Positions 1 to 64,000 of a stretch of DNA of 64,000 bases are shown one piece after another (the stretch's first letter is position 1; each line of letters begins with the position of its first letter). Made by a program: the position numbers and the translations under genes. Origin of the DNA: an uncultured delta proteobacterium. Lineage in GTDB: Bacteria > Desulfobacterota > Desulfobaccia > Desulfobaccales > 0-14-0-80-60-11. Below the pieces are notes generated by a model. That model worked only from the letters and a program-made list of their open reading frames with translations, made no database searches and was not told where the DNA came from. The stretch lies in NCBI GenBank assembly GCA_963812015.1, contig CAWETI010000002.1, positions 1,248,001-1,312,000 of the forward strand, read 5' to 3'.

Positions 1-438
1 CGGCCAATCTGCGACCCTCGTAACATGACCGTGCTTCACCGGATTGTAGTGAAGGTAATCTGCATGACGCTCATAGTCACCTTCATCACGGATGACGTGT
101 TCCCAAAAGCGTCGCTGCCAAATGGCTCGCTCTCCCTTCTTCAAACGCCGTGCTGAAAGTCTTTCCCCTGTGGAAATTTGTGCTGCAAATCGTGCCTTGA
201 TATCATGCCATCGGGTGGAAAAATCCGCATCCCCGGATGGCAAAGTCCAGATGCAATGCAGGTGATCGGGCAAAATAACGATGGCCTCGATGGTGAATGG
301 ACTGCGTCGGCGGGCCGCCTTGAAAACCTCCCGAAGATTCTCAATGTTTTCGGTCAAGAGTTTCCGGCGACGTTCCAGCAGCGTGACCGTGAAAAAGAAC
401 GTGCCGCCAGGAACAAAGGCGCGAATATATTGCGGCAT
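1..438 (-). CDS. REP-associated tyrosine transposase (RAYT/TnpA-REP, Y1 HUH family), 3' end runs off the window
   Basis: Not in the ORF track. Manual translation from ATG at 438: MPQYIRAFVPGGTFFFTVTLLERR...VILPDHLHCIWTLP...IWQRRFWEHVIRDEGDYERHADYLHYNPVKHG...ADWP. HLH (HUH), FWEH and Y-NPVKHG motifs; REPs directly upstream. Confidence 0.92.
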   Translation of the reverse strand, partial: MPQYIRAFVPGGTFFFTVTLLERRRKLLTENIENLREVFKAARRRSPFTIEAIVILPDHLHCIWTLPSGDADFSTRWHDIKARFAAQISTGERLSARRLKKGERAIWQRRFWEHVIRDEGDYERHADYLHYNPVKHGHVTRVADWP

Positions 439-464
439 AAGTTAGGTCTCACCTACTTGCCGAA

Positions 465-534
465 GGCGGGATGCGTTTCACTTTCCCGCACTAAGGCTAC
501 AAAAGGCGGGATGCGCTTCGCTTTCCCGCCCTAC
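465..534 (-). repeat. Two tandem GTAG-type REP palindromes upstream of RAYT
   Basis: 505-534 reads GTAG-GGCGGGAAAGCGAAGCGCATCCCGCC on the minus strand; 465-494 is a degenerate copy; an identical 30-mer is at 16261-16290. Confidence 0.88.
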
Positions 535-1686
535 GGCAAAAAGATAGAGGCGTTAAGTTTACAAAATAATTATACAATTAAAATCCCCCGCAGCAAACTC
601 ACTGTTATTTATGCGCAATCCGCGACTCGATAAGTAATATATTGATATCTATCAGATAGATAACAAAATTTGGAAACTAGAAGTAATCGGTATCAGGACT
701 CACCCACCGCTTCCCCTACCAGCATCTCTCCCTGTCGCAGGTTAAAGCGCACCATCACCCGGCGGTTATGCCAGGTCGGGGGGCCGGGGAAGGTCACCCG
801 GAGGTAGTGGTCGCTCAGGCCCTGAAGCCAGCCTTCCCGCTGGGCAGGTCCTTCCACCAGCACCTCTCGTACTTGGCCCAGTTGGGCATCCATGAACTGC
901 TGCCTTTTCTGTTGGCCCAGCTCCCGCATGATGCGGGCCCGTGCTTGAATTACCTGGCCCGGTAAGGAGGGCAGGTCGGCGGCGGGGGTGCCGGGCCGGG
1001 GGGAATAGGGGAAGACGTGGAGGTAGGTCACCGGCAGGCCGGCCACCAGGGAGCGGGTGGCTTCGAAGTCCTCGGCGGTCTCGCCGGGAAACCCCACCAG
1101 GACGTCCAGCCCCAGGCCCGGGCCGGGGAAGCGCCGGGTGATCTCCCGGACCAGGTCCCGAAACTCCTCCGGGCCGTAAGGCCGGCCCATGGCCGCCAGC
1201 ACCGGGGCGGCGCCGCTCTGGAGGGGCAGGTGAAAGTGGGGGCAAAAATCCCCCCAGGCCGCCAGGGCGTCCAGGAGTTCCGTGGTCACCATCTGGGGCT
1301 CCAGGGAAGAAAGGCGCACCCGGAAGGGCTTTTTCGTAATTTTCGTAAGTTGCCGCACCAGCGCCGCGAGGCTGGAGGGCGGCGTATGATCCAGCCCGTA
1401 CTGGCCCAGGTCCACCCCGGTGAGGACCACTTCCTGGTAGCCCAGGCGGGCCAACTCCTGAAAGGCCGTGAGCACCGCGGCGGGGTCCAGGCTGCGCCGG
1501 GGGCCCCGGACCTGGGGGACGATGCAGTAGCGGCACTGATGGTTGCAGCCCTCCTGGATCTTGAGCCAGGCCCGGGTGTGGCCGGGAACGGCGTGGACCG
1601 GCCAGGGCCGGAAGGGAGGCGCTTGGGAGAAAGGGGCCACCAGACGCCGGGGCTCACCGGAGGGGGGGAAGCCGTGGTTTCCCCCC

Positions 1687-1785
1687 ACCCCCACCCCAGC
1701 CCTCCCCCATCAAGGGGGAGGGAGCATCACCTCCACCCCGCCCCCCGCCCCTCATTGGGGAGGGAGAGACGGTTGCGTCCAACGG
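1687..1785. repeat. About 3 degenerate copies of a CCCTCCCCC..GGGGGAGGG palindromic repeat inside the mtaB linker
   Basis: CCCCAGCCCTCCCCCATCAAGGGGGAGGG and related copies, translated as SPSPLD / SPSPMRGGGRGGG / PSPLMGEGWGGG. Confidence 0.7.
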
Positions 1786-2203
1786 GGAGGGAGAATCGGG
1801 GCGGTCCGGAGGTGAAAGGGGATCGGCCAGGCCGGGGGGGCAAGGCGGGGCATCAACCGCCAGGCCCGGGCGGCACTCATTCAGGATGAGGGCCAGGCGC
1901 ACTTTTTCCTGGTTGCCGAAAACGACCTGAACTCCCGGCAGGGCCGCCACCTCCGCCGGGGCCCGCTGGGCATAGCAGCCGGTGACCCAGATGGGCAGGC
2001 CGGGGTGCTCCCGGGCCAGGCGGCGTATGGTCTGGCGGGCCTGCTGATCGGCCCGGGCCGTGACGGTGCAGGTGTTCACCACGAGCAGGTCCGGAACCGC
2101 GCCGGGAGGCGCGACGCACCACCCCAAAGCCGTGAGCTCCCGGGCCATACCGGCGGTGTCACCCTGGTTCACCTTGCAGCCGAAGGTGATGAGATGAAAA
2201 AGA

Positions 2204-2235
<32 letters not shown>

Positions 2236-2397
2236 GACCATTTTCAAGGGCTTCGTCGGAAAGAGTCAAAATCTCCAATTTTTGCTAAGATTTGGGAAAA
2301 AGACCTGAAGGTCTCGAAAACTTTTTTGCCTCTCTCTATCGTCATCATACTTTTGGGAGGTAAGATTGCAAATCTTAGAAGCACGGGTAATGATGAT

Positions 2398-2418
2398 GGT
2401 GGGCAATGCCCACCCTAC
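2398..2418 (-). repeat. Single GTAG-type REP of a second family
   Basis: Minus strand reads GTAG-GGTGGGCA-T-TGCCCACC (perfect hairpin). Confidence 0.75.
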
Positions 2419-2444
2419 ATTTTTCCGCGACCACTGACTACTGA

Positions 2445-3494
2445 CTACCTTATCCGTGCTTCGATCCAGCCGCCGCCCAGGAGCCGGTCGCCGTCATAGA
2501 AGGCCACGGCCTGGCCCGGGGCCACGGCCGGCTGGGGGGAGGCAAAGATCACCTGGACCCCGTGGGGGCCCGGGGGAGAAATCCGGGACAGCACCCCGGG
2601 GTGGCGGTAGCGGATCATCGCCAGAGCCTCCAGTTCCCCGGTGGGCGGGTCGATGAGCCAGTTCATTTGGGAGGCCATAAGTCCCGAGCAGAAGAGTTCC
2701 GGCCGATGGCCCAGGACCACGCGGTTCAGTTCGGGCTGGATATCGACCACGTAATAAGGCTCCCGGGCCGGGAGACCCAGCCCCCGGCGCTGTCCCACCG
2801 TATAACCTTCCAGGCCGTGGTGCCGACCCAGGAAGCGCCCCCCGGGGTCCACGAAATCGCCGGGAGGTCCGGAAAAGCCCCGACGGGTCCGGAGGAATTC
2901 CTGGTAGCCGCCCTTAGGGATGAAACACAACTCCATGCTCTCCGGTTCGTGGCCCCGGACGGGCAATCCCACCTCGCCATAGACCCTCCGCACCTCATCT
3001 TTGGTTATCCGCCCCAGGGGGAAGAGAAGATTGGGCAGCAGGCTCCGGGGCAGACGGCTGAGGAAATAGGACTGATCCTTGCGGCGGTCCACGCCCCGGA
3101 ACAGACCCGGGGCGCCATCGCCGGCCGGGTTAAGCCGGGCGTAATGGCCGGTGGCCAGGTGGGTGAAGCCCTCTTCCTTAAGATACTCCCACAGGCGCCC
3201 GAACTTGATGGCCGCGTTGCACCGGACGCAGGGGTTGGGGGTGCGGCCCCGGCCATACTCGGAGACAAAATAATCCAACACCTCTTGGGCGAATTTTTGT
3301 TGGAGGTCGATCACCTGCAGGGGAATATCCAGGCATTGGGCCAGGGCTTCAACCCGGTCTGGCGGCGGAGCCTGAGGAGACAGGCGCAGGTGGACGGCCT
3401 GGAGGTTGCAGCCCCGGCGGCGCAAGAGGGCGGCGGCCACGGCGCTGTCCACCCCGCCGGACAGGGCTATGGCTACCTTGGGGTGGAGAGACAT
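2445..3494 (-). CDS. mnmA: tRNA-specific 2-thiouridylase MnmA
   Basis: SGGVDS, GRTPNPCVRCN, ATGHY, KDQSYF, YTVGQRRGLG and APGQAVAFY motifs. Confidence 0.96.
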   Translation of the reverse strand: MSLHPKVAIALSGGVDSAVAAALLRRRGCNLQAVHLRLSPQAPPPDRVEALAQCLDIPLQVIDLQQKFAQEVLDYFVSEYGRGRTPNPCVRCNAAIKFGRLWEYLKEEGFTHLATGHYARLNPAGDGAPGLFRGVDRRKDQSYFLSRLPRSLLPNLLFPLGRITKDEVRRVYGEVGLPVRGHEPESMELCFIPKGGYQEFLRTRRGFSGPPGDFVDPGGRFLGRHHGLEGYTVGQRRGLGLPAREPYYVVDIQPELNRVVLGHRPELFCSGLMASQMNWLIDPPTGELEALAMIRYRHPGVLSRISPPGPHGVQVIFASPQPAVAPGQAVAFYDGDRLLGGGWIEARIR

Positions 3495-3627
3495 TGCAGT
3501 AGATGTTTAGCGATAAAGAGAATGTCCACAAATCGACTCACAGCGTTAATTATATAATTTATTGATATGGTTGGGGATATTAATTGTCAGGCGGAAGGCA
3601 GCTTTTTTAGTTCAAGATTCAAAACAT

Positions 3628-3984
3628 TTACTGGCTGGGGCCGGGGCTAAAGGCTGGACCTTCCATGAAGTTCAGGGCCACCCCCGCCGGGGAACCGTCG
3701 GGTCCCGGGGGCTCGAAGCGAACTACCTCGCCGGTGGCTTGCAGGTGGGAGATGTTGGCGTCTTCCAGATAGGGCAGGGGGGCGAAAATGGTCAGGGAGA
3801 GGATTTGACCCAGTTGGAAGGAGATGCCCGGGTCCACATAAAAATAGGCCCCGCCCAGGCTGATGTCCCGGAGGACGCCTCGCCCCTTAAAGGGGGTGTC
3901 GGTATCGGGGTGGCGGGTATGGTACTCCACCGGCAGGGAGACCATGATGCGGTTAAACCGTCTTCTTTCCAGCGGGAAGGTCAT
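3628..3984 (-). CDS. Single-domain PilZ protein (c-di-GMP receptor)
   Basis: ERRRFNR (RxxxR) and DISLGG (DxSxxG) motifs; GEVVR...GVALNF. Confidence 0.85.
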   Translation of the reverse strand: MTFPLERRRFNRIMVSLPVEYHTRHPDTDTPFKGRGVLRDISLGGAYFYVDPGISFQLGQILSLTIFAPLPYLEDANISHLQATGEVVRFEPPGPDGSPAGVALNFMEGPAFSPGPSQ

Positions 3985-4035
3985 TAACCAGCCTTGAGAG
4001 AACTTTAACAAAAATCAGAAATGTCATAGTTTTCT

Positions 4036-4052
4036 TGCAGAGGTTGTGCCAA
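4036..4052 (-). promoter_or_regulatory. sigma54 (-24/-12) promoter for the PilZ gene
   Basis: Minus strand TTGGCACAACCTCTGCA = GG-N10-GC, about 50 nt upstream of the ATG. Confidence 0.7.
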
Positions 4053-4185
4053 TTACTCAAGAGAGTCGGACCAAAATCGGTCCGGCAGCTTCGGCCAGAT
4101 AATCCTTGACGGGGCTAAGCCTATACTTTATCATACTAAAAAAATTACTAAAAAGTGCCGTGAGCACCCGGCTCCACTACCTATC

Positions 4186-5004
4186 ATGTCCCATATCGTG
4201 GCCATCATCAACCAGAAGGGAGGTACGGGCAAAACCACTACCACCCTTAACCTGGGGGCCGCCCTGGCCTACCAGGGATACCGCACCCTGATTGTCGATC
4301 TGGACCCCCAGGGGCACACCAGTATCGGCATCGGCATCGAGCCTGACGCCATCACCAGTTCCATGGCGGACATCCTCATCGTTCCGAAAAAGCCCATTAC
4401 TGATGTGGTGATGTCCACTTACATCCTGGGGTTGGATATTGTGCCGGCCCATATCCATTTGGCCCGGGCGGCGGAGCAGGTCTATACCCGGGTCTACCGG
4501 GAAGCGATTCTGGCCAATGCCCTGAAGGGGATTGATTATGACTTTGTGCTCATCGACTGCCCGCCCTCTCTGGGGGTCCTGACCACCAATTCCCTCTACG
4601 CCTGCGACTTCATCGTCATTCCCTGCCAGATCTCCCGCTATTCCCTGGATGGCCTGGCGGACTTGCTCACCACGGTGGAGACCGTGAAGAACCTGTCCCT
4701 GGAGGATCTTTTTCAGGAAGATCTCTTCCGCATTCTGCTAACCATGTATGACAAACGCAATAGCGTCACGAATGAGTACATTTTAGAGCAGTTGAAACCG
4801 TATCGGGACAAAACGTTCTCGACGATCATCATGAAAAATGAGGCCTTGAACCAGGCCCAGATAGCTCAGAAAGCGATTTTCGATTACGAACCCAAGTCGT
4901 CCGGGTCCGCAGATTATTTACAACTCGGCCTTGAATTTCTGGAAATATGGCGAAAAAGAAACAGTTTGCCGGCAAGAAGACCAAGCTTGCGCGGCTGCCG
5001 CTAA
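4186..5004 (+). CDS. ParA/Soj family ATPase (orphan, no parB adjacent)
   Basis: NQKGGTGKTT deviant Walker A, DLDPQG, IDCPPSLG; TTGACG-17-TATCAT promoter at 4106-4134. Confidence 0.92.
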   Translation: MSHIVAIINQKGGTGKTTTTLNLGAALAYQGYRTLIVDLDPQGHTSIGIGIEPDAITSSMADILIVPKKPITDVVMSTYILGLDIVPAHIHLARAAEQVYTRVYREAILANALKGIDYDFVLIDCPPSLGVLTTNSLYACDFIVIPCQISRYSLDGLADLLTTVETVKNLSLEDLFQEDLFRILLTMYDKRNSVTNEYILEQLKPYRDKTFSTIIMKNEALNQAQIAQKAIFDYEPKSSGSADYLQLGLEFLEIWRKRNSLPARRPSLRGCR

Positions 5005-5327
5005 CCCAGGCGTTGGCCAACCATGCCGAGGAGGGGGCGCTGTGGTCGCCGCCTCCGACTCCCCCTTTATCTGTACCTACCCAATTTCCCCTGACGTGGG
5101 ATGAGGTCAGCGCCGGCCGCGGGGAACCGCTGGCGGCGGCGTTCCTCGCCCTGGTCCGGGAACTGGCGGAACTCCAGGGGGACTTGCACTCTCCCCCGGA
5201 GCCCCCGGCGGTAAATCATCGGACTTTCCTGCCCGACCGGGTTCCCCAGGCGCCTCGGATCATGCACGCCCTGCACCAGGCCCGGCAAAGCCTCCTGGAC
5301 CTGCAGAGTCTTTTGTCCCGCCGTTAG
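4947..5327 (+). CDS. Hypothetical protein overlapping the ParA 3' end (possible partner)
   Basis: 126-aa ORF with a basic N-terminus, co-oriented with and overlapping parA; no recognised family. Confidence 0.45.
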   Translation: MAKKKQFAGKKTKLARLPLTQALANHAEEGALWSPPPTPPLSVPTQFPLTWDEVSAGRGEPLAAAFLALVRELAELQGDLHSPPEPPAVNHRTFLPDRVPQAPRIMHALHQARQSLLDLQSLLSRR

Positions 5328-5479
5328 TTACGCCAGGTCTTGCTTAAAAAAAGCTTGCGTTGCCGGGGTGCCGCCAAGGCCCGGTGGATTTCTGCCCCCG
5401 GGGGATTTTTCTCTCAAAGGGGCCACGCCGGTGGCTTGCTGACCTGGGGAAACTTCAGAAACGGGGGGAGCTGGGGGAT

Positions 5480-5517
5480 AAAAAAAGGGCCAGGGGGGGT
5501 CTTGCGACTCCTGGCCC
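5480..5517 (-). terminator. Intrinsic terminator downstream of the TPR gene
   Basis: Minus strand GGGCCAGG...CCTGGCCC stem followed by a T7 run. Confidence 0.7.
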
Positions 5518-5625
5518 CCGAAATGAGATTAATCGGAAGCAAAACTAATCGGTTTACCTACTCATCATCCAGTAGCGCCAGATAAGACGAAAAACGGGGC
5601 GGAAGGGGCGCAAAGGCCCCTAAGA

Positions 5626-6144
5626 TTACTTCGCCTTTTGCTGGGGCGCCACTGGCGACATCGGCGGGGCGCTACCGGCAGGCGCCGCAGTACCCGTCGC
5701 TGCAATCTTGGCCTCGAGTTTCTTGATGTTCTCAGCAATGATCGGCGCTATGGAGCTTTTTTCGCCCTTTTCACGCAGGGGTTTAACCGCCAGACAGCCG
5801 CCGCCAGCAAAGCAGGTTTGAGTTACCTTGTCGAAATACTCCTCAGCATGGGTGGTGGCATCTTTCAGGTTGGCCAGGGCATCATTCAGTTTGCCTTCCC
5901 GTTCCTCCAGCACCGCCATGTTGTTGAGGGCAAAGGGGTTGTAACGATCCCGCTTCACCGCGGTGGCGAATTGGCTTTTGGCAGCCTCGTATTTGCCTTC
6001 CCGGACTAAGTCATAGCCCAAGGCTATGGGGGTGAAGGAATCCATGTCCATCAAGGCGCCGCCCTTGGGCTGGGCCAGCACCGGCAGTGCCATGAACAGG
6101 CAGAGAGCCGCTATTACGGTGAAAATGAAATATTTTCGCATCAT
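5626..6144 (-). CDS. Exported tetratricopeptide-repeat protein
   Basis: Signal peptide (…PVLA|QP); TPR-like helices (GKYEAAKSQF…NPFALNNMAVL); AGGAG RBS. Confidence 0.75.
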   Translation of the reverse strand: MMRKYFIFTVIAALCLFMALPVLAQPKGGALMDMDSFTPIALGYDLVREGKYEAAKSQFATAVKRDRYNPFALNNMAVLEEREGKLNDALANLKDATTHAEEYFDKVTQTCFAGGGCLAVKPLREKGEKSSIAPIIAENIKKLEAKIAATGTAAPAGSAPPMSPVAPQQKAK

Positions 6145-6417
6145 ATCTCTCCTTGAAATTTTAAGACATTAAGTCAAACCCGCCCCGTTTGACCTGCATT
6201 AGATAATTAAGGATTTTTTCATCAATGTCAAGGAAAGTACTACGGTAAACCGATTTTAAGGCAGTTTTCCCTTAAAAAATTATCCATCCAGGTCCAGGCG
6301 AGATACCCGGCCCCCGCCTGGCACAAAAGTACTATTCGACTCCATGACAGAAGTACTTGAACGTTTTACTGTTCCCCGGCCTGGAACCAGGGAACCCTGG
6401 CCTTGCCCGGGCTTGCT

Positions 6418-7215
6418 TCAGCCCCGGATGCCGAAGCGTTCCCGGATCACCGGTCGCCAGCGGCGGGGGCCGTCCAGATCCAGATTCACGCTGAGGATCG
6501 CTTCGCTTTCCCCGGCCCGGAGCACGATCCAGGCGGCGAGGTCATCCCACCCCCGCACCTGCCGGGCCAGATCGGCGTTATCCGTCGGCGCCGGGGGCTG
6601 GATGGCGAAGGACCCGCCCCCTTGGAGGGCATAGTGGCGTCCGGCAATTTCGACCACGGCTGCCGCGGTATTCACTGCCACCACCGGCAGGTAATAATCA
6701 AAGGCCCGGGTCAGGGCCCCGGTTTGCCAGTGGCCCTGGAGAATGGGGAAGATGGCGGGATTGACGATGAGATCGGCCCCCGCCTCCGCCAGGCGCCGGG
6801 CCGCCTCGGGCTGACCCCAAAAATCGATGCACACCGGCAGGCCCAGGCGACCGAAGTCGGTGTCCCACACCTGCCAGTTCTCCCCGGGAACCACCCCGAA
6901 GCCCCGGCGCTCCAGGTTGCCCAGGTTGTGCTTGCGCTGGCGGCCCCACAACCGGCCCCGGCGGTCGAACAGGGTGGCGGTATTGTAGCGCTCCCCCCCG
7001 GCTTCTTCCACCAGGCCGGCGATGATATAGGCCTGGAGGCGACCCGCCGCCGCAGCCAGTTCGTCCTCGCCGCAGAAGGGGAAATATTCGGGAAAGCAGA
7101 TCAAATCCGCTCCCTGCCTCTGGCAGCCCTGGAGCAGCTTCAGGGCCCGGTCCAGATTTTCCCGGCTGTCCAGGCGAGGCGCCGGCAGGGCCTGGATGAC
7201 AATGATTTTGGCCAT
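6418..7215 (-). CDS. Carbon-nitrogen hydrolase (nitrilase superfamily)
   Basis: ICFPEY (Glu), QRKHNL (Lys) and VCIDFW (Cys) catalytic triad contexts. Confidence 0.9.
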   Translation of the reverse strand: MAKIIVIQALPAPRLDSRENLDRALKLLQGCQRQGADLICFPEYFPFCGEDELAAAAGRLQAYIIAGLVEEAGGERYNTATLFDRRGRLWGRQRKHNLGNLERRGFGVVPGENWQVWDTDFGRLGLPVCIDFWGQPEAARRLAEAGADLIVNPAIFPILQGHWQTGALTRAFDYYLPVVAVNTAAAVVEIAGRHYALQGGGSFAIQPPAPTDNADLARQVRGWDDLAAWIVLRAGESEAILSVNLDLDGPRRWRPVIRERFGIRG

Positions 7216-7357
7216 GTGGTTTTCCTTATCTCGATGGAGCACCTGTTGCGCACCTCCAATGTACCACCGGGACGGCCGGACCCCCAGGGTTTTATGAGGA
7301 TGGATTGCGTTCCAGGAATATCAGGCAAAAATATTCCCATTTTTTGGGAAGGTTTTC

Positions 7358-7385
7358 GTCGGGGCGATTCGCGCACCGCCCCGAC
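7358..7385. repeat. REP-like palindrome
   Basis: GTCGGGGCG-attcgcgcac-CGCCCCGAC. Confidence 0.55.
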
Positions 7386-7532
7386 AACGGGCTCTGGGAA
7401 TGGGAGCCGGAATTGGCAAGATATTTCCGGGACACGAGGCCAGGCCCTCCTTTAAGCCGGTAAAATTTACCTTAATGGAAAAAAATTCCGAGGAATAAAG
7501 CGGGAGAAAAATAATCAGCACCGGAGGCGAAG

Positions 7533-8093
7533 TTGCCCGACTGGCTGCATGGCTTGGGTCCCTGGCTAAAAGCCCACCCTGACTTGATCTTCCCGCTCCT
7601 GCTCAGCCTGGTCATGGCCGGCTGGGACCTCAAGACCAGATGTATTCCCAACTATCTGACCCTTGGCGGCGCCCTGGCGGGTTTGGGGGTTCAACTGGGG
7701 TATCATGGTCTTCCGGGTCTCCTGGACGGGTTAGCGGGACTGGGGCTGGGGCTTGCCTTGTTTATCGGGCCCTATGTGCTGGGGGGCATGGGCGCGGGGG
7801 ATGTCAAGGCCAGCGCGGCTCTGGGGGCCTGGCTGGGACTGCGGCCCGCCTTGGCCTTCTTCATTTATATAGGAATCTCTGGAGGGGTGATCATCCTGGT
7901 CCTCTGGCTGTGGCAGGGACGTCTCCTGGCCGGGCTTCGCCAGGGATGGCATTTCCTCCTGAACTGGTGCCTCTGCCGTCCGTTCGGCGTCAAACCGCCC
8001 CCACCTGAGTCTCTCAAGCACACCTCCATTCCCTATGGCGCGGCCGTGGCCCTGGGCATGGTCGTGCTCTGCTGGCGCCGGGGCGCCCCGTAA
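7533..8093 (+). CDS. cpaA: Flp prepilin peptidase (A24, CpaA/TadV)
   Basis: WDLKTRCIPN, GGMGAGDVK and IPYGAAV motifs; hydrophobic; TTG start with GGAGG RBS. Confidence 0.88.
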   Translation: MPDWLHGLGPWLKAHPDLIFPLLLSLVMAGWDLKTRCIPNYLTLGGALAGLGVQLGYHGLPGLLDGLAGLGLGLALFIGPYVLGGMGAGDVKASAALGAWLGLRPALAFFIYIGISGGVIILVLWLWQGRLLAGLRQGWHFLLNWCLCRPFGVKPPPPESLKHTSIPYGAAVALGMVVLCWRRGAP

Positions 8094-8289
8094 GCGTCTG
8101 GCGCCGCCCTTCCCCCGCGGTGGGCTTTGCCCCTCCGGTTGCTTTTGCCACCGATCCCTGGTAAAAAAGCACAGGGTGTGATTTTTCCTTGCAGGTTTGA
8201 GGCCCTGGGGCCATCAACCTCGCGGCAGCCTATCTTGTGGCTGGCCCCGGCATCCGCATCTTCCCCGTGGCGCTTAGTGGAGAGTACTT

Positions 8290-9294
8290 ATGCTCATCGT
8301 AATGGACAAGGACGCGACCGACGCCCAGATTCGAGCGGTGGTGGCTAAAATCGGGAACCTGGGATTCGAGGCCCAGCCCATGCCCGGGGGAGAACGGGTG
8401 GCCATCGCCATTTTGCGCAATGCCGGGCCGGTGGACCCGGCCCTGTTCGTGGATATGGTCGGGGTGATCCAGGCTATCCCGGTCTCACGGCCTTATAAGC
8501 TGGTCAGTCGGGAAATGAAGCGGGAGGACACCATCATCCACCTGCCCGGACTGGACCTGGGCCGGAGAAATTTTGTGGTCATCGCCGGCCCCTGCGCCGT
8601 GGAAAGCGAAACCCAGGCCCTGACCATCGCCCAAAGCGTCAAGGCCGCCGGGGCTCGCATCTTCCGGGGGGGCGCCTACAAGCCCCGCACCTCCCCTTAC
8701 AGTTACCAGGGACTGGGGAAGCCCGGCCTGAAGATTCTGGCGAAGGTCCGGGAAGAGACGGGGCTGCTCATCGTCACCGAGGCCGTGGACCAGGAGTCTC
8801 TGAAACTGGTGGCCGAATATACCGACATCATCCAGATCGGCGCCCGGAATATGCAGAACTTCAGCCTGCTGCGTTGTGCCGGCCGCACCAGGAAGCCGGT
8901 GATGCTCAAGCGGGGCATGTACGCCACCCTGGATGAGTGGTTCATGGCCGCGGAATACATCATGTCGGAGGGTAACTCCCAGGTGATTCTCTGCGAGCGG
9001 GGGGTGCGGACCATTGGCGAGCATGCCCGGAATCTCCTGGATTTGGCCACCATCCCGGCGGTGCGCCGGGAGAGCCATCTGCCCATCATCGCCGACCCCA
9101 GCCACGCCGCCGGCCGCCGGGACCTGGTGGCGCCGTTGGCCCGGGCCGCGGTGGCTGCAGGCGCCGACGGCCTGATGATCGAAGTCCATCATGAGCCGGA
9201 AAAGGCCATGTCCGACGGGGCCCAGTCTCTCTATCCCAACCAGTTCCAAGCCTTGATGGAGGAAATTCGCACCCTGCGCCCCGGGGGCTGGTGA
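8290..9294 (+). CDS. aroF: DAHP synthase type I-beta with N-terminal regulatory domain
   Basis: IAGPCAVES, GAYKPRTSPYS, QIGARNMQN, LCERG and DPSHA motifs. Confidence 0.95.
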   Translation: MLIVMDKDATDAQIRAVVAKIGNLGFEAQPMPGGERVAIAILRNAGPVDPALFVDMVGVIQAIPVSRPYKLVSREMKREDTIIHLPGLDLGRRNFVVIAGPCAVESETQALTIAQSVKAAGARIFRGGAYKPRTSPYSYQGLGKPGLKILAKVREETGLLIVTEAVDQESLKLVAEYTDIIQIGARNMQNFSLLRCAGRTRKPVMLKRGMYATLDEWFMAAEYIMSEGNSQVILCERGVRTIGEHARNLLDLATIPAVRRESHLPIIADPSHAAGRRDLVAPLARAAVAAGADGLMIEVHHEPEKAMSDGAQSLYPNQFQALMEEIRTLRPGGW

Positions 9295-10400
9295 TGCGGG
9301 AGATTCAGCTCCCGCTGCCCGGCCGGGATACGAGCTATCGGCTGGTGATCGAGGCGGGCCTGCGTTACCGCCTGGGCCCCCTGCTCAAACCCTTATCGTT
9401 CCCTCCCCAGGTGGTGTTGATTGCGGACCGCCGGGTGGCCCGTCTCCACGGGGACACGGTTCTGGAATCCCTCACCGGGGCCGGATTCACCCCAACGCTC
9501 CTGACCACCCTGCCCGGGGAGCGGGCCAAGAGTTGGGCCGTGGTCCAGCGTCTGGCCCGGGAACTCCTGGCCCGGGGCGCCCACCGGCGCACCCTGGTGA
9601 TCGCCCTGGGAGGCGGCGTGGTGGGGGACCTCACCGGCTTTCTGACCTCCATCTTCATGCGGGGGATGCCCTTCATCCAGGTGCCCACCACCTTGCTGGC
9701 CATGGTGGACGCGGCCATCGGCGGCAAGACCGCCATCAATCTCCCTGAAGGCAAAAATCTTCTCGGCACCTTTCACCAGCCCCGTCTGGTGGTTATCGAC
9801 CCCGAATTTTTGCGCAGCCTGCCCCGGGCCGAGCGGCTCAACGGCCTGGCCGAAGTGGTGAAGGCCGGATTTATCCGGGACCGGGACCTGCTGACGCGTC
9901 TCGCGGCGGTCAAAACCAGGCTCTTTAAAGATGAAGCGGAATTGACCGAGACCATCTACCGGGCCGCGGCCATCAAGGCCCAGGTGGTGGCCCAAGACGA
10001 GCGGGAAGGCGACCTCAGGCGCATCCTCAACTTCGGGCACACCCTGGGCCACGGCCTGGAGCAGGCTTCCCACTTCCGCCTGCCCCACGGCCGGGCGGTG
10101 GCCTGGGGCATGGTGGCCGCCCTGACCCTGTCGGAACGCCTAGCGGGACTGGACCCGGCCGAGGCGGAGTGGGGCCGCCGGCTCATCGGTGACTGCGACC
10201 TCTGTCGCCCCCTGCCCCAGCTCGACCCGGAAGCGGTGATGGCGGCCCTGCGCCTGGATAAGAAGCGCCAGGAAACCGGGGTCCCCTTCGTCCTGCTGCC
10301 CCGCCTGGGCGAGGCGGTGATCCAAGCAGAGGCGCCCATGGGGCTGGTGGCGGAAGTGCTGAAAGGGATAATTGGGGGAGGGGGCCAGGGTTTTTCGTAA
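9291..10400 (+). CDS. aroB: 3-dehydroquinate synthase
   Basis: GGGVVGD, PTTLLAMVDAAIGGKT, GKNLLG and LNFGHTLGH motifs. Confidence 0.96.
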   Translation: MMREIQLPLPGRDTSYRLVIEAGLRYRLGPLLKPLSFPPQVVLIADRRVARLHGDTVLESLTGAGFTPTLLTTLPGERAKSWAVVQRLARELLARGAHRRTLVIALGGGVVGDLTGFLTSIFMRGMPFIQVPTTLLAMVDAAIGGKTAINLPEGKNLLGTFHQPRLVVIDPEFLRSLPRAERLNGLAEVVKAGFIRDRDLLTRLAAVKTRLFKDEAELTETIYRAAAIKAQVVAQDEREGDLRRILNFGHTLGHGLEQASHFRLPHGRAVAWGMVAALTLSERLAGLDPAEAEWGRRLIGDCDLCRPLPQLDPEAVMAALRLDKKRQETGVPFVLLPRLGEAVIQAEAPMGLVAEVLKGIIGGGGQGFS

Positions 10401-10657
10401 GCGGCCCCCCGCCGTCCTCCCCCAACCCCATAAGGAGGGGGTACCATGGCGTTTCTTCAGGCTCGTTCCCCAACGGGAGATTGGGAACCGGAAAAATAAT
10501 CTCGGCCGGGATAACCTGAGAGGTTGCGTGGAGTGAGCGACCATACGTTTTTGGTTGATTGGCAGCGTGATGGGGGTTTGGCCCTGTGCAGTTCCTCTCT
10601 CTGCTGAAAAATGCTGAAAGCCCCGGCCAAAGGCCGCAAAACCTTGGGGGAGCTACC

Positions 10658-11089
10658 ATCAAACCCATCTGTCTGAATCCCGTCGGCCTGGTGAAAAAGC
10701 AGGGCCAGCGCGCCTGGCTGGAGATCTATCCGGAATATGCCCCGGCCCTCACCGGCCTCCAGGATTTCTCCCATCTCTGGGTGTTCTATTGGTTCCACGA
10801 GAACGACAAGCCGGAGGAGCGCCGGACCCTTCAGGTCCACCCCCGCCGGGACCCGGGCAACCCCCTGACCGGCGTCTTTGCCTGCCGGGCCCCGGCGCGG
10901 CCCAACCTCATCGGCTTCACCGCCTGTCGCATCATCAAGGTGGAGGGGAACGTCCTGGAAGTGGCGGACCTGGACGCCCGAGACGGCACCCCCATTCTGG
11001 ACCTCAAGCCCTACATCCCTGACGGCGACGCCATCCCCGAGGCCCGGGCCCCGGAGTGGCTCAAGCGCGCCAAGCCTCCGGTTGACTAA
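10658..11089 (+). CDS. trmO: tRNA m6t6A37 methyltransferase TrmO (TsaA/YaeB); start codon uncertain
   Basis: FSHLWVFYWFH, GVFACRAPARPNLIG and DARDGTPILDLKPY motifs. The best RBS (GGGGGAG) precedes an ATC at 10658. Confidence 0.88.
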   Translation: MKPICLNPVGLVKKQGQRAWLEIYPEYAPALTGLQDFSHLWVFYWFHENDKPEERRTLQVHPRRDPGNPLTGVFACRAPARPNLIGFTACRIIKVEGNVLEVADLDARDGTPILDLKPYIPDGDAIPEARAPEWLKRAKPPVD

Positions 11090-11341
11090 CGCCCGGTCCA
11101 GTCTCTCCCCTTTAAATATTTCCAGGGATCAAACCCGGGAAGCACGGTCATGGAACCATTGTTAAAGCGGTGGCCAAGGCGGCCGGATAATCTCAGGGTA
11201 TCTCTCGCGATTGACTGAAGCCCCATATTTGTGGCAAGATGGCAACCAACAGAGGATGCGATTCTTCGGCCCAGAGACCCCTGGCCAATGATTTTTGAGA
11301 AATATTTTCAGTTTTTTGTTTTTTTGTAAGGGGCTAAAATC

Positions 11342-12355
11342 TTGAAAATTCGTGTTTGGGGAATCAGCGCGATTATTCTTTCAACTATTTTAGTAGTTTT
11401 GATTCTTGAAGGTATCCTCCATGTTTTTGCCCCCTTATACATGGCCGGAAATCGGCAGGCCTACCGGTACGATGAGGAGTTGGGATGCCGGTTGCAAGAT
11501 AACCTCCGGCTGTTAAGAACCACTGATTATCAAGAAGAAATTTATACCAACCAATTGGGCACCGCAAATTTCCAGAAAGATTTCGCTAATTATCAAAGGT
11601 TGGTCTTTGCTGTGGGGGATTCTTTTACCCAAGGCACCGGCTTGCCCATGGATGCCTCTTATCCCTTTCAACTTGACCTGCTGCTGAATATGCAGAATGA
11701 TCATTATGTCAAAAAATATGCGGTGGTTAATTTGGGGGTGGCGACCTACGGGGGGAAGCAGAACCTGATAAACCTGAAAAAGTACTGCGAGAAATTAGGA
11801 AAACCTCGTTATGTTTTATACTTAGGCTGTAGTAATGATTATGAGGACGACCTCCTCTTAGACCGCGGTCGGGTCCACAAGCGCATGGTTGCCGGGAATC
11901 CCAACTGGCCGTGGTATACGAACCCCCTGGTCTGGTGGGCCCATGAGACGGAATTGGGGAAACGAACCAAGATCGCCTTGGGAAACCTCACGAAGCGGCG
12001 GATTTTCTCGCAAGACCGAGCCCTGTCTCAATCCCCCGATAAGCAAAAGACGGCGGCGGAACTGGAGGAACCGATCTTGCAAGAGCTGAGCAAGCTCACG
12101 GGCCAGGTGGGGGCCAAACTCATCGTCTCCTGGGCTAACCTGCCGTCTGAGCAGGATGGCTCTTACACCTGGCTCAAGGAGTTCGCCCGGCAGCATCAGA
12201 TCGCTTTTGCCGACTGGTATCCCGCAGTGGCGTCGGTGCAAACCGCCATCCAGGCGATCCCCCTGGACAATCCCCATTCGGGGGGCCATTACCGCACTTG
12301 GGTGAACCGTCAGATCGCCCAGGCTTATGCCAAGCACATGGTGTCCCCTGAATGA
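11342..12355 (+). CDS. Membrane-anchored SGNH/GDSL-type hydrolase/acetyltransferase
   Basis: N-terminal TM, VGDSFTQG, VVNLGV, SND and C-terminal HSGGH motifs; lower-GC 5' half. Confidence 0.75.
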   Translation: MKIRVWGISAIILSTILVVLILEGILHVFAPLYMAGNRQAYRYDEELGCRLQDNLRLLRTTDYQEEIYTNQLGTANFQKDFANYQRLVFAVGDSFTQGTGLPMDASYPFQLDLLLNMQNDHYVKKYAVVNLGVATYGGKQNLINLKKYCEKLGKPRYVLYLGCSNDYEDDLLLDRGRVHKRMVAGNPNWPWYTNPLVWWAHETELGKRTKIALGNLTKRRIFSQDRALSQSPDKQKTAAELEEPILQELSKLTGQVGAKLIVSWANLPSEQDGSYTWLKEFARQHQIAFADWYPAVASVQTAIQAIPLDNPHSGGHYRTWVNRQIAQAYAKHMVSPE

Positions 12356-12559
12356 CCAGCATCAGCCAGTGGTTTCGGCAGAACTGCACCGGTGGGCTCT
12401 GCTGTTCTTCTCCGGCACGGTGGGCGACAATATTCTGGAGGGGTGGCGGACCTGGCGGCCGGGGGGAGCATCGCCTCGGGCTGAACCGCTTGGTGGAGTC
12501 GCTTGCCGGGGGCGAAAAATCACTCGTAATTGTTCTGCATGTATCGCGACTTTCTCCGG

Positions 12560-13825
12560 TTACCCACCACTACATGATCCCCGGTCCGTCCTCCCGAGAC
12601 GCCGGCCGGCGGGGGCCAGGGCCGGAAACTCCGGCTCGGCAAGGCAGGCCAACAGCCCCGCCGCGGCTTCAAGGCCGTAGGGCAGCGCCGCTTCGTCGAG
12701 ATTGAAGTGGGGGGAGTGCAGGGCCTGGCCCCGCCCCCCGGGGGTGCGCACCCCTAAAAAGAAGTAAAACCCGGGAGATACCGAGGCATAGTAGGGAAAA
12801 TCCTCGCTCCCCATGGCCGGGTGCAACAGCTTGAGGCGCTGCGGCCCCAGCAGGGCCTGGAGCACCTGCACCGCCCTCTTGGTAAGTTCCGGATCGTTCT
12901 TGAGCATGGGAAACAATGGTTCCACGGTGAGTTTGATCTCGGCCCCGGTGGCCTGGGTGAGCCCGGCAAATTGCCGCCCCAGACCGTCTAAAACCTCCTG
13001 GCGCACCGAGTCCTGGAGGTAGCGGAGGCTGCCTTCCAGCACCACTTCGTCCGCCAGGATATTGAAGCGGTTGCCGCCCTGGATGCGACCGAAGGTGAGG
13101 ATCTTGGGGGACCGGGCGTCGATCTGTTGGGCCAGGAAGCCCTGAATATGATTGAGCACCTGGGCCGTGGCCAGGATGGGGTCCACGCCCCGGTGCGGTG
13201 TGGCGCCATGGGCCGATTTGCCGGTGACGGTGAGGATGATGCGGTCGGCCCCGGCCATCACCACTCCCGGGCCGTAGCGGATGTGGCCGGCGTCCAGATT
13301 CGGCGCCACGTGGAGGGCGCACACCGCGGTCACCTTGGGGTGGTCCAGGACCCCCGCCGCCACCATACCCTTGGCGCCGCTGTCCCCGACGGGCGGGCCT
13401 TCTTCGGCGGGCTGAAAGATAAAGCGGAACTCCCCGGCCAGACGGTCTTGCATCTCGCTGAGGAGGCGGGCCGCAACCAGGCCGATGCTCACGTGGAAGT
13501 CGTGGCCGCAGGCGTGCATGACCCCCTCCACCCGGGAGCGCCAGGGGAGGTTCACCTTCTCGGCGATGGGCAGGGCGTCCATGTCGGCCCGCCAGGCCAC
13601 CGTCCGGCCCAGGCGGGCGCCCTGCAGCACCCCCAGCACCCCATGGCCGGCCAGGCCGGTGCGCACGGAAAGCCCCAGGTCCTTCAGATAGTCCGCCACC
13701 ACCCGGGCGGTGCGCTCCTCGTGGTGGGTCAGCTCAGGATGCTGGTGGAGTTCCCGGCGCAGGGCCACGAGCTCCGGTTCCAGGCCTTGGGCCCTGGCTT
13801 GAATTCCTGCTAATAATTCCGTCAT
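12560..13825 (-). CDS. M20D family amidohydrolase
   Basis: RRELHQHPEL, RADMDALP, MHACGHD, FQPAEEG, SAHGA and GSEDF motifs. Confidence 0.93.
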   Translation of the reverse strand: MTELLAGIQARAQGLEPELVALRRELHQHPELTHHEERTARVVADYLKDLGLSVRTGLAGHGVLGVLQGARLGRTVAWRADMDALPIAEKVNLPWRSRVEGVMHACGHDFHVSIGLVAARLLSEMQDRLAGEFRFIFQPAEEGPPVGDSGAKGMVAAGVLDHPKVTAVCALHVAPNLDAGHIRYGPGVVMAGADRIILTVTGKSAHGATPHRGVDPILATAQVLNHIQGFLAQQIDARSPKILTFGRIQGGNRFNILADEVVLEGSLRYLQDSVRQEVLDGLGRQFAGLTQATGAEIKLTVEPLFPMLKNDPELTKRAVQVLQALLGPQRLKLLHPAMGSEDFPYYASVSPGFYFFLGVRTPGGRGQALHSPHFNLDEAALPYGLEAAAGLLACLAEPEFPALAPAGRRLGRTDRGSCSGG

Positions 13826-14109
13826 GGGGGCATTGTACCGCGGCCCGGAAAGATGGCAAAGGGGAAAAAGGGGCGCGGTGGGGCCCCAGACCGGCAGCTG
13901 CCAAACCGGGCAGTCGACGGTCAGGGACTGCCCCCAGGCGGATAAACGGAGGCAATTGGCGAAAAAAAACCAAATTCCCCGGGAAACCTAATGAGCCGGA
14001 AAGAGAGGAAGATTCCCCGGGGCTGAGGGCTTTGTGGGAATTCTTCTTCCCCTGGAGGCAATTTTCCCCTTGACAAGTGCGCCGATTTTTAAGACAAAAA
14101 CAAGATAGA

Positions 14110-14184
14110 GCGGGAATAACTCAGCGGTAGAGTGCGACCTTGCCAAGGTCGAAGTCGCGGGTTCAAATCCCGTTTCCCGCTCCA
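14110..14184 (+). tRNA. tRNA-Gly(GCC)
   Basis: GCGGGAA acceptor stem, anticodon arm CGACC-TT-GCC-AA-GGTCG, GGTTCAAATCC T-arm, encoded CCA. Confidence 0.97.
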
Positions 14185-14186
14185 GA

Positions 14187-14261
14187 GGCGGCATAGCCAA
14201 GAGGTAAGGCAGCGGTCTGCAAAACCGTTATTCTCCGGTTCGAATCCGGATGCCGCCTCCA
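14187..14261 (+). tRNA. tRNA-Cys(GCA)
   Basis: GGCGGCA acceptor stem, anticodon arm GCGGT-CT-GCA-AA-ACCGT, GGTTCGAATCC T-arm, encoded CCA. Confidence 0.97.
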
Positions 14262-14329
14262 GCTATTCCAGGTACTTACGGTAGCTGCGGCTACCTTTTT
14301 TTGTTGGTGGGAGCACTTTTTCGTCCCCG

Positions 14330-14640
14330 AGTATAATTTACCAGGAGTTACCTCCTCCTGCTGCTGGGCCAACAGCCCCTCAAACTTCTGATCAGCTTCC
14401 CTGGCGTCCGCAGTGTCCACCGTATTGTAGCGGTGAAACATAGCCGCGGTTTTGTGCCCGGTGAGTTTCATGATCACCGAGTGGTCCACCCCCGCCTTCC
14501 TCATGTTGGTGTTAAAAGTGTGCCGGAGATCGTGAAACCGGAAATTCTCAATCCCCCCCTGCGGCAGGCTTTTAGAAAGGCTGTCCGGATACCCATGATT
14601 GGCCGGCCTTTGTATGTGAAGACTCGATTATGCCCCAGCC
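14330..14640 (-). pseudogene. Tyrosine integrase C-terminal remnant pointing at the tRNA pair (ends approximate)
   Basis: …IRTAFLKACRR / IENFRFHDLRHTFNTNMRKAG…KLTGHKTAAMFHRY (HxxR, GH, Y motifs); frameshift in a C7 run near 14553-14559; no N-terminus. Confidence 0.85.
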
Positions 14641-14679
14641 CTCTCACCCGGCCAGCCTCATTTAAAATACCCAGGAGCC

Positions 14680-15333
14680 AGAGCCCGGGAGCGGCTGGCG
14701 AAGCGCGGCGCTAAGTTAATCTTAGACCTGGTGCCCAACCACGTGGCCCCGGACCACCCTTGGGTTCAGGAACACCCGGACTATTTTATCCAGGGCACTC
14801 CAGAGGATTTTATAAGTTCCCCGCAAGCGTTTCTGCAAGGGGGAGACCACATTCTGGCCCACGGCCGAGATCCCTATTCCCCACCTTGGCCGGACGGCAT
14901 GCAGGTCAACGCCTTTGCACCCGGCCTCCGCCAAGCCCTCATCGATACCCTAATATCGATGGCCAGCCAGTGGGACGGGGTGCGCGGCGACATGGCCTTG
15001 CTGCTGATTAACCAAATCTTCCGAAAGGCCCGGGCCGCGGCCGTCACCATCGCCACCCTGCCCGGCGCCAGGCTGTTTCACGAGGGGCAGCTTAAGGGCC
15101 GGAGGATCAGGTTGCCCGTGTTTCTCAACCGTCGGCCCCCGGAGCCGGTTGATTCGGACTTGCAGAACTTTTACCAGACCCTACTGGCTGCGGTGGCGCA
15201 GCCGGTGTTCAAGGCAGGGGAATGGCGTCTCGGTTCGCGGTCTGGTTGGCCGGATAACCGGAGCTATCTCCACACGGCGGCCTGGGGGTGGCGTCTCGGG
15301 GAGGAACGGCGCCTCATCATCTTTGAACTCTAA
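14680..15333 (+). pseudogene. Alpha-amylase (GH13) remnant, 5'-truncated with an internal deletion
   Basis: LILDLVPNH and WDGVRGDMA motifs, then an abrupt jump to TLPGARLFHEGQ; central catalytic segments are missing. Confidence 0.75.
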
Positions 15334-15589
15334 TCAACACTCTCTACCAAAAGATTGATCGGCTCCAACCCGGCACAAAAATTTTCAAAGTCTAAACCTA
15401 TCTCCGGTCCTGTCAGGGGAAAAATCATGGTTTTCCCGTACCAGAAATCAGTAATTCTACCGATTTTACTAACTGTAAAAACGTATTAAATAAGAGGCAC
15501 ATTAATGATGGTTCGAAAAAATAAATCAATATGAAAAAACGTAAAACCACAGGTAAGAACCAAAACCCATAAAATGAGGAGAGAAAAAC

Positions 15590-15754
15590 ATGGAACGGAT
15601 GAAGAATTTTTTCAAAGATGAGTCTGGTGCGACGGCCGTGGAGTATGGTCTGATGGTAGCGTTGATCGCTGCGGTTATCGTCACCATCGTTACAACCCTT
15701 GGGCAAAAAGTCAACACTGCCTTTACAACCGTGAGTAACTCCATGGCCAGTTAA
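15590..15754 (+). CDS. flp: Flp family type IVb pilin (54 aa)
   Basis: Not in the ORF track. MERMKNFFKDESG|ATAVEYGLMVALIAAVIV…; GAGGAG RBS. Confidence 0.93.
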   Translation: MERMKNFFKDESGATAVEYGLMVALIAAVIVTIVTTLGQKVNTAFTTVSNSMAS

Positions 15755-15942
15755 GAAACGCCATGTCAAGTGCAGTACAAGTATTGGGGGCCTGGCTGCA
15801 GCCCTGCCTGATCCCGCAGGTTAAGACTGACTGGCATGGTTGATGAATCGGAAACAAGTCTTAATCCCCTCCTCTGGTGGGAGGGGATTAGGAGGATGGG
15901 GAAATAACTGCTGGGAAAAACAATCTTTATCCCCCCCTAACC

Positions 15943-16000
15943 CTTGTATGTTAAAGGGAACCGGTACATAGTTTGGTCATTAAAGAACCAGGCCATCAGG
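15943..16000 (+). mobile_element. 58-bp left-end remnant of the IS110 element at 58098
   Basis: Identical to 58098-58155; preceded by CCTAACC, matching the element's target guide. Confidence 0.92.
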
Positions 16001-16046
16001 GTGAGAACAGGAAATGTTACCGGCAAGATCCGCTGATCCGGGGAAA

Positions 16047-16253
16047 CAGTGACGTTTTTGGGAACAGGTCGTCCACGACGAGCCTGATTATGAGCGTCAC
16101 GTGGATTACATCCACTACAATCCGGTAAAGCATGGTCATGTGACGAGGGTTGCGGATTGGCCTTATTCAAGCTTTCATCAATACGTGGAACGCAGCATTT
16201 ATAACCTCGAATGGGCGGCAGATGATAACGTTCGAAGTCTAGAGATGGAATAA
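16047..16253 (+). pseudogene. RAYT transposase C-terminal remnant
   Basis: Q*RFWEQVVHDEPDYERHVDYIHYNPVKHGHVTRVADWPYSSFHQYV…, closely matching the RAYT at 1-438; followed by the same REP. Confidence 0.9.
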
Positions 16254-16260
16254 TGCTAGA

Positions 16261-16290
16261 GGCGGGATGCGCTTCGCTTTCCCGCCCTAC
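16261..16290 (-). repeat. GTAG REP identical to 505-534
   Basis: ggcgggatgcgcttcgctttcccgccctac. Confidence 0.9.
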
Positions 16291-16606
16291 GGGCTCTTTT
16301 GCGGTTGCGGAGAGGATGCGTTTCAGCCCCGGTATTTTTCGATGCTTTGGGGCTTTTTCATTTTGGTCCTTTCCACTCGATAAATTTTCGAAATTATGGT
16401 CAGGGCTTTCATCAGGTAGTTAGTTAGGCAAGGGATTTCTTCTGAATTGCCACCCCCATCCCGTATCCCGGCAGCGAAACCAAAAGTCGGATAATCCGGG
16501 GCTACCCCGAGGCTGGCCAGGAGATCACCGCTGAGACTATCTAGCAGTCGGGCGCCTCTGATTTACCTTCGCCTCAGGTGAAGTCAGACGAGAAATCTAA
16601 AGGATA

Positions 16607-18073
16607 TTACTCACGGTAGTTTTGCCTTAGCAAGTACATGAAGAGGGTCTGAGGAGTTCGGAAAACATCCTTGATGATCCCTCCTATTAAGCGATTATGT
16701 CTGAGTAGATCCAGGAAGTCAAAAATTCGCCGCCAATGCAGCCAGCTTTTGAGGAAGGTCCTCCGGAAATCGCGCTCTCGGAGCTTTAAAGTCGCCTTAT
16801 CCATTTGCCCCGGAAAATTCGAAACCAAGAGGCTCTCGGATTCCTTCAAGGTTTTAGGCTCTTGGGAGCCATGGATTTCATCCCAGAGGCAACTACCGGG
16901 ATGGACCATCAGCGGGTTGATTTCCGCAATAATCGGCATTACTTCCCAGACGAGTGTCCTGGTAGCCTCGTGATCTTGATCCGTCTCTCCCAGGCCGCCG
17001 GTGATGAAGCTGGCGATGGTGGCGATATGGGCTTTTTTGGTCCGGATAATGTCGGTTGCCAGCTGTTTGCGCGTGGTGGGTTTCCGGTAGCGTCTGAGCT
17101 GTTCATCGCTGCTACTCTCTACTCCCAAAAAAACCAGGTCAAAGCCAGCCCGGTGCATAAGATCTAACGTGGCGTCCGGTACATGGTGCAAGGTCCCGGC
17201 GCAGGCCAAGCGCATGTTGGGGATATGTTCTATGATCAAGTGACAGAGCTTGTCGAGGCGATCCACGTTGCCGGTGAAATTATCGTCAAAGAAGATGACA
17301 AACTCGTATCCTTCCTGGGACAGCACTAGCAGTTCTTGCAAGACGTTCTCGGCACTTCTGATTCTGAGCCGATTGCCACTCAGTTTGGTGCCGGCGCAGA
17401 AGGTGCAGTTAAACAGGCAGCCTCTGGAGGAGAACGCGGTGGTGAAACGGGGCAAGAGGGGAAGCTCGAAGCCATACCATTGCTTCCCATAACCGGGGTA
17501 ATCCAGGAGGCTCCGGTCTGGGAAAGGCAGGGAGTCCATATCCTCAATTTGCTGGGGTTCCCCCCGGATTACTTTTCCCTGGGCCCGATAAGACAGTCCC
17601 GGTAGACCGGCAGTTTCCTTCCCCGCCAGGAGGCGTTTGCCCAGCTCCAAGAAACTTTCTTCCGCTTCTCCCCTCAGGACTAGATCGAGTTCGGGTATCT
17701 CTTTGAGGAGGAGACGGTCAAAGAGGGTGGCGTGAAGGCCACCGGCCAAAGTCAGGGTATCGTGTCGGGCTGCTTTGATCCTCCCCAGTAGCCTGGGAAG
17801 GTTTTCGAGTTTCGTGCTCATCACCGAAACTCCCACCACATCGGGGGAGAGGGCCAGAATCCTTTCCGCGGTCTGGTCCACGTTCAGCCCTTCGCAAAAC
17901 GCGTCCACGATCTTTACCCGGACACCGGGCAGATTCTTTATATTTGCAGCTAGATACAAGAGTCCCAAGGGCGGGAATGATCCGGAATTCCAGGCGATAT
18001 CAATCGGTGAGGTCGCCAAAACGATGTTCAACAGGGGCTCTTCAGTGGCATCACGGTTTGGGGCAGGATTCAA
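16607..18073 (-). CDS. Cobalamin-binding (class B) radical SAM protein
   Basis: PPLGLLYLAA, GGLHAT and GEAE (B12 domain); SRGCLFNCTFC; DDNF; GVES. Confidence 0.9.
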   Translation of the reverse strand: MNPAPNRDATEEPLLNIVLATSPIDIAWNSGSFPPLGLLYLAANIKNLPGVRVKIVDAFCEGLNVDQTAERILALSPDVVGVSVMSTKLENLPRLLGRIKAARHDTLTLAGGLHATLFDRLLLKEIPELDLVLRGEAEESFLELGKRLLAGKETAGLPGLSYRAQGKVIRGEPQQIEDMDSLPFPDRSLLDYPGYGKQWYGFELPLLPRFTTAFSSRGCLFNCTFCAGTKLSGNRLRIRSAENVLQELLVLSQEGYEFVIFFDDNFTGNVDRLDKLCHLIIEHIPNMRLACAGTLHHVPDATLDLMHRAGFDLVFLGVESSSDEQLRRYRKPTTRKQLATDIIRTKKAHIATIASFITGGLGETDQDHEATRTLVWEVMPIIAEINPLMVHPGSCLWDEIHGSQEPKTLKESESLLVSNFPGQMDKATLKLRERDFRRTFLKSWLHWRRIFDFLDLLRHNRLIGGIIKDVFRTPQTLFMYLLRQNYRE

Positions 18074-18753
18074 GTTTATTCCCTATAATGCCGCAATTAT
18101 CCGGCAAGCTTGGCCATCCTAGTCCAAGCATGCTTTTGGGGACCTCGGTGCCGGGGGAAAATCACCCAAAGTTTCTGTTCTTGAAGCCGAATCCCCTCGT
18201 CATCGGCATGTTAGCACAAATTTTCAGGGAAAAGCACCTTTTCCCTGAGTTTTGGACATACTTAACCCTCAATACCCGAACGCTTCACTGCTGCGGAGGT
18301 TAAGGAACCCATGACAGCATCGCCCGATAAGGGGAAGCCAAAGGAAAAGCGGCGGCGACCGGTACGTACCGCCTCCGCGCATGGTACGAAATTCCGGCCT
18401 CCACTTTGATCAAACGCTTCCTCAGCTAATCAACCGACCGCTTTACTTCTTCATCCCAAGTAGAGGACTGCCTGATCATAGGGAGAAGTTTGTCGGCCAA
18501 ACCCCCATCTTCAGCCGGGCCTGGTGGGCCCGAACCGCTGGCAACCGGTCTTGTCCCAGCGCAAGGTGTTCTTGCCTCCCTTAATCCGGATTTCCACCTC
18601 TGTCCAACCATTAGAGACCTTGACCGAGATTATGGCGCGGAAAAACCAGCGAGGCCCGGAGATTTGGTTCCCCGGCGCTGGAACTTTCCACTCAATCCTA
18701 ACGATTTTTAAAGTATCAGATGAAGATGCCGATACATTCAGCAGAGATTTCCG

Positions 18754-18848
18754 CGCCACCGAACAGGGCAAACTTCACCGAAAGGGGAGGACGCAAAGTC
18801 TCCAGCCTACAGCCTGAGGGCCAGGGCAGCGGGATTGCCGAAGTGGTG
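18754..18848 (+). ncRNA. c-di-GMP-I (GEMM-I) riboswitch upstream of the flp-tad operon
   Basis: CAGGGCAAA-CTTCACC-GAAA-GGGGAG-GACGCAAAG-TCTCCAGCCTAC…GGCAGCGGGATTGCCGAA, with P1 CGCCAC/GTGGTG. Confidence 0.92.
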
Positions 18849-19017
18849 AAGGTGAGGCTGCCAATGGCACCACACCAGATGCCGAGACATGGACCGGTGG
18901 GCGACGTGGATCCACCTTAGGGAACAGGAGGTGAGGATCAGGAGCACGGTTTAACGACCAGCATCGGTAGGTAACCATTCTGCCAATACCAAACATCAAT
19001 GATGAGGAGAAGCAAAA

Positions 19018-19200
19018 ATGCAAACTTATCTTAAGAAATTTATGGCGTTTATTCGAGATGAACAGGGGGCCTCAGCCATTGAATATGCGCTGTTGGTGGC
19101 GTTGATCGCCCTGGCGATCACGGCGGGGGCAACCGCCCTGGGCACCAACATCTCGGCAATGTTTAATAACGCATCCACCAAACTCAATGCCGCGAGTTAA
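19018..19200 (+). CDS. flp: Flp family type IVb pilin
   Basis: FIRDEQG|ASAIEYALLVALIALAI; GAGGAG RBS. Confidence 0.94.
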   Translation: MQTYLKKFMAFIRDEQGASAIEYALLVALIALAITAGATALGTNISAMFNNASTKLNAAS

Positions 19201-19490
19201 CCGGCGCCTGGCCGAGGGGGTTCGGGGCTGAAGCCTCAGGGCTTCGGCCCTGGACCGTTCTTTGCGGCCTTCGGCTCCCTGAGGCCGGAAGCGGACATCC
19301 GGCCGATGGCGCCGCAAATCGTGAAGGGGCAAATCCTCCGAGCTAGGCGGATTGAGCGCCTGGAAGGACGGGTGCACGGGTGACCGTTCAGGACCTCAAC
19401 CCGGGTGGGGAACCGGATGGTGGGCCTTGGGGATGAGAAAGCTCGTCCAGATGAACAAACTTACAGCACCTTATAAGGAGTGAGTGGAAC

Positions 19491-20309
19491 ATGGGTCGTT
19501 TTCCTGGCTGGGCATGGCTGCTTTTGGCCGTCGGGTTCGCAGTGATGGCTTCTTTCATGGCCCTGGGATGGCTAAAACAACAGGCGGCCATCCAACCTCC
19601 GATCAAGGAGATATCCACTCTCGTGGTGGTGGCTAACACCAAGGTAGGCCCGGCCAGCCTCCTGGACGCGGCGCAGCTCAAAACGGATGTCTGGCACCAG
19701 GCCGAGGCCCCCCCAGGCTCCTTTGGCAACCCGGAACAGGTGGTGGGGCGGGTAACGGCAACGTCGTTACTGCCAGGCGACCTCATCACAGAAAACAAAC
19801 TGGCGCCCAAAGGGACCATTCCGGGGATCACCGCGCTTCTGAGCCCCCAACGACGGGCTATGACCGTGAAGGTGGACGAAGCCTCCGGGGTGGCTGGCTT
19901 CCTGGCCCCCGGAGACCGGGTGGACGTGGTGGTGATCGTGGATAAAGGAGATTATTACAAAGACCCGATCTCCAAAGTCCTCTTCCAGAATTTGAAAGTT
20001 TTGGGCACCGGTCAAAAGATGGAAAATCGCCCGGGAGACAAGCCCCTGGTGGTGCCCACGGTGACGTTGGAAGTAACCCCGGAAGAAGGAGAACGTCTAG
20101 CCCTATCCGCCCAGGAAGGCCGCATTTCACTGGTGCTGCGTGGCCAGGGTGACCAACAACTGCTGGACACCCCGGGGGTGAATGCCATCCGGTTATTTGG
20201 GAGACCGGGGAAGGCAAACCTTGAGCCTCCGGTCGTGGCCCCTTCGCCTCCGCCACGGCGGATGGTGGAGGTTATCCGGGGCATAGAACGGGAACCGGTA
20301 AACTTCTGA
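19491..20309 (+). CDS. cpaB: Flp pilus assembly protein CpaB/RcpC
   Basis: TM anchor, SAF domain, RAMTVKVDEASGVAGFLAPGDRVDV, TVTLEVTPE. Confidence 0.93.
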   Translation: MGRFPGWAWLLLAVGFAVMASFMALGWLKQQAAIQPPIKEISTLVVVANTKVGPASLLDAAQLKTDVWHQAEAPPGSFGNPEQVVGRVTATSLLPGDLITENKLAPKGTIPGITALLSPQRRAMTVKVDEASGVAGFLAPGDRVDVVVIVDKGDYYKDPISKVLFQNLKVLGTGQKMENRPGDKPLVVPTVTLEVTPEEGERLALSAQEGRISLVLRGQGDQQLLDTPGVNAIRLFGRPGKANLEPPVVAPSPPPRRMVEVIRGIEREPVNF

Positions 20310-20353
20310 CGGTTAAGCACATAAACCCTTCAGGGTTGGGATAGAAAACCGCG

Positions 20354-21544
20354 ATGTCCGCTCATTTCAGCATCTATTATGAGTCCCCGGAAAACAAGGA
20401 ATACCTTCGACAGATTATCGAAGCCTCCGGTGCCGGGGAGTTGGTGGAAGCTAAGGATCTGGCCCACCTGCCCACCAAGACCCCACATGGCACCGATCTG
20501 GTCCTTTTGGAATATCAGGAAAACCATCCTGCATTGGACCACTGGATCGAAACCATTGCGGCCAATCCCCACAGCCCCCCCATCTTTCTTTATTTTAAGG
20601 AAATCTCCACCAACAAGTTATGGAAAGCGCTTCGTCTGGGAGCCAAGGAATGCTTCACTTTCCCGATCCAGGCGGAAGACTTTCAACGAGCGGTCAAGCG
20701 CAGCATGGCTCAGACCAAGGTCAAGAAAGATCTGGGTAAGGCCACCCAAATCATCTCTTTTCTGGGGTGTAAAGGCGGAGTAGGGACGACTTTTCTCCTG
20801 GCCAATCTTGCCATCGTTCTGGCTCAGGAGCACCGGGGGAAGGTTCTGGTGGTGGACCTGGATCTGGGATTTGGCCAGCTCAATTATTTTTTCAATATCC
20901 ATCCGGAACACACCATGACCGAGGTGGTGGAAAATCTGGAACGGTTGGATAAAAATTATTTGCAAAACGTGCTTTCCCCCATCGGGGATAATGCTTACCT
21001 GCTATCGGCCCCGGCCCGCCTGGAAGAAGCCGAGATATTTCACGCCGGCCACCTGGAGACGATTATCCTTTACCTCAAGGAAAACCTGGGACTTAGCTGG
21101 ATCCTGATAGACTGCGGCCATTCCTTTGAGGAAATCACCCTGAAAGCCCTGGAACTGTCAGATATCTTGGTGCTGGTGGCGGCGCAATCCATCCCGGCCC
21201 TGTCCAACGCCAAAAAGATGCTGGAAATCCTCAATCTCCTGGAATTGCAAGGGCTCGAAGTCGAGGTCCTGGTAAATTTTTGGGACCGACAAAATGCATT
21301 GACCCAGACCGACGTGGAAGGCTTTTTGGGGAAGACCATCGGGGGTACCATAACCTGTGATTATAAGCAGGTATCCTTGAGCATCAATGAAGGCAAACCC
21401 CTGGTGGAAGGCGCCCCCCGACATCCCATATCCGGGGACCTGAAAGTGATCGCCAAAATTTTCAGCAAGGACGACAAGCCGGAGGAAACCAACGGCTCCC
21501 GGAGGACGTGGCTTCAGAGTTTCTGGAGAAGGAAAAAACCATGA
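20354..21544 (+). CDS. cpaE: CpaE/TadZ (receiver-like plus MinD-like ATPase)
   Basis: [24 protein letters not shown] and DLDLGFG motifs; tad context. Confidence 0.88.
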
Positions 21545-22911
21545 GCCTCCTGGACCGAATCCGCCAACGGCAATTAGCAGAGCAAGCGGCCCAACCCCCG
21601 ACCTTTGGCCAAGACCAGAAGAAAGAGGGGGATGGTCATAAGAAAGACGACGTCTTCAACGAATTAAAGACAAAGATACACCTGAAGCTCCTGGGCTTGC
21701 TGGACCTTACCCGCCTGGAGGAAGCCTCAGAGAGTGCCCTCCAAGAGGACTTGCGCCGGGGGGTTGAGATGATTCTGACGGAAGAGAAGATACCGCTCCC
21801 CGCGCCTGAAAAGGACAGGCTCTGTCGGGAAATCAGGAATGAACTCTTGGGGTACGGGCCTCTGGAAACACTCCTGGCGGATCCCAGCATCAACGATATT
21901 CTGGTGAATAGGTACGACCGGGTATTCCTGGAGCGTCGCGGCAAGCTGGAACCCTCGATCATCCGGTTTACCGACAACGCCCACTTACTCAAAATCATTG
22001 AAAAGATCGCTTCCGGGGTGGGACGGCGCATCGATGAGTCCAGTCCCATGGTAGATGCCCGACTGCCGGATGGGTCCCGAGTCAATGCCATTATTCCTCC
22101 CTTGGCCCTGGATGGGCCGGCCCTCTCCATCCGCAAGTTTGCCCGGGACCCCATAAAAGTGGAGGACTTAATCAATTTTGAAGCCATCACCTCGGACATG
22201 GCCGAGGTTTTCCACGGTATGGTTGAGGCCCGTCTTAATATCCTGATCTCCGGCGGCACCGGTACCGGGAAAACCACTTTCCTGAATGTTTTGTCGGGTT
22301 TTATCCCCAACGATGAACGCATCATCACCATTGAAGATTCCGCCGAACTCCAGTTGCAGCAGGACCATGTGGTTCGACTGGAAACTCGCCCCCCTAACCT
22401 GGAGGGTCAAGGGGAGGTCACTCAGCGTGACCTGGTGAGGAATGCCTTGCGCATGCGGCCCGACCGCATCATCTTGGGGGAGGTGCGAAGCGGTGAAGCC
22501 CTGGACATGCTCCAGGCTATGAACACCGGGCACGACGGCTCCCTGGCCACCATTCACGCCAACTCCCCGCGGGATGCCCTCACTCGCTTGGAAACCATGG
22601 TCTCCATGGCGGGCCTTAGTATCCCCGATCGGGCCATCAGGCACCAGATTGCCTCCGCCATCAATGTCGTACTCCAATTGGCCCGGTTGAGTGACGGCAG
22701 TCGCAAGATGATGAATCTGTATGAGATCGTCGGTATGGAAGGTGACATGATCACCATGCAGGAGATCTTTGCTTTCAATATGATGGGGCTCACCGAGGAT
22801 AAGAAAGTCAAAGGCGCCTTTATGGCCACCGGCATCCGCCCCAAATTTATGAAACGCCTGGAAGCCATGGGCCTCAAACTCCCCAGCAGTCTCTTCCAGG
22901 AACATCTTTAA
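21541..22911 (+). CDS. cpaF: Tad secretion ATPase CpaF/TadA
   Basis: [33 protein letters not shown] and AMNTGHDGS motifs. Confidence 0.96.
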
Positions 22912-23008
22912 GTCGATGATGGCGGCAGATGCCACTGAAACCATACTCCTGAACCTGGTGTCGGTCCTATCCAGGACCCCAGAGCCGGTGCCCGCCAGGG
23001 AGGCATTG

Positions 23009-24001
23009 ATGGTCAGTGAACTGTTTCACTCCAAGGATTTTCCCCTCCTGATCCTGGCCTTTTTGATTTTTCTCAGCTTTTTCTTCCTCATGAGAGGCAT
23101 CCTTTTGTTCCTGACTGACCCGGAGCGGGGTCACCAGCGACACTTAAAAAAGAGGCTTGAAGTGATGGGGAGGCTGGAGTCGTCCCTCAACGTCAGCACT
23201 CTCCTCAAAAAGGCAAACCTGCAAAAAACCTTTCTCGATCGGAATCTGGATAAATTCCGCTTTGTTAACCACATCCAGATCCTGATGTTCCAGGCGGATC
23301 TCAACTGGAAAATGGGGACCTTCCTGTCCGTCGTTTTACTGTCCGGCCTGGTGGGGTTGGGGGTGGGCCTGGGAAAGTGGGGTGCCTGGGGGGCCCTGGT
23401 CGGTGGGGGGCTGGGTGTACTCCTCCCCTATAAGGTGCTGGTCTACAAAAGAAAGCGGCGGCTCAATAAGTTCGAAAAACAACTGCCGGAGGCCCTGGAC
23501 CTACTGGCCCGGGGTCTGAGGGCCGGCCACACTTTTTCTGCAGGGTTACAGCAAATTGCCAAAGAGATGCCCGATCCCTTGGGAACGGAGTTTGCCAAAA
23601 CCTTCAAGGAATTTTCCCATGGTATGGAGCTGAATAGCGCCCTGATCAGCCTCAGGCAGCGCATCACGCTGCGGGATTTGAGCTTTTTTACGACTGCGGT
23701 TTTGATTCAGCGGGAAACCGGAGGCAACCTTACGGAAATTCTGGAGAAGATCGCTGTCTTGATTCGGGAACGCTTCAAGTTGCGCAGTCAGGTCAGAGCC
23801 TTGACTGCGGAAGGCCGGCTGTCAGGGCTTATCCTGGTCCTGATGCCGCCGTTTCTGGCTGCCATGCTGATGGTCATGAACCCGGCCTACGAATCACAAC
23901 TGTTCCGGCATCCTTTGGGTCGGATCATGTGCGGGGCGGGTTTGGGATTTCAACTCTTGGGCATGCTGGTCATTCGCAAGATTGTCAACGTTAAGGTGTG
24001 A
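23009..24001 (+). CDS. tadB: TadB
   Basis: QLPEALDLLARGLRAGH, IQRETGGNL and LTAEGRLS motifs. Confidence 0.93.
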   Translation: MVSELFHSKDFPLLILAFLIFLSFFFLMRGILLFLTDPERGHQRHLKKRLEVMGRLESSLNVSTLLKKANLQKTFLDRNLDKFRFVNHIQILMFQADLNWKMGTFLSVVLLSGLVGLGVGLGKWGAWGALVGGGLGVLLPYKVLVYKRKRRLNKFEKQLPEALDLLARGLRAGHTFSAGLQQIAKEMPDPLGTEFAKTFKEFSHGMELNSALISLRQRITLRDLSFFTTAVLIQRETGGNLTEILEKIAVLIRERFKLRSQVRALTAEGRLSGLILVLMPPFLAAMLMVMNPAYESQLFRHPLGRIMCGAGLGFQLLGMLVIRKIVNVKV

Positions 24002-24002
24002 C

Positions 24003-24932
24003 ATGCTCATCTTACAGGCCCTTTTTTTTGGACTGTTAATCGGCGGTATAATCATCTTTCTGGGATTATTTCTGCAACAACGCCACTCATCAGTGCGTCA
24101 GCGGCTCCAGACCAGTCCGCGCCTAAAAAGCGATTTACTCCGGCCCCAAATGGTGGACAAACCTTCCTTTTTAAGCATCGACCTGGCCGAAAAGCTTGCG
24201 AAGAGACTGGATCTGAAAAGAGGTGGCGCCAGGACCACAGACCTCCAAAAAAAACTGATCATGGCCGGAATTTACAGTGAACGGGCTATTCCCCTCTTTT
24301 TAGGGGGCAGGCTAGGTATGCTGCTGGTCCTCCCGGTTTTGGTCTTATTTTTATTGTGGGGGCAAACCACCCAGCGCGGCCTGTTGATGGGGATTCCCCT
24401 CGGCCTTTGCCTTTTGGGATATATTCTCCCGAGTTTCATTCTTGACAAGCTGATAAAGGCCCGCCAGCGAAAAATCCGGGAGGCGCTCCCCGATGCCCTG
24501 GACCTGCTGGTGGTTTGTTTGGAAGCCGGACAGGGGTTGAACGCCGCCATCAAGCGGGTGGCGGATGATCTGATGGAAAGCAGTCCCATTATCTCCCGGG
24601 AGCTGCTTTTAGTTAATCTGGAGATCATGGCCGGGCTGGAACGGGAACAGGCCTTGAAGAATCTGGGGGCCCGGACCGGGGTGGATGAGTTGATCTCCTT
24701 ATGCAATACTCTCATCCAGAGCGACCGTTTCGGGACCAGTCTCGCTCAGGCTCTCAAAACCCAATCGGATTTTATGCGCACCATGCGGCGTCAGAAACTG
24801 GAGGAATTGGCCGCCAAAACCGCGGTCAAGCTCGTCTTCCCGCTGCTGCTCTTTATTTTCCCGGCCATTATAGTAGTCCTGTTGGGTCCGGCCTTCATCC
24901 GCTTCTCAGAATTTTTCGGCCGAGGCGGGTGA
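24003..24932 (+). CDS. tadC: TadC
   Basis: LPDALDLLVVCLEAG, QSDRFGTS and KLVFPLLLFIFPA motifs. Confidence 0.93.
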   Translation: MLILQALFFGLLIGGIIIFLGLFLQQRHSSVRQRLQTSPRLKSDLLRPQMVDKPSFLSIDLAEKLAKRLDLKRGGARTTDLQKKLIMAGIYSERAIPLFLGGRLGMLLVLPVLVLFLLWGQTTQRGLLMGIPLGLCLLGYILPSFILDKLIKARQRKIREALPDALDLLVVCLEAGQGLNAAIKRVADDLMESSPIISRELLLVNLEIMAGLEREQALKNLGARTGVDELISLCNTLIQSDRFGTSLAQALKTQSDFMRTMRRQKLEELAAKTAVKLVFPLLLFIFPAIIVVLLGPAFIRFSEFFGRGG

Positions 24933-25037
24933 CCCTTGGCATACGACGGTCAGGGCGGGGGAAGCTATAAGCCGTGCAGGCCGGGAAAGGGGGAGGGTTC
25001 TTCAGGTTAGGCAAAATCTCCCTCCCCCCTTTGGGCG

Positions 25038-26051
<1,014 letters not shown>

Positions 26052-26101
26052 TTATTAACCCGTTTACGTTCATCCTGCAACGAAATTCTCTCGGTCTGAG
26101 A

Positions 26102-26130
26102 TTGACAGTAGGTGACCTCGCCCCTATAAT
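26102..26130 (+). promoter_or_regulatory. Perfect sigma70 promoter for menA
   Basis: TTGACA (26102-26107)-17 bp-TATAAT (26125-26130). Confidence 0.8.
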
Positions 26131-26143
26131 CCCTTACTGGGTA

Positions 26144-27058
26144 ATGCTTATGGGGATTTTTGTCTACCTGCGGGCCCTGCGGCTCCCTTTTCTCACCGGC
26201 TCCCTCTTCCCGGTGGCTGCGGCCACGGCCCTGGCCTATCTCACGGAGCACACCTGGAACTGCCTCTTTTTCGGGCTCACCCTTCTGGGAGTGGCCGCCC
26301 TGCACATGGGAGCCAACCTGATAAACGATTACTATGACGCCTTTGGCAGCGACCCTTTGAACCGCAATTTCACCCCGTTTAGCGGCGGCAGCCGGGTGAT
26401 CCAGAACCAGCAACTGAGCCCGGGGTGCGTCAGGACCACGGCCTACCTGATGTTGGGCCTGGGAGTGGCATGCGGCCTCAGCTTGATTTATCTGGGGCGT
26501 CCCTGGGTGGCCATGGTGGGCCTGCTGGGTTTGGGCGCGGCGTTTTTCTATTCCGCCTCGCCGGTGCAGCTCATGAGCGGTGGCCTGGGGGAGTGCATGA
26601 TCTTCCTGGCCTTCGGGCCGCTGTTGAGCTGGGGGGCCTATTACGTCCAGACGGGGAAACTCAGCTGGCTGGGCGCCATGGTGAGCCTGCCCCTGGCCTT
26701 TCTCATCACCGCCATCATCTGGATCAACGAGTTTCCCGACCTGGAGGCGGATATGGCCGCGGACAAGCAACACCTGGTGGCCCGCCTGGGACTAAAAGTC
26801 TCCCGCTGGGTCTATGCCGGCTTGATGCTGGCCCCCTTTGTCAGCCTCTTTGTCCTCATGGAAATTTTTCACCTGCCCGATCTCATCATGGCGGGCCTGG
26901 CGCCATTGCCCCTGGCGGTGCGGGCCGTGGGCCTCATCTTCCGCACCCCGCCCACGGACCCGGAGTTTGTCCCCATCCAGGCCCTTACCATCCAGACCCA
27001 CTTCTTCACGGGTCTGACCCTCACCCTGGCCCTGCTCTACGCGGCCTGGTGGCGGTGA
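26144..27058 (+). CDS. menA: 1,4-dihydroxy-2-naphthoate prenyltransferase (UbiA/MenA family)
   Basis: NLINDYYD, FSGGS and NEFPDLEAD motifs; multi-TM. Confidence 0.85.
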   Translation: MLMGIFVYLRALRLPFLTGSLFPVAAATALAYLTEHTWNCLFFGLTLLGVAALHMGANLINDYYDAFGSDPLNRNFTPFSGGSRVIQNQQLSPGCVRTTAYLMLGLGVACGLSLIYLGRPWVAMVGLLGLGAAFFYSASPVQLMSGGLGECMIFLAFGPLLSWGAYYVQTGKLSWLGAMVSLPLAFLITAIIWINEFPDLEADMAADKQHLVARLGLKVSRWVYAGLMLAPFVSLFVLMEIFHLPDLIMAGLAPLPLAVRAVGLIFRTPPTDPEFVPIQALTIQTHFFTGLTLTLALLYAAWWR

Positions 27059-27227
27059 GTGGGGTGAGAGATGCTTTTTCAGGGGGGGGGCTAGGGGCCG
27101 ACGGCCACTTACAATACCTCCCTGAAACCCTCCCCCAACCCCCATAAAGGTGTTGGGAGAGGATTTTTATCTCGCCCCCAAGCTCCTGCCTGGGAACCAT
27201 ATCTTCAATTGAACTGAGGAAAAAAAT

Positions 27228-28232
27228 ATGCAAGGCCAAATGCCCCCACCGGTTTTAATCGAAGTTACCCGGGGCCCCCGGGTAGAGAGTTGCCACCGGG
27301 GCCACATCGTGGTGATGGACGCGGCCGGCAACCTGCGTCATCACCTGGGTGATGCCGAGGCCTGGGTGTGTATGCGCTCCCTGGCCAAGCCCTTTCAGGC
27401 CTTGGCGGTCCTCATCAGCGGCGCGGCCGCGGCCTTCGGGTTCGGAGCGGAGGAGTTGGCCCTGTTTTCCGGGTCCCTTTCCGGCCAGGACTTCCAGGTG
27501 GAATTGGCCACCCAAATCCTGGCGCGGTTGGGTCTGACGCCGGACGCCCTGCAATGCGGGACTCATCCCCCTCTGCACCGCGCCACGGCCCAGGCCCTGG
27601 CGAAGGCCGGCTTGAAATCCACGCCCCTGCACAACACCTGCACCGGCAAACATACGGCCATGCTGGCCCTGTGCGTCCACCAGGGCTGGCCCATCACGGA
27701 CTACTTGAATCCGGCCCACCCGGTGCAGGAACTGATTTTGGGCACCGTGGCCCGGATGGTGGGATGCCCGAAGGCGCAAATCCAGGTGGCCATCGACGGC
27801 TGCGGCGCGCCGGTCTTCTATGTGCCTTTGAAAAACATCGCCCTGGGATATGCCCGCCTGGGGGGGGCCAAACCGGAGTCGCCCGCGGGCATACTCATGG
27901 CCGCTATATTGAGCCACCCCCGCCACATCGCCGGGGACGGCCGCCTGGAGACCACGGCCATGGAGGCCTTGCCGGGTCGGCTCTTCGCCAAATCCGGTTC
28001 CGAAGGGGGTTACGGCCTGAGCCTGATCGACGGCGGCCTGGGGGTGGCCTTCAAGATCGAAGACGGCGCCATCCGGGCCCTTAACCCCACCGTGGTGGCC
28101 ATCCTGGAGCAACTGGCGATGCTCACCCCGGCGGCTAAAGAAGCCCTGGCGGCCTTTAAGCAGCCGCCCATCCTCAACCATCGCAAGGAAGAGGTGGGCC
28201 GGATCAGACCGGCCTTTTCCCTTACCCAGTAA
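27228..28232 (+). CDS. Asparaginase II family (Rhizobium AnsA-type)
   Basis: VTRGPRVESCHRG, RSLAKPFQ, HNTCTGKH, DGCGAP, KSGSEG and KIEDG motifs. Confidence 0.85.
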   Translation: MQGQMPPPVLIEVTRGPRVESCHRGHIVVMDAAGNLRHHLGDAEAWVCMRSLAKPFQALAVLISGAAAAFGFGAEELALFSGSLSGQDFQVELATQILARLGLTPDALQCGTHPPLHRATAQALAKAGLKSTPLHNTCTGKHTAMLALCVHQGWPITDYLNPAHPVQELILGTVARMVGCPKAQIQVAIDGCGAPVFYVPLKNIALGYARLGGAKPESPAGILMAAILSHPRHIAGDGRLETTAMEALPGRLFAKSGSEGGYGLSLIDGGLGVAFKIEDGAIRALNPTVVAILEQLAMLTPAAKEALAAFKQPPILNHRKEEVGRIRPAFSLTQ

Positions 28233-28512
28233 TGGGGGAGAGCCGTGACCCGGCGCTTGCCTGGTGCGATTTATCCCAGCCAAGATGATTCTCTCCTGGC
28301 TGACCCGTTAGCATCAATGATGCAGCTCAGTTCCGGTCGCGTTCGGTTCCGGGAGCCCGGATTTTTCATCGCATCAATTTACCGGCCGCCCTGGCAGATC
28401 GGCCCCCTTTCGCTCCCCGAAGCTCATAAAAGCCCTTGAATCTCTCCCCAATCATGCTATATTCCAACGATATGGGCAGCCATGCATCATTTCTCACTCG
28501 GGTTGGGTCATC

Positions 28513-29028
28513 ATGAAAGTGTTGTGGGCCCCGTGGCGCATGGATTACATCCTGGGCGAGGATAAGCCCCCGGGCTGCATCTTCTGCCCTGAACCCGGGG
28601 AAAGCTTGCCGGAGAGGTTGGTGTTGTTCAGCGGCAGCCTCACCCGGATCATGATGAACAAGTATCCCTATATCAACGGCCACCTGCTAGTCTCCCCCAT
28701 CCGCCACATTCCCGGGCTGGACGACCTGACCCCGGCGGAGATGCTGGATCTTCTGACCAAGGTCCGGGAGTCCATCGCCGTCTTGAAGCGGGTCATGTCC
28801 CCCGACGGCTTCAACGTGGGCCTCAACCTGGGGATAGTCGCCGGGGCCGGGGTGGAAAGCCACCTCCATTTTCATATCGTCCCCCGATGGAACGGCGACA
28901 CCAACTTCATCCCGGTGTTTGCCGAGGTCCGGGTGATTCCGGAACACTTCCGTCAGACTTATGAACGCCTGGCGCCCCACTTCCAGGCCCTGCCAGATGA
29001 GGATAAGACATGCGTTTCGTTAAAGTAA
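28513..29028 (+). CDS. HIT family hydrolase (Ap4A phosphorylase-like)
   Basis: LWAPWR, CIFC, NKYPY and HLHFHIVPRW motifs. Confidence 0.92.
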   Translation: MKVLWAPWRMDYILGEDKPPGCIFCPEPGESLPERLVLFSGSLTRIMMNKYPYINGHLLVSPIRHIPGLDDLTPAEMLDLLTKVRESIAVLKRVMSPDGFNVGLNLGIVAGAGVESHLHFHIVPRWNGDTNFIPVFAEVRVIPEHFRQTYERLAPHFQALPDEDKTCVSLK

Positions 29029-29360
29029 TCATCTCCACCGTAATCGTCCTCCTGGGTATCGTCTTCATCATCGAAAACCTGGAGGTCCTGAAGCATCCGG
29101 TGAGCCTCAAGCTGGACCTTTATGTCGCCACCTTCCAGAGCCCCGACATCCACCTCTGGGTCCTCATATTGTTCACCTTTTTTCTGGGGGTCTTCACCAC
29201 CTCCCTGTACGGCCTCTACGAGCTCTATAAACAGCGCCAGACCATCCGCCAGCTCCGGCACAATCTGGAAATTTTGGCCAAGGAACTGAAACAGGCCAGC
29301 GCCACCGCCCAGGTTTCGGTGGCGGCCCCCGAAGCCCAGATTGTCCCCCCGTCTGAATAA
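29010..29360 (+). CDS. LapA family membrane protein
   Basis: Two TM segments, FIIEN motif, coiled-coil tail. Confidence 0.7.
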   Translation: MRFVKVIISTVIVLLGIVFIIENLEVLKHPVSLKLDLYVATFQSPDIHLWVLILFTFFLGVFTTSLYGLYELYKQRQTIRQLRHNLEILAKELKQASATAQVSVAAPEAQIVPPSE

Positions 29361-29441
29361 TCCGGGGGCGCTCCAGTTTCCTGGGAGGGCATTGGAACCC
29401 TGTGGTTTCGTCGGCCCTCCTCTCAAAGTTTAGTTGTCGCC

Positions 29442-31982
29442 ATGACCGGCCCCCCGTCAGACAAAATCACCCCCATGTTGCGGCAGTACCTGGACCTGAA
29501 GGACCAGTACCCCGACGCCCTGGTGCTCTTTCAGATAGGGGATTTTTACGAGACTTTCTTCGGCGACGCTGAGGTGGCCGCCAACGCCCTGAATATCGCC
29601 CTCACCTCCCGTTCCCGCCAGGGGGACGAACGCATTCCCTTGGCCGGCTTTCCCATCCATGCGGCCGCCAGCTATATCCCCCGCCTCCTGGAGCAGGGAT
29701 TCAAGGTGGTGGTGTGCGACCAGACGGAGGACCCGGCCCAGGCCAAGGGCCTGGTGCGCCGGGAAGTAACCCGCATCCTCACCCGGGGCACCGTGGTGGA
29801 CCCCGCCGCCCTGGACGCCCGCACCGACAACTATCTGGCGGCGGTGACTTTTAAGGGACCCAGGTGGGGTCTGGCTTTTCTCGAGCTGTCCACGGGGGAA
29901 TTCCGCCTCACCGAGGGGGAGGGCGCCGATGCCCTGGCCGATGAACTGTGGCGCCTGAAGCCCGCGGAGCTGGTGGTCCCGGACAACCAGGACCCGGCCC
30001 GCCTGGCGGCGGCCCTGATCCCCTTTGACATCCCGCCCATTCAGCGGCTGGTATCGTCATACGCCTTCGATTTCGAGGCGGCCCGGCAGGAAGTGGGGCG
30101 CGCCCTGGGCACCCTCTTCCTGGATGGCTTTGGGGTGGACGTCTCCCCCTTGGGGGTGGCCGCGGCCGGGGCTATCCTCCGGTATCTGAAGGATTCCCAC
30201 ACTCCCAATCTGCCTCACCTGGACCGCCTCTTGTCCTACCGCCGGGACGACTTTCTGGGCCTGGATGAGGCCACCCTGCGGCACCTGGAGATTTTCGAAA
30301 CCTGGCGCAGCCGGGCCCGGCAGGGGTCGCTGCTGGAAACCCTGGACGACACCGTCACTCCCATGGGAGCCCGGCGCCTGAGCCAGTGGCTGCGTTATCC
30401 CTTGCAGGACCGGGCCCAGATCGAGGCCCGCCTGGACGCGGTGGAGTTTTTTAAAGAGGATGGCATCCTGCGCCAGCGTTGGCGCCAGACCCTGAAAGGG
30501 CTGGGGGACCTGGAACGTCTCACCGCCCGGATAGCCTTGGAGCAGGCCACGCCCCGGGAGGTGGGGGCCGTGCGAGAGGCCCTGGCCCGGGTGCCACGGC
30601 TTCAAGCCTTGCTGCCCGAGGACCTCCCGGCCCTGGTGGCTGAGGTGGCGGCCGATCTGGATGGGCTGCCCGAACTCCGGGACCTGATCGGTCGGGCCCT
30701 GGCGGACGATCCCCCGGCCAATCTTGCGGCCGGTGGCATCATCCGGGAGGGGTACGACCCCGAGTTGGACGAACTCATAACCCGCAACCGGGAGGGCAAA
30801 GACTGGATCGCCCGCCTGGAGGCCGCCGAACGGGCCCGGACCGGCATCAATTCCCTGAAGGTGCGCTACAATAAGGTCTTCGGCTATTATCTAGAGGTGT
30901 CCCGGGCCAACCTGCATTTAGTCCCCGCCGATTACCTCCGCAAGCAGACCCTGGTGAATGCCGAGCGCTTCATCACCGCCGACTTGAAGGAGTATGAGTC
31001 CCGGGTCCTGGGGGCGGAAGAGGAGCGCCTCAAACGGGAAATGGCCCTGTTCCAGGACTTGCGCCGGCGTCTGGGGGAGGAGGTCCACCGCCTCAAGCAG
31101 GTGGCTCGGGCCCTGGGTATCCTGGACGTATGCGCCGCCCTGGCCGAGGTGGCTGCCCTGCGCCGGTATCACCGGCCCCGGGTGGTGGCTGAGCCGCGGC
31201 TCATGATCAAGCAGGGACGCCACCCGGTCATCGAACGCGTCCTGCCCACCGGCAGTTTCGTGCCCAACGATATCGCCATGGACGCCGACTCCCAGGTGCT
31301 CATCGTCACCGGGCCCAACATGAGCGGCAAATCCACCATTCTGCGCCAGGTGGCGCTGATAACGCTCCTGGCCCATCTGGGCAGTTTTGTCCCCGCAACG
31401 GAGGCGGTGATCGGCCTCACTGACCGAATCTTCACCCGGGTGGGGGCGGTGGATGATATCGGCCGGGGTCAGAGCACCTTTCTGGTGGAGATGCACGAAA
31501 CCGCCCGCATCCTGCACCAGGCCACCCCCCGGAGCCTGGTAATCCTGGATGAGATCGGCCGGGGCACCTCCACCTTCGACGGCCTGGCCCTGGCCTGGGC
31601 CGTGGCCGAACACCTTCACGACCTTCAAGGCGCGGGAGTCAAAACCCTGTTTGCCACCCATTACCAGGAACTCACGGAACTGAGCCTTCTCAAGCCCCGG
31701 GTGCGCAACTTCCAGGTGCTGGTGACGGAATCGGCGGGAAATATCGTGTTCCTCCACCGGCTGGCTCCCGGCGCCGCCTCCCAGAGCTACGGCATCCAGG
31801 TGGCCAAGCTGGCCGGTGTTCCCCGGGAAGTCATCGTCCGGGCCCAGGAGGTCCTGGAGAACCTGGAGGCCGGAAGCCTGGACCCCACGGGCCTCCCCCG
31901 CCTGGCCCGCTCCCGGCGGCGCCAGTCCAAGGAAACCCCCCAACCCACCCTGTTCGACCCGCCCTCGGAAGAGCCTCGATAA
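29442..31982 (+). CDS. mutS: DNA mismatch repair protein MutS
   Basis: TPMLRQY, GDFYE, GPNMSGKST, STFLVEM, DEIGRGTST and FATHY motifs. Confidence 0.98.
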   Translation: MTGPPSDKITPMLRQYLDLKDQYPDALVLFQIGDFYETFFGDAEVAANALNIALTSRSRQGDERIPLAGFPIHAAASYIPRLLEQGFKVVVCDQTEDPAQAKGLVRREVTRILTRGTVVDPAALDARTDNYLAAVTFKGPRWGLAFLELSTGEFRLTEGEGADALADELWRLKPAELVVPDNQDPARLAAALIPFDIPPIQRLVSSYAFDFEAARQEVGRALGTLFLDGFGVDVSPLGVAAAGAILRYLKDSHTPNLPHLDRLLSYRRDDFLGLDEATLRHLEIFETWRSRARQGSLLETLDDTVTPMGARRLSQWLRYPLQDRAQIEARLDAVEFFKEDGILRQRWRQTLKGLGDLERLTARIALEQATPREVGAVREALARVPRLQALLPEDLPALVAEVAADLDGLPELRDLIGRALADDPPANLAAGGIIREGYDPELDELITRNREGKDWIARLEAAERARTGINSLKVRYNKVFGYYLEVSRANLHLVPADYLRKQTLVNAERFITADLKEYESRVLGAEEERLKREMALFQDLRRRLGEEVHRLKQVARALGILDVCAALAEVAALRRYHRPRVVAEPRLMIKQGRHPVIERVLPTGSFVPNDIAMDADSQVLIVTGPNMSGKSTILRQVALITLLAHLGSFVPATEAVIGLTDRIFTRVGAVDDIGRGQSTFLVEMHETARILHQATPRSLVILDEIGRGTSTFDGLALAWAVAEHLHDLQGAGVKTLFATHYQELTELSLLKPRVRNFQVLVTESAGNIVFLHRLAPGAASQSYGIQVAKLAGVPREVIVRAQEVLENLEAGSLDPTGLPRLARSRRRQSKETPQPTLFDPPSEEPR

Positions 31983-32307
31983 GCTATCGATTGAACAGAA
32001 AGGGCGGAGGATAGGTTTGACACCAACAGATAAAATTCAAATCGAGGGGGGTATGAGTTGCATGTATGGCAATGATATTAAATAGTTAAAATTTTAATTT
32101 GAATTACACATAGATAGCAGTTAATAAGCCTTTGCCTGATCAAAATCTGATCAGAATTTTCCCCCCCCAAATTTTCTCCACGATTTTTGCCATGCAGATA
32201 TAGCGAGGAGATTTTTTCCTAATATCCGCTTACAGCAGAACCGGGACTAATAAAACTGGTTGCACCCTAGCTGCATTAAAGTCTATACTTCCTGCGAGGA
32301 ACTCCTG

Positions 32308-32742
32308 ATGGGCAGGCTCAGAACCCAGCATAGAGGGCACAGACGAAGTTCGATGCTTTCCGGTGTAAGTCAAACCCGCCTCGGCTCCTTATTTTGCCTG
32401 CTCGCCCTTCTATCGCTATTCTTTTTACCTCTGGCTCATCAATGCCATGTGCACGCCTTGGAAGGGATCGATGCTACCGCAGCCTCGAGTCCCGAACAAA
32501 CAGCTGAGCTGCGACTGGGGTCCGCAGAATCTGAGGGGCCACACCATCCGCACCACGATGCGTCATCCTGCCCGATCTGCCAGGCGGCCTTAAGTTGCCG
32601 GTATTGCGCGGTCACGACCCTTTCCCTGGCCCCAGTCCTTTCCCTACCGGTCCAACAGTTTTGTAATAATGCTATTACTTCATTAGTTGCCAACCAAGAT
32701 GTCCTGGTTTTAGGACCGCGCGCCCCGCCAGTTTCCCTCTAA
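32308..32742 (+). CDS. DUF2946-like leader protein with a His-rich CxxC and a C-terminal RAPP motif
   Basis: TM segment, HHPHHDASSCPICQ, C-terminal GPRAPPVSL; first gene of a metal uptake operon. Confidence 0.8.
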   Translation: MGRLRTQHRGHRRSSMLSGVSQTRLGSLFCLLALLSLFFLPLAHQCHVHALEGIDATAASSPEQTAELRLGSAESEGPHHPHHDASSCPICQAALSCRYCAVTTLSLAPVLSLPVQQFCNNAITSLVANQDVLVLGPRAPPVSL

Positions 32743-32850
32743 ATCAACAACCGACAATCTTTCAAACTTTTTTTCTCGGTATTTAAGTTGCTCTTAAAAA
32801 CCGCAGGGATGAAGTGTGACCTAGGAGAATTGTCATTAGGGGGAAGATTC

Positions 32851-34389
32851 ATGACTGGACGGATTATAGTCATTTGGTTAGCTCTGGCCATAAGCTTCGG
32901 CACGGTGAATACTGCCCTGGCCCAAGATCAGGCCGCAGCCATTGAAGAGCTCAGGAAAGAAATGAAAGAACTGCATCAGGAGGTTTCCGCAAAAGATAAG
33001 AAGATTGAGGAACTGGAACGCCGCCTTGATGCGGTGCAAAAAGCTACCACTGCGGCCCCAGCAGCCAAGGCGCCGGTCAAGGCCGAAACGGCTAAAGCAG
33101 AAGTCAAGCCTCCTCAACCCGCTGCTCCGCCCGCGGCGGCCACGGCGGCTCAGACGGTGGCAACCGAGCAGATGCAGGAACAGGTGCAGGAGTTGAAGGA
33201 GCAGGTGGGCCAGGTAGTCGAGGCACAGAAGCAGGAGTTTCTGGCCAAGTTCAATCCTTCCATCGGGTTCGTGGGTGAGTCGATCGGCGCTTATCGCAGT
33301 CAGGCTGCGAGGTTTACGAACGTCCTCTACCCGCAATCTAGCCCCCGGCCCGGCGGAGGCGATTTTTTCCAGCGTTCGATGGAACTGAATTTTGCGGGAT
33401 CGGTTGATCCGTTTGCACGCGGTTATGCGGTGCTCAATGCCTCTGCCGACCCGGTTACCGGCGAAGCCACCGCGGGGTTTGAAGAGGCTGCACTGGTCAC
33501 GACCTCATTGCCATGGAACCTGACGCTTAAGGCGGGACGGTTCTTCGGCGAGTTCGGCCGGTTAGCTTACATCCACGATCATGAACTGCCCTTCGTTTGG
33601 CGGCCGCTGGCGCTCGATTCATACATCGGCGGCGAATCGCGTACCGACGGGGTACAGATCAACTGGCTGTTGCCGCTCTCGCATTACGTGAGTCTGACCG
33701 CGGGGGTGGGTGATTCTTTCGGCGGGACACCAAACAATGTCGGCGATTTCCGGCAATTCACCGGGTTTAACTTTTGGGGCCGCGCCTCCACATATTTTGA
33801 CCTGACCCCTGAGATCGCAATGGAACCTGGCTTTTCATGGTTGTTCAATCCGAACGCAACAGATCGTGGCGGCGGGTTTCTGCAACCCAACGGCAATACG
33901 CTCACGGAACGCGAACGCCGTCTGCTGGGAGCAGATTTTTTGCTGCGCTACCAGCCGCTGCGTAACAATCAGTTCAAAAGCCTCACCTGGGGCACGGAGG
34001 TGCTTTACAGCGACAACCGCTATAACGTTACCGCACCGGACGGCACCCTGTCGCCCAACAGCAACGTCCCCTCCTATGGCTTGTACTCGTATGTCGCTTA
34101 CCGGTTCCATCGGGAGTGGACAACCGGGTTTGAGTTTCAATATGCGCAGAATGCACAGGACAAGCACCAGCAAACCTACTCGTATTCTCCGTATATCACC
34201 TGGTATGTCAGCCACTGGAATGAGCTGCGCCTGCAATACACCTACACCCAACCCTACGGGAAGGGTGTATTTGAGGGTCTGGATGGATCAAGCCCAGCCG
34301 TGGTTAACCGCCTGCGCGGTGATAATGCCGTTTACCTGCAATGGGCGTGGATCATAGGGTCACACGCGCATGGGTGGCAAGAACGCTAA
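32851..34389 (+). CDS. Outer-membrane beta-barrel protein of a metal uptake operon (coiled-coil N-terminus)
   Basis: Signal peptide, coiled coil, FNPSIG…VDPF…EEA…GRFFGEFGRL..IHDH, C-terminal IGSHAHGW. Confidence 0.75.
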   Translation: MTGRIIVIWLALAISFGTVNTALAQDQAAAIEELRKEMKELHQEVSAKDKKIEELERRLDAVQKATTAAPAAKAPVKAETAKAEVKPPQPAAPPAAATAAQTVATEQMQEQVQELKEQVGQVVEAQKQEFLAKFNPSIGFVGESIGAYRSQAARFTNVLYPQSSPRPGGGDFFQRSMELNFAGSVDPFARGYAVLNASADPVTGEATAGFEEAALVTTSLPWNLTLKAGRFFGEFGRLAYIHDHELPFVWRPLALDSYIGGESRTDGVQINWLLPLSHYVSLTAGVGDSFGGTPNNVGDFRQFTGFNFWGRASTYFDLTPEIAMEPGFSWLFNPNATDRGGGFLQPNGNTLTERERRLLGADFLLRYQPLRNNQFKSLTWGTEVLYSDNRYNVTAPDGTLSPNSNVPSYGLYSYVAYRFHREWTTGFEFQYAQNAQDKHQQTYSYSPYITWYVSHWNELRLQYTYTQPYGKGVFEGLDGSSPAVVNRLRGDNAVYLQWAWIIGSHAHGWQER

Positions 34390-34411
34390 ACCTGGAAGAG
34401 AGGAATCGAAC

Positions 34412-35344
34412 GTGAAATTGAGAATGTTCCATGTGTTTTGGACCATCCTGTTTATCGGGATCTTATGTTTCGGGGCGATACCGGCTCACGCGGCCAAAAT
34501 CCTCGTCGTCACAACGCTGACTGACGTTGCGGACTGTGCCCGCCAAGTTGGCGGGGACCTGGTCGAGGTTCACAGCCTGGCCACGGGCGTAGAAGACACG
34601 CACGGGGTGCCGATGAAACCGAGTTTCGTGCCCATGATGAACCGGGCGGACCTGATGATCCTGGTGGGGCTGGATTGTGAGCACGCCTTCCTGCCTGCAT
34701 TGCTGGAAGCGAGCAAGAACCCCCGCATCCAGAAAGGCAAGCCCGGCTACGTGGACTGCTCGGAGGGCATCATCCCACGCGATGTACCCAAGTCAACCGA
34801 CCACACCGCTGGCGACGTTCATCCTTACGGCAACCCGCACTACATGCTCGATCCGGTGTCGGCGAAGACCGCCATCGCGAATATCTGCAATGCCCTGGTA
34901 GCCTTCGCGCCACAGTTTCAAGCAGAATTCAAGCGTAACCGGGATGCTTATCTCGCCAAGCTCAATGCCAAAATTGCCGAGTGGAAACAGGAAGCCCAGC
35001 TGCTCAAGGGTGTAAAATTCGTATCCTATCACGAGCATTGGCCATACTTCGCGGCGCGCTTTGGCATGGACTACTTTGGCACGATTGAACTGAAGCCGGG
35101 TATCGATCCGACCCCCCGTCACATTGAAGAATTGATCGCCACGATGAAGGCCGAGCATGTTCCCATCGTGGTGCGCGAGCCGCAGTTTCCTGAAAAGGTG
35201 CCGAAACTCATCGCCGAACAGACCGGCGCGACTATGATAACGCTGCCGATCATGCCGGGCGGCGTACCGGATACGGAAACGTACATTAAGATGATGGACT
35301 ACATCGTCCACACCATGGTCGCTGCCGTACAAACTAAGAAATAA
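34412..35344 (+). CDS. Zn/Mn ABC transporter substrate-binding protein (ZnuA-like)
   Basis: DTH, GDVHPYGNPHYMLDP, YHEHWPYF and ELKPGIDP motifs. Confidence 0.9.
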   Translation: MKLRMFHVFWTILFIGILCFGAIPAHAAKILVVTTLTDVADCARQVGGDLVEVHSLATGVEDTHGVPMKPSFVPMMNRADLMILVGLDCEHAFLPALLEASKNPRIQKGKPGYVDCSEGIIPRDVPKSTDHTAGDVHPYGNPHYMLDPVSAKTAIANICNALVAFAPQFQAEFKRNRDAYLAKLNAKIAEWKQEAQLLKGVKFVSYHEHWPYFAARFGMDYFGTIELKPGIDPTPRHIEELIATMKAEHVPIVVREPQFPEKVPKLIAEQTGATMITLPIMPGGVPDTETYIKMMDYIVHTMVAAVQTKK

Positions 35345-35407
35345 GCACACGAGGAGAGGGTCCACCCGTGGGTTGTCAAGGTGGACCCCACTTAACAGGC
35401 ATATGAT

Positions 35408-36124
35408 ATGAATGAAGCGCTCATCACACTGTCCAACCTGAGCATCGGCTACAACAGCCAGCCGGTGATGTCCGGGATTTCGCTTTCGATTGCCCGCAAC
35501 AGTTTCATCGCCATTCTTGGTGCAAACGGTTCGGGTAAATCGACTCTGCTCAAGACGCTGCTTGGACTGCTCCCGCCAGTCGCGGGCCGCATCGACACCG
35601 CTACACCGTCGGGCGCGCCGCTCCTGTTCGGTTACGTCCCTCAGTCCAATCAGTTTGATCCGATATATCTGCTGACGGGGTTCGACGTTGCTCTGATGGG
35701 CGCGTATGGACGCGTCCGCCCAGGACGTTTTGTCCCGCCAAGCGAACGTGCCTTCACGCACAAATGTTTGCGCGCAGTAGGTGCTGAGGAGTTTGCTCAC
35801 CTGCGGTTTGCCAAACTATCCGGTGGTCAGAAACAACGCGTGCTCATCGCCCGCGCTCTGACGACCCGCCCTGACGTCCTGATACTCGACGAACCGACCG
35901 CAGGTGTGGACATCACAGCGACACAAGCGGTCCTGGCCTTTATTTCGCAAATCCGTCAGGAAAAGAAGATCACGGTCTTGATAGCCACGCACGACTTTGC
36001 GGTGGTGCGCCATCATGCCCAGCAAGTCCTTTGGTTTCATCAGGGCAAGATGCATCACGGCACCGCGGACGAATTGCTAAACCTCGAGCGGATGGCGGAG
36101 ATTTTTGAAATGGGGATCGGTTGA
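35408..36124 (+). CDS. Metal ABC transporter ATP-binding protein (ZnuC-like)
   Basis: GANGSGKST, LSGGQKQR and LDEPTAGVD motifs. Confidence 0.92.
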   Translation: MNEALITLSNLSIGYNSQPVMSGISLSIARNSFIAILGANGSGKSTLLKTLLGLLPPVAGRIDTATPSGAPLLFGYVPQSNQFDPIYLLTGFDVALMGAYGRVRPGRFVPPSERAFTHKCLRAVGAEEFAHLRFAKLSGGQKQRVLIARALTTRPDVLILDEPTAGVDITATQAVLAFISQIRQEKKITVLIATHDFAVVRHHAQQVLWFHQGKMHHGTADELLNLERMAEIFEMGIG

Positions 36125-36125
36125 C

Positions 36126-37001
36126 ATGGAAACGTTAAGTCAGATTCTCTCGCCCGATTTTCTCCTGCGCAACTCGGTTTATACCAGCGTGCTCGTCGGC
36201 TTCGCTTGCCCCCTCGTCGGGGTGTTTCTCGTGATGCGCCGGTTGGTGTTCATGGGCGTAGCACTGCCGCAGATTTCCTCGACGGGCGTTGCGATCGCCC
36301 TCTCCCTTCCCTTGTGGTTCGGAATTCATCTGCATGATCATGGCGCACACAGCGCGCACGCCCTTGCCTTTGCCGGCTCGATGACATTCTCGCTGGCCGC
36401 GGTCCTGGTGCTGGCGTTTCTGGAACGACGCGGGCGCGGTCAGCCCGAGGGCAGACTCGGTACTGCGTATGTCGTGGCTGCCTCGCTGAGCATATTGTTG
36501 CTGTCAAAGAATCCTTACGGCGAGATCGGCTGGCTCGACCTTTTGAAAGGCGAGGTCATCACCATCTCCAATTTCGATCTCGTGCTGACGGCAGCAACGC
36601 TCATGGTGGTCCTTGCAGCGTTAGGATTGTTCCACAAGGAGTTGCTCCTGGTCTCATTCGACCGCGAGATGGCCATTACCCTTCGCAAGAACGTGGTTTT
36701 CTGGGACGTGCTGCTCTATTTATTGATCGGCCTGACCGTTTCGATGGCAGTGCTCAGTGTCGGTCCGCTGATCGCGTTCGGATTTTTGCTGATCCCCGCG
36801 CTGACGGCGCATCTGTTCGCCCACAATATGCGCCAGTTCGCGACGCTGGCCTCTTTGGTCGGGGGCGCGGTAGCGTTCCTCGGTTTCTGGATCGCCTATC
36901 AATGTGATTTGCCCGTCGGCCCGACGGATGTCGTCCTTCTCGGCGGGCTCTACGCGGCAGCCTGGGTTATCGCCAAACTTCTCCCCGAGAACTCACGGTG
37001 A
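36126..37001 (+). CDS. Metal ABC transporter permease (ZnuB-like)
   Basis: GVFLVMRR, LVSFDREMA and PVGP motifs; multi-TM. Confidence 0.9.
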   Translation: METLSQILSPDFLLRNSVYTSVLVGFACPLVGVFLVMRRLVFMGVALPQISSTGVAIALSLPLWFGIHLHDHGAHSAHALAFAGSMTFSLAAVLVLAFLERRGRGQPEGRLGTAYVVAASLSILLLSKNPYGEIGWLDLLKGEVITISNFDLVLTAATLMVVLAALGLFHKELLLVSFDREMAITLRKNVVFWDVLLYLLIGLTVSMAVLSVGPLIAFGFLLIPALTAHLFAHNMRQFATLASLVGGAVAFLGFWIAYQCDLPVGPTDVVLLGGLYAAAWVIAKLLPENSR

Positions 37002-37075
37002 TCTCGCAAGGCTTAAGCTGCATAGTTAAGGATTTTTTCCAGGCTCGTTAGACCCAAAAAAAGGGGGGTACCGAA

Positions 37076-37540
37076 ATGGGAAAGGTATTGCGATTCTCGC
37101 TCATGTTCATAGCCTGCGTCCTGCCGCTTCTCGGCCAGTCACACCTGGCTGACTCAGCGGCAAGGTTTGTGGATAACGGAGATGGTACCGTTACAGACAC
37201 GAGGCTGAAAATAATGTGGCAGAAGGGCGATAATGGCAAGGAGGTCACCTTCGAGGAGGCCCAGCAATACTGCAAGAATCTACAGCTGGGTCGCCATACT
37301 GACTGGCGTCTACCCAGGCCTGACGAACGAGATACCGCAGTAGCCATCCAATTGCTGATACCCAAACATTCTCGCGATACCTATGCCTATTTTGATCTCT
37401 ATTGGTCATCCGACCACGCAGTCTTGCTCCCATTCAACTATCACCCCGCTCAAGGGGGACCGGTCTTAAGGGCATATCCTGCCAGGGAGGGCGCCAAGGC
37501 CTTCGTGAGGGCTGTCCGCTCCTTGGGGACTAATAGTTAA
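37076..37540 (+). CDS. DUF1566 (Lcl C-terminal domain) exported protein
   Basis: RFVDNGDGTVTD…MWQK…YC…DWRLP…YWSS…VRAVR. Confidence 0.85.
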   Translation: MGKVLRFSLMFIACVLPLLGQSHLADSAARFVDNGDGTVTDTRLKIMWQKGDNGKEVTFEEAQQYCKNLQLGRHTDWRLPRPDERDTAVAIQLLIPKHSRDTYAYFDLYWSSDHAVLLPFNYHPAQGGPVLRAYPAREGAKAFVRAVRSLGTNS

Positions 37541-37985
37541 GAGAATTTTCTGCAGTCTTCCTTGCCGCTAGGCACTGCCTCGGACATTGGGGTGGAGTTC
37601 AAGGACCCCAGGCCAGTACCGCTCGGTGATGGTGCGCCAGAGGAAAAGCCGAGTCTCCATGCAAATACCAACCCCGCGCATGTTAGGAAACCCTGGAACC
37701 GGCTGACTGCGACATAACTTGCCACTAGCAACAAATCTGTTCAATATCAAAAAGTTCCTGTTATGATTTGCATATACTAATGAGTCGGCATCTGCTCAAA
37801 TATAAATAATCCGGTGCCGCTAACGCCTCAACCTCCCATGGCGGCTTGGCCTGCATAAACTTGGTCAATCGTTGCCGCCGTTCTGGCAATCTTTCTCCCA
37901 CTCCTTATAGTGAGACCCATGCGCACCAAACTTAGGCAAGGTGTGAAGCAATTTCTCTGGCGGCGGTTTTCGCGCCCCGGCCAGT

Positions 37986-39506
37986 TCACCGTCGCCAGGC
38001 CAGGAACCGGGTGAAGAGCTTCTTGACGAAGGGCGTCAGTCGGGTGCGGTTATAGAGGTCCCCGGTCTGGTGGATGGCTTCGGCCTGGGTGGGATACGGG
38101 TGAATGACCGAGGCCAGGGTCCCCAGGCCCACTTTTCCCACCATGGCCAGCGTGATTTCGCTGATCATCTCCCCGGCGTGCCGGGCCACGATGGTGGCTC
38201 CCAGAATTTGATCGGCGCCCGGCTTGACGTGGATTTTGACCAGCCCCTGATCTTCGCCGTCCACGATGGCCCGGTCCACTTCGCTCAGGGGTTTTATAAG
38301 GGTCTGAATCGGGATGCCCTGTTTTTCGGCCTCGGCTTCATTTATCCCTACGTGGGCAACTTCGGGGTCGGTATAGGTGCACCAGGGGATGGTCAGGGCG
38401 CTCAACTTCTTGCGGCCGCAAAACAGGGCGTTCTGGATGACAATCCGGGCCGTGGCATCGGCCATGTGGGTGAACTTGTATTTCAGGCAGACGTCTCCCG
38501 CGGCATAAATGCGGCGGTTAGTGGTTCGGAGCTGATCATTGACCACCACCCCCTCCCGCTTATCGTACCTGACGCCGGCCTCCTCCAGTCCCAGATGGTC
38601 TACGTTAGGGGCCCGGCCCGCCCCCGCCAGGATCTCGTCCACTTCGATTTCGCCAGGCTGCCCCCCGCTCTCGTACCGGACCAGCTTGCCGCCTTCGGTC
38701 TTAAGAACCCCGGTGGGTTTGGCATTGAGGATGAGGGAAATGCCCTCTTCCACAAAGACCTGTTGCACCAGTCGGACGGCGTCCGCATCCTCCCGGTTCA
38801 TGAGCTGGGCGTATTTGTGGAGCAGGGTCACCTGGCACCCCAGGCGTTGAAAGGCCTGGGCGAACTCGCAGCCCAGGGGCCCGCCCCCCATGATCAGCAG
38901 CCGCCGGGGCCGCTCGGTCAGAGAAAAAACCGTCTCATTGGTGAGATAGCCGGCCTCGGCCATCCCCGGAACCGGCGGGTCCACCGGCCGGGCCCCCGTG
39001 GCGATGACCGCCTTGGTGAAGTGCAGAGTTTGGCCGGCCACCTCGATGGTTCGGGGGCCGGAAAACTGCGCCTCTCCCAGGAAGACGTCCACCCCCAAGT
39101 CCCTAAAGCGCCGGGCGGAATCGTGCTGGCTGATGGCAGCCCTCAGGCACCGCATGCGCTCCATGACCCCGGGGAAATCCACTTCGGTCCCCGGCGGCAC
39201 CTTGACGCCGAAGCGGGCTGCGTCTCGAAGGTCTTTCAACACCCGGGAGGAGCGGATGATGGCCTTGGAGGGCACGCAGCCGTAATTCAGGCAGTCACCC
39301 CCCAACAGGTGACGTTCCACCAGGGCAACTTTGGCCCCCAGACCCGCAGCCCCCGCGGCGGTCACCAGGCCGGTGGTGCCGGCGCCGATCACTACCAGAT
39401 TATAGCGGGGGGCGGGTTCGGGATTCACCCAGTCCGGCGGGTGGACGTTGGCGGCCAGCGCCTGGTTGTACTGATCCCGAGGGGAGAGCATAGGTGCGCC
39501 GTTCAT
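37986..39506 (-). CDS. Class I pyridine nucleotide-disulfide oxidoreductase (MerA/LpdA-like, no C-terminal Cys pair)
   Basis: GGDCLNYGCVPSK, GGGPLG and HPYPT motifs; ends FLAWRR. Confidence 0.9.
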   Translation of the reverse strand: MNGAPMLSPRDQYNQALAANVHPPDWVNPEPAPRYNLVVIGAGTTGLVTAAGAAGLGAKVALVERHLLGGDCLNYGCVPSKAIIRSSRVLKDLRDAARFGVKVPPGTEVDFPGVMERMRCLRAAISQHDSARRFRDLGVDVFLGEAQFSGPRTIEVAGQTLHFTKAVIATGARPVDPPVPGMAEAGYLTNETVFSLTERPRRLLIMGGGPLGCEFAQAFQRLGCQVTLLHKYAQLMNREDADAVRLVQQVFVEEGISLILNAKPTGVLKTEGGKLVRYESGGQPGEIEVDEILAGAGRAPNVDHLGLEEAGVRYDKREGVVVNDQLRTTNRRIYAAGDVCLKYKFTHMADATARIVIQNALFCGRKKLSALTIPWCTYTDPEVAHVGINEAEAEKQGIPIQTLIKPLSEVDRAIVDGEDQGLVKIHVKPGADQILGATIVARHAGEMISEITLAMVGKVGLGTLASVIHPYPTQAEAIHQTGDLYNRTRLTPFVKKLFTRFLAWRR

Positions 39507-40288
39507 GATGGGGGTCCTGGCGAGGCGGCATCCGGGCGGGTCTCGCTATCTTGCTCCCCCGCCTGGAGCCGGCGCCGGGCGAAGCGCACCAGCATGGTCA
39601 AAACGATCAATGCCGCCAGGAAGGCCCCGACCAGGCCCCAGGGGACCTTGCCCTGGGCCACCCCTTGCAGTAAGGCGTCGGCTCCCACCACATAGAGGAC
39701 CGTGCCCGGGATGATGCAGAGCCAGGTCCAGAAGACATAAGTCCAAAAGGGCACCCGGGTCAGGCCAAAACCATAGTTGAGCAGGTTGAAGGGAAAAATC
39801 GGCACCAGGCGGGTCAGGGCGACGATGATGGCGCCGTGCTCTGCGGTGAGCTGATCGAGGCGACGAAATTTTTCATTTTTTCCCAGCCAGTTGACCACCG
39901 CGTCCCGGGCAAAATAACGGCCCACGAGAAACGCCAGACCGGCCCCCAGGGTGGCCCCGATATTAATCAGGATGACCCCCCACACCGAACCGAATAGGGC
40001 GGCCGCGGCCACCGAGATGGGCGCCGCCGGGAGGGCCGCCACCACCGCCACCACGTAAATCAGGATAAACACCAGGGCGCCCAGGGCCCCCAGGCTCTTG
40101 ATCCAGTCCCGCAAGTCCCCCAGCTTGTCGGCCAGGCCCAGGAACCGGGCCAGCAGCAGGACGGCGATGACCAGGGCCAGTAGGGCCACCGGCCGCCGCC
40201 ACTGTCGGCCTGGTTCCCCCTGACCCCCGGACTGGTCCTGAGTTTGGGGCTCAGGGGCCGGGGCGGTCGTTCCGGTTGAAGCATCCAC
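39503..40288 (-). CDS. TVP38/TMEM64 (DedA/VTT) membrane protein
   Basis: GATLGA, RLVPIFPFNLLNYGFGLT and IPGT motifs. Confidence 0.92.
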   Translation of the reverse strand: MDASTGTTAPAPEPQTQDQSGGQGEPGRQWRRPVALLALVIAVLLLARFLGLADKLGDLRDWIKSLGALGALVFILIYVVAVVAALPAAPISVAAAALFGSVWGVILINIGATLGAGLAFLVGRYFARDAVVNWLGKNEKFRRLDQLTAEHGAIIVALTRLVPIFPFNLLNYGFGLTRVPFWTYVFWTWLCIIPGTVLYVVGADALLQGVAQGKVPWGLVGAFLAALIVLTMLVRFARRRLQAGEQDSETRPDAASPGPPS

Positions 40289-40645
40289 TCTTATGACTTC
40301 CTTCGGGATTAAAATTGCCCCCGCCGGGCTCCTTACCTGCGAAGATCGGGGTTATGCGTCCGGCAGCTTGACTAGACGGTAAGCATCGGATGAAAAATAT
40401 CAACCGCGGCAACAGGGTTTTAGCCGGGAGAAGGACGGGTAAGGGCAGGGGGTTGGGTTATGGAAAGGGGAGGGGTGGTATTTTGACGGCAAATACTGAA
40501 AGAGGAGAGAAGGCGGCATGGGGTGGGAACCTGGCCCAGGTAATGAACCGATTTCCCCGGATGCCACCGGAAGCACCATTGGCAGCCTGGACCGAGACAA
40601 AGTTCGAGGACTTGCAGGAGAGGTTGAAAAGCGTCGCCCCGGCCC

Positions 40646-41074
40646 TTATTGCCAGCCGATGACCTGGTAGCCCTTTTCCTGAAGGCAGTGTTCCACGAAC
40701 CGCCGCTGTACCGGGTCCAGGTCCCGGGAGTGGAAGAGCCCCCGGATCAGGCCGCCCGTGCCACCTCCGGCCGCGCCCATGGCCGCGCCGCGCCCCGCTA
40801 CGCCAGCAACCGCGCCCACGGCTGCGCCCACTGCGGCCCCGGCCGCGGCTCCCACCCCGGTGGAACCCGCGACTTCACCGGCGGCATGAGATTTATAGCC
40901 CGCTTCCGCGGCCTGCTGCAAACAGGCATCGATATCCTGCTGGGCCACGGCCGGCCCCACCGTCTCCAGCCGTTCATTGGGATAGAGCACGGGGCGTTGG
41001 GCCGCACACGCCAGGCTTGAGGCCACGATGCCGCCCACCAGGAGGATCCGCAAAAGTTCTTTGATCATGGGCAA
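40646..41074 (-). CDS. Glycine-zipper lipoprotein
   Basis: LAC lipobox, RPVLYPN, GAAAGAAVGA repeats, CLQEKGYQVIGW. Confidence 0.8.
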   Translation of the reverse strand: MPMIKELLRILLVGGIVASSLACAAQRPVLYPNERLETVGPAVAQQDIDACLQQAAEAGYKSHAAGEVAGSTGVGAAAGAAVGAAVGAVAGVAGRGAAMGAAGGGTGGLIRGLFHSRDLDPVQRRFVEHCLQEKGYQVIGWQ

Positions 41075-41266
41075 TAACTCCAGGCTCCGTCCCCGGGTGA
41101 GGGGTCTTCACTGGATTTGACCAACAGCCGGGGGGAACGTTAAGGGGCAAGGTATGAGTTAGCCAAATTTTTGCCGAAGACAGACCGGGGCTCAGGCCGG
41201 TATAAAGTTAGTGGGCCGGGTTTGGCAACCGACCGCCGGAGTCAGGCCATGGAAACCGGAAACCCC

Positions 41267-42223
41267 TTAGACCATGCGGATGGCCAACCGCGCGCAATGG
41301 GGGGCGCAATAGCCGCACAGGATGCAGCGGTCATGATCGACGGTCACCTTGCCGTCAACGACCGACAGGGCCCCGTTTTCACAGTGCTCCACACATTCCC
41401 CGCAGCCTTCACAGGCGAGCGCCACAATGCTCAGGCGCTTGGTGGACAGCGCCGTGTCCCGGGCCAGATCTGGGGGGATCGGCCGGCCCGCCGCGAAGCG
41501 CAGGTTCCAGTCCACTTCCAGGGGGGTTACCATACCCACTACCACGGCATCGAGCTCGTCGACGCCGAAAATAAAGCGCAGGGCTTCTTCCCGATTGGGG
41601 ACAAAGTTACCCCCGGCCAGGGATTTCATGGCATATACGAACATGCCGGCCTGGTGCGCCTCCCGGATGGCCGCCAGCATCTCCTCCACTCCGCCGTCGA
41701 TGATACCCATGCCCTTCAGGTTGATGAGAGGATGAACCACGTCCATCGCCGGATGGCGCACCGCGTCCATGACCCCCGCCACCGAATGGGAACTCAGGCC
41801 CACCATGCGGATCAGCCCTTTGGCCCTGGCGGCCAGGAGTGCCTCCAGGGTGGGCCCCCACTCGTCCTCGGTGAAGCGGTTGCGGGCGCAGTGGCACAGC
41901 ATGATGTCGATGACGTCCCGGCCCAGTTCTTTTAGGGCGGTTTCAATATGTTTTTCGGCCAGAGCCCGATCAGCCCGGGCGTGGGTCTTGGTGGCCACCG
42001 TGACGGCCCCGCCCCAGCCTTTGAGCCCCTGGGCGATGTGCTCGTAGGTCCCATAGAGGGTGGCGGTATCGATAAAGGTGATGCCGCCTTCCACCGCAGC
42101 GCGGACCACTCTGGCACCTTCCGCTACGGACAGGGTCCGCTGCAATGGACCCATGGGCAAGGCGCCCAGGCCCAACCGCGTAACCGTGCGGCCCAGTTGG
42201 GGTAAAAAACGCGTTTCCAACAT
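41267..42223 (-). CDS. Aldo/keto reductase with C-terminal 2x[4Fe-4S] domain
   Basis: FIDTATLYG, ATKT, GLSSH, CEGCGECVEHC and CILCGYCAPHC motifs. Confidence 0.92.
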   Translation of the reverse strand: MLETRFLPQLGRTVTRLGLGALPMGPLQRTLSVAEGARVVRAAVEGGITFIDTATLYGTYEHIAQGLKGWGGAVTVATKTHARADRALAEKHIETALKELGRDVIDIMLCHCARNRFTEDEWGPTLEALLAARAKGLIRMVGLSSHSVAGVMDAVRHPAMDVVHPLINLKGMGIIDGGVEEMLAAIREAHQAGMFVYAMKSLAGGNFVPNREEALRFIFGVDELDAVVVGMVTPLEVDWNLRFAAGRPIPPDLARDTALSTKRLSIVALACEGCGECVEHCENGALSVVDGKVTVDHDRCILCGYCAPHCARLAIRMV

Positions 42224-42687
42224 CGAGGCGACTCTCCTTTGAGATGGCGCTCATTATATCACAAGCTTGGGGGGGAGCAAACGAAGCTGAGCCCTGGAGA
42301 CCGCCAGCCGGCGCCGCCCGTCGGGTGCGCCTGGCCCGGAGGGCGAAGTGACGCGGCGGTCACCCCGGCAGCCCCTGGGCCGGGCTGGGGAGGTGGGCCT
42401 GCTGCTTCCCCCGACGTCACCGGGGCGCCATGGCGTGGCCCCTTCTGGCCCGGCTGCGGGGAGCGGCCGCCCCGGTTCGGGCCTGCTGTTTCATTTCCCT
42501 TACAGGTTCGGGGCCGCCGTTAGTCTTATTCATCTCATTAAGAATAGTTGACACAATATGCACATTAATAAACATTGGATTAAGAATCTAAATTACCTTT
42601 TTAAGAGGAATTCCGATGGGATGCAATAATTGGTATTCATCTTGCATAAGATATAGTATAAATATTATCACGAACCAGGGAGGCCCT

Positions 42688-42834
42688 ATGCCAAGGAAAC
42701 CCATTGAGATCCTGCATGAGTTAATGACGAGCCAGGTCTTCATTCTTGCCGTGGCCATCATGTTATTCTTGCTGATGATCACCCTGGCGGATCCAGGCCA
42801 GAGCCAGGCAACGGTTGGTCGGCTCTGGGCTTAG
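42688..42834 (+). CDS. Small single-TM protein (48 aa)
   Basis: GGGAGG RBS; MPRKPIEILHELMTSQVFILAVAIMLFLLMITLADPG…. Confidence 0.5.
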   Translation: MPRKPIEILHELMTSQVFILAVAIMLFLLMITLADPGQSQATVGRLWA

Positions 42835-43150
42835 CTCATCCCGGCTATTTCCCGGGCACTGCCAAGCACCGCCAGTACTGAAGACCTGCCCGGATTTCGC
42901 CTGCCGGGGGGCGCCTGCCTCCGTCCCGAATTCCGGGGCAACTGATCCCGCGGCCCGCCACACGCGGGAATAATATCCTTTCTGGCCGCCGGCCACCACT
43001 TTCCGTCCAGTTGGAACCTTCATATCTCGCCTTCTTGCTCCCGTTCTGTCAAACCCCTGTTTAAGATTTTCTTAATGGCATGACCTTAGGGTTTTTCACC
43101 CGGGGTTATCCTTAAAACCCAAGCTTTGGGGGGGGGATTTTATTGAAGTA

Positions 43151-43164
43151 TTGACTTAGGTCAT
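43151..43164. promoter_or_regulatory. Crp/Fnr-type (HcpR-like) palindromic site
   Basis: TTGAC-TTAG-GTCAT about 110 bp upstream of the ferredoxin-like gene. Confidence 0.5.
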
Positions 43165-43275
43165 AGTGCTGACAATCTTAAGCGTTAAAATAGCATAAAG
43201 AGAATGGTGCAAGGGTCGTTCGCCCGCCCCATTCCGGTTACTTCCGATATCAAAGGGAACCAAGGAAGCTGGCGC

Positions 43276-44001
43276 ATGGGAAAGAGACAAATCATTCGGA
43301 TAGACCAGGACAAATGTGACGGCTGTGGCATGTGCGTGCCGTCGTGCGCCGAAGGGGCCATTCAGATCGTCGACGGCAAGGCGCAGTTGCTGGCGGACCG
43401 TTTTTGTGACGGCCTGGGGGCCTGCCTGGGGGAGTGTCCCCAGGGAGCCCTGACCATTGAAGCCCGGGAGGCGGATGAGTTTGTGGGTCCGGCCCCTGGG
43501 ACGCCGCATCCGGAGGCGCCGGCCTCGACCCCGGCACCACCGGAAGGAGGGTTCGTATGCCCCGGGAGTCGCATGCAACAATTCCCCCGGGCCGCCGCCC
43601 CCGCCCCGGGAGCCTCGGCGTTGGGGCACTGGCCCGTCAAGCTGCGCCTGGTGACGCCCAAAGCTCCCTTTCTCAAAGGGGCCAGCCTCCTGGTGGCGGC
43701 CGACTGCGCCCCCTTTGCCGCCGGGGACTTTCATTCCCGCTATCTGGAAGGGAAGGCGGTGGTGTGCGGTTGCCCAAAATTCGACGATGTCCCGGAGCAC
43801 GTGGCCAAACTTACCGCCATTTTGAAGGAAAATGACCTCCGGGAAATTACCATCGTCAATATGGAAGTGCCGTGCTGCTTCGGGCTGGTGCAGATCGTGC
43901 GCCAGGCCCTGGAGGCCTCAGGCAAGAGCCTGCCGGTGACCATCTGTACCCTGGGGAGCACCGGACAGGTCATCCAGCAGCAAAAAATCAAGGGGAGATA
44001 A
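43276..44001 (+). CDS. 4Fe-4S dicluster ferredoxin-domain protein
   Basis: CDGCGMCVPSC, CDGLGACLGECP, WPVKL, AADC, GCPKFD and MEVPCC motifs. Confidence 0.9.
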   Translation: MGKRQIIRIDQDKCDGCGMCVPSCAEGAIQIVDGKAQLLADRFCDGLGACLGECPQGALTIEAREADEFVGPAPGTPHPEAPASTPAPPEGGFVCPGSRMQQFPRAAAPAPGASALGHWPVKLRLVTPKAPFLKGASLLVAADCAPFAAGDFHSRYLEGKAVVCGCPKFDDVPEHVAKLTAILKENDLREITIVNMEVPCCFGLVQIVRQALEASGKSLPVTICTLGSTGQVIQQQKIKGR

Positions 44002-44008
44002 GGTTGCC

Positions 44009-44632
44009 ATGGAACAGATGAAATGCCCCGGCCAGGATACCCGTTATTGGAAGCCCTATGATATCTTTGTGGCGGAATGCCCCAAATGCGGGGCGGAAAT
44101 CGAGTTTTTCAAGGACGATGCCCGGCGCCGGTGCGCCTGGTGCGGGCATATGTTCTACAACCCCAAGATCGAGCTGGGTTGCGCCGAATGGTGCCAGTAC
44201 GCCGAAAAGTGCGTGCCGGACCTGGTGAGGGCCAAGAAGGCGGCCCAGACCTTTAAAGAGCTTTTGGCAGAAATGGTCCAGACCCATCTAGCAGGGGACT
44301 CGGCGGCCTGGGAGCGGACGGCCAAAGGGGTGCAGTACGCCCAGGACCTGCTTAAGTCCGAAGGGGGGGACCCCAAGGTGGTCATGGCCGCGGTGCTTCT
44401 CCACCGGGTGGAGCCGGCCAGAGCCCGAGATTTTTTGGCGGAACTGGAAACGGAGCCGGAGATCGTTGAGGCCGTGCTGGAATTGCTGACCGACCGGGGA
44501 GCGGCGCGAGATCTGAATCGCCAGCTCTTTCAGGATGTCTTGGCCCTGCTGGAGGAGAAGGCCGAGGCCCCCCGGCATTTCGCCACCCGCACGGCCCAGC
44601 GCCTATCCGAGGCGGGCGAAAGGGGGAAATGA
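44009..44632 (+). CDS. Cys-rich Zn-ribbon protein with a degenerate HD-phosphohydrolase-like domain
   Basis: CPGQD, CPKCG, EFFKDD, CAWCG, GCAEWC; AAVLLH. Confidence 0.65.
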   Translation: MEQMKCPGQDTRYWKPYDIFVAECPKCGAEIEFFKDDARRRCAWCGHMFYNPKIELGCAEWCQYAEKCVPDLVRAKKAAQTFKELLAEMVQTHLAGDSAAWERTAKGVQYAQDLLKSEGGDPKVVMAAVLLHRVEPARARDFLAELETEPEIVEAVLELLTDRGAARDLNRQLFQDVLALLEEKAEAPRHFATRTAQRLSEAGERGK

Positions 44633-44634
44633 GA

Positions 44635-44815
44635 CCATGGGGGGAGGGCCAGGGACGGCCAATCCCCGCCCTCCCCCCACTCCCCCCTCCCAACCCTTTA
44701 CGGGGAATCGGGCTACAGGCCCGATTCACCGGCCAAATATTTGCCTTAAGGGGTTGGGGGAGGGAGTTTGAGGGAGGGGGCAGGGGCTTTTGCCCCTGGC
44801 TCCCGCCCTCAAGTT
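44635..44815. repeat. Inverted pair of a G/C-run repeat family (related copies at about 10375-10440 and 27081-27160)
   Basis: CCCTCCCAACCCTTTA … TTAAGGGGTTGGGGGAGGG; a similar CCTCCCC(C)AACCCC(C)ATAA is at the other two sites. Confidence 0.6.
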
Positions 44816-44834
44816 TTTTGCTATACTATGCTCC

Positions 44835-45872
44835 ATGTCTCCAATTATCTTGCCGCCGGCGGCGGCGGTGGAGCGCCTGCTCGTCTGGCATCAGGGGGCC
44901 CTGGGGGACCTGCTCCTGGCAGGTCCGGCCCTGGCGGTCCTCAGCCGACACTATGGCCGGGCCCGGATCACCGCCCTGGGACATCCGGAGCGTTGGGGCC
45001 TGTTGTCCCTTAGCCTGCCCTTGGACGAAGTGTGGGACAGCGGCGAGATTCGTTGGGCCCCCCTGTTCAGTGACGGGGATATGCCCCCCCAGATTCGGGC
45101 GCGCCTGGCCCGGTTCCAACTGGCCCTGGTCTTCAGCCCCCACCCTCAAACCATCCTGCTGGAGCGGTTGCGCCAAGCTGGCATCCCTGCGGTTCATTGG
45201 CTCCCGTCCTTTGGGGAGACGGGCGTGGAGCCGGTGGCTGCCCTCCAGGCCCGGCATCTCGCCACCCTGGGGTTGCACGAAGTCCCCGCCCCATTCAAAC
45301 TGGAGGTGGGACTGCCGCCGGAAGAGGAGCTGCCGGAGCTTCCCGGTCCCGGTCCCTGGCTGGCGATGGCTCCGGGGAGCGGCCAGGTTCGCAAGAACTG
45401 GCCCCTGGCCCACTATTATGAAGTCAGCCGGGCCCTGGGCTGGGAGTATGGACTGCGCGTGGTGTGGCTGGCCGGCCCCGCCGAAGGGGCCATGGTTCCG
45501 TACCTGGAGGCGCTGGCCAGGGCCCAGGGCCAGGTGCTTTTGGCGAACCGCCCTCTGGCCCGGGTGGCTCGGGTATTATCCCGTTGCCGGTTGTATCTGG
45601 GCAACGACAGCGGCCTGACCCATCTGGCCGCGGCGGTGGATGAGCCTGAGGTGCTGGCCCTGTTCGGCCCCACCGACCCCCGGGTGTGGGCCCCCCTGGG
45701 ACGGCGGGTGCGGACCCTGGCCGCACCTTGTTCCCAGGCGCCGTGCGCCACCGGCCGCACTATTACCTGTCCGGAGGCCCACTGTCTGAGCGCGCTCTCC
45801 CCTGAGACGGTCCTGGCCGCTGCCGCACAGTTGCTCTCGGCTCCAGGCAAAAATGGGGGTGAGGGGGCTTAG
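44835..45872 (+). CDS. Glycosyltransferase family 9 (heptosyltransferase-like)
   Basis: GALGD, PGSG…KNWP, GNDSGLTHLAAA and LFGPTDP motifs. Confidence 0.92.
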   Translation: MSPIILPPAAAVERLLVWHQGALGDLLLAGPALAVLSRHYGRARITALGHPERWGLLSLSLPLDEVWDSGEIRWAPLFSDGDMPPQIRARLARFQLALVFSPHPQTILLERLRQAGIPAVHWLPSFGETGVEPVAALQARHLATLGLHEVPAPFKLEVGLPPEEELPELPGPGPWLAMAPGSGQVRKNWPLAHYYEVSRALGWEYGLRVVWLAGPAEGAMVPYLEALARAQGQVLLANRPLARVARVLSRCRLYLGNDSGLTHLAAAVDEPEVLALFGPTDPRVWAPLGRRVRTLAAPCSQAPCATGRTITCPEAHCLSALSPETVLAAAAQLLSAPGKNGGEGA

Positions 45873-46098
45873 GATTTTTATCCGCCGCGTGGTTGGTTTT
45901 ATTTCGCCCCCGGCCGGTTAAAATTTTTGGCCGGGCAGGTTTAGCAAGCCAGGGCGGGGTTTTGCCTCCGGGGCGCGAGAGGGTATCCGGGCTGGAGTGG
46001 CTGGATGCGTACAATAATTTAAACTGGAATCATTGCCGCCGTCTCCCCCGATTGCCGCAACGTCTTGCTATTATTGAGGTTTGGAAGCTTGAGGGTAA

Positions 46099-46115
46099 TT
46101 GGCATCATTAATGCA
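46099..46115 (+). promoter_or_regulatory. sigma54 promoter with no downstream ORF
   Basis: TTGGCATCATTAATGCA = GG-N10-GC. Confidence 0.65.
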
Positions 46116-46125
46116 TATACTTAAA

Positions 46126-46207
46126 GGCAGGTTACCCCCTAAAACCCTAAACCAATTTCTCCTTTCTCCAGATGGCCGGGCTCCCCCTCCCGGCCATCAT
46201 ATTTTTT
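46126..46207 (+). ncRNA. Candidate sigma54-dependent small RNA (about 80 nt)
   Basis: Lies between the sigma54 site and the terminator GATGGCCGGG-ctccccct-CCCGGCCATC-atatttttt; CU-rich body. Confidence 0.5.
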
Positions 46208-46454
46208 AGCGGTTTGCCAGATCGGACTGATCCGCCGTTCGGGTTCCAAAAAAATCGGGCCATTCCTCTCCCTGCCTCCGTTTCCCGGCACCTATCTCTT
46301 GGAAGCTATTTCCAAACCGCTTTATGGTGTCAACCTGAGCGCCTGTGAAGGGTCTAGGTTATGGGCAGGAATAGATTCTTCGCTTCGCTCAGAATGACAA
46401 ACTGGCGCAAAAAGAGGGTTTGGAATAGATTATAAAATTTTCCGTCTGGGGCAC

Positions 46455-47507
46455 TTAAGGTTCCCGCCGGTGGGCAAAATACTCCTGCACCGCCTTTAAC
46501 CCGGGACTCTGGGATGGCAAGGCCTTCCGGAGGGAAGCCAGGCGGGCTGCCGACTCCCGGCCCCGGCGGGCCAGGGACGCGTCCCCGGCCAGGAGACGGG
46601 CGGTTTCCCAGGCGGCCTGCCAGTTTTTGCAGATGAGGAGCAGGTCGGCCCCCGCGGTCAGGGCTTCCCGGGCTCCCTGGGGCGCCGGCAACTTGGTGGC
46701 GATGGCCCCCATCTCCAGGTCATCGGTGATGATCACCCCTTTAAACCCCAGACGGCGGCGCAGCCATTCCTGTAAAGCCACCGGGGACAGGGTGGCCGGG
46801 CGCGCCTCCCACTGCGGCACCGATAGGTGGGCGGTCATGATCATGGGCACCCCGGCGGCCACCGCCTGTCGGAAGGGCAGCAGGTCAACCTCCCGGTGGG
46901 CATCGCCGGATTGGGCCAGGGGCAGGACCTCGTGGGAGTCCACCAAGGTGTCCCCCAGACCCGGAAAATGTTTGGCCACCGGGATGATCCCGCCGGACCT
47001 GTAGCCCCTGATGGCGGCCACGGCATAACGGGCCGCGGTCTCCGGGTCCGAGCCGTAAGAGCGGTCCCACTGGGGGCACGCCGGCGTGCGCGCCACATCC
47101 AGGACCGGGGCCAGATTGACGTTTAGGCCCACCAGGGCCAGTTCCCGGGCCACCTGCCGGGCCAGACTTTCAACCTGATCCGGGGTGCTGGTGTCGCCCA
47201 GGTCCCGGGCCGGAGGGATGATGGTGAAGGGGGTTTTCAAGCGCTGGACCCGGCCCCCCTCCTGATCCACCGCCAGGAGCAGGGGCCGCCCGTTGGCCGC
47301 CAGGGCCTCCTGCTGCAGGTCTCGGGTCAGCTCCCAGACCTGCTCGGGGCTTTCGATATTGCGGGCAAAGAGGATGACGCCCCCCACCTTCAGGTCCCGC
47401 ACCAACTCCCGGGCCACTTGATCCATGCGAGGGCCGGGAATCCCCACCATGAGGAGTTGACCCCAATAGGAAGGGTGATCAATCCTCGCCTGATTATTCG
47501 TGGACAA
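46455..47507 (-). CDS. nagZ: Beta-N-acetylhexosaminidase NagZ
   Basis: VDQEGGRVQR, KHFPGLG..VDSH and TDDLEMGA motifs. Confidence 0.94.
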   Translation of the reverse strand: MSTNNQARIDHPSYWGQLLMVGIPGPRMDQVARELVRDLKVGGVILFARNIESPEQVWELTRDLQQEALAANGRPLLLAVDQEGGRVQRLKTPFTIIPPARDLGDTSTPDQVESLARQVARELALVGLNVNLAPVLDVARTPACPQWDRSYGSDPETAARYAVAAIRGYRSGGIIPVAKHFPGLGDTLVDSHEVLPLAQSGDAHREVDLLPFRQAVAAGVPMIMTAHLSVPQWEARPATLSPVALQEWLRRRLGFKGVIITDDLEMGAIATKLPAPQGAREALTAGADLLLICKNWQAAWETARLLAGDASLARRGRESAARLASLRKALPSQSPGLKAVQEYFAHRREP

Positions 47508-47580
47508 TGTTAACCTCCGGTGGCTCGTCTCAATGAAATGTGGGGCGCATTCCGCCTGCCTGGTCCGGTCTGGGGGCTGC

Positions 47581-48294
47581 TTATCCGGTCATGGCCAGGA
47601 TCTCCGCCAGGTGAAAAAACTTCAAATCCCGGGCCAGGGGGACGCCGAGCCCCCGCAGATGGAGCAGGCAGCTGTAATCCAGGGACACCAACCCCCCAGC
47701 GCCGGCGGCCCTTACCGCGGCCAGGTAGGCCTCGCCGATATCCCGGGAGAGGTCGGGATGCTGGAAACTAAAGGTCCCCCCAAAGCCGCAGCAGGTATAA
47801 TAGGGCGATATCGTGAGCAACTCCAGGCCCTCCACCCGGGACAAGACTTCCCGGGCCTGGGGCAATACCCCCAGTTGCCTGGCCTTGCACGACTGGTGCA
47901 GGACCAGGGAACCCTTATATCTGGGAGTCCAGGGGAGCGGCCCCAAGCCGTTCAGCCACTCGCCCAACTCCAGGACCCGGGCGGCGAGGGCCTCTACGGC
48001 GCGCCGTTCCCGGGGGTCTTCGGCCAGTTGGGGGTAGCAATGCCGCACCAGGTAAGCGCAGGAGGCGCTGGGGCACAGGATGGTCTCGGCTCCGACAAAG
48101 ACCCGGAGAAAGTGGCGCATGAGGCGCCGGGCCGTGGCCACATCCCCTGCCGTCCAGGCGAACTGGCCGCAGCAGGTCTGGTCCTGAGGGTATTCCCAGG
48201 CAATTCCCAGGCGGGTCAGGAGCCCGGCCACGGCACTGGCGACGTTAGGGGCGCACTGGTCCAGGAAACAGGGAATAAAAAGCTTGAGGCCCAC
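47581..48294 (-). CDS. CCG-domain Fe-S protein (LutA/YkgE-like)
   Basis: FIPCFLD, QTCCGQ, SASC, HQSC and CCGFGGTFS motifs. Confidence 0.88.
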   Translation of the reverse strand: MGLKLFIPCFLDQCAPNVASAVAGLLTRLGIAWEYPQDQTCCGQFAWTAGDVATARRLMRHFLRVFVGAETILCPSASCAYLVRHCYPQLAEDPRERRAVEALAARVLELGEWLNGLGPLPWTPRYKGSLVLHQSCKARQLGVLPQAREVLSRVEGLELLTISPYYTCCGFGGTFSFQHPDLSRDIGEAYLAAVRAAGAGGLVSLDYSCLLHLRGLGVPLARDLKFFHLAEILAMTG

Positions 48295-48550
48295 ACCATC
48301 TCCTTCTGCCGCCTTTTTATCACAAATAGCGCGGCTGGGGGAAGGGGCCGGCCATAAACCCCATCGCCGGGGATTGACGGAGGGATGAGGCTCCCGAAAG
48401 CAGGAATTGTTTTGGGGAATTATCTTGCCGATGATCCCGGCCTCCGGGTCGTCATCGTTTCCCTTGACAGGCCTCGGGTGGTTTTATAGTATAAAATCAA
48501 AAATTTACGAAATAATAACTAGTTGACTCGTGAAAGGAAATTGTCTCCCC

Positions 48551-49900
48551 ATGACAGAAGCCCCGGCGCACATTCTGGTGATCGACGATGACAAAGCCAT
48601 GCGGGACGCCTGTTTCCAAATCCTCTCCCGGCAGGGGTTCCGGGTGGCGTTGGCCGCCAGCGCCCGCCAGGGCCTTTCCCTGCTGGAGCGCATGTCCTTC
48701 GATGCCATTCTCCTGGACCTGGTCATGCCCGACATGGACGGTCTGGAAGCCCTGAAGAAAATCAAGGCGTTGGACCCTGATATCGAAGTCATTATCATTA
48801 CCGGCTATGGCACCATCCAGTCCGCGGTGGAATCCATCAAGGCCGGGGCCTTCCATTTCCTCTCCAAGCCTTTCGTCCCGGATGACCTGAGAAACCTGGT
48901 GGGCCGGGCCCTGGAAAAGCGGCGGATGGACCTGGAGAACCTTTACCTGCGCCAGGAACTGAAGACCAAAGATGAGCGCAATGTTCTGGTCTATGAGAGC
49001 GAACCCATGGTCCGGATCATGGACATGATTGCCCGGGTGGCCCCCACGGACAGCACCGTGCTCATCACCGGCGAATCCGGCACCGGCAAGGGATTGGTGG
49101 CCAGCAAGATTCATCAGTTGAGTCAGCGGTCCCGGCGACCCTTCATCACCGTCGATTGCGGCACCCTGGTGGAGACCCTGTTCGAGAGCGAACTTTTTGG
49201 GCACGTGAAGGGATCGTTCACCGGCGCCGACGCCAACAAGATCGGCAAATTCGAACTGGCCCAGAACGGCACCCTGTTCTTTGACGAAATCAGCAACATC
49301 GGCCTTGAGGTCCAGGCCAAGTTGCTCCGGGCGGTGGAAGAGCGCAAGATCTCCAAGGTGGGCAGCCACCGGGTGATCACCGTGGATGTGCGCATCATCG
49401 CCGCCACCAATAAAGATCTCACCAAGGCCATCAAGGACGGCACGTTCCGGGAAGATTTGTTTTACCGCCTCAATGTCGTCCTGATCCGCATGCCGACGTT
49501 AAGGGAACGGAAAAGCGATATTCCCTTGCTGGTCCACCACTTTTTAGAAAAGTACAATACCCGCCTGCGGAAAGACATCCGGGGCATCTCCCCGGATGCC
49601 CTGGACCTTATGATTAGCCATGACTGGCCCGGCAATGTGCGGGAGTTGGAGAATACCATGGAGCGCCTGGTGGTCTTGAGCTCGGGCTCGTATCTGGAGC
49701 CCGCCGACCTGGTCTTTGCCGGCACCATCCTGACCCCCGCCGCCGAATCCTCCGAAGGCGGCTCCCTCAAGGACCTGGAACGGGACCACATCATCCAAAC
49801 CCTCCAGCGCTACGACGGCCACAAGAGCGAAACCGCCCGGGCCCTGGGCATCGACCGAAAGACCCTCCGGGAGAAGTTGAAGCGGTATAATATTGAATGA
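48551..49900 (+). CDS. sigma54-dependent response regulator (REC-AAA+-Fis)
   Basis: IDDD/LLD receiver, GESGTGK, ESELFGH, GSFTGA, WPGNVREL and HTH; TTGACA-17-TAGTAT promoter at 48464-48492. Confidence 0.95.
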   Translation: MTEAPAHILVIDDDKAMRDACFQILSRQGFRVALAASARQGLSLLERMSFDAILLDLVMPDMDGLEALKKIKALDPDIEVIIITGYGTIQSAVESIKAGAFHFLSKPFVPDDLRNLVGRALEKRRMDLENLYLRQELKTKDERNVLVYESEPMVRIMDMIARVAPTDSTVLITGESGTGKGLVASKIHQLSQRSRRPFITVDCGTLVETLFESELFGHVKGSFTGADANKIGKFELAQNGTLFFDEISNIGLEVQAKLLRAVEERKISKVGSHRVITVDVRIIAATNKDLTKAIKDGTFREDLFYRLNVVLIRMPTLRERKSDIPLLVHHFLEKYNTRLRKDIRGISPDALDLMISHDWPGNVRELENTMERLVVLSSGSYLEPADLVFAGTILTPAAESSEGGSLKDLERDHIIQTLQRYDGHKSETARALGIDRKTLREKLKRYNIE

Positions 49901-50071
49901 GGTTGGGGTATCGAGAACAGCAACATGACGATAGATACTCAGGAAACAAAAGCTAACTTACCCAGAAATAATTAAGATCGAGACTCAAATCTCGAATTTC
50001 GTTACAATCTTCTTAGAAATTGCGTCTAATCGCGCTTACCAGACCGGGGGCCGAGGTTCGAAAGGAATGCT

Positions 50072-50893
50072 ATGTCGCCACTGCATGAACGAGGTTATTT
50101 AAGCACGGATATCGTGAGTTGGATTGAAAAACATCGGGCCGAGAACCAGGAATGGTTTGATCTCGCCGAAGATGTCAACCTTTTTGCACATAAAACTATG
50201 TATGACTTTTCAATACCTAAAAGCTCAGCTAAGCATCTACTCGTTTCGACTGCATATATCCGGTGCCTTAGTCAATATCAGGGCGCAATTTTGCTCGTTG
50301 AACGCGGCATGATTTATGAGGCGGCGACCTTAACAAGGGGACTCATGGAAACTCTATTTGTGCTTTGCGCCGCCGCTAAAAATTCAGAATTCGCGTTGCA
50401 GTATATAGACTCTAACGAACTGAAAAAACTTGACCTTGTAAGCAAGATGCTGCTTGCAAGCGAGTCTATCAGGGAGATTATCGAGGGAACGATTACCGAA
50501 GATGAAATTAAGAAGAAGCGTCAAGAGCTCAAGGCAAAAGGCATTCGAGATTTTACGATTGCAGAAGTAGCTGAAAAGGCAGATTTGATTGACTATCACA
50601 GAACCAACTATTCGTTCTTTAGTCTCATAGCAGCTCATCCTACCCCTAATAGTTTGGATAAGTATTTTGAGGCTGGTCCTAACGGAGAAGCTCTGAGTCT
50701 GTTGTGGGGTCCTGACGTTGAGGGCGTCAGCAGGATTCTATCAGTAGCGATTGAGAGCTCTATTATTGCCATAGAACGAGTAGGCGAAATCTTTGAGCAG
50801 CCGTGGCAGCAGCAGATTGAAGCATTCAAAAACAAATTCCGCAATCTTGGCGAGCAGATATCAGATTTCTCCATAGGCCACAAACACACCTAA
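50072..50893 (+). CDS. DUF5677-like hypothetical protein, low GC
   Basis: RGLME and Y..FS…AHP pattern; markedly lower GC than its neighbours. Confidence 0.6.
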   Translation: MSPLHERGYLSTDIVSWIEKHRAENQEWFDLAEDVNLFAHKTMYDFSIPKSSAKHLLVSTAYIRCLSQYQGAILLVERGMIYEAATLTRGLMETLFVLCAAAKNSEFALQYIDSNELKKLDLVSKMLLASESIREIIEGTITEDEIKKKRQELKAKGIRDFTIAEVAEKADLIDYHRTNYSFFSLIAAHPTPNSLDKYFEAGPNGEALSLLWGPDVEGVSRILSVAIESSIIAIERVGEIFEQPWQQQIEAFKNKFRNLGEQISDFSIGHKHT

Positions 50894-51056
50894 CAACAGG
50901 GCTAACATTTTTCTAAAAATTACTCTGGTTGTCATAGATCCTATAGAGGAAGGTCCATTACTTATAACAGACTCTCTGCTTACAAAGATAACTAAACGCA
51001 ATTTCTTTAGACTTCCGTGGCTCCAAGGCCTCGTCCTGATCTATGGGGCCGGGGTC

Positions 51057-53240
51057 ATGGTGGCCCAGGTCCTGATCCTCCGGGAGCTTCTGGTCCTGGC
51101 CCAGGGCCAAGAGCTGAAGCTGGCCCTGGGGTTATGGTGCTGGCTGCTGTGGGCCGGGTTGGGCAGCCTGGCGGGAGGCCGTCTGCATGGCCCCAAAGTG
51201 GAGCCGGGCCGTCTGGGCGGGTTGTTGGCGCTGCTGGGGCTGCTCCTGCCGGCTACCATCCTGGCGAGCCGGTCCCTGCCCAGTCTGGCGAACCTGCCCC
51301 TGGGCCAGTCATTGCCCCTGTCCACCTCCTTCCTGCTGTTTCTGACCCTACTGGCCCCCTTCGGGCTGGTTTCCGGCTACTTTTTCCCGGGCGCCGTCCA
51401 GGTCTTAAGGCCCGGGGCTCCCGAGAGGGCCGCCGGCCGAACCTACTGTCTGGAAAGCCTGGGAGCGGCCCTGGGGGTGGCGCTGCTCCAGCTTGTGCTG
51501 GTGGGCCGCTATGCCAACCTGAGCCTGGGCCTGGCCGTCGGCCTCTTGCTGGCCCTGGCGCCCTGGTTCCTGGCCCGTCCCCGCTCCGTGCCGGCTCGGG
51601 CCGCATTAACCTTGAATCTCCTGGTCCTGGCCGCGGCGATGATTTTTGCTCCCCGGTTGGACCTGGCCAGCCGGAGCTGGGAATGGCCCGGCCGGCAGGT
51701 AATCGCCACCGCGGACAGCCCCTACGCCCTCTTATCCGCCAGCCGGGAAGCGGAGCAAATCAGCTTTTTTGCCAATAACCTCTGGCAGTTCACCTATCCC
51801 GATCCCCTGACCGCCGAACACCAGGTCCAGTTGGGCCTGCTGGAACATCCCCAGCCCCGGCGGGTGCTCCTCCTGGGGGGCGGGGTGGCCGGTTTGGGGG
51901 CGGAGATTCTCAAGACCCGCACTATTACGCACCTGGATTACGTGGAACTGGACCCCTATCTGGTGCGGCTGGCCCAGGAACTCCTGCCCGCCGATACCGG
52001 GCTGGCGCGGCATCCCCGGGTCCGCCTCATTTACCAGGATGCCCGCCGGTATCTCGAGACCACCCCTAACCGCTATGACGTCATCCTCATGGCGCTACCG
52101 GAACCCCGCAACGCCCAGTTGAACCGCTTCTACACCCGGGAATTTTTCCGCACCGTGGCTGGGAAGCTGGCGCCCGGAGGGGTCTTCAGCTTTGCCCTGA
52201 CCGGGGCCGAGACCAGCCTGTCCCCCCTGCGGGCCGCTTATCTGGCCATGGCCTATAATACCCTGGGTCAGGTCTTCCCGGAGGTGGCGGCCTTCCCGGG
52301 CGGCCAGGTGCGGTTTTTCGCGTCCCCCGGCCCCGGCGTCCTCACCACCGATCCTGAGGTCCTGGTGCGGCGGCTTCAAGCCCGCGGGCTGCAGTTGCAG
52401 TATGTCCGGGAATATTATCTCCTCCAGGACCTCTCCCCCTGGCGCCGGCAGTATCTCAACCAGGTTCTGAGCCAGCCGCCCCCGGAGATCAATACCGATC
52501 TGAACCCCAGGTGCTACTTTTTCGACCTGGTGTTGAGCACCGTCCAGGAAGGGCTGGGGGTCAAGGAAGCCCTCCTCGCCTTCCAGAAACTGCCGCCGGC
52601 GCTCCCCTGGGCGGCCCTGGTTTTGGCTACCCTGCTGGCGGGGGTCGCCCTCCGCCGCCGCCCCGGTCTCACCTTCCTGTACCAGGTGGTGGTGATGGGG
52701 CTGGGCACCATGGCCCTGGAAATCCTGGTGCTCGTCCTGTACCAGATTAAACTGGGTTCCCTCTACCAGGAACTGGGGGTGCTCATCGCGGCCTTTATGG
52801 CCGGGATGGCGGCCGGCAGTGCAGCGGGCACCCATTGGGGCGGCCGCCTCCGGGGCGGGGCCCGGTTCCTGGCGGGGCTGCAAGGGGGGCTGGCGATTCT
52901 GGCTGGGGCACTGGCCCTGGGGTTGAAATGGGGCGTCTCGTGGCCGGCTTCCGGGTGGGAGTTCTCCACCCGGGCGGGATATGTTCTGGTCCTGGTGGTG
53001 GCGGGGTTTGGCGGCGGCGGCGTCTTTGCCCTCAGCGCCGCCCTCTGGCAGGCAATCCAGCCGGAAGCCCGGGGCCAGGGCGGAAAGCTTTACGCCGCGG
53101 ACCTTTTGGGCGCCACCCTGGGGACCCTGGGGGTCAGCCTGTTGGTCCTACCGGTGTGGGGTATCATACCGGCTCTCTGGTTGGTGACGTTTCTCCATGC
53201 CGGGGCCGCGGTGATGGCGCTCCTGGCTCCGAGATCCTGA
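51057..53240 (+). CDS. Membrane-embedded spermidine-synthase-like protein (fused TM plus SAM-binding domain)
   Basis: RRVLLLGGG, YVELDP, DARRYL, YDVI, NRFYTREFF, INTDLNP and YAADLLGA motifs. Confidence 0.85.
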   Translation: MVAQVLILRELLVLAQGQELKLALGLWCWLLWAGLGSLAGGRLHGPKVEPGRLGGLLALLGLLLPATILASRSLPSLANLPLGQSLPLSTSFLLFLTLLAPFGLVSGYFFPGAVQVLRPGAPERAAGRTYCLESLGAALGVALLQLVLVGRYANLSLGLAVGLLLALAPWFLARPRSVPARAALTLNLLVLAAAMIFAPRLDLASRSWEWPGRQVIATADSPYALLSASREAEQISFFANNLWQFTYPDPLTAEHQVQLGLLEHPQPRRVLLLGGGVAGLGAEILKTRTITHLDYVELDPYLVRLAQELLPADTGLARHPRVRLIYQDARRYLETTPNRYDVILMALPEPRNAQLNRFYTREFFRTVAGKLAPGGVFSFALTGAETSLSPLRAAYLAMAYNTLGQVFPEVAAFPGGQVRFFASPGPGVLTTDPEVLVRRLQARGLQLQYVREYYLLQDLSPWRRQYLNQVLSQPPPEINTDLNPRCYFFDLVLSTVQEGLGVKEALLAFQKLPPALPWAALVLATLLAGVALRRRPGLTFLYQVVVMGLGTMALEILVLVLYQIKLGSLYQELGVLIAAFMAGMAAGSAAGTHWGGRLRGGARFLAGLQGGLAILAGALALGLKWGVSWPASGWEFSTRAGYVLVLVVAGFGGGGVFALSAALWQAIQPEARGQGGKLYAADLLGATLGTLGVSLLVLPVWGIIPALWLVTFLHAGAAVMALLAPRS

Positions 53241-53582
53241 ATGGTCCTCCGGTGGCGCCCAGGGGACAAGGCAACCGTAACTATCTTAATGAACAGATAA
53301 TTTTTCTGACATCGCCCTTTCTTCCTGCCCTGGCCGGCAACGTCTTGTCCCCTGACTTAAAAAACTTCATTGAGATTATAGTTTATAGGTATTTTTCGCG
53401 ATTGTGCTTCTTGAAAAAAATGATTAAACTAAAACTGAATGATGGTGAAGGTGGAAAGGTAGGTTCCTTTGCATCGAACCTGGCTCTTCCCCGGAGGCTG
53501 AGACCAAGGCCCCGGGCCGGTAATTGTCCATGCGCTAAAGGCCGATCGGGGGGTCACGCGGGGGATTCGGGAGACAGGCACG

Positions 53583-53738
53583 ATGGCCATGATCGCCTTT
53601 TATGCCGGTTTATTCATTGGTATTCTGTTGGGATTCTTACTCTCCTCTCTTTTGCCCTTTTCCCTGGCCGGAAGTGAGCCCGGGGAGCTGCCCGGCGAAG
53701 CCGAGGGGTATTCCCAGGCAGACCCCCTGGAGCCTTAA
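53583..53738 (+). CDS. Small single-TM protein (51 aa)
   Basis: Not in the ORF track. GGAG RBS; MAMIAFYAGLFIGILLGFLLSSLL…; resembles the N-terminus of the next ORF. Confidence 0.55.
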   Translation: MAMIAFYAGLFIGILLGFLLSSLLPFSLAGSEPGELPGEAEGYSQADPLEP

Positions 53739-54033
53739 ACCGGGGTGACCGCCATTCTCAGGTCTTCTCACCTTTCAATTTTCGGCGCGGGGATGGCGGT
53801 CCCCGGAGCTTAAAGCACCTATCCAGAGAATAGCTGCTCCCATCAATTTTCCTTGTGGCCCCTGCCATCGGGTTCCGGTGATCGAGGCTGATTCGCCATT
53901 TCCCTGACAAAAAAAGGTTTTTCCCCCATGGAAATTAGGGTTTTAGGGGATAGGTTTTTTTTGCGCGATGTACTATCTAAAGCATTGAAGACCGTACCGC
54001 ATTCAAGGAAAAAGGCATTCCAGGAGGGACACC

Positions 54034-54330
54034 ATGGGAACAATGATTTTTGGGGCGGGGACCCTGTTTGGCGTATTCCTGGGAGTAGTGTTTATTTCTC
54101 TGTTGGGTATGGCCCAAAAGGCTGACAAGGTCTATGACTGGCTGGATCCTGGCGAGGCCAAGGCCACTCCGGAGGATACTTACTATTTCCTCCCATCAGC
54201 AACCAGTTTGCCGACCGGCCGGGGAGAAGGCTGGCCGCCAAAAGATCCGGATGGGTTGCAGCCCGGGAAAGGGAGGATAAATCATGCCGGCATGCCCCGG
54301 CTGCGGGTTCTCCGGGGGGCGGACCTTTAG
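54034..54330 (+). CDS. Small protein with an N-terminal TM helix
   Basis: GGAGG RBS; MGTMIFGAGTLFGVFLGVVFISLLGMAQKAD…. Confidence 0.6.
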   Translation: MGTMIFGAGTLFGVFLGVVFISLLGMAQKADKVYDWLDPGEAKATPEDTYYFLPSATSLPTGRGEGWPPKDPDGLQPGKGRINHAGMPRLRVLRGADL

Positions 54331-54584
54331 GGGACCAGCCGGGGGAAATAGTCCCGGCCTGCTTGTCTTCCGGCTAGATGGACTGCGGTAAAAATATCTT
54401 CCAACCTGGTCTGATGGGGATCAAAACGCATCGTAAACAGGTCCTCCTGGGAGTCATAGGCCACTGACACGTTGCCGGGGAGGGTGGTAATGGCGGCGCA
54501 CACGGCGTCAGGACAGCCGCTTCACACGAACCCGCCTTGCTGCACCATGCCAGCCACCCGGAATTTGAGGTTACTGAGATTCAT
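54327..54584 (-). CDS. Heavy-metal-associated (HMA)-like candidate selenoprotein with a UxxC motif (in-frame UGA at 54522-54524)
   Basis: GGAGG RBS; MNLSNLKFRVAGMVQQGGFV-U-SG-C-PDAVCAAITTLPGNVSVAYDSQEDLFTMRFDPHQTRLEDIFTAVHLAG…; frame stays open 64 codons past the UGA. Confidence 0.75.
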
Positions 54585-55003
54585 GGGGAGCCCTCCACCT
54601 GTCTGGTCCTCCCAGCGCCCCAGGCGTTAAGTCGGGCCGACAAGTTTCTCTCAATAGTACTACATAGTCTCCCATCGAGCATCACCCTTCCGCAATTCAG
54701 CCACGTTGAACCCGCCGGCGACTCCGGTAGGTTTCGGACCGCCCTTGCGGACGGGAAAACCGTGACTATCCTTTACCCAGAAGGAGATACCGGGGCTGCA
54801 TCTCGGGAGAATAAGCCGCGATTCTTGCGAGTCCCGGCGCCCACAGAAAGAAGTGCGCCTGTCCTGCTGCCCAGGGGCCTGAACTCATCAGGCTCATTGA
54901 CAATCCTCTCCGGGTGTGGCATGAAAACTGGGCGGCAGCGGTAAAGCGTGATGGATGGTAACGCTCTTCCAGCCAGCCCCGGAGGGAATCGTCAGGAGAA
55001 AGC

Positions 55004-55372
55004 ATGATGCGCCTAATCTTCGGGCTGGGGTTGGCCGGGATGCTGGTTCTGAGCGGCTGTGCCAATCCAGGGCTGAGAAATGATCGCCCGGCAGGACAAC
55101 CGCAGGCGGAACGGGTGGCCTCCCCGGCCGCCAGGGAGCTGCGGGTGGGATTGACCACCCAGGAGGTCCGGGCCATGCTGGGTGAGCCCGATGACCTGAT
55201 GATCTACTCCGGGGAGGGGGCCCCGGAGCGCTGGAAATATTATCATTGCCCTGACTGCGTGCCGCAACTGGACCCCAGCACTCCCACCACCGAACTGGTG
55301 TTTGTGGGTGGGCGCCTGCAAAAATGGGTGAAGGAAAAGAAACCTCCCAAGGAGGCTGCCGAACCTCAGTAA
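55004..55372 (+). CDS. Lipoprotein, SmpA/OmlA(BamE)-like
   Basis: LSGC lipobox; LRVGLTTQEVRAMLGEPD…WKY…LVF. Confidence 0.7.
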   Translation: MMRLIFGLGLAGMLVLSGCANPGLRNDRPAGQPQAERVASPAARELRVGLTTQEVRAMLGEPDDLMIYSGEGAPERWKYYHCPDCVPQLDPSTPTTELVFVGGRLQKWVKEKKPPKEAAEPQ

Positions 55373-55626
55373 AGGGTAAGCCACATGCTCTCCGGCGCCA
55401 GGCGGAGGTGTGGCCGGCGAGGCTGGTTGGACAATTAATACCGGGCATGATCGTGAACTGGGGAAGGGTGTCGGGGAATTCCGGTGGCGCACTTTCCCCG
55501 GCGTGCATTTTTTTCTTTACCTCAGACGGGATTTTATTTATTATTTTAGATAAATAAGCTTATCGGCGATCGAGTTGCCCGACCCGCACAGAGGGTTAGG
55601 CGCGCGCCATCAAGGAGTGGAGCGGG

Positions 55627-55902
55627 ATGAACAAGTCGCAACTCATCGAAGCTCTGGCCAAAGCTGAGAATATAACCTTGAAAAAGGCGGAAATGGTGGT
55701 CAACGCCGTTTTTGAGAACATGGCGGATGCTCTGGTGCAGAAAGAACGCATCGAAATTCGCGGTTTTGGCAGTTTCAAGGTAAAATTCTACAACGGCTAT
55801 AAAGGCCGCAACCCCAAGACCGGCGATCTCATCAAGGTAGATGGCAAGAAATTGCCCTTTTTCAAGGTGGGAAAAGAACTGCGGGAACGCGTCGATCGCT
55901 GA
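55627..55902 (+). CDS. ihfB: Integration host factor beta subunit / HU family
   Basis: MNKSQLIE, RIEIRGFGSF, GRNPKTG and PFFKVGKELRERV motifs. Confidence 0.9.
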   Translation: MNKSQLIEALAKAENITLKKAEMVVNAVFENMADALVQKERIEIRGFGSFKVKFYNGYKGRNPKTGDLIKVDGKKLPFFKVGKELRERVDR

Positions 55903-55917
55903 GCCGTTTTTTTGAGA

Positions 55918-56190
55918 CCTGGCCGTGCTAGATGGGGAGCTAGCGGTGCCCTGTAACCCGAAAACCGCTTATGCGGGATTGAATTCCCTCTTTGAGGATT
56001 GCAGCGCTGCCGTTGACTGCTGACCAGGGCGGCGGATTGGACCCTGCGCAACAGACGCTTGTGAACCCCGTCAGGTCCGGAAGGAAGCAGCGGTAAACAA
56101 GGCGGTTTGTGTCGCGGTGGCTGCTAATCCATAAACCCCCTGGCAGAGGTCCTCGGTTGTGGCGGATTCGAGGGAGGGTGTACGGCCAGG
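55918..56190 (+). ncRNA. ffs: SRP RNA, large (Alu-domain-containing) bacterial form
   Basis: 5' GCCGTGCTA..GGGGAG.TAGCGGTGCCCTGTA (Bacillus scRNA-like Alu domain); helix 8 TCAGGTCCGGAAGGAAGCAGC; terminal helix CCTGGCCGTG/TACGGCCAGG. Confidence 0.93.
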
Positions 56191-56383
56191 CTGTTTTTCT
56201 CCGCGGTATTTCCGGGTATTTTCCTCAAAAACTCCTCGAGTTCCTGACTTCCAGGGGCCTGCCCGACGTCGATCCCCCAAAGGGCCGCTTTCGGGCCCGG
56301 GGCCGGATCACCCACCCTCCCAGGCGTAAAGGCATGCGGCTGGCCGGGAAGTCCCTCGCCCCCGCCTGCCACCCGGAGTTAAG

Positions 56384-56980
56384 ATGGCAAACCTTTCGGT
56401 AATTCTGGCTCATCCCCGGCACGGCAGCTTTAATCACGCCATCGCGGCCACGGCGGTGCAGACTTTGGAGACCCAGGGGCATGAGGTGTGGTTCCATGAC
56501 CTCTACATGGAAAACTTCGACCCCGTGCTGCTCTCACCCGAACTCGAGGGGGAGGCCTATCTGCACCCGGACCTTTCCCAGCACTGCCGGGAGATCGCCC
56601 AGGCCCAAGGCATCGTCATCGTCCATCCCAACTGGTGGGGGCAACCGCCGGCCATCTTAAAGGGCTGGGTGGATCGGGTGCTCCGGCCGGAGGTGGCCTA
56701 CCGGTTTTTGGAGGGGGATAACGGCGACGGCGTCCCGGTGGGGTTGCTCCAGGCCAAGGCCGCAATGGTGTTCACCACCTCCAACACTCCCCGGGAGCGG
56801 GAACTGGCAGTCTTTGGCGACCCTCTGGAAACCCTCTGGAAAAACTGCATCTTTGGGTTGTGCGGCGTGCCGCTCTTTTTCCGGAAAAATTTCGCGGTGA
56901 TGGTGACCAGCACCCCCGCTCAGCGGCAGGCCTGGCTGGAGGAAGTCCGGGAGACGCTGTGCATCTTCACCCCGGCCTGA
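56384..56980 (+). CDS. NAD(P)H-dependent quinone oxidoreductase (flavodoxin-2 fold)
   Basis: AHPRHGSFN, DLY and PNWWGQPPAILKGWVDRV motifs. Confidence 0.9.
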   Translation: MANLSVILAHPRHGSFNHAIAATAVQTLETQGHEVWFHDLYMENFDPVLLSPELEGEAYLHPDLSQHCREIAQAQGIVIVHPNWWGQPPAILKGWVDRVLRPEVAYRFLEGDNGDGVPVGLLQAKAAMVFTTSNTPRERELAVFGDPLETLWKNCIFGLCGVPLFFRKNFAVMVTSTPAQRQAWLEEVRETLCIFTPA

Positions 56981-57245
56981 TCTTAGCGTGCCCCTGCGGG
57001 TCGGGGGCCGGTCTTCCCGGGACCAAGGGTTTGCCGGGGATCTCTGGGGCCTTACGATACCGGTAGGGTCTCACATGGCTATGGTAACCCTATCAAATAT
57101 CCTTCATTTGGTTTTAAACCCCGAATAAATAGCGCCACCCCGAATAAATAAAACATATATCCCGGAAATTCAAGATACCTTGCCAAACGGAAAAGAAGGG
57201 AGCAGGGACATCGGCAACAGGCTCCCCAGGCCGCGGCTAGCATAG

Positions 57246-57857
57246 TTAAAGCTTCAGAATGGGCAGCAGGTCCAGGTGGGTGTTAAGGTGGTAGCGGGCT
57301 TGCAGTCCCGGGTTTTTGTAAGCTGCGAAGGGGACCCCGGCGGCCGCGGCCACTTCCTGGTCCAGGGCCGCGTCGCCGATGTACAGGGCCTCTTCCGGCT
57401 TTAGGCGGAAGTGGCTGAGAATGGTGGCGAGGCACTCCGGGTGGGGTTTGGGCCGGGTGACGTCATAGGCCGAAATGGTCAGGTCGAAGAGGTCTGCCAG
57501 GCCCAGATTCCGGAGCACCAGGGGCAGGCTTTTGCCCCGGTTGGTGGCGATGGCGGTCAGGTAACGGGACCGAAGCCGGATGAGCACCTCCCGGATGTGA
57601 GGTTCCAGCCGGATGAGGAGGAGAAACGGGTCGTTGTTGATGGTCCGCTGATACGCCTGGGCCTCGTCCCGGCCGGGGTGGCCCTGGAAAAGAAAGTCGA
57701 TGGCCCCCTGGGCAGTGCTGACGTGGACCACCTCCAACTGCGCCTGGGTCAGGGTCGGCAACCCGAAGCGGCCCAGGATGTGATTGTAGAAGGCCTGGTT
57801 GGATTCCCGGGAATCGATCAGGACCCCGTCGCAGTCGTAAATGATCACCTGCAACAC
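57246..57857 (-). CDS. HAD family hydrolase
   Basis: DCDGVLIDS, ATNR, KPHPE and IGDAALD motifs. Confidence 0.9.
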   Translation of the reverse strand: MLQVIIYDCDGVLIDSRESNQAFYNHILGRFGLPTLTQAQLEVVHVSTAQGAIDFLFQGHPGRDEAQAYQRTINNDPFLLLIRLEPHIREVLIRLRSRYLTAIATNRGKSLPLVLRNLGLADLFDLTISAYDVTRPKPHPECLATILSHFRLKPEEALYIGDAALDQEVAAAAGVPFAAYKNPGLQARYHLNTHLDLLPILKL

Positions 57858-57926
57858 AGTGCAATCCCTAACTTAACTAGTGGTGTGTTTCATAATTAAG
57901 GTGACACGGGAAAAGCAGGTTTTTTA

Positions 57927-58007
57927 CCCCCCTTTCCTAAAGGGGGGCAGGGGGATTTTTTAAGAGCTTGAAATCCCCCTAACTCCCCCTTTTTCAAAGG
58001 GGGACTT
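57927..58007. repeat. Pair of CCCCCTTT..AAAGGGGG palindromic repeats
   Basis: Same family as 61906-62000 (AAATCCCCCTAAnTCCCCCTTTT.CAAAGGGGGAC). Confidence 0.75.
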
Positions 58008-58146
58008 AACCTGGCAAGTCCGGTGCTCCATGCCTGCTTTTATGTCCATCTATACTCATTGTCAAAAGTTTTTTCTTATTCACCCCTCACCCTGACCCTT
58101 GTATGTTAAAGGGAACCGGTACATAGTTTGGTCATTAAAGAACCAG

Positions 58147-59269
<1,123 letters not shown>

Positions 59270-59441
59270 CATCTAACACAGTCGCTCTCCCCCATTGGGG
59301 GAGAGGGGAATAAAAGGAAAGAACTTTTGGCAATCGCTATAATTATGAAACGCTTCACTATCTATCAGCAGTCAGCTTTCAGCAAAACCTTTGGATTGGC
59401 GCCGGCGTCTCAGGTGGAGTGCGCCCCGGGCGCCTTTCCTT

Positions 59442-60371
59442 CTACTCAATATAACCCATAACATCCAACTGGTGGGCCACGTAGATCAATTCCCGGGCGT
59501 CGATCTGGCGGTGGCGTTGCGCGATCCAGGCCTGAAAGCGGCCGCTATCCAGTTCAGGGTGGCCATGCAGGGCCCGGCCGATGGTGTCGATGATGAAATG
59601 GAGAAAGTAGGCCTCATCGCCGGGATAGCCCGCCGGGCCGGGGAAGACCACCCAGTCGGAGCTGCCCGCCGCGGCCACCCGGGCGCCCGCCTTCTGAAGG
59701 CGCCGGAAGAGCCGGCGCCCGGTGACGCTGCTGCCGGAGAGCCGGCCCTGGCAAAGACGCGTGTCCATGGTGCGGTGATACAGGGCTTCGATGCAATGAT
59801 CCAGGTTCGGGTCGATGGGAGGCTCAAGAATGGTGCCCCCGTCGAAATTCAGGGTGAAATAGAAGAGGCCGCGGTCAGCCGCCAGGGACAACAGCCGGGG
59901 CAGGGTGGTGGCCAGGTCGAGGAGGTCCAGGACGGCATGGGCGACGAGAAGGTCCCAGGTCGATTTTCTCCCTTCCCGGTCCATAAAATCGAAGAGGTCG
60001 GCGGCTTTCAGGGTCACCCGAACCTCGGCGCCGGGGGGCCTCAAGACCATGGCCCCGTCCGCGTCCTCGAACAGGCTGGCGTGGTGCGCCGCCGCATACC
60101 GGCGGCAGCGCTGCCGGGCCGCCCGGATGAACTCCGTTTCGACATCGATGCCGGTGTACGCCCCCCGGGTGAGCACGCCCCAATCCAGCAGGCGCTCCAG
60201 CATGGTGCCGATGCCGCAGCCCACTTCCAGGACCCTGAGGGGGGCGGAGTTCGGCCGGTCCCGCACCGCCTGCACCAGGGTGTCCCACACCTGCCGGTTC
60301 AGGGAGCGGTCATCCAGGGGCTGTTTGGCGGCGAGATAGCGGATAAAGTCGGGAGCAGGCGGGCCGGTCAC
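59442..60371 (-). CDS. Class I SAM-dependent methyltransferase-like protein
   Basis: VLEVGCGIG, AHAVLDL and GSSDW motifs; last gene of the 59442-63848 operon. Confidence 0.85.
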   Translation of the reverse strand: MTGPPAPDFIRYLAAKQPLDDRSLNRQVWDTLVQAVRDRPNSAPLRVLEVGCGIGTMLERLLDWGVLTRGAYTGIDVETEFIRAARQRCRRYAAAHHASLFEDADGAMVLRPPGAEVRVTLKAADLFDFMDREGRKSTWDLLVAHAVLDLLDLATTLPRLLSLAADRGLFYFTLNFDGGTILEPPIDPNLDHCIEALYHRTMDTRLCQGRLSGSSVTGRRLFRRLQKAGARVAAAGSSDWVVFPGPAGYPGDEAYFLHFIIDTIGRALHGHPELDSGRFQAWIAQRHRQIDARELIYVAHQLDVMGYIE

Positions 60372-60373
60372 GG

Positions 60374-61453
60374 TTACCCCAGGAAACTTTTCAGGAAGGC
60401 CCGCCCCAGGGCGGCGGTTTCCTCCCAGGTGGGATGGGCCGCGGCGGCGTGATGCGCCGACAGGCTCAGGCGCTTCAGAAGCTCCCGGTCCTGCATCAGG
60501 AGGTTGAGATGGTGGGCCAGGGCGGCGGCATCCCCCGGCGGCACCAGAAAGCCGTTGTGGTCATGGTGGATGAGTTCCCGGGCGGCGCCGGCGGTTCCGG
60601 CGATGGCGGGCAGGCCGAAATGCATGCCCTCCAGATAGACGATGCCGAAGCCTTCGTAGGAGGAGGGCACCGCCAGGAGGTGGCTGGCAGCGCACCGGGC
60701 CGCCAGTTCCTGGGCGGGGAGGGCGCCCAGCAGGGATACCCCGGGGGTCAGGCCCGCATCCTGAATCTGGCGGCGGATAGTCTTGACATACGCGATATCC
60801 ATGTCCAGGCTGCCGGCCACCGTCAGCCGCCAACCGTCCCGGGGAAGGTTTGTAAGGGCCGTGAGCAGGGTGTGCAACTCTTTACGGGGGATCAGGTTGC
60901 CCACAAACAGGATGTGCAAAGGCCCGGGGGCGGTGGCCCGGGCCTTAATCTCGGCCCGGGTGATGGAGCCGGGCAGGCCGTTGCGGCCGGGAGACGCCAC
61001 CACCAGGGGCTGCTCCCGCCCCACCAAATCCTCCACGTCCTGCTTGGTGGTCCGGCTGACACAGATAAAACCGTCCACCGAGGCCAGGTAGCGTTTTTCC
61101 ACCCGGCGGTATAGTCGGGTGGGCCAGGCCGAATGGGTCTCCCGGCAGCGGAGATGGTGCACGATGGCGACCAGGGGGGTGGGAATCCGGGGATGGAGGC
61201 GCTGGTTGAGCCAGAAGCAGGAAGGGTGCACCAGTTCATCTTGGAGGAGGACATCAAAGGCGGCCTGCTCAAGTCGGCGGCGGAGCCCGGCGTTCAGGTT
61301 ATCCAGCAGGCTCACGCCATAGTGACGCCAGGGGAGACTGATGACTTCCACTCGGTCGCCCTGCTCCCTGAGATACCGGACCAGGTGGCGGTCATAGATG
61401 AAGCCCCCGGAAATGGTGTCCAGGCGGCCATAAATGAGCAGGCCTACCCGCAC
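60374..61453 (-). CDS. Glycosyltransferase family 4
   Basis: SGGFIYD, VGNLIPRK and PSSYEGFGIVYLE motifs. Confidence 0.92.
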   Translation of the reverse strand: MRVGLLIYGRLDTISGGFIYDRHLVRYLREQGDRVEVISLPWRHYGVSLLDNLNAGLRRRLEQAAFDVLLQDELVHPSCFWLNQRLHPRIPTPLVAIVHHLRCRETHSAWPTRLYRRVEKRYLASVDGFICVSRTTKQDVEDLVGREQPLVVASPGRNGLPGSITRAEIKARATAPGPLHILFVGNLIPRKELHTLLTALTNLPRDGWRLTVAGSLDMDIAYVKTIRRQIQDAGLTPGVSLLGALPAQELAARCAASHLLAVPSSYEGFGIVYLEGMHFGLPAIAGTAGAARELIHHDHNGFLVPPGDAAALAHHLNLLMQDRELLKRLSLSAHHAAAAHPTWEETAALGRAFLKSFLG

Positions 61454-61833
61454 TAACGTGCCTCGCGGTAGGCCGCCCAGGCGATTTCATTTTCCCAGAT
61501 TTTGACCGTCACCGCGCTGAGAGGCTCCTGGATGCGGCTCAAAAGCTGCTGGCCAAGGAGGCGGGCAAAGTTCTCGATGCTGGGGTTGAGCCCGACGAAT
61601 TCGGGGAGGTCGTTCAGGGTCTGGTCCCGGTAATAAGCCACCAGTTCCTCAAGGTGGGCTTCCACGGCCACGATGTCCACCAGGTAGCCGTGTTTATCCA
61701 GAATTTTCCCTTCCAACTGAACTTCCACCTGGTAGTGGTGGGAATGGAGTTCATTTTCAGCGCCCCAATCGCCGCCGAAGAGGTAATGCCGCGCCACGAA
61801 GTCTCGCTTCACCGCCAGGGTGTAGTTGTGCAT
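61453..61833 (-). CDS. COG0720 PTPS/QueD-fold protein lacking the canonical catalytic Cys
   Basis: FVARH, ENELHSH (instead of CxxxHGH), LNDL, NPSIE and IWE motifs. Confidence 0.88.
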   Translation of the reverse strand: MHNYTLAVKRDFVARHYLFGGDWGAENELHSHHYQVEVQLEGKILDKHGYLVDIVAVEAHLEELVAYYRDQTLNDLPEFVGLNPSIENFARLLGQQLLSRIQEPLSAVTVKIWENEIAWAAYREAR

Positions 61834-61905
61834 GAGGTGCTCCTTGGTTAAAAACAAGTTATTAACGGAAGCGAAAAATAGGTTACCTCATAAACCGAAA
61901 GCCAG

Positions 61906-62000
61906 AAAAAATCCCCCTAAATCCCCCTTTTGCAAAGGGGGACTTTAGACGCCATTCCGGTAATTTCCCTCCTTTGTAAAAGGGGGGATAGGGGGGAATT
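61906..62000. repeat. Inverted pair of CCCCCTTT..AAAGGGGG palindromic repeats inside the operon
   Basis: AAATCCCCCTAAATCCCCCTTTTGCAAAGGGGGAC … CCCTCCTTTGTAAAAGGGGGGATAGGGGGGAATT. Confidence 0.75.
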
Positions 62001-62090
62001 CCCCTGGATCGACTATCAGTTTAGCAATTTATTTAATGCTCCAGTTTATAAAAACGCCCCTGGCGACCTTATGGTCTACTCCGCCACCCT

Positions 62091-63116
62091 TCAATAGGTC
62101 AGGATTACCTGGATGGCGTCTTCCGGGTGGCGGTCGATCAAGGCATAGGCTTGGCCTGCCTGATCGATGGGAAAGCGATGGGTGATGAAGCGGGCTGGCT
62201 TCACCTGTTCCAGCATCTGCCAGGTGGTATGATAACGGCGGGTCTTGTTCCAGCGGCCGGTAAGCTCCGGGGCGATGCTGCTGACCTGGCTGCCGATGAG
62301 ACGCACCCGACTGCGATGGAAACTGCCCCCCAGGTTCAGATCGGACCTTTGAAGCCCGTACCAGGAGCCGATGACCACCCGGCCGCTGAAGCCGGTGGCC
62401 GCGATGGCCTGGTCCAAGGCGACGGGGTTCCCGGAAATCTCATAGCAGAGGTCGGCCCCGGGATAGGGGCGGGCGTCCTGGAGACTCGAGGCAAGACGCG
62501 CCAGGACGTCCGGGGCCGAGGGGTCCAGGCTGACGTGGGCCCCCAGGTCTTCGGAGAGCAGACGGCGCTTGGGGTAGAGATCCAGGGTCACCAGGGACGA
62601 CAGCGGCCAGCGGCTCAAAAGGGCGGTGAGGAGCAGCCCCACGATGCCCTGGCCGAAGATGGCCACCTGTTCCCCCGCCAGGGGTTGGCCGTCCAGGAGG
62701 AAGGTCACCGCGGTTTCCATGTTGGGAAAGAACACCGCATCCTCGGGAGTCAAACCGTCGGGCAGTCTGAGCAGTTCGTCCGGGGTAGCCAGGAAGTGGC
62801 TTTCGTGGGGATGGAAAGCGAAGACCAGCCTGCCTTCCCAATCGGGCGCTATCCCCCGGCCCAGCTCGATGATCTGGCCCACCGTGGCGTAGCCGTATTT
62901 TAGGGGAAAAGCGAAATTCCCCGCCAGGGCGGAGATGGTTTCATCCTTGGTCAGGTCCGCCGGCGCCAGTCCCCGGTAGATCAATAACTCGGTGCCCGGA
63001 CTGATGGCGGAAATGACGGTCTTCACCAACACCTGGCCAAAAGCCGGGGAGGGGAGGGTTTCGCTTTGCAGCGCCACCTGTCGGGGGGCGGTAAAATAGA
63101 GGGCCTGTCGTTCCAT
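62091..63116 (-). CDS. MDR-superfamily (zinc-binding-type) dehydrogenase
   Basis: SAISPGTE, YGYATVG, GQGIVG, GSWYG, FHRSR and SQVS motifs. Confidence 0.88.
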   Translation of the reverse strand: MERQALYFTAPRQVALQSETLPSPAFGQVLVKTVISAISPGTELLIYRGLAPADLTKDETISALAGNFAFPLKYGYATVGQIIELGRGIAPDWEGRLVFAFHPHESHFLATPDELLRLPDGLTPEDAVFFPNMETAVTFLLDGQPLAGEQVAIFGQGIVGLLLTALLSRWPLSSLVTLDLYPKRRLLSEDLGAHVSLDPSAPDVLARLASSLQDARPYPGADLCYEISGNPVALDQAIAATGFSGRVVIGSWYGLQRSDLNLGGSFHRSRVRLIGSQVSSIAPELTGRWNKTRRYHTTWQMLEQVKPARFITHRFPIDQAGQAYALIDRHPEDAIQVILTY

Positions 63117-63848
63117 TTAACTGCTCCATTCCGGTTCCCCGCGCAGCACCAGGTCATCGCCCAGTTGCTGGTAGCTGAGGTTCTTGAGGCGCGGAAAGCG
63201 CCGCAGGGAAGAATGCCCTAAATGATCCACTACCCGGAGGCCGCCCACCAGGAGGGGGGCGATGGTCAGGACGATCTGGTCCACCAACCGGGAGACGAGA
63301 AAACTCGTGATAATCTGGGCTCCCCCTTCCACCATCAGGCTGTTAATCCCCAGGGACCCGAGCTGTCCCAGGAGACCGCCCAGATCGACCCAGCCGTTGC
63401 TCCCCTGTAGCCGCAGGACCCTGGCCCCCGCCGCCTCCAGGGCTTGTTGCCGCTCGGGGTCGGCGGCTTCGCTGGTGGCAATCCAGGGGGAGCGGCGATT
63501 TTTTAGGAGGCTGGCATAGGGAGGAAAACGGAGGCGGCTGTCCACCACCACGGGTTGGGGATCTGGCCCCGACACCAGCCTGACGGTGAGGCGGGGATTG
63601 TCGGCGAGCACCGTGCCGATGCCCACCAGGATGGCCTCGTGGGCGGCCCTGAGACCGTGGGTCATGGCCATGGCTTGAGAACCGCTGAGGGCCAGGGGCC
63701 GCCCGGGACGGTCGGCAATACTGCCGTCCAGGCTCTGGGCGTAGCTGAGGGTGACCAAGGGGCGGCCGGTACGCCGGCGGTGGGCCGCCGCGGCTTGCAA
63801 GAACGCACATACCCGATCCAGGATCGGGATCGCTTTTTCAACCGGCAT
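63117..63848 (-). CDS. Stand-alone RibD C-terminal (pyrimidine reductase/DHFR-fold) protein
   Basis: YAQSLDGSIA, LVGIGTVLADNPRL, DSRLR and VEGGAQ motifs; no deaminase domain. Confidence 0.9.
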   Translation of the reverse strand: MPVEKAIPILDRVCAFLQAAAAHRRRTGRPLVTLSYAQSLDGSIADRPGRPLALSGSQAMAMTHGLRAAHEAILVGIGTVLADNPRLTVRLVSGPDPQPVVVDSRLRFPPYASLLKNRRSPWIATSEAADPERQQALEAAGARVLRLQGSNGWVDLGGLLGQLGSLGINSLMVEGGAQIITSFLVSRLVDQIVLTIAPLLVGGLRVVDHLGHSSLRRFPRLKNLSYQQLGDDLVLRGEPEWSS

Positions 63849-64000
63849 GCCCATTTCTCCTTGCATCACGCCCTGAGATAGGGTGAGGGGGCCCGGGTTC
63901 AAGCTGAGAAGAGAATATCGCCTGGATTAACCGGGTCAGGCCGTCCTATCTGTAACATGAGAATAGTGGCGGCCTTTGTCAAGTTGGGATGCCGGCGCGA

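Follow-up and report, generated by a model that had tools for sequence, protein, structure and literature searches.

A hidden UGA-containing gene in an order of anaerobic bacteria encodes a probable UxxC selenoprotein with a predicted HMA fold

The locus and its reading frame

The window, that is, the whole 64,000-nucleotide stretch analysed here, carries a hidden gene at positions 54584–54327 on the minus strand. The frame opens with an ATG followed by 19 further codons, is interrupted at codon 21 by a single in-frame TGA (54524–54522), and continues for 64 codons to a TAA (54329–54327). A ribosome-binding site (GGAGG, 54592–54596) lies upstream with a 7-nt spacer, and sites of the GGAG/GAGG type precede the matching start in most homologs. 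With TGA translated as U, the product has 85 residues and the motif U21-S-G-C24, whose Cys24 (54513–54515) is the predicted second ligand. A Gly-rich insertion of about 6 residues (codons ~14–19, 54528–54545) separates a Gly-Met pair from this UxxC motif in alignments, in a region where model confidence is low. The frame, its signals and its translation had been described in a sequence-only reading of this DNA, and all were recovered from the sequence. The gene is absent from the table-11 list of open reading frames (entries of at least 60 aa), as that reading had also stated.

A terminator-like stem was observed 26 nt past the stop codon (54286–54301, minus strand); such sites occur here at chance level (3 found, 2.6 expected in shuffles). 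The promoter scan assigned no site to the UGA gene. The gene stands alone between a block of lipoprotein, IHF and flavodoxin-fold oxidoreductase genes and a spermidine-synthase-like gene, all on the opposite strand, and none of its neighbors is metal-related. In metatranscriptomes, three runs from three studies shared 0.06 of the words. Metatranscriptome contigs from relatives, mostly 85–95% alike and covering the gene with its UGA region, were discounted as evidence of expression, since strand and level cannot be read from them and DNA is a possible source.

Several other features were observed in the window. Two small plus-strand ORFs (53583–53738 and 54034–54330) resemble each other in their hydrophobic N-termini and have no Pfam hit; of these, 54034–54330 overlaps the stop codon of the UGA gene by 4 nt, and relatives recur in several genus-level loci. 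Further along, an IS110-family transposase gene (PF01548, PF02371; 58274–59269, plus strand) is followed by minus-strand genes for a RibD C-terminal domain, zinc dehydrogenase, PTPS-like, family-4 glycosyltransferase and methyltransferase proteins (59442–63902), also present in two other genomes (G001, G014). A DUF5677 gene (50072–50893, plus strand) appears AT-rich by eye relative to its neighbors and was possibly inserted.

Conservation around the UGA, candidate SECIS and selenocysteine machinery

We read 76 homologous loci from 64 genomes, 73 of them within the order and 3 outside it. Homologs were expected to keep either UGA or Cys at the motif column if the reading as selenocysteine (Sec) was correct, and TGA was found there in 76 of 76 loci, many more than chance would give. 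Three codons downstream, Cys is present in 73 loci, a second TGA (giving UxxU) in both copies of genome G077, and Asn in one degenerate copy. The first 30 homologs share 40–79% identity with the window protein, and Val, Gly and Phe residues upstream of the UGA are invariant in all 30. Among 13 genus-level loci, pN/pS was 0.38 before the UGA and 0.34 after it, compared with about 1.0 in flanks outside the ORF. The protein is therefore under purifying selection on both sides of the UGA, the second pattern expected of a selenoprotein. Terminal stops, in contrast, vary (TGA 45, TAA 20 and TAG 4 in 69 unbroken frames); TGA is thus a normal stop in these genomes, and the invariance of codon 21 is specific. 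These counts are descriptive, as kin loci are not independent, and the codon counts exclude seven loci with frameshifts or indels; L159 additionally has an internal TAA. Frameshifts, an internal TAA or loss of the second Cys were recorded in L088, L094, L095, L096, L159, L169 and L170, which may be assembly errors or decaying paralogs.

A natural Cys form of the protein also exists. P0017 is full-length, its TGT at the UGA column was verified in a metagenome contig (L125), and it clusters with a Sec form on the tree (support 95/81), which suggests a Sec-to-Cys change. Divergent metagenome proteins P0079, P0141 and P0145 carry W-x-x-W at the motif, probably a UxxU read under another code. The N-terminus of P0079 is hydrophobic and contains Cys-Cys, suggesting an exported form.

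Constraint downstream of the UGA extends to the RNA. Across 38 loci, pS in codons +4 to +9 was 0.30, compared with 0.62–0.71 in the rest of the gene, and synonymous sites at +13 to +28 hardly change, as a SECIS element would predict. The Asp at +5 is encoded by GAC in 71 loci and GAT in 3, while the ratio elsewhere is 130:103. In 72 of 76 loci codon +8 has GC as its last two bases (elsewhere 322 of 913), although its residue varies; the constraint appears to shape the protein itself, limiting residue 29 to Arg, Cys, Gly or Ser because the codon must end in GC.

These observations led to a candidate SECIS, weak when taken alone, at +12 to +28 past the UGA (54494–54510, minus strand). Its stem consists of U12-G28, G13-C27, C15-G25, G16-C24 and C17-G23, closing a loop of C18 G19 U20 G21 U22, and 91.7% of cells are paired. 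A further 30 loci, fetched once this hairpin had been proposed, all retain its core (six stem bases and the G-U of the loop). The bSECIS model in Fig. 2 of PMC13188914 specifies a loop of 3–9 nt (G followed by G/U) located 16–37 nt from the UGA, an upper stem of 4–16 bp and an energy of at most −7.5. The loop of the candidate (N-G-U-N-N) and its 17-nt spacing from the UGA fit this model, while its stem comprises 3+2 bp with a mismatch. Its energy alone is −1.3 kcal/mol in the window, with a family median of −4.7 and a RNAalifold consensus of only −3.4. When 12 other TGA-containing frames of the genome and selD were folded for comparison, most of their hairpins were stronger. Covariation in the +12 to +28 hairpin did not exceed shuffles (223 of 500), and the hairpin is not kept in the three loci from outside the order. 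A constraint at the RNA level is thus shown, for which this hairpin is a candidate fold.

The pairing proposed in the sequence-only reading, GCGGC (+2 to +6) with GCCGC (+25 to +29), is the minimum-energy fold of this sequence (−9.1 kcal/mol, the best over 45 nt), but it pairs in only 76% of cells among 41 distinct homolog sequences. The alternative offered there, with GCCGU, pairs in 63%, against 91.7% for +12 to +28. Neither is probably the conserved structure. The GCGGC/GCCGC lower stem did show covariation above all 500 shuffles. This arises from a single outer pair, which 14 of 41 sequences do not form; the stem was not adopted because relatedness can give such covariation and because it sits where the ribosome would be. 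A further idea, that the Cys homolog P0017 has lost the SECIS, was rejected. In its DNA codons +5 and +9 are changed and G13-C27 is broken, yet the three pairs of the upper stem are kept, with a G-C flip (one case).

The window's assembly (G000; 3.96 Mb, 99.9% complete, 5.7% contamination) encodes the full machinery for Sec insertion, for which the sequence-only reading had proposed a search. All components exceed their curated cut-offs: selA (608 bits), selB (368), selD (373), which has an in-frame TGA of its own, and tRNA-Sec (74.7), which lies on the small contig C4 and is the sole tRNA with a UCA anticodon in the genome. Among carrier genomes tested, 35 of 37 have selA; it was not found in G003 (56% complete) and G044 (90%). 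Co-occurrence with selA is uninformative as support, since 50 of 53 genomes have selA. Other frames of the genome are likewise interrupted by TGA. Nine of the 10 scanned match selenoprotein-type families at E 1e-12 or better (FdhA, HdrA, VhuD/VhuA-type hydrogenase subunits, rhodanese and UXX-star), two of them over the cut-off. These frames were chosen as recognizable genes among 262 candidates for TGA read-through listed de novo; most of that list is noise, and it served only for this choice.

The selenoproteome of this genome is rich (loci L131–L140 and L018). It includes TGA-containing frames for HdrA (2 seen), FdhA-like (3 seen) and VhuD-like (3 seen) proteins, as well as for a hydrogenase large subunit, a short VhuU-like protein, UXX-star and a rhodanese. 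The others encode a thioredoxin-like TPR protein and, in 2 copies, an Fe-S protein that resembles heterodisulfide reductase and bears a YPEU motif.

Predicted fold, distribution and genomic settings

The window protein is predicted to have an HMA fold, as the sequence-only reading had proposed. AlphaFold2 was run on a 30-sequence alignment with Cys in place of Sec and the first four residues omitted. The model shows a beta-alpha-beta-beta-alpha-beta arrangement (pLDDT 86; E2–7, H20–29, E34–40, E45–50, H57–70, E76–79), with pLDDT below 50 at model residues 12–15, in the insertion region. In VIA-align the top 27 structural matches were HMA domains, the best being the B. subtilis CopA domain 1opz (Z 10.7, rmsd 1.4, 69 of 81 aligned). 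Against PDB chains and the genome's own CopZ, the UGA motif aligns with the HMA CxxC, before helix 1 and after the 6-residue insertion, which had also been recognized from the sequence. PF00403 scored 22.9 bits (E 1.2e-4), under its gathering cut-off of 24.8. At 14 residues in the model, the second helix is long, and a second insertion is likely, given a conserved Tyr seven residues past the Gly that ends HMA alignments. Going by the general architecture of HMA domains, both insertions would lie on the metal-binding face. In NCBIfam the window protein reaches no cut-off, the 30 aligned members have weak matches (best E 2e-8), and the two UxxU copies have no match at E 1e-12. A search of ESM Atlas with the Cys homolog returned only HMA-labelled or unnamed clusters, all under 0.9.

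A profile built from 30 homologs was searched against all 83 genomes of the order and identified the gene in 62. In a sample of 401 genomes of the phylum, full-length matches outside the order were limited to G077 (two copies) and G239, and the remaining matches inspected were ordinary HMA domains. Database homologs are labelled Desulfobacca or Desulfobaccales, which points to Desulfobaccales as the order. Plasmids gave no match, viral contigs gave no match to the TGA-containing pattern, and no fused longer form was observed at E 1e-10 or better among 8000 candidates, which is weak evidence. A scan of a genome collection with a peptide pattern carrying Cys at the Sec column, and hence blind to TGA, returned two weak loci, neither of which scored with the family profile.

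Most genus-level copies share the setting of the window copy. In other genera the gene is found beside pnp-ridA, a PNPase-like/M16 peptidase block, or xdhC-mocA. In 53 of 76 loci, no ars or mer genes were observed within the 5–6 kb (or shorter contig) read. A different setting is seen in 21 of 76 loci, where the gene lies among arsR, acr3, arsM, arsP, arsC, ccdA and thioredoxin-like genes; in 11 of the 76 it comes directly after arsM. Neighbors were counted by hand from the calls of a simple gene finder. In six of these islands (L085, L086, L095, L121, L141 and L146) the order is arsM, a DUF1462-like gene, gcvH, two DGC genes, the UGA gene, osmC and lipoamide dehydrogenase. The lipoyl cassette after arsM is possibly a reducing system for arsenic metabolism. 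Those of the six islands that were read over a sufficient length also have lipA or a gene for a lipoate ligase.

The tree (46 rows, 85 columns, without the frameshifted L088, L094, L095 and L096) leaves 18 of 43 inner branches open, and the placement of G239 and the G077 pair is unsure. The copies in ars settings form one clade (99/96), 12 of whose 15 rows are in such settings, and the window copy lies outside it. Several genomes carry both ars-clade and other copies. The window's genome has an ars island of its own (G000:C3:1494930-1501980), composed of arsR, acr3, usp, thioredoxin-like, ccdA, arsP-like and arsM genes. This island does not contain the UGA gene, which is therefore accessory there. 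The genome also encodes a separate Cys-type CopZ and a long ORF bearing an HMA domain.

A third setting is mercury-related. Both UxxU copies of G077 follow merR and a thioredoxin-like gene, and one comes directly after a MerP-like UxxU gene. At this locus (L098:1519-2069, G077:C122) two adjacent HMA genes, the MerP-like one (81.3 bits to NF041115) and the family member, each encode UxxU, so that four UGA codons fall within about 260 nt, downstream of merR, the thioredoxin-like gene and a small membrane ORF. The ORF preceding the MerP-like gene resembled MerT by eye but has no Pfam hit.

Proposed function and relation to known systems

Insertion of Sec at codon 21 is, in our judgement, very likely. 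For the function of the product, we favor (with a probability of about 0.6) SelB-dependent read-through yielding a soluble protein of the HMA type, in which selenolate and thiolate would together bind a soft ion for buffering or delivery. SelB would bind the predicted hairpin, which begins 11 nt past the UGA, and the UGA would be read as Sec to give a small cytoplasmic protein with the predicted HMA fold. The U-x-x-C pair would then bind a soft metal or metalloid, such as Cu(I), Hg(II) or trivalent arsenic, and the bound ion would be buffered or passed to another protein, in the manner of CopZ and MerP with their two cysteines. The partner may dock on a surface made up of the 6-residue loop insertion and the lengthened second helix. 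The window copy belongs to the lineage-wide copies that lack metal-related neighbors, and a separate paralog clade has been recruited to arsenic islands. The sequence-only reading had suggested a Sec-containing metal chaperone or redox protein; the Sec part of that suggestion is supported, while the metal or redox role is still a matter of inference.

The UxxC could instead act in redox chemistry (selenenylsulfide/dithiol), passing electrons to oxidized protein thiols, peroxides or arsenic enzymes and carrying no metal. UxxC selenoproteins are for the most part regarded as redox proteins (PMC13188914, section 7), the lipoyl/OsmC cassette surrounds the gene in 6 of 76 loci, and ccdA and thioredoxin-like genes surround the ars-island copies. 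We nevertheless hold this reading to be possible rather than likely. The predicted fold is that of HMA and not thioredoxin, the motif is at the HMA metal site, and the UxxU copies come after merR, one of them beside a MerP-like gene. Metal binding is favored on account of the fold and of the repeated recruitment to arsenic- and mercury-type operons.

A more specific version of metal binding, which we consider rather unlikely, is an uncatalogued selenium-based metalloid chaperone. With its selenolate-thiolate pair it would bind two-coordinate methylarsenite or arsenite and shuttle it between ArsM and the exporters ArsP/Acr3, with the insertions as docking face. The arsenic-island and the mercury-operon (UxxU) versions would have been recruited from an ancestral, lineage-wide copy, represented in the window. 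If so, the family would amount to a selenoprotein version of ArsD built on another fold.

A link to the supply of selenium or of a cofactor metal (Mo/W, Co), for example as a carrier or a sensor of selenium availability, appears improbable. The gene abuts xdhC-mocA in the order's second family (5 loci), and in four loci of one genus it follows a gene read by eye as a cobalamin adenosyltransferase. Each genus has its own neighbors, in a pattern that tracks descent, and these may therefore be incidental; molybdate and tungstate are not known to be HMA cargo.

It is very improbable that the UGA is a true stop, leaving a 20-residue leader peptide and/or a protein of 58–69 residues re-initiated past the UGA. 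This is how databases currently present the family. They contain 281 matches, and among the 120 listed (including P0003–P0006), 113 begin immediately past the UGA codon, 6 have Trp at this column and 1 has Gly (P0169); the family is annotated almost only in truncated form, as "CopZ" or as a hypothetical protein (113 of 120). The codon after the UGA is also often ATG in the ars clade. However, no start is conserved at this point, where AGC is present in the window and genus-level copies and GCC, CAG, ACG or ATC elsewhere, and the first strand of the modelled fold is upstream of the UGA. Codon 21 is never TAA or TAG in the 76 loci while terminal stops vary, and the TGT form of P0017 is continuous. 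Finally, decoding of the UGA as Trp (or Cys) through an alternative genetic code or suppression, to which the 6 Trp entries among the 120 could point, is scarcely credible, as 5 of the 6 also have Trp at the family's normal end followed by unconserved sequence, pointing to another code used by the gene caller, and as TGA ends 45 of 69 frames and only tRNA-Sec has a UCA anticodon in the genome.

With the selenoprotein metal-binding reading preferred, the family can be placed among known systems. HMA-type and heavy-metal selenoproteins listed in Table 1 of PMC13188914 include NF041115 (UxxU), named there "putative mercuric reductase", a UxxC cation-transporting ATPase and a mercuric transport protein. 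That table (119 families, 2026) has no stand-alone UxxC HMA protein with the motif of the window. Haft and Tolstoy 2025 was compared through the same table and NCBIfam, and the literature compared also included portions of bioRxiv 10.1101/2022.07.06.499078, PMC12013277, PMC1976440 and PMC6205960. No description of the family was found in the full-text literature searched, in which the family table of PMC13326102 perhaps lies outside the part covered. As Cys forms are very rare, searches based on Cys pairs would tend to miss this family. Its recognition adds a selenoprotein family found in three quarters of the genomes of one anaerobe order. The natural UxxC, UxxU and CxxC versions of one 85-residue scaffold offer a test set for selenium at the HMA metal site; through the ars-island paralogs, a connection of selenium use with arsenic methylation in anoxic habitats could be tested.

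Among these systems, ArsD is a small soluble protein that passes trivalent arsenic to a partner, as described in the portion of PMC6205960 compared, and a functional analogy with the ars-island paralogs is possible. ArsD is absent from the fold matches, and no arsA was recognized in the loci read. The membrane transporters and fusions represented by the UxxC cation-transporting ATPase E1-E2 (TIGR01525) and the MerT/CopZ fusion NF045683 similarly place Sec in heavy-metal transport motifs, whereas the window gene is stand-alone. Against MerP, the window protein scored 16.5 bits (TIGR02052 cut-off 92.55) and lacks a signal-like N-terminus, and of the mer-operon setting a merR context is seen only in the two G077 copies.

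The HMA domains of CopZ, MerP, Atx1 and P1B-ATPases (PF00403) share the predicted fold, with Z 10.5 to E. hirae CopZ (1cpz). The window protein differs in having Sec for the first Cys, the insertion after Gly-Met and the longer second helix. Its scores of 17.7 and 19.5 bits are below the cut-offs of the CopZ models NF033794, NF033795 and NF047957 (95, 91 and 85 bits), and the best E to a CopZ model among 30 members is 1.8e-7. There is no copA, csoR or cueR beside the window copy, and no copA or copper regulator was recognized among the recurring neighbor clusters scanned.

NF041115 is likewise a small stand-alone HMA-type selenoprotein. Its model matches 27 of 30 members weakly (best E 2e-8), and a gene close to this family (81.3 bits, cut-off 95) adjoins one UxxU copy. 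The window protein, at 20.8 bits against the same cut-off, is set apart by UxxC in 73 of 76 loci, the 6-residue insertion and a distinct C-terminal motif. Selenoproteins of the HMA kind are thus already known, and to these the window adds a real, well-supported hidden selenoprotein gene whose family is apparently uncatalogued.
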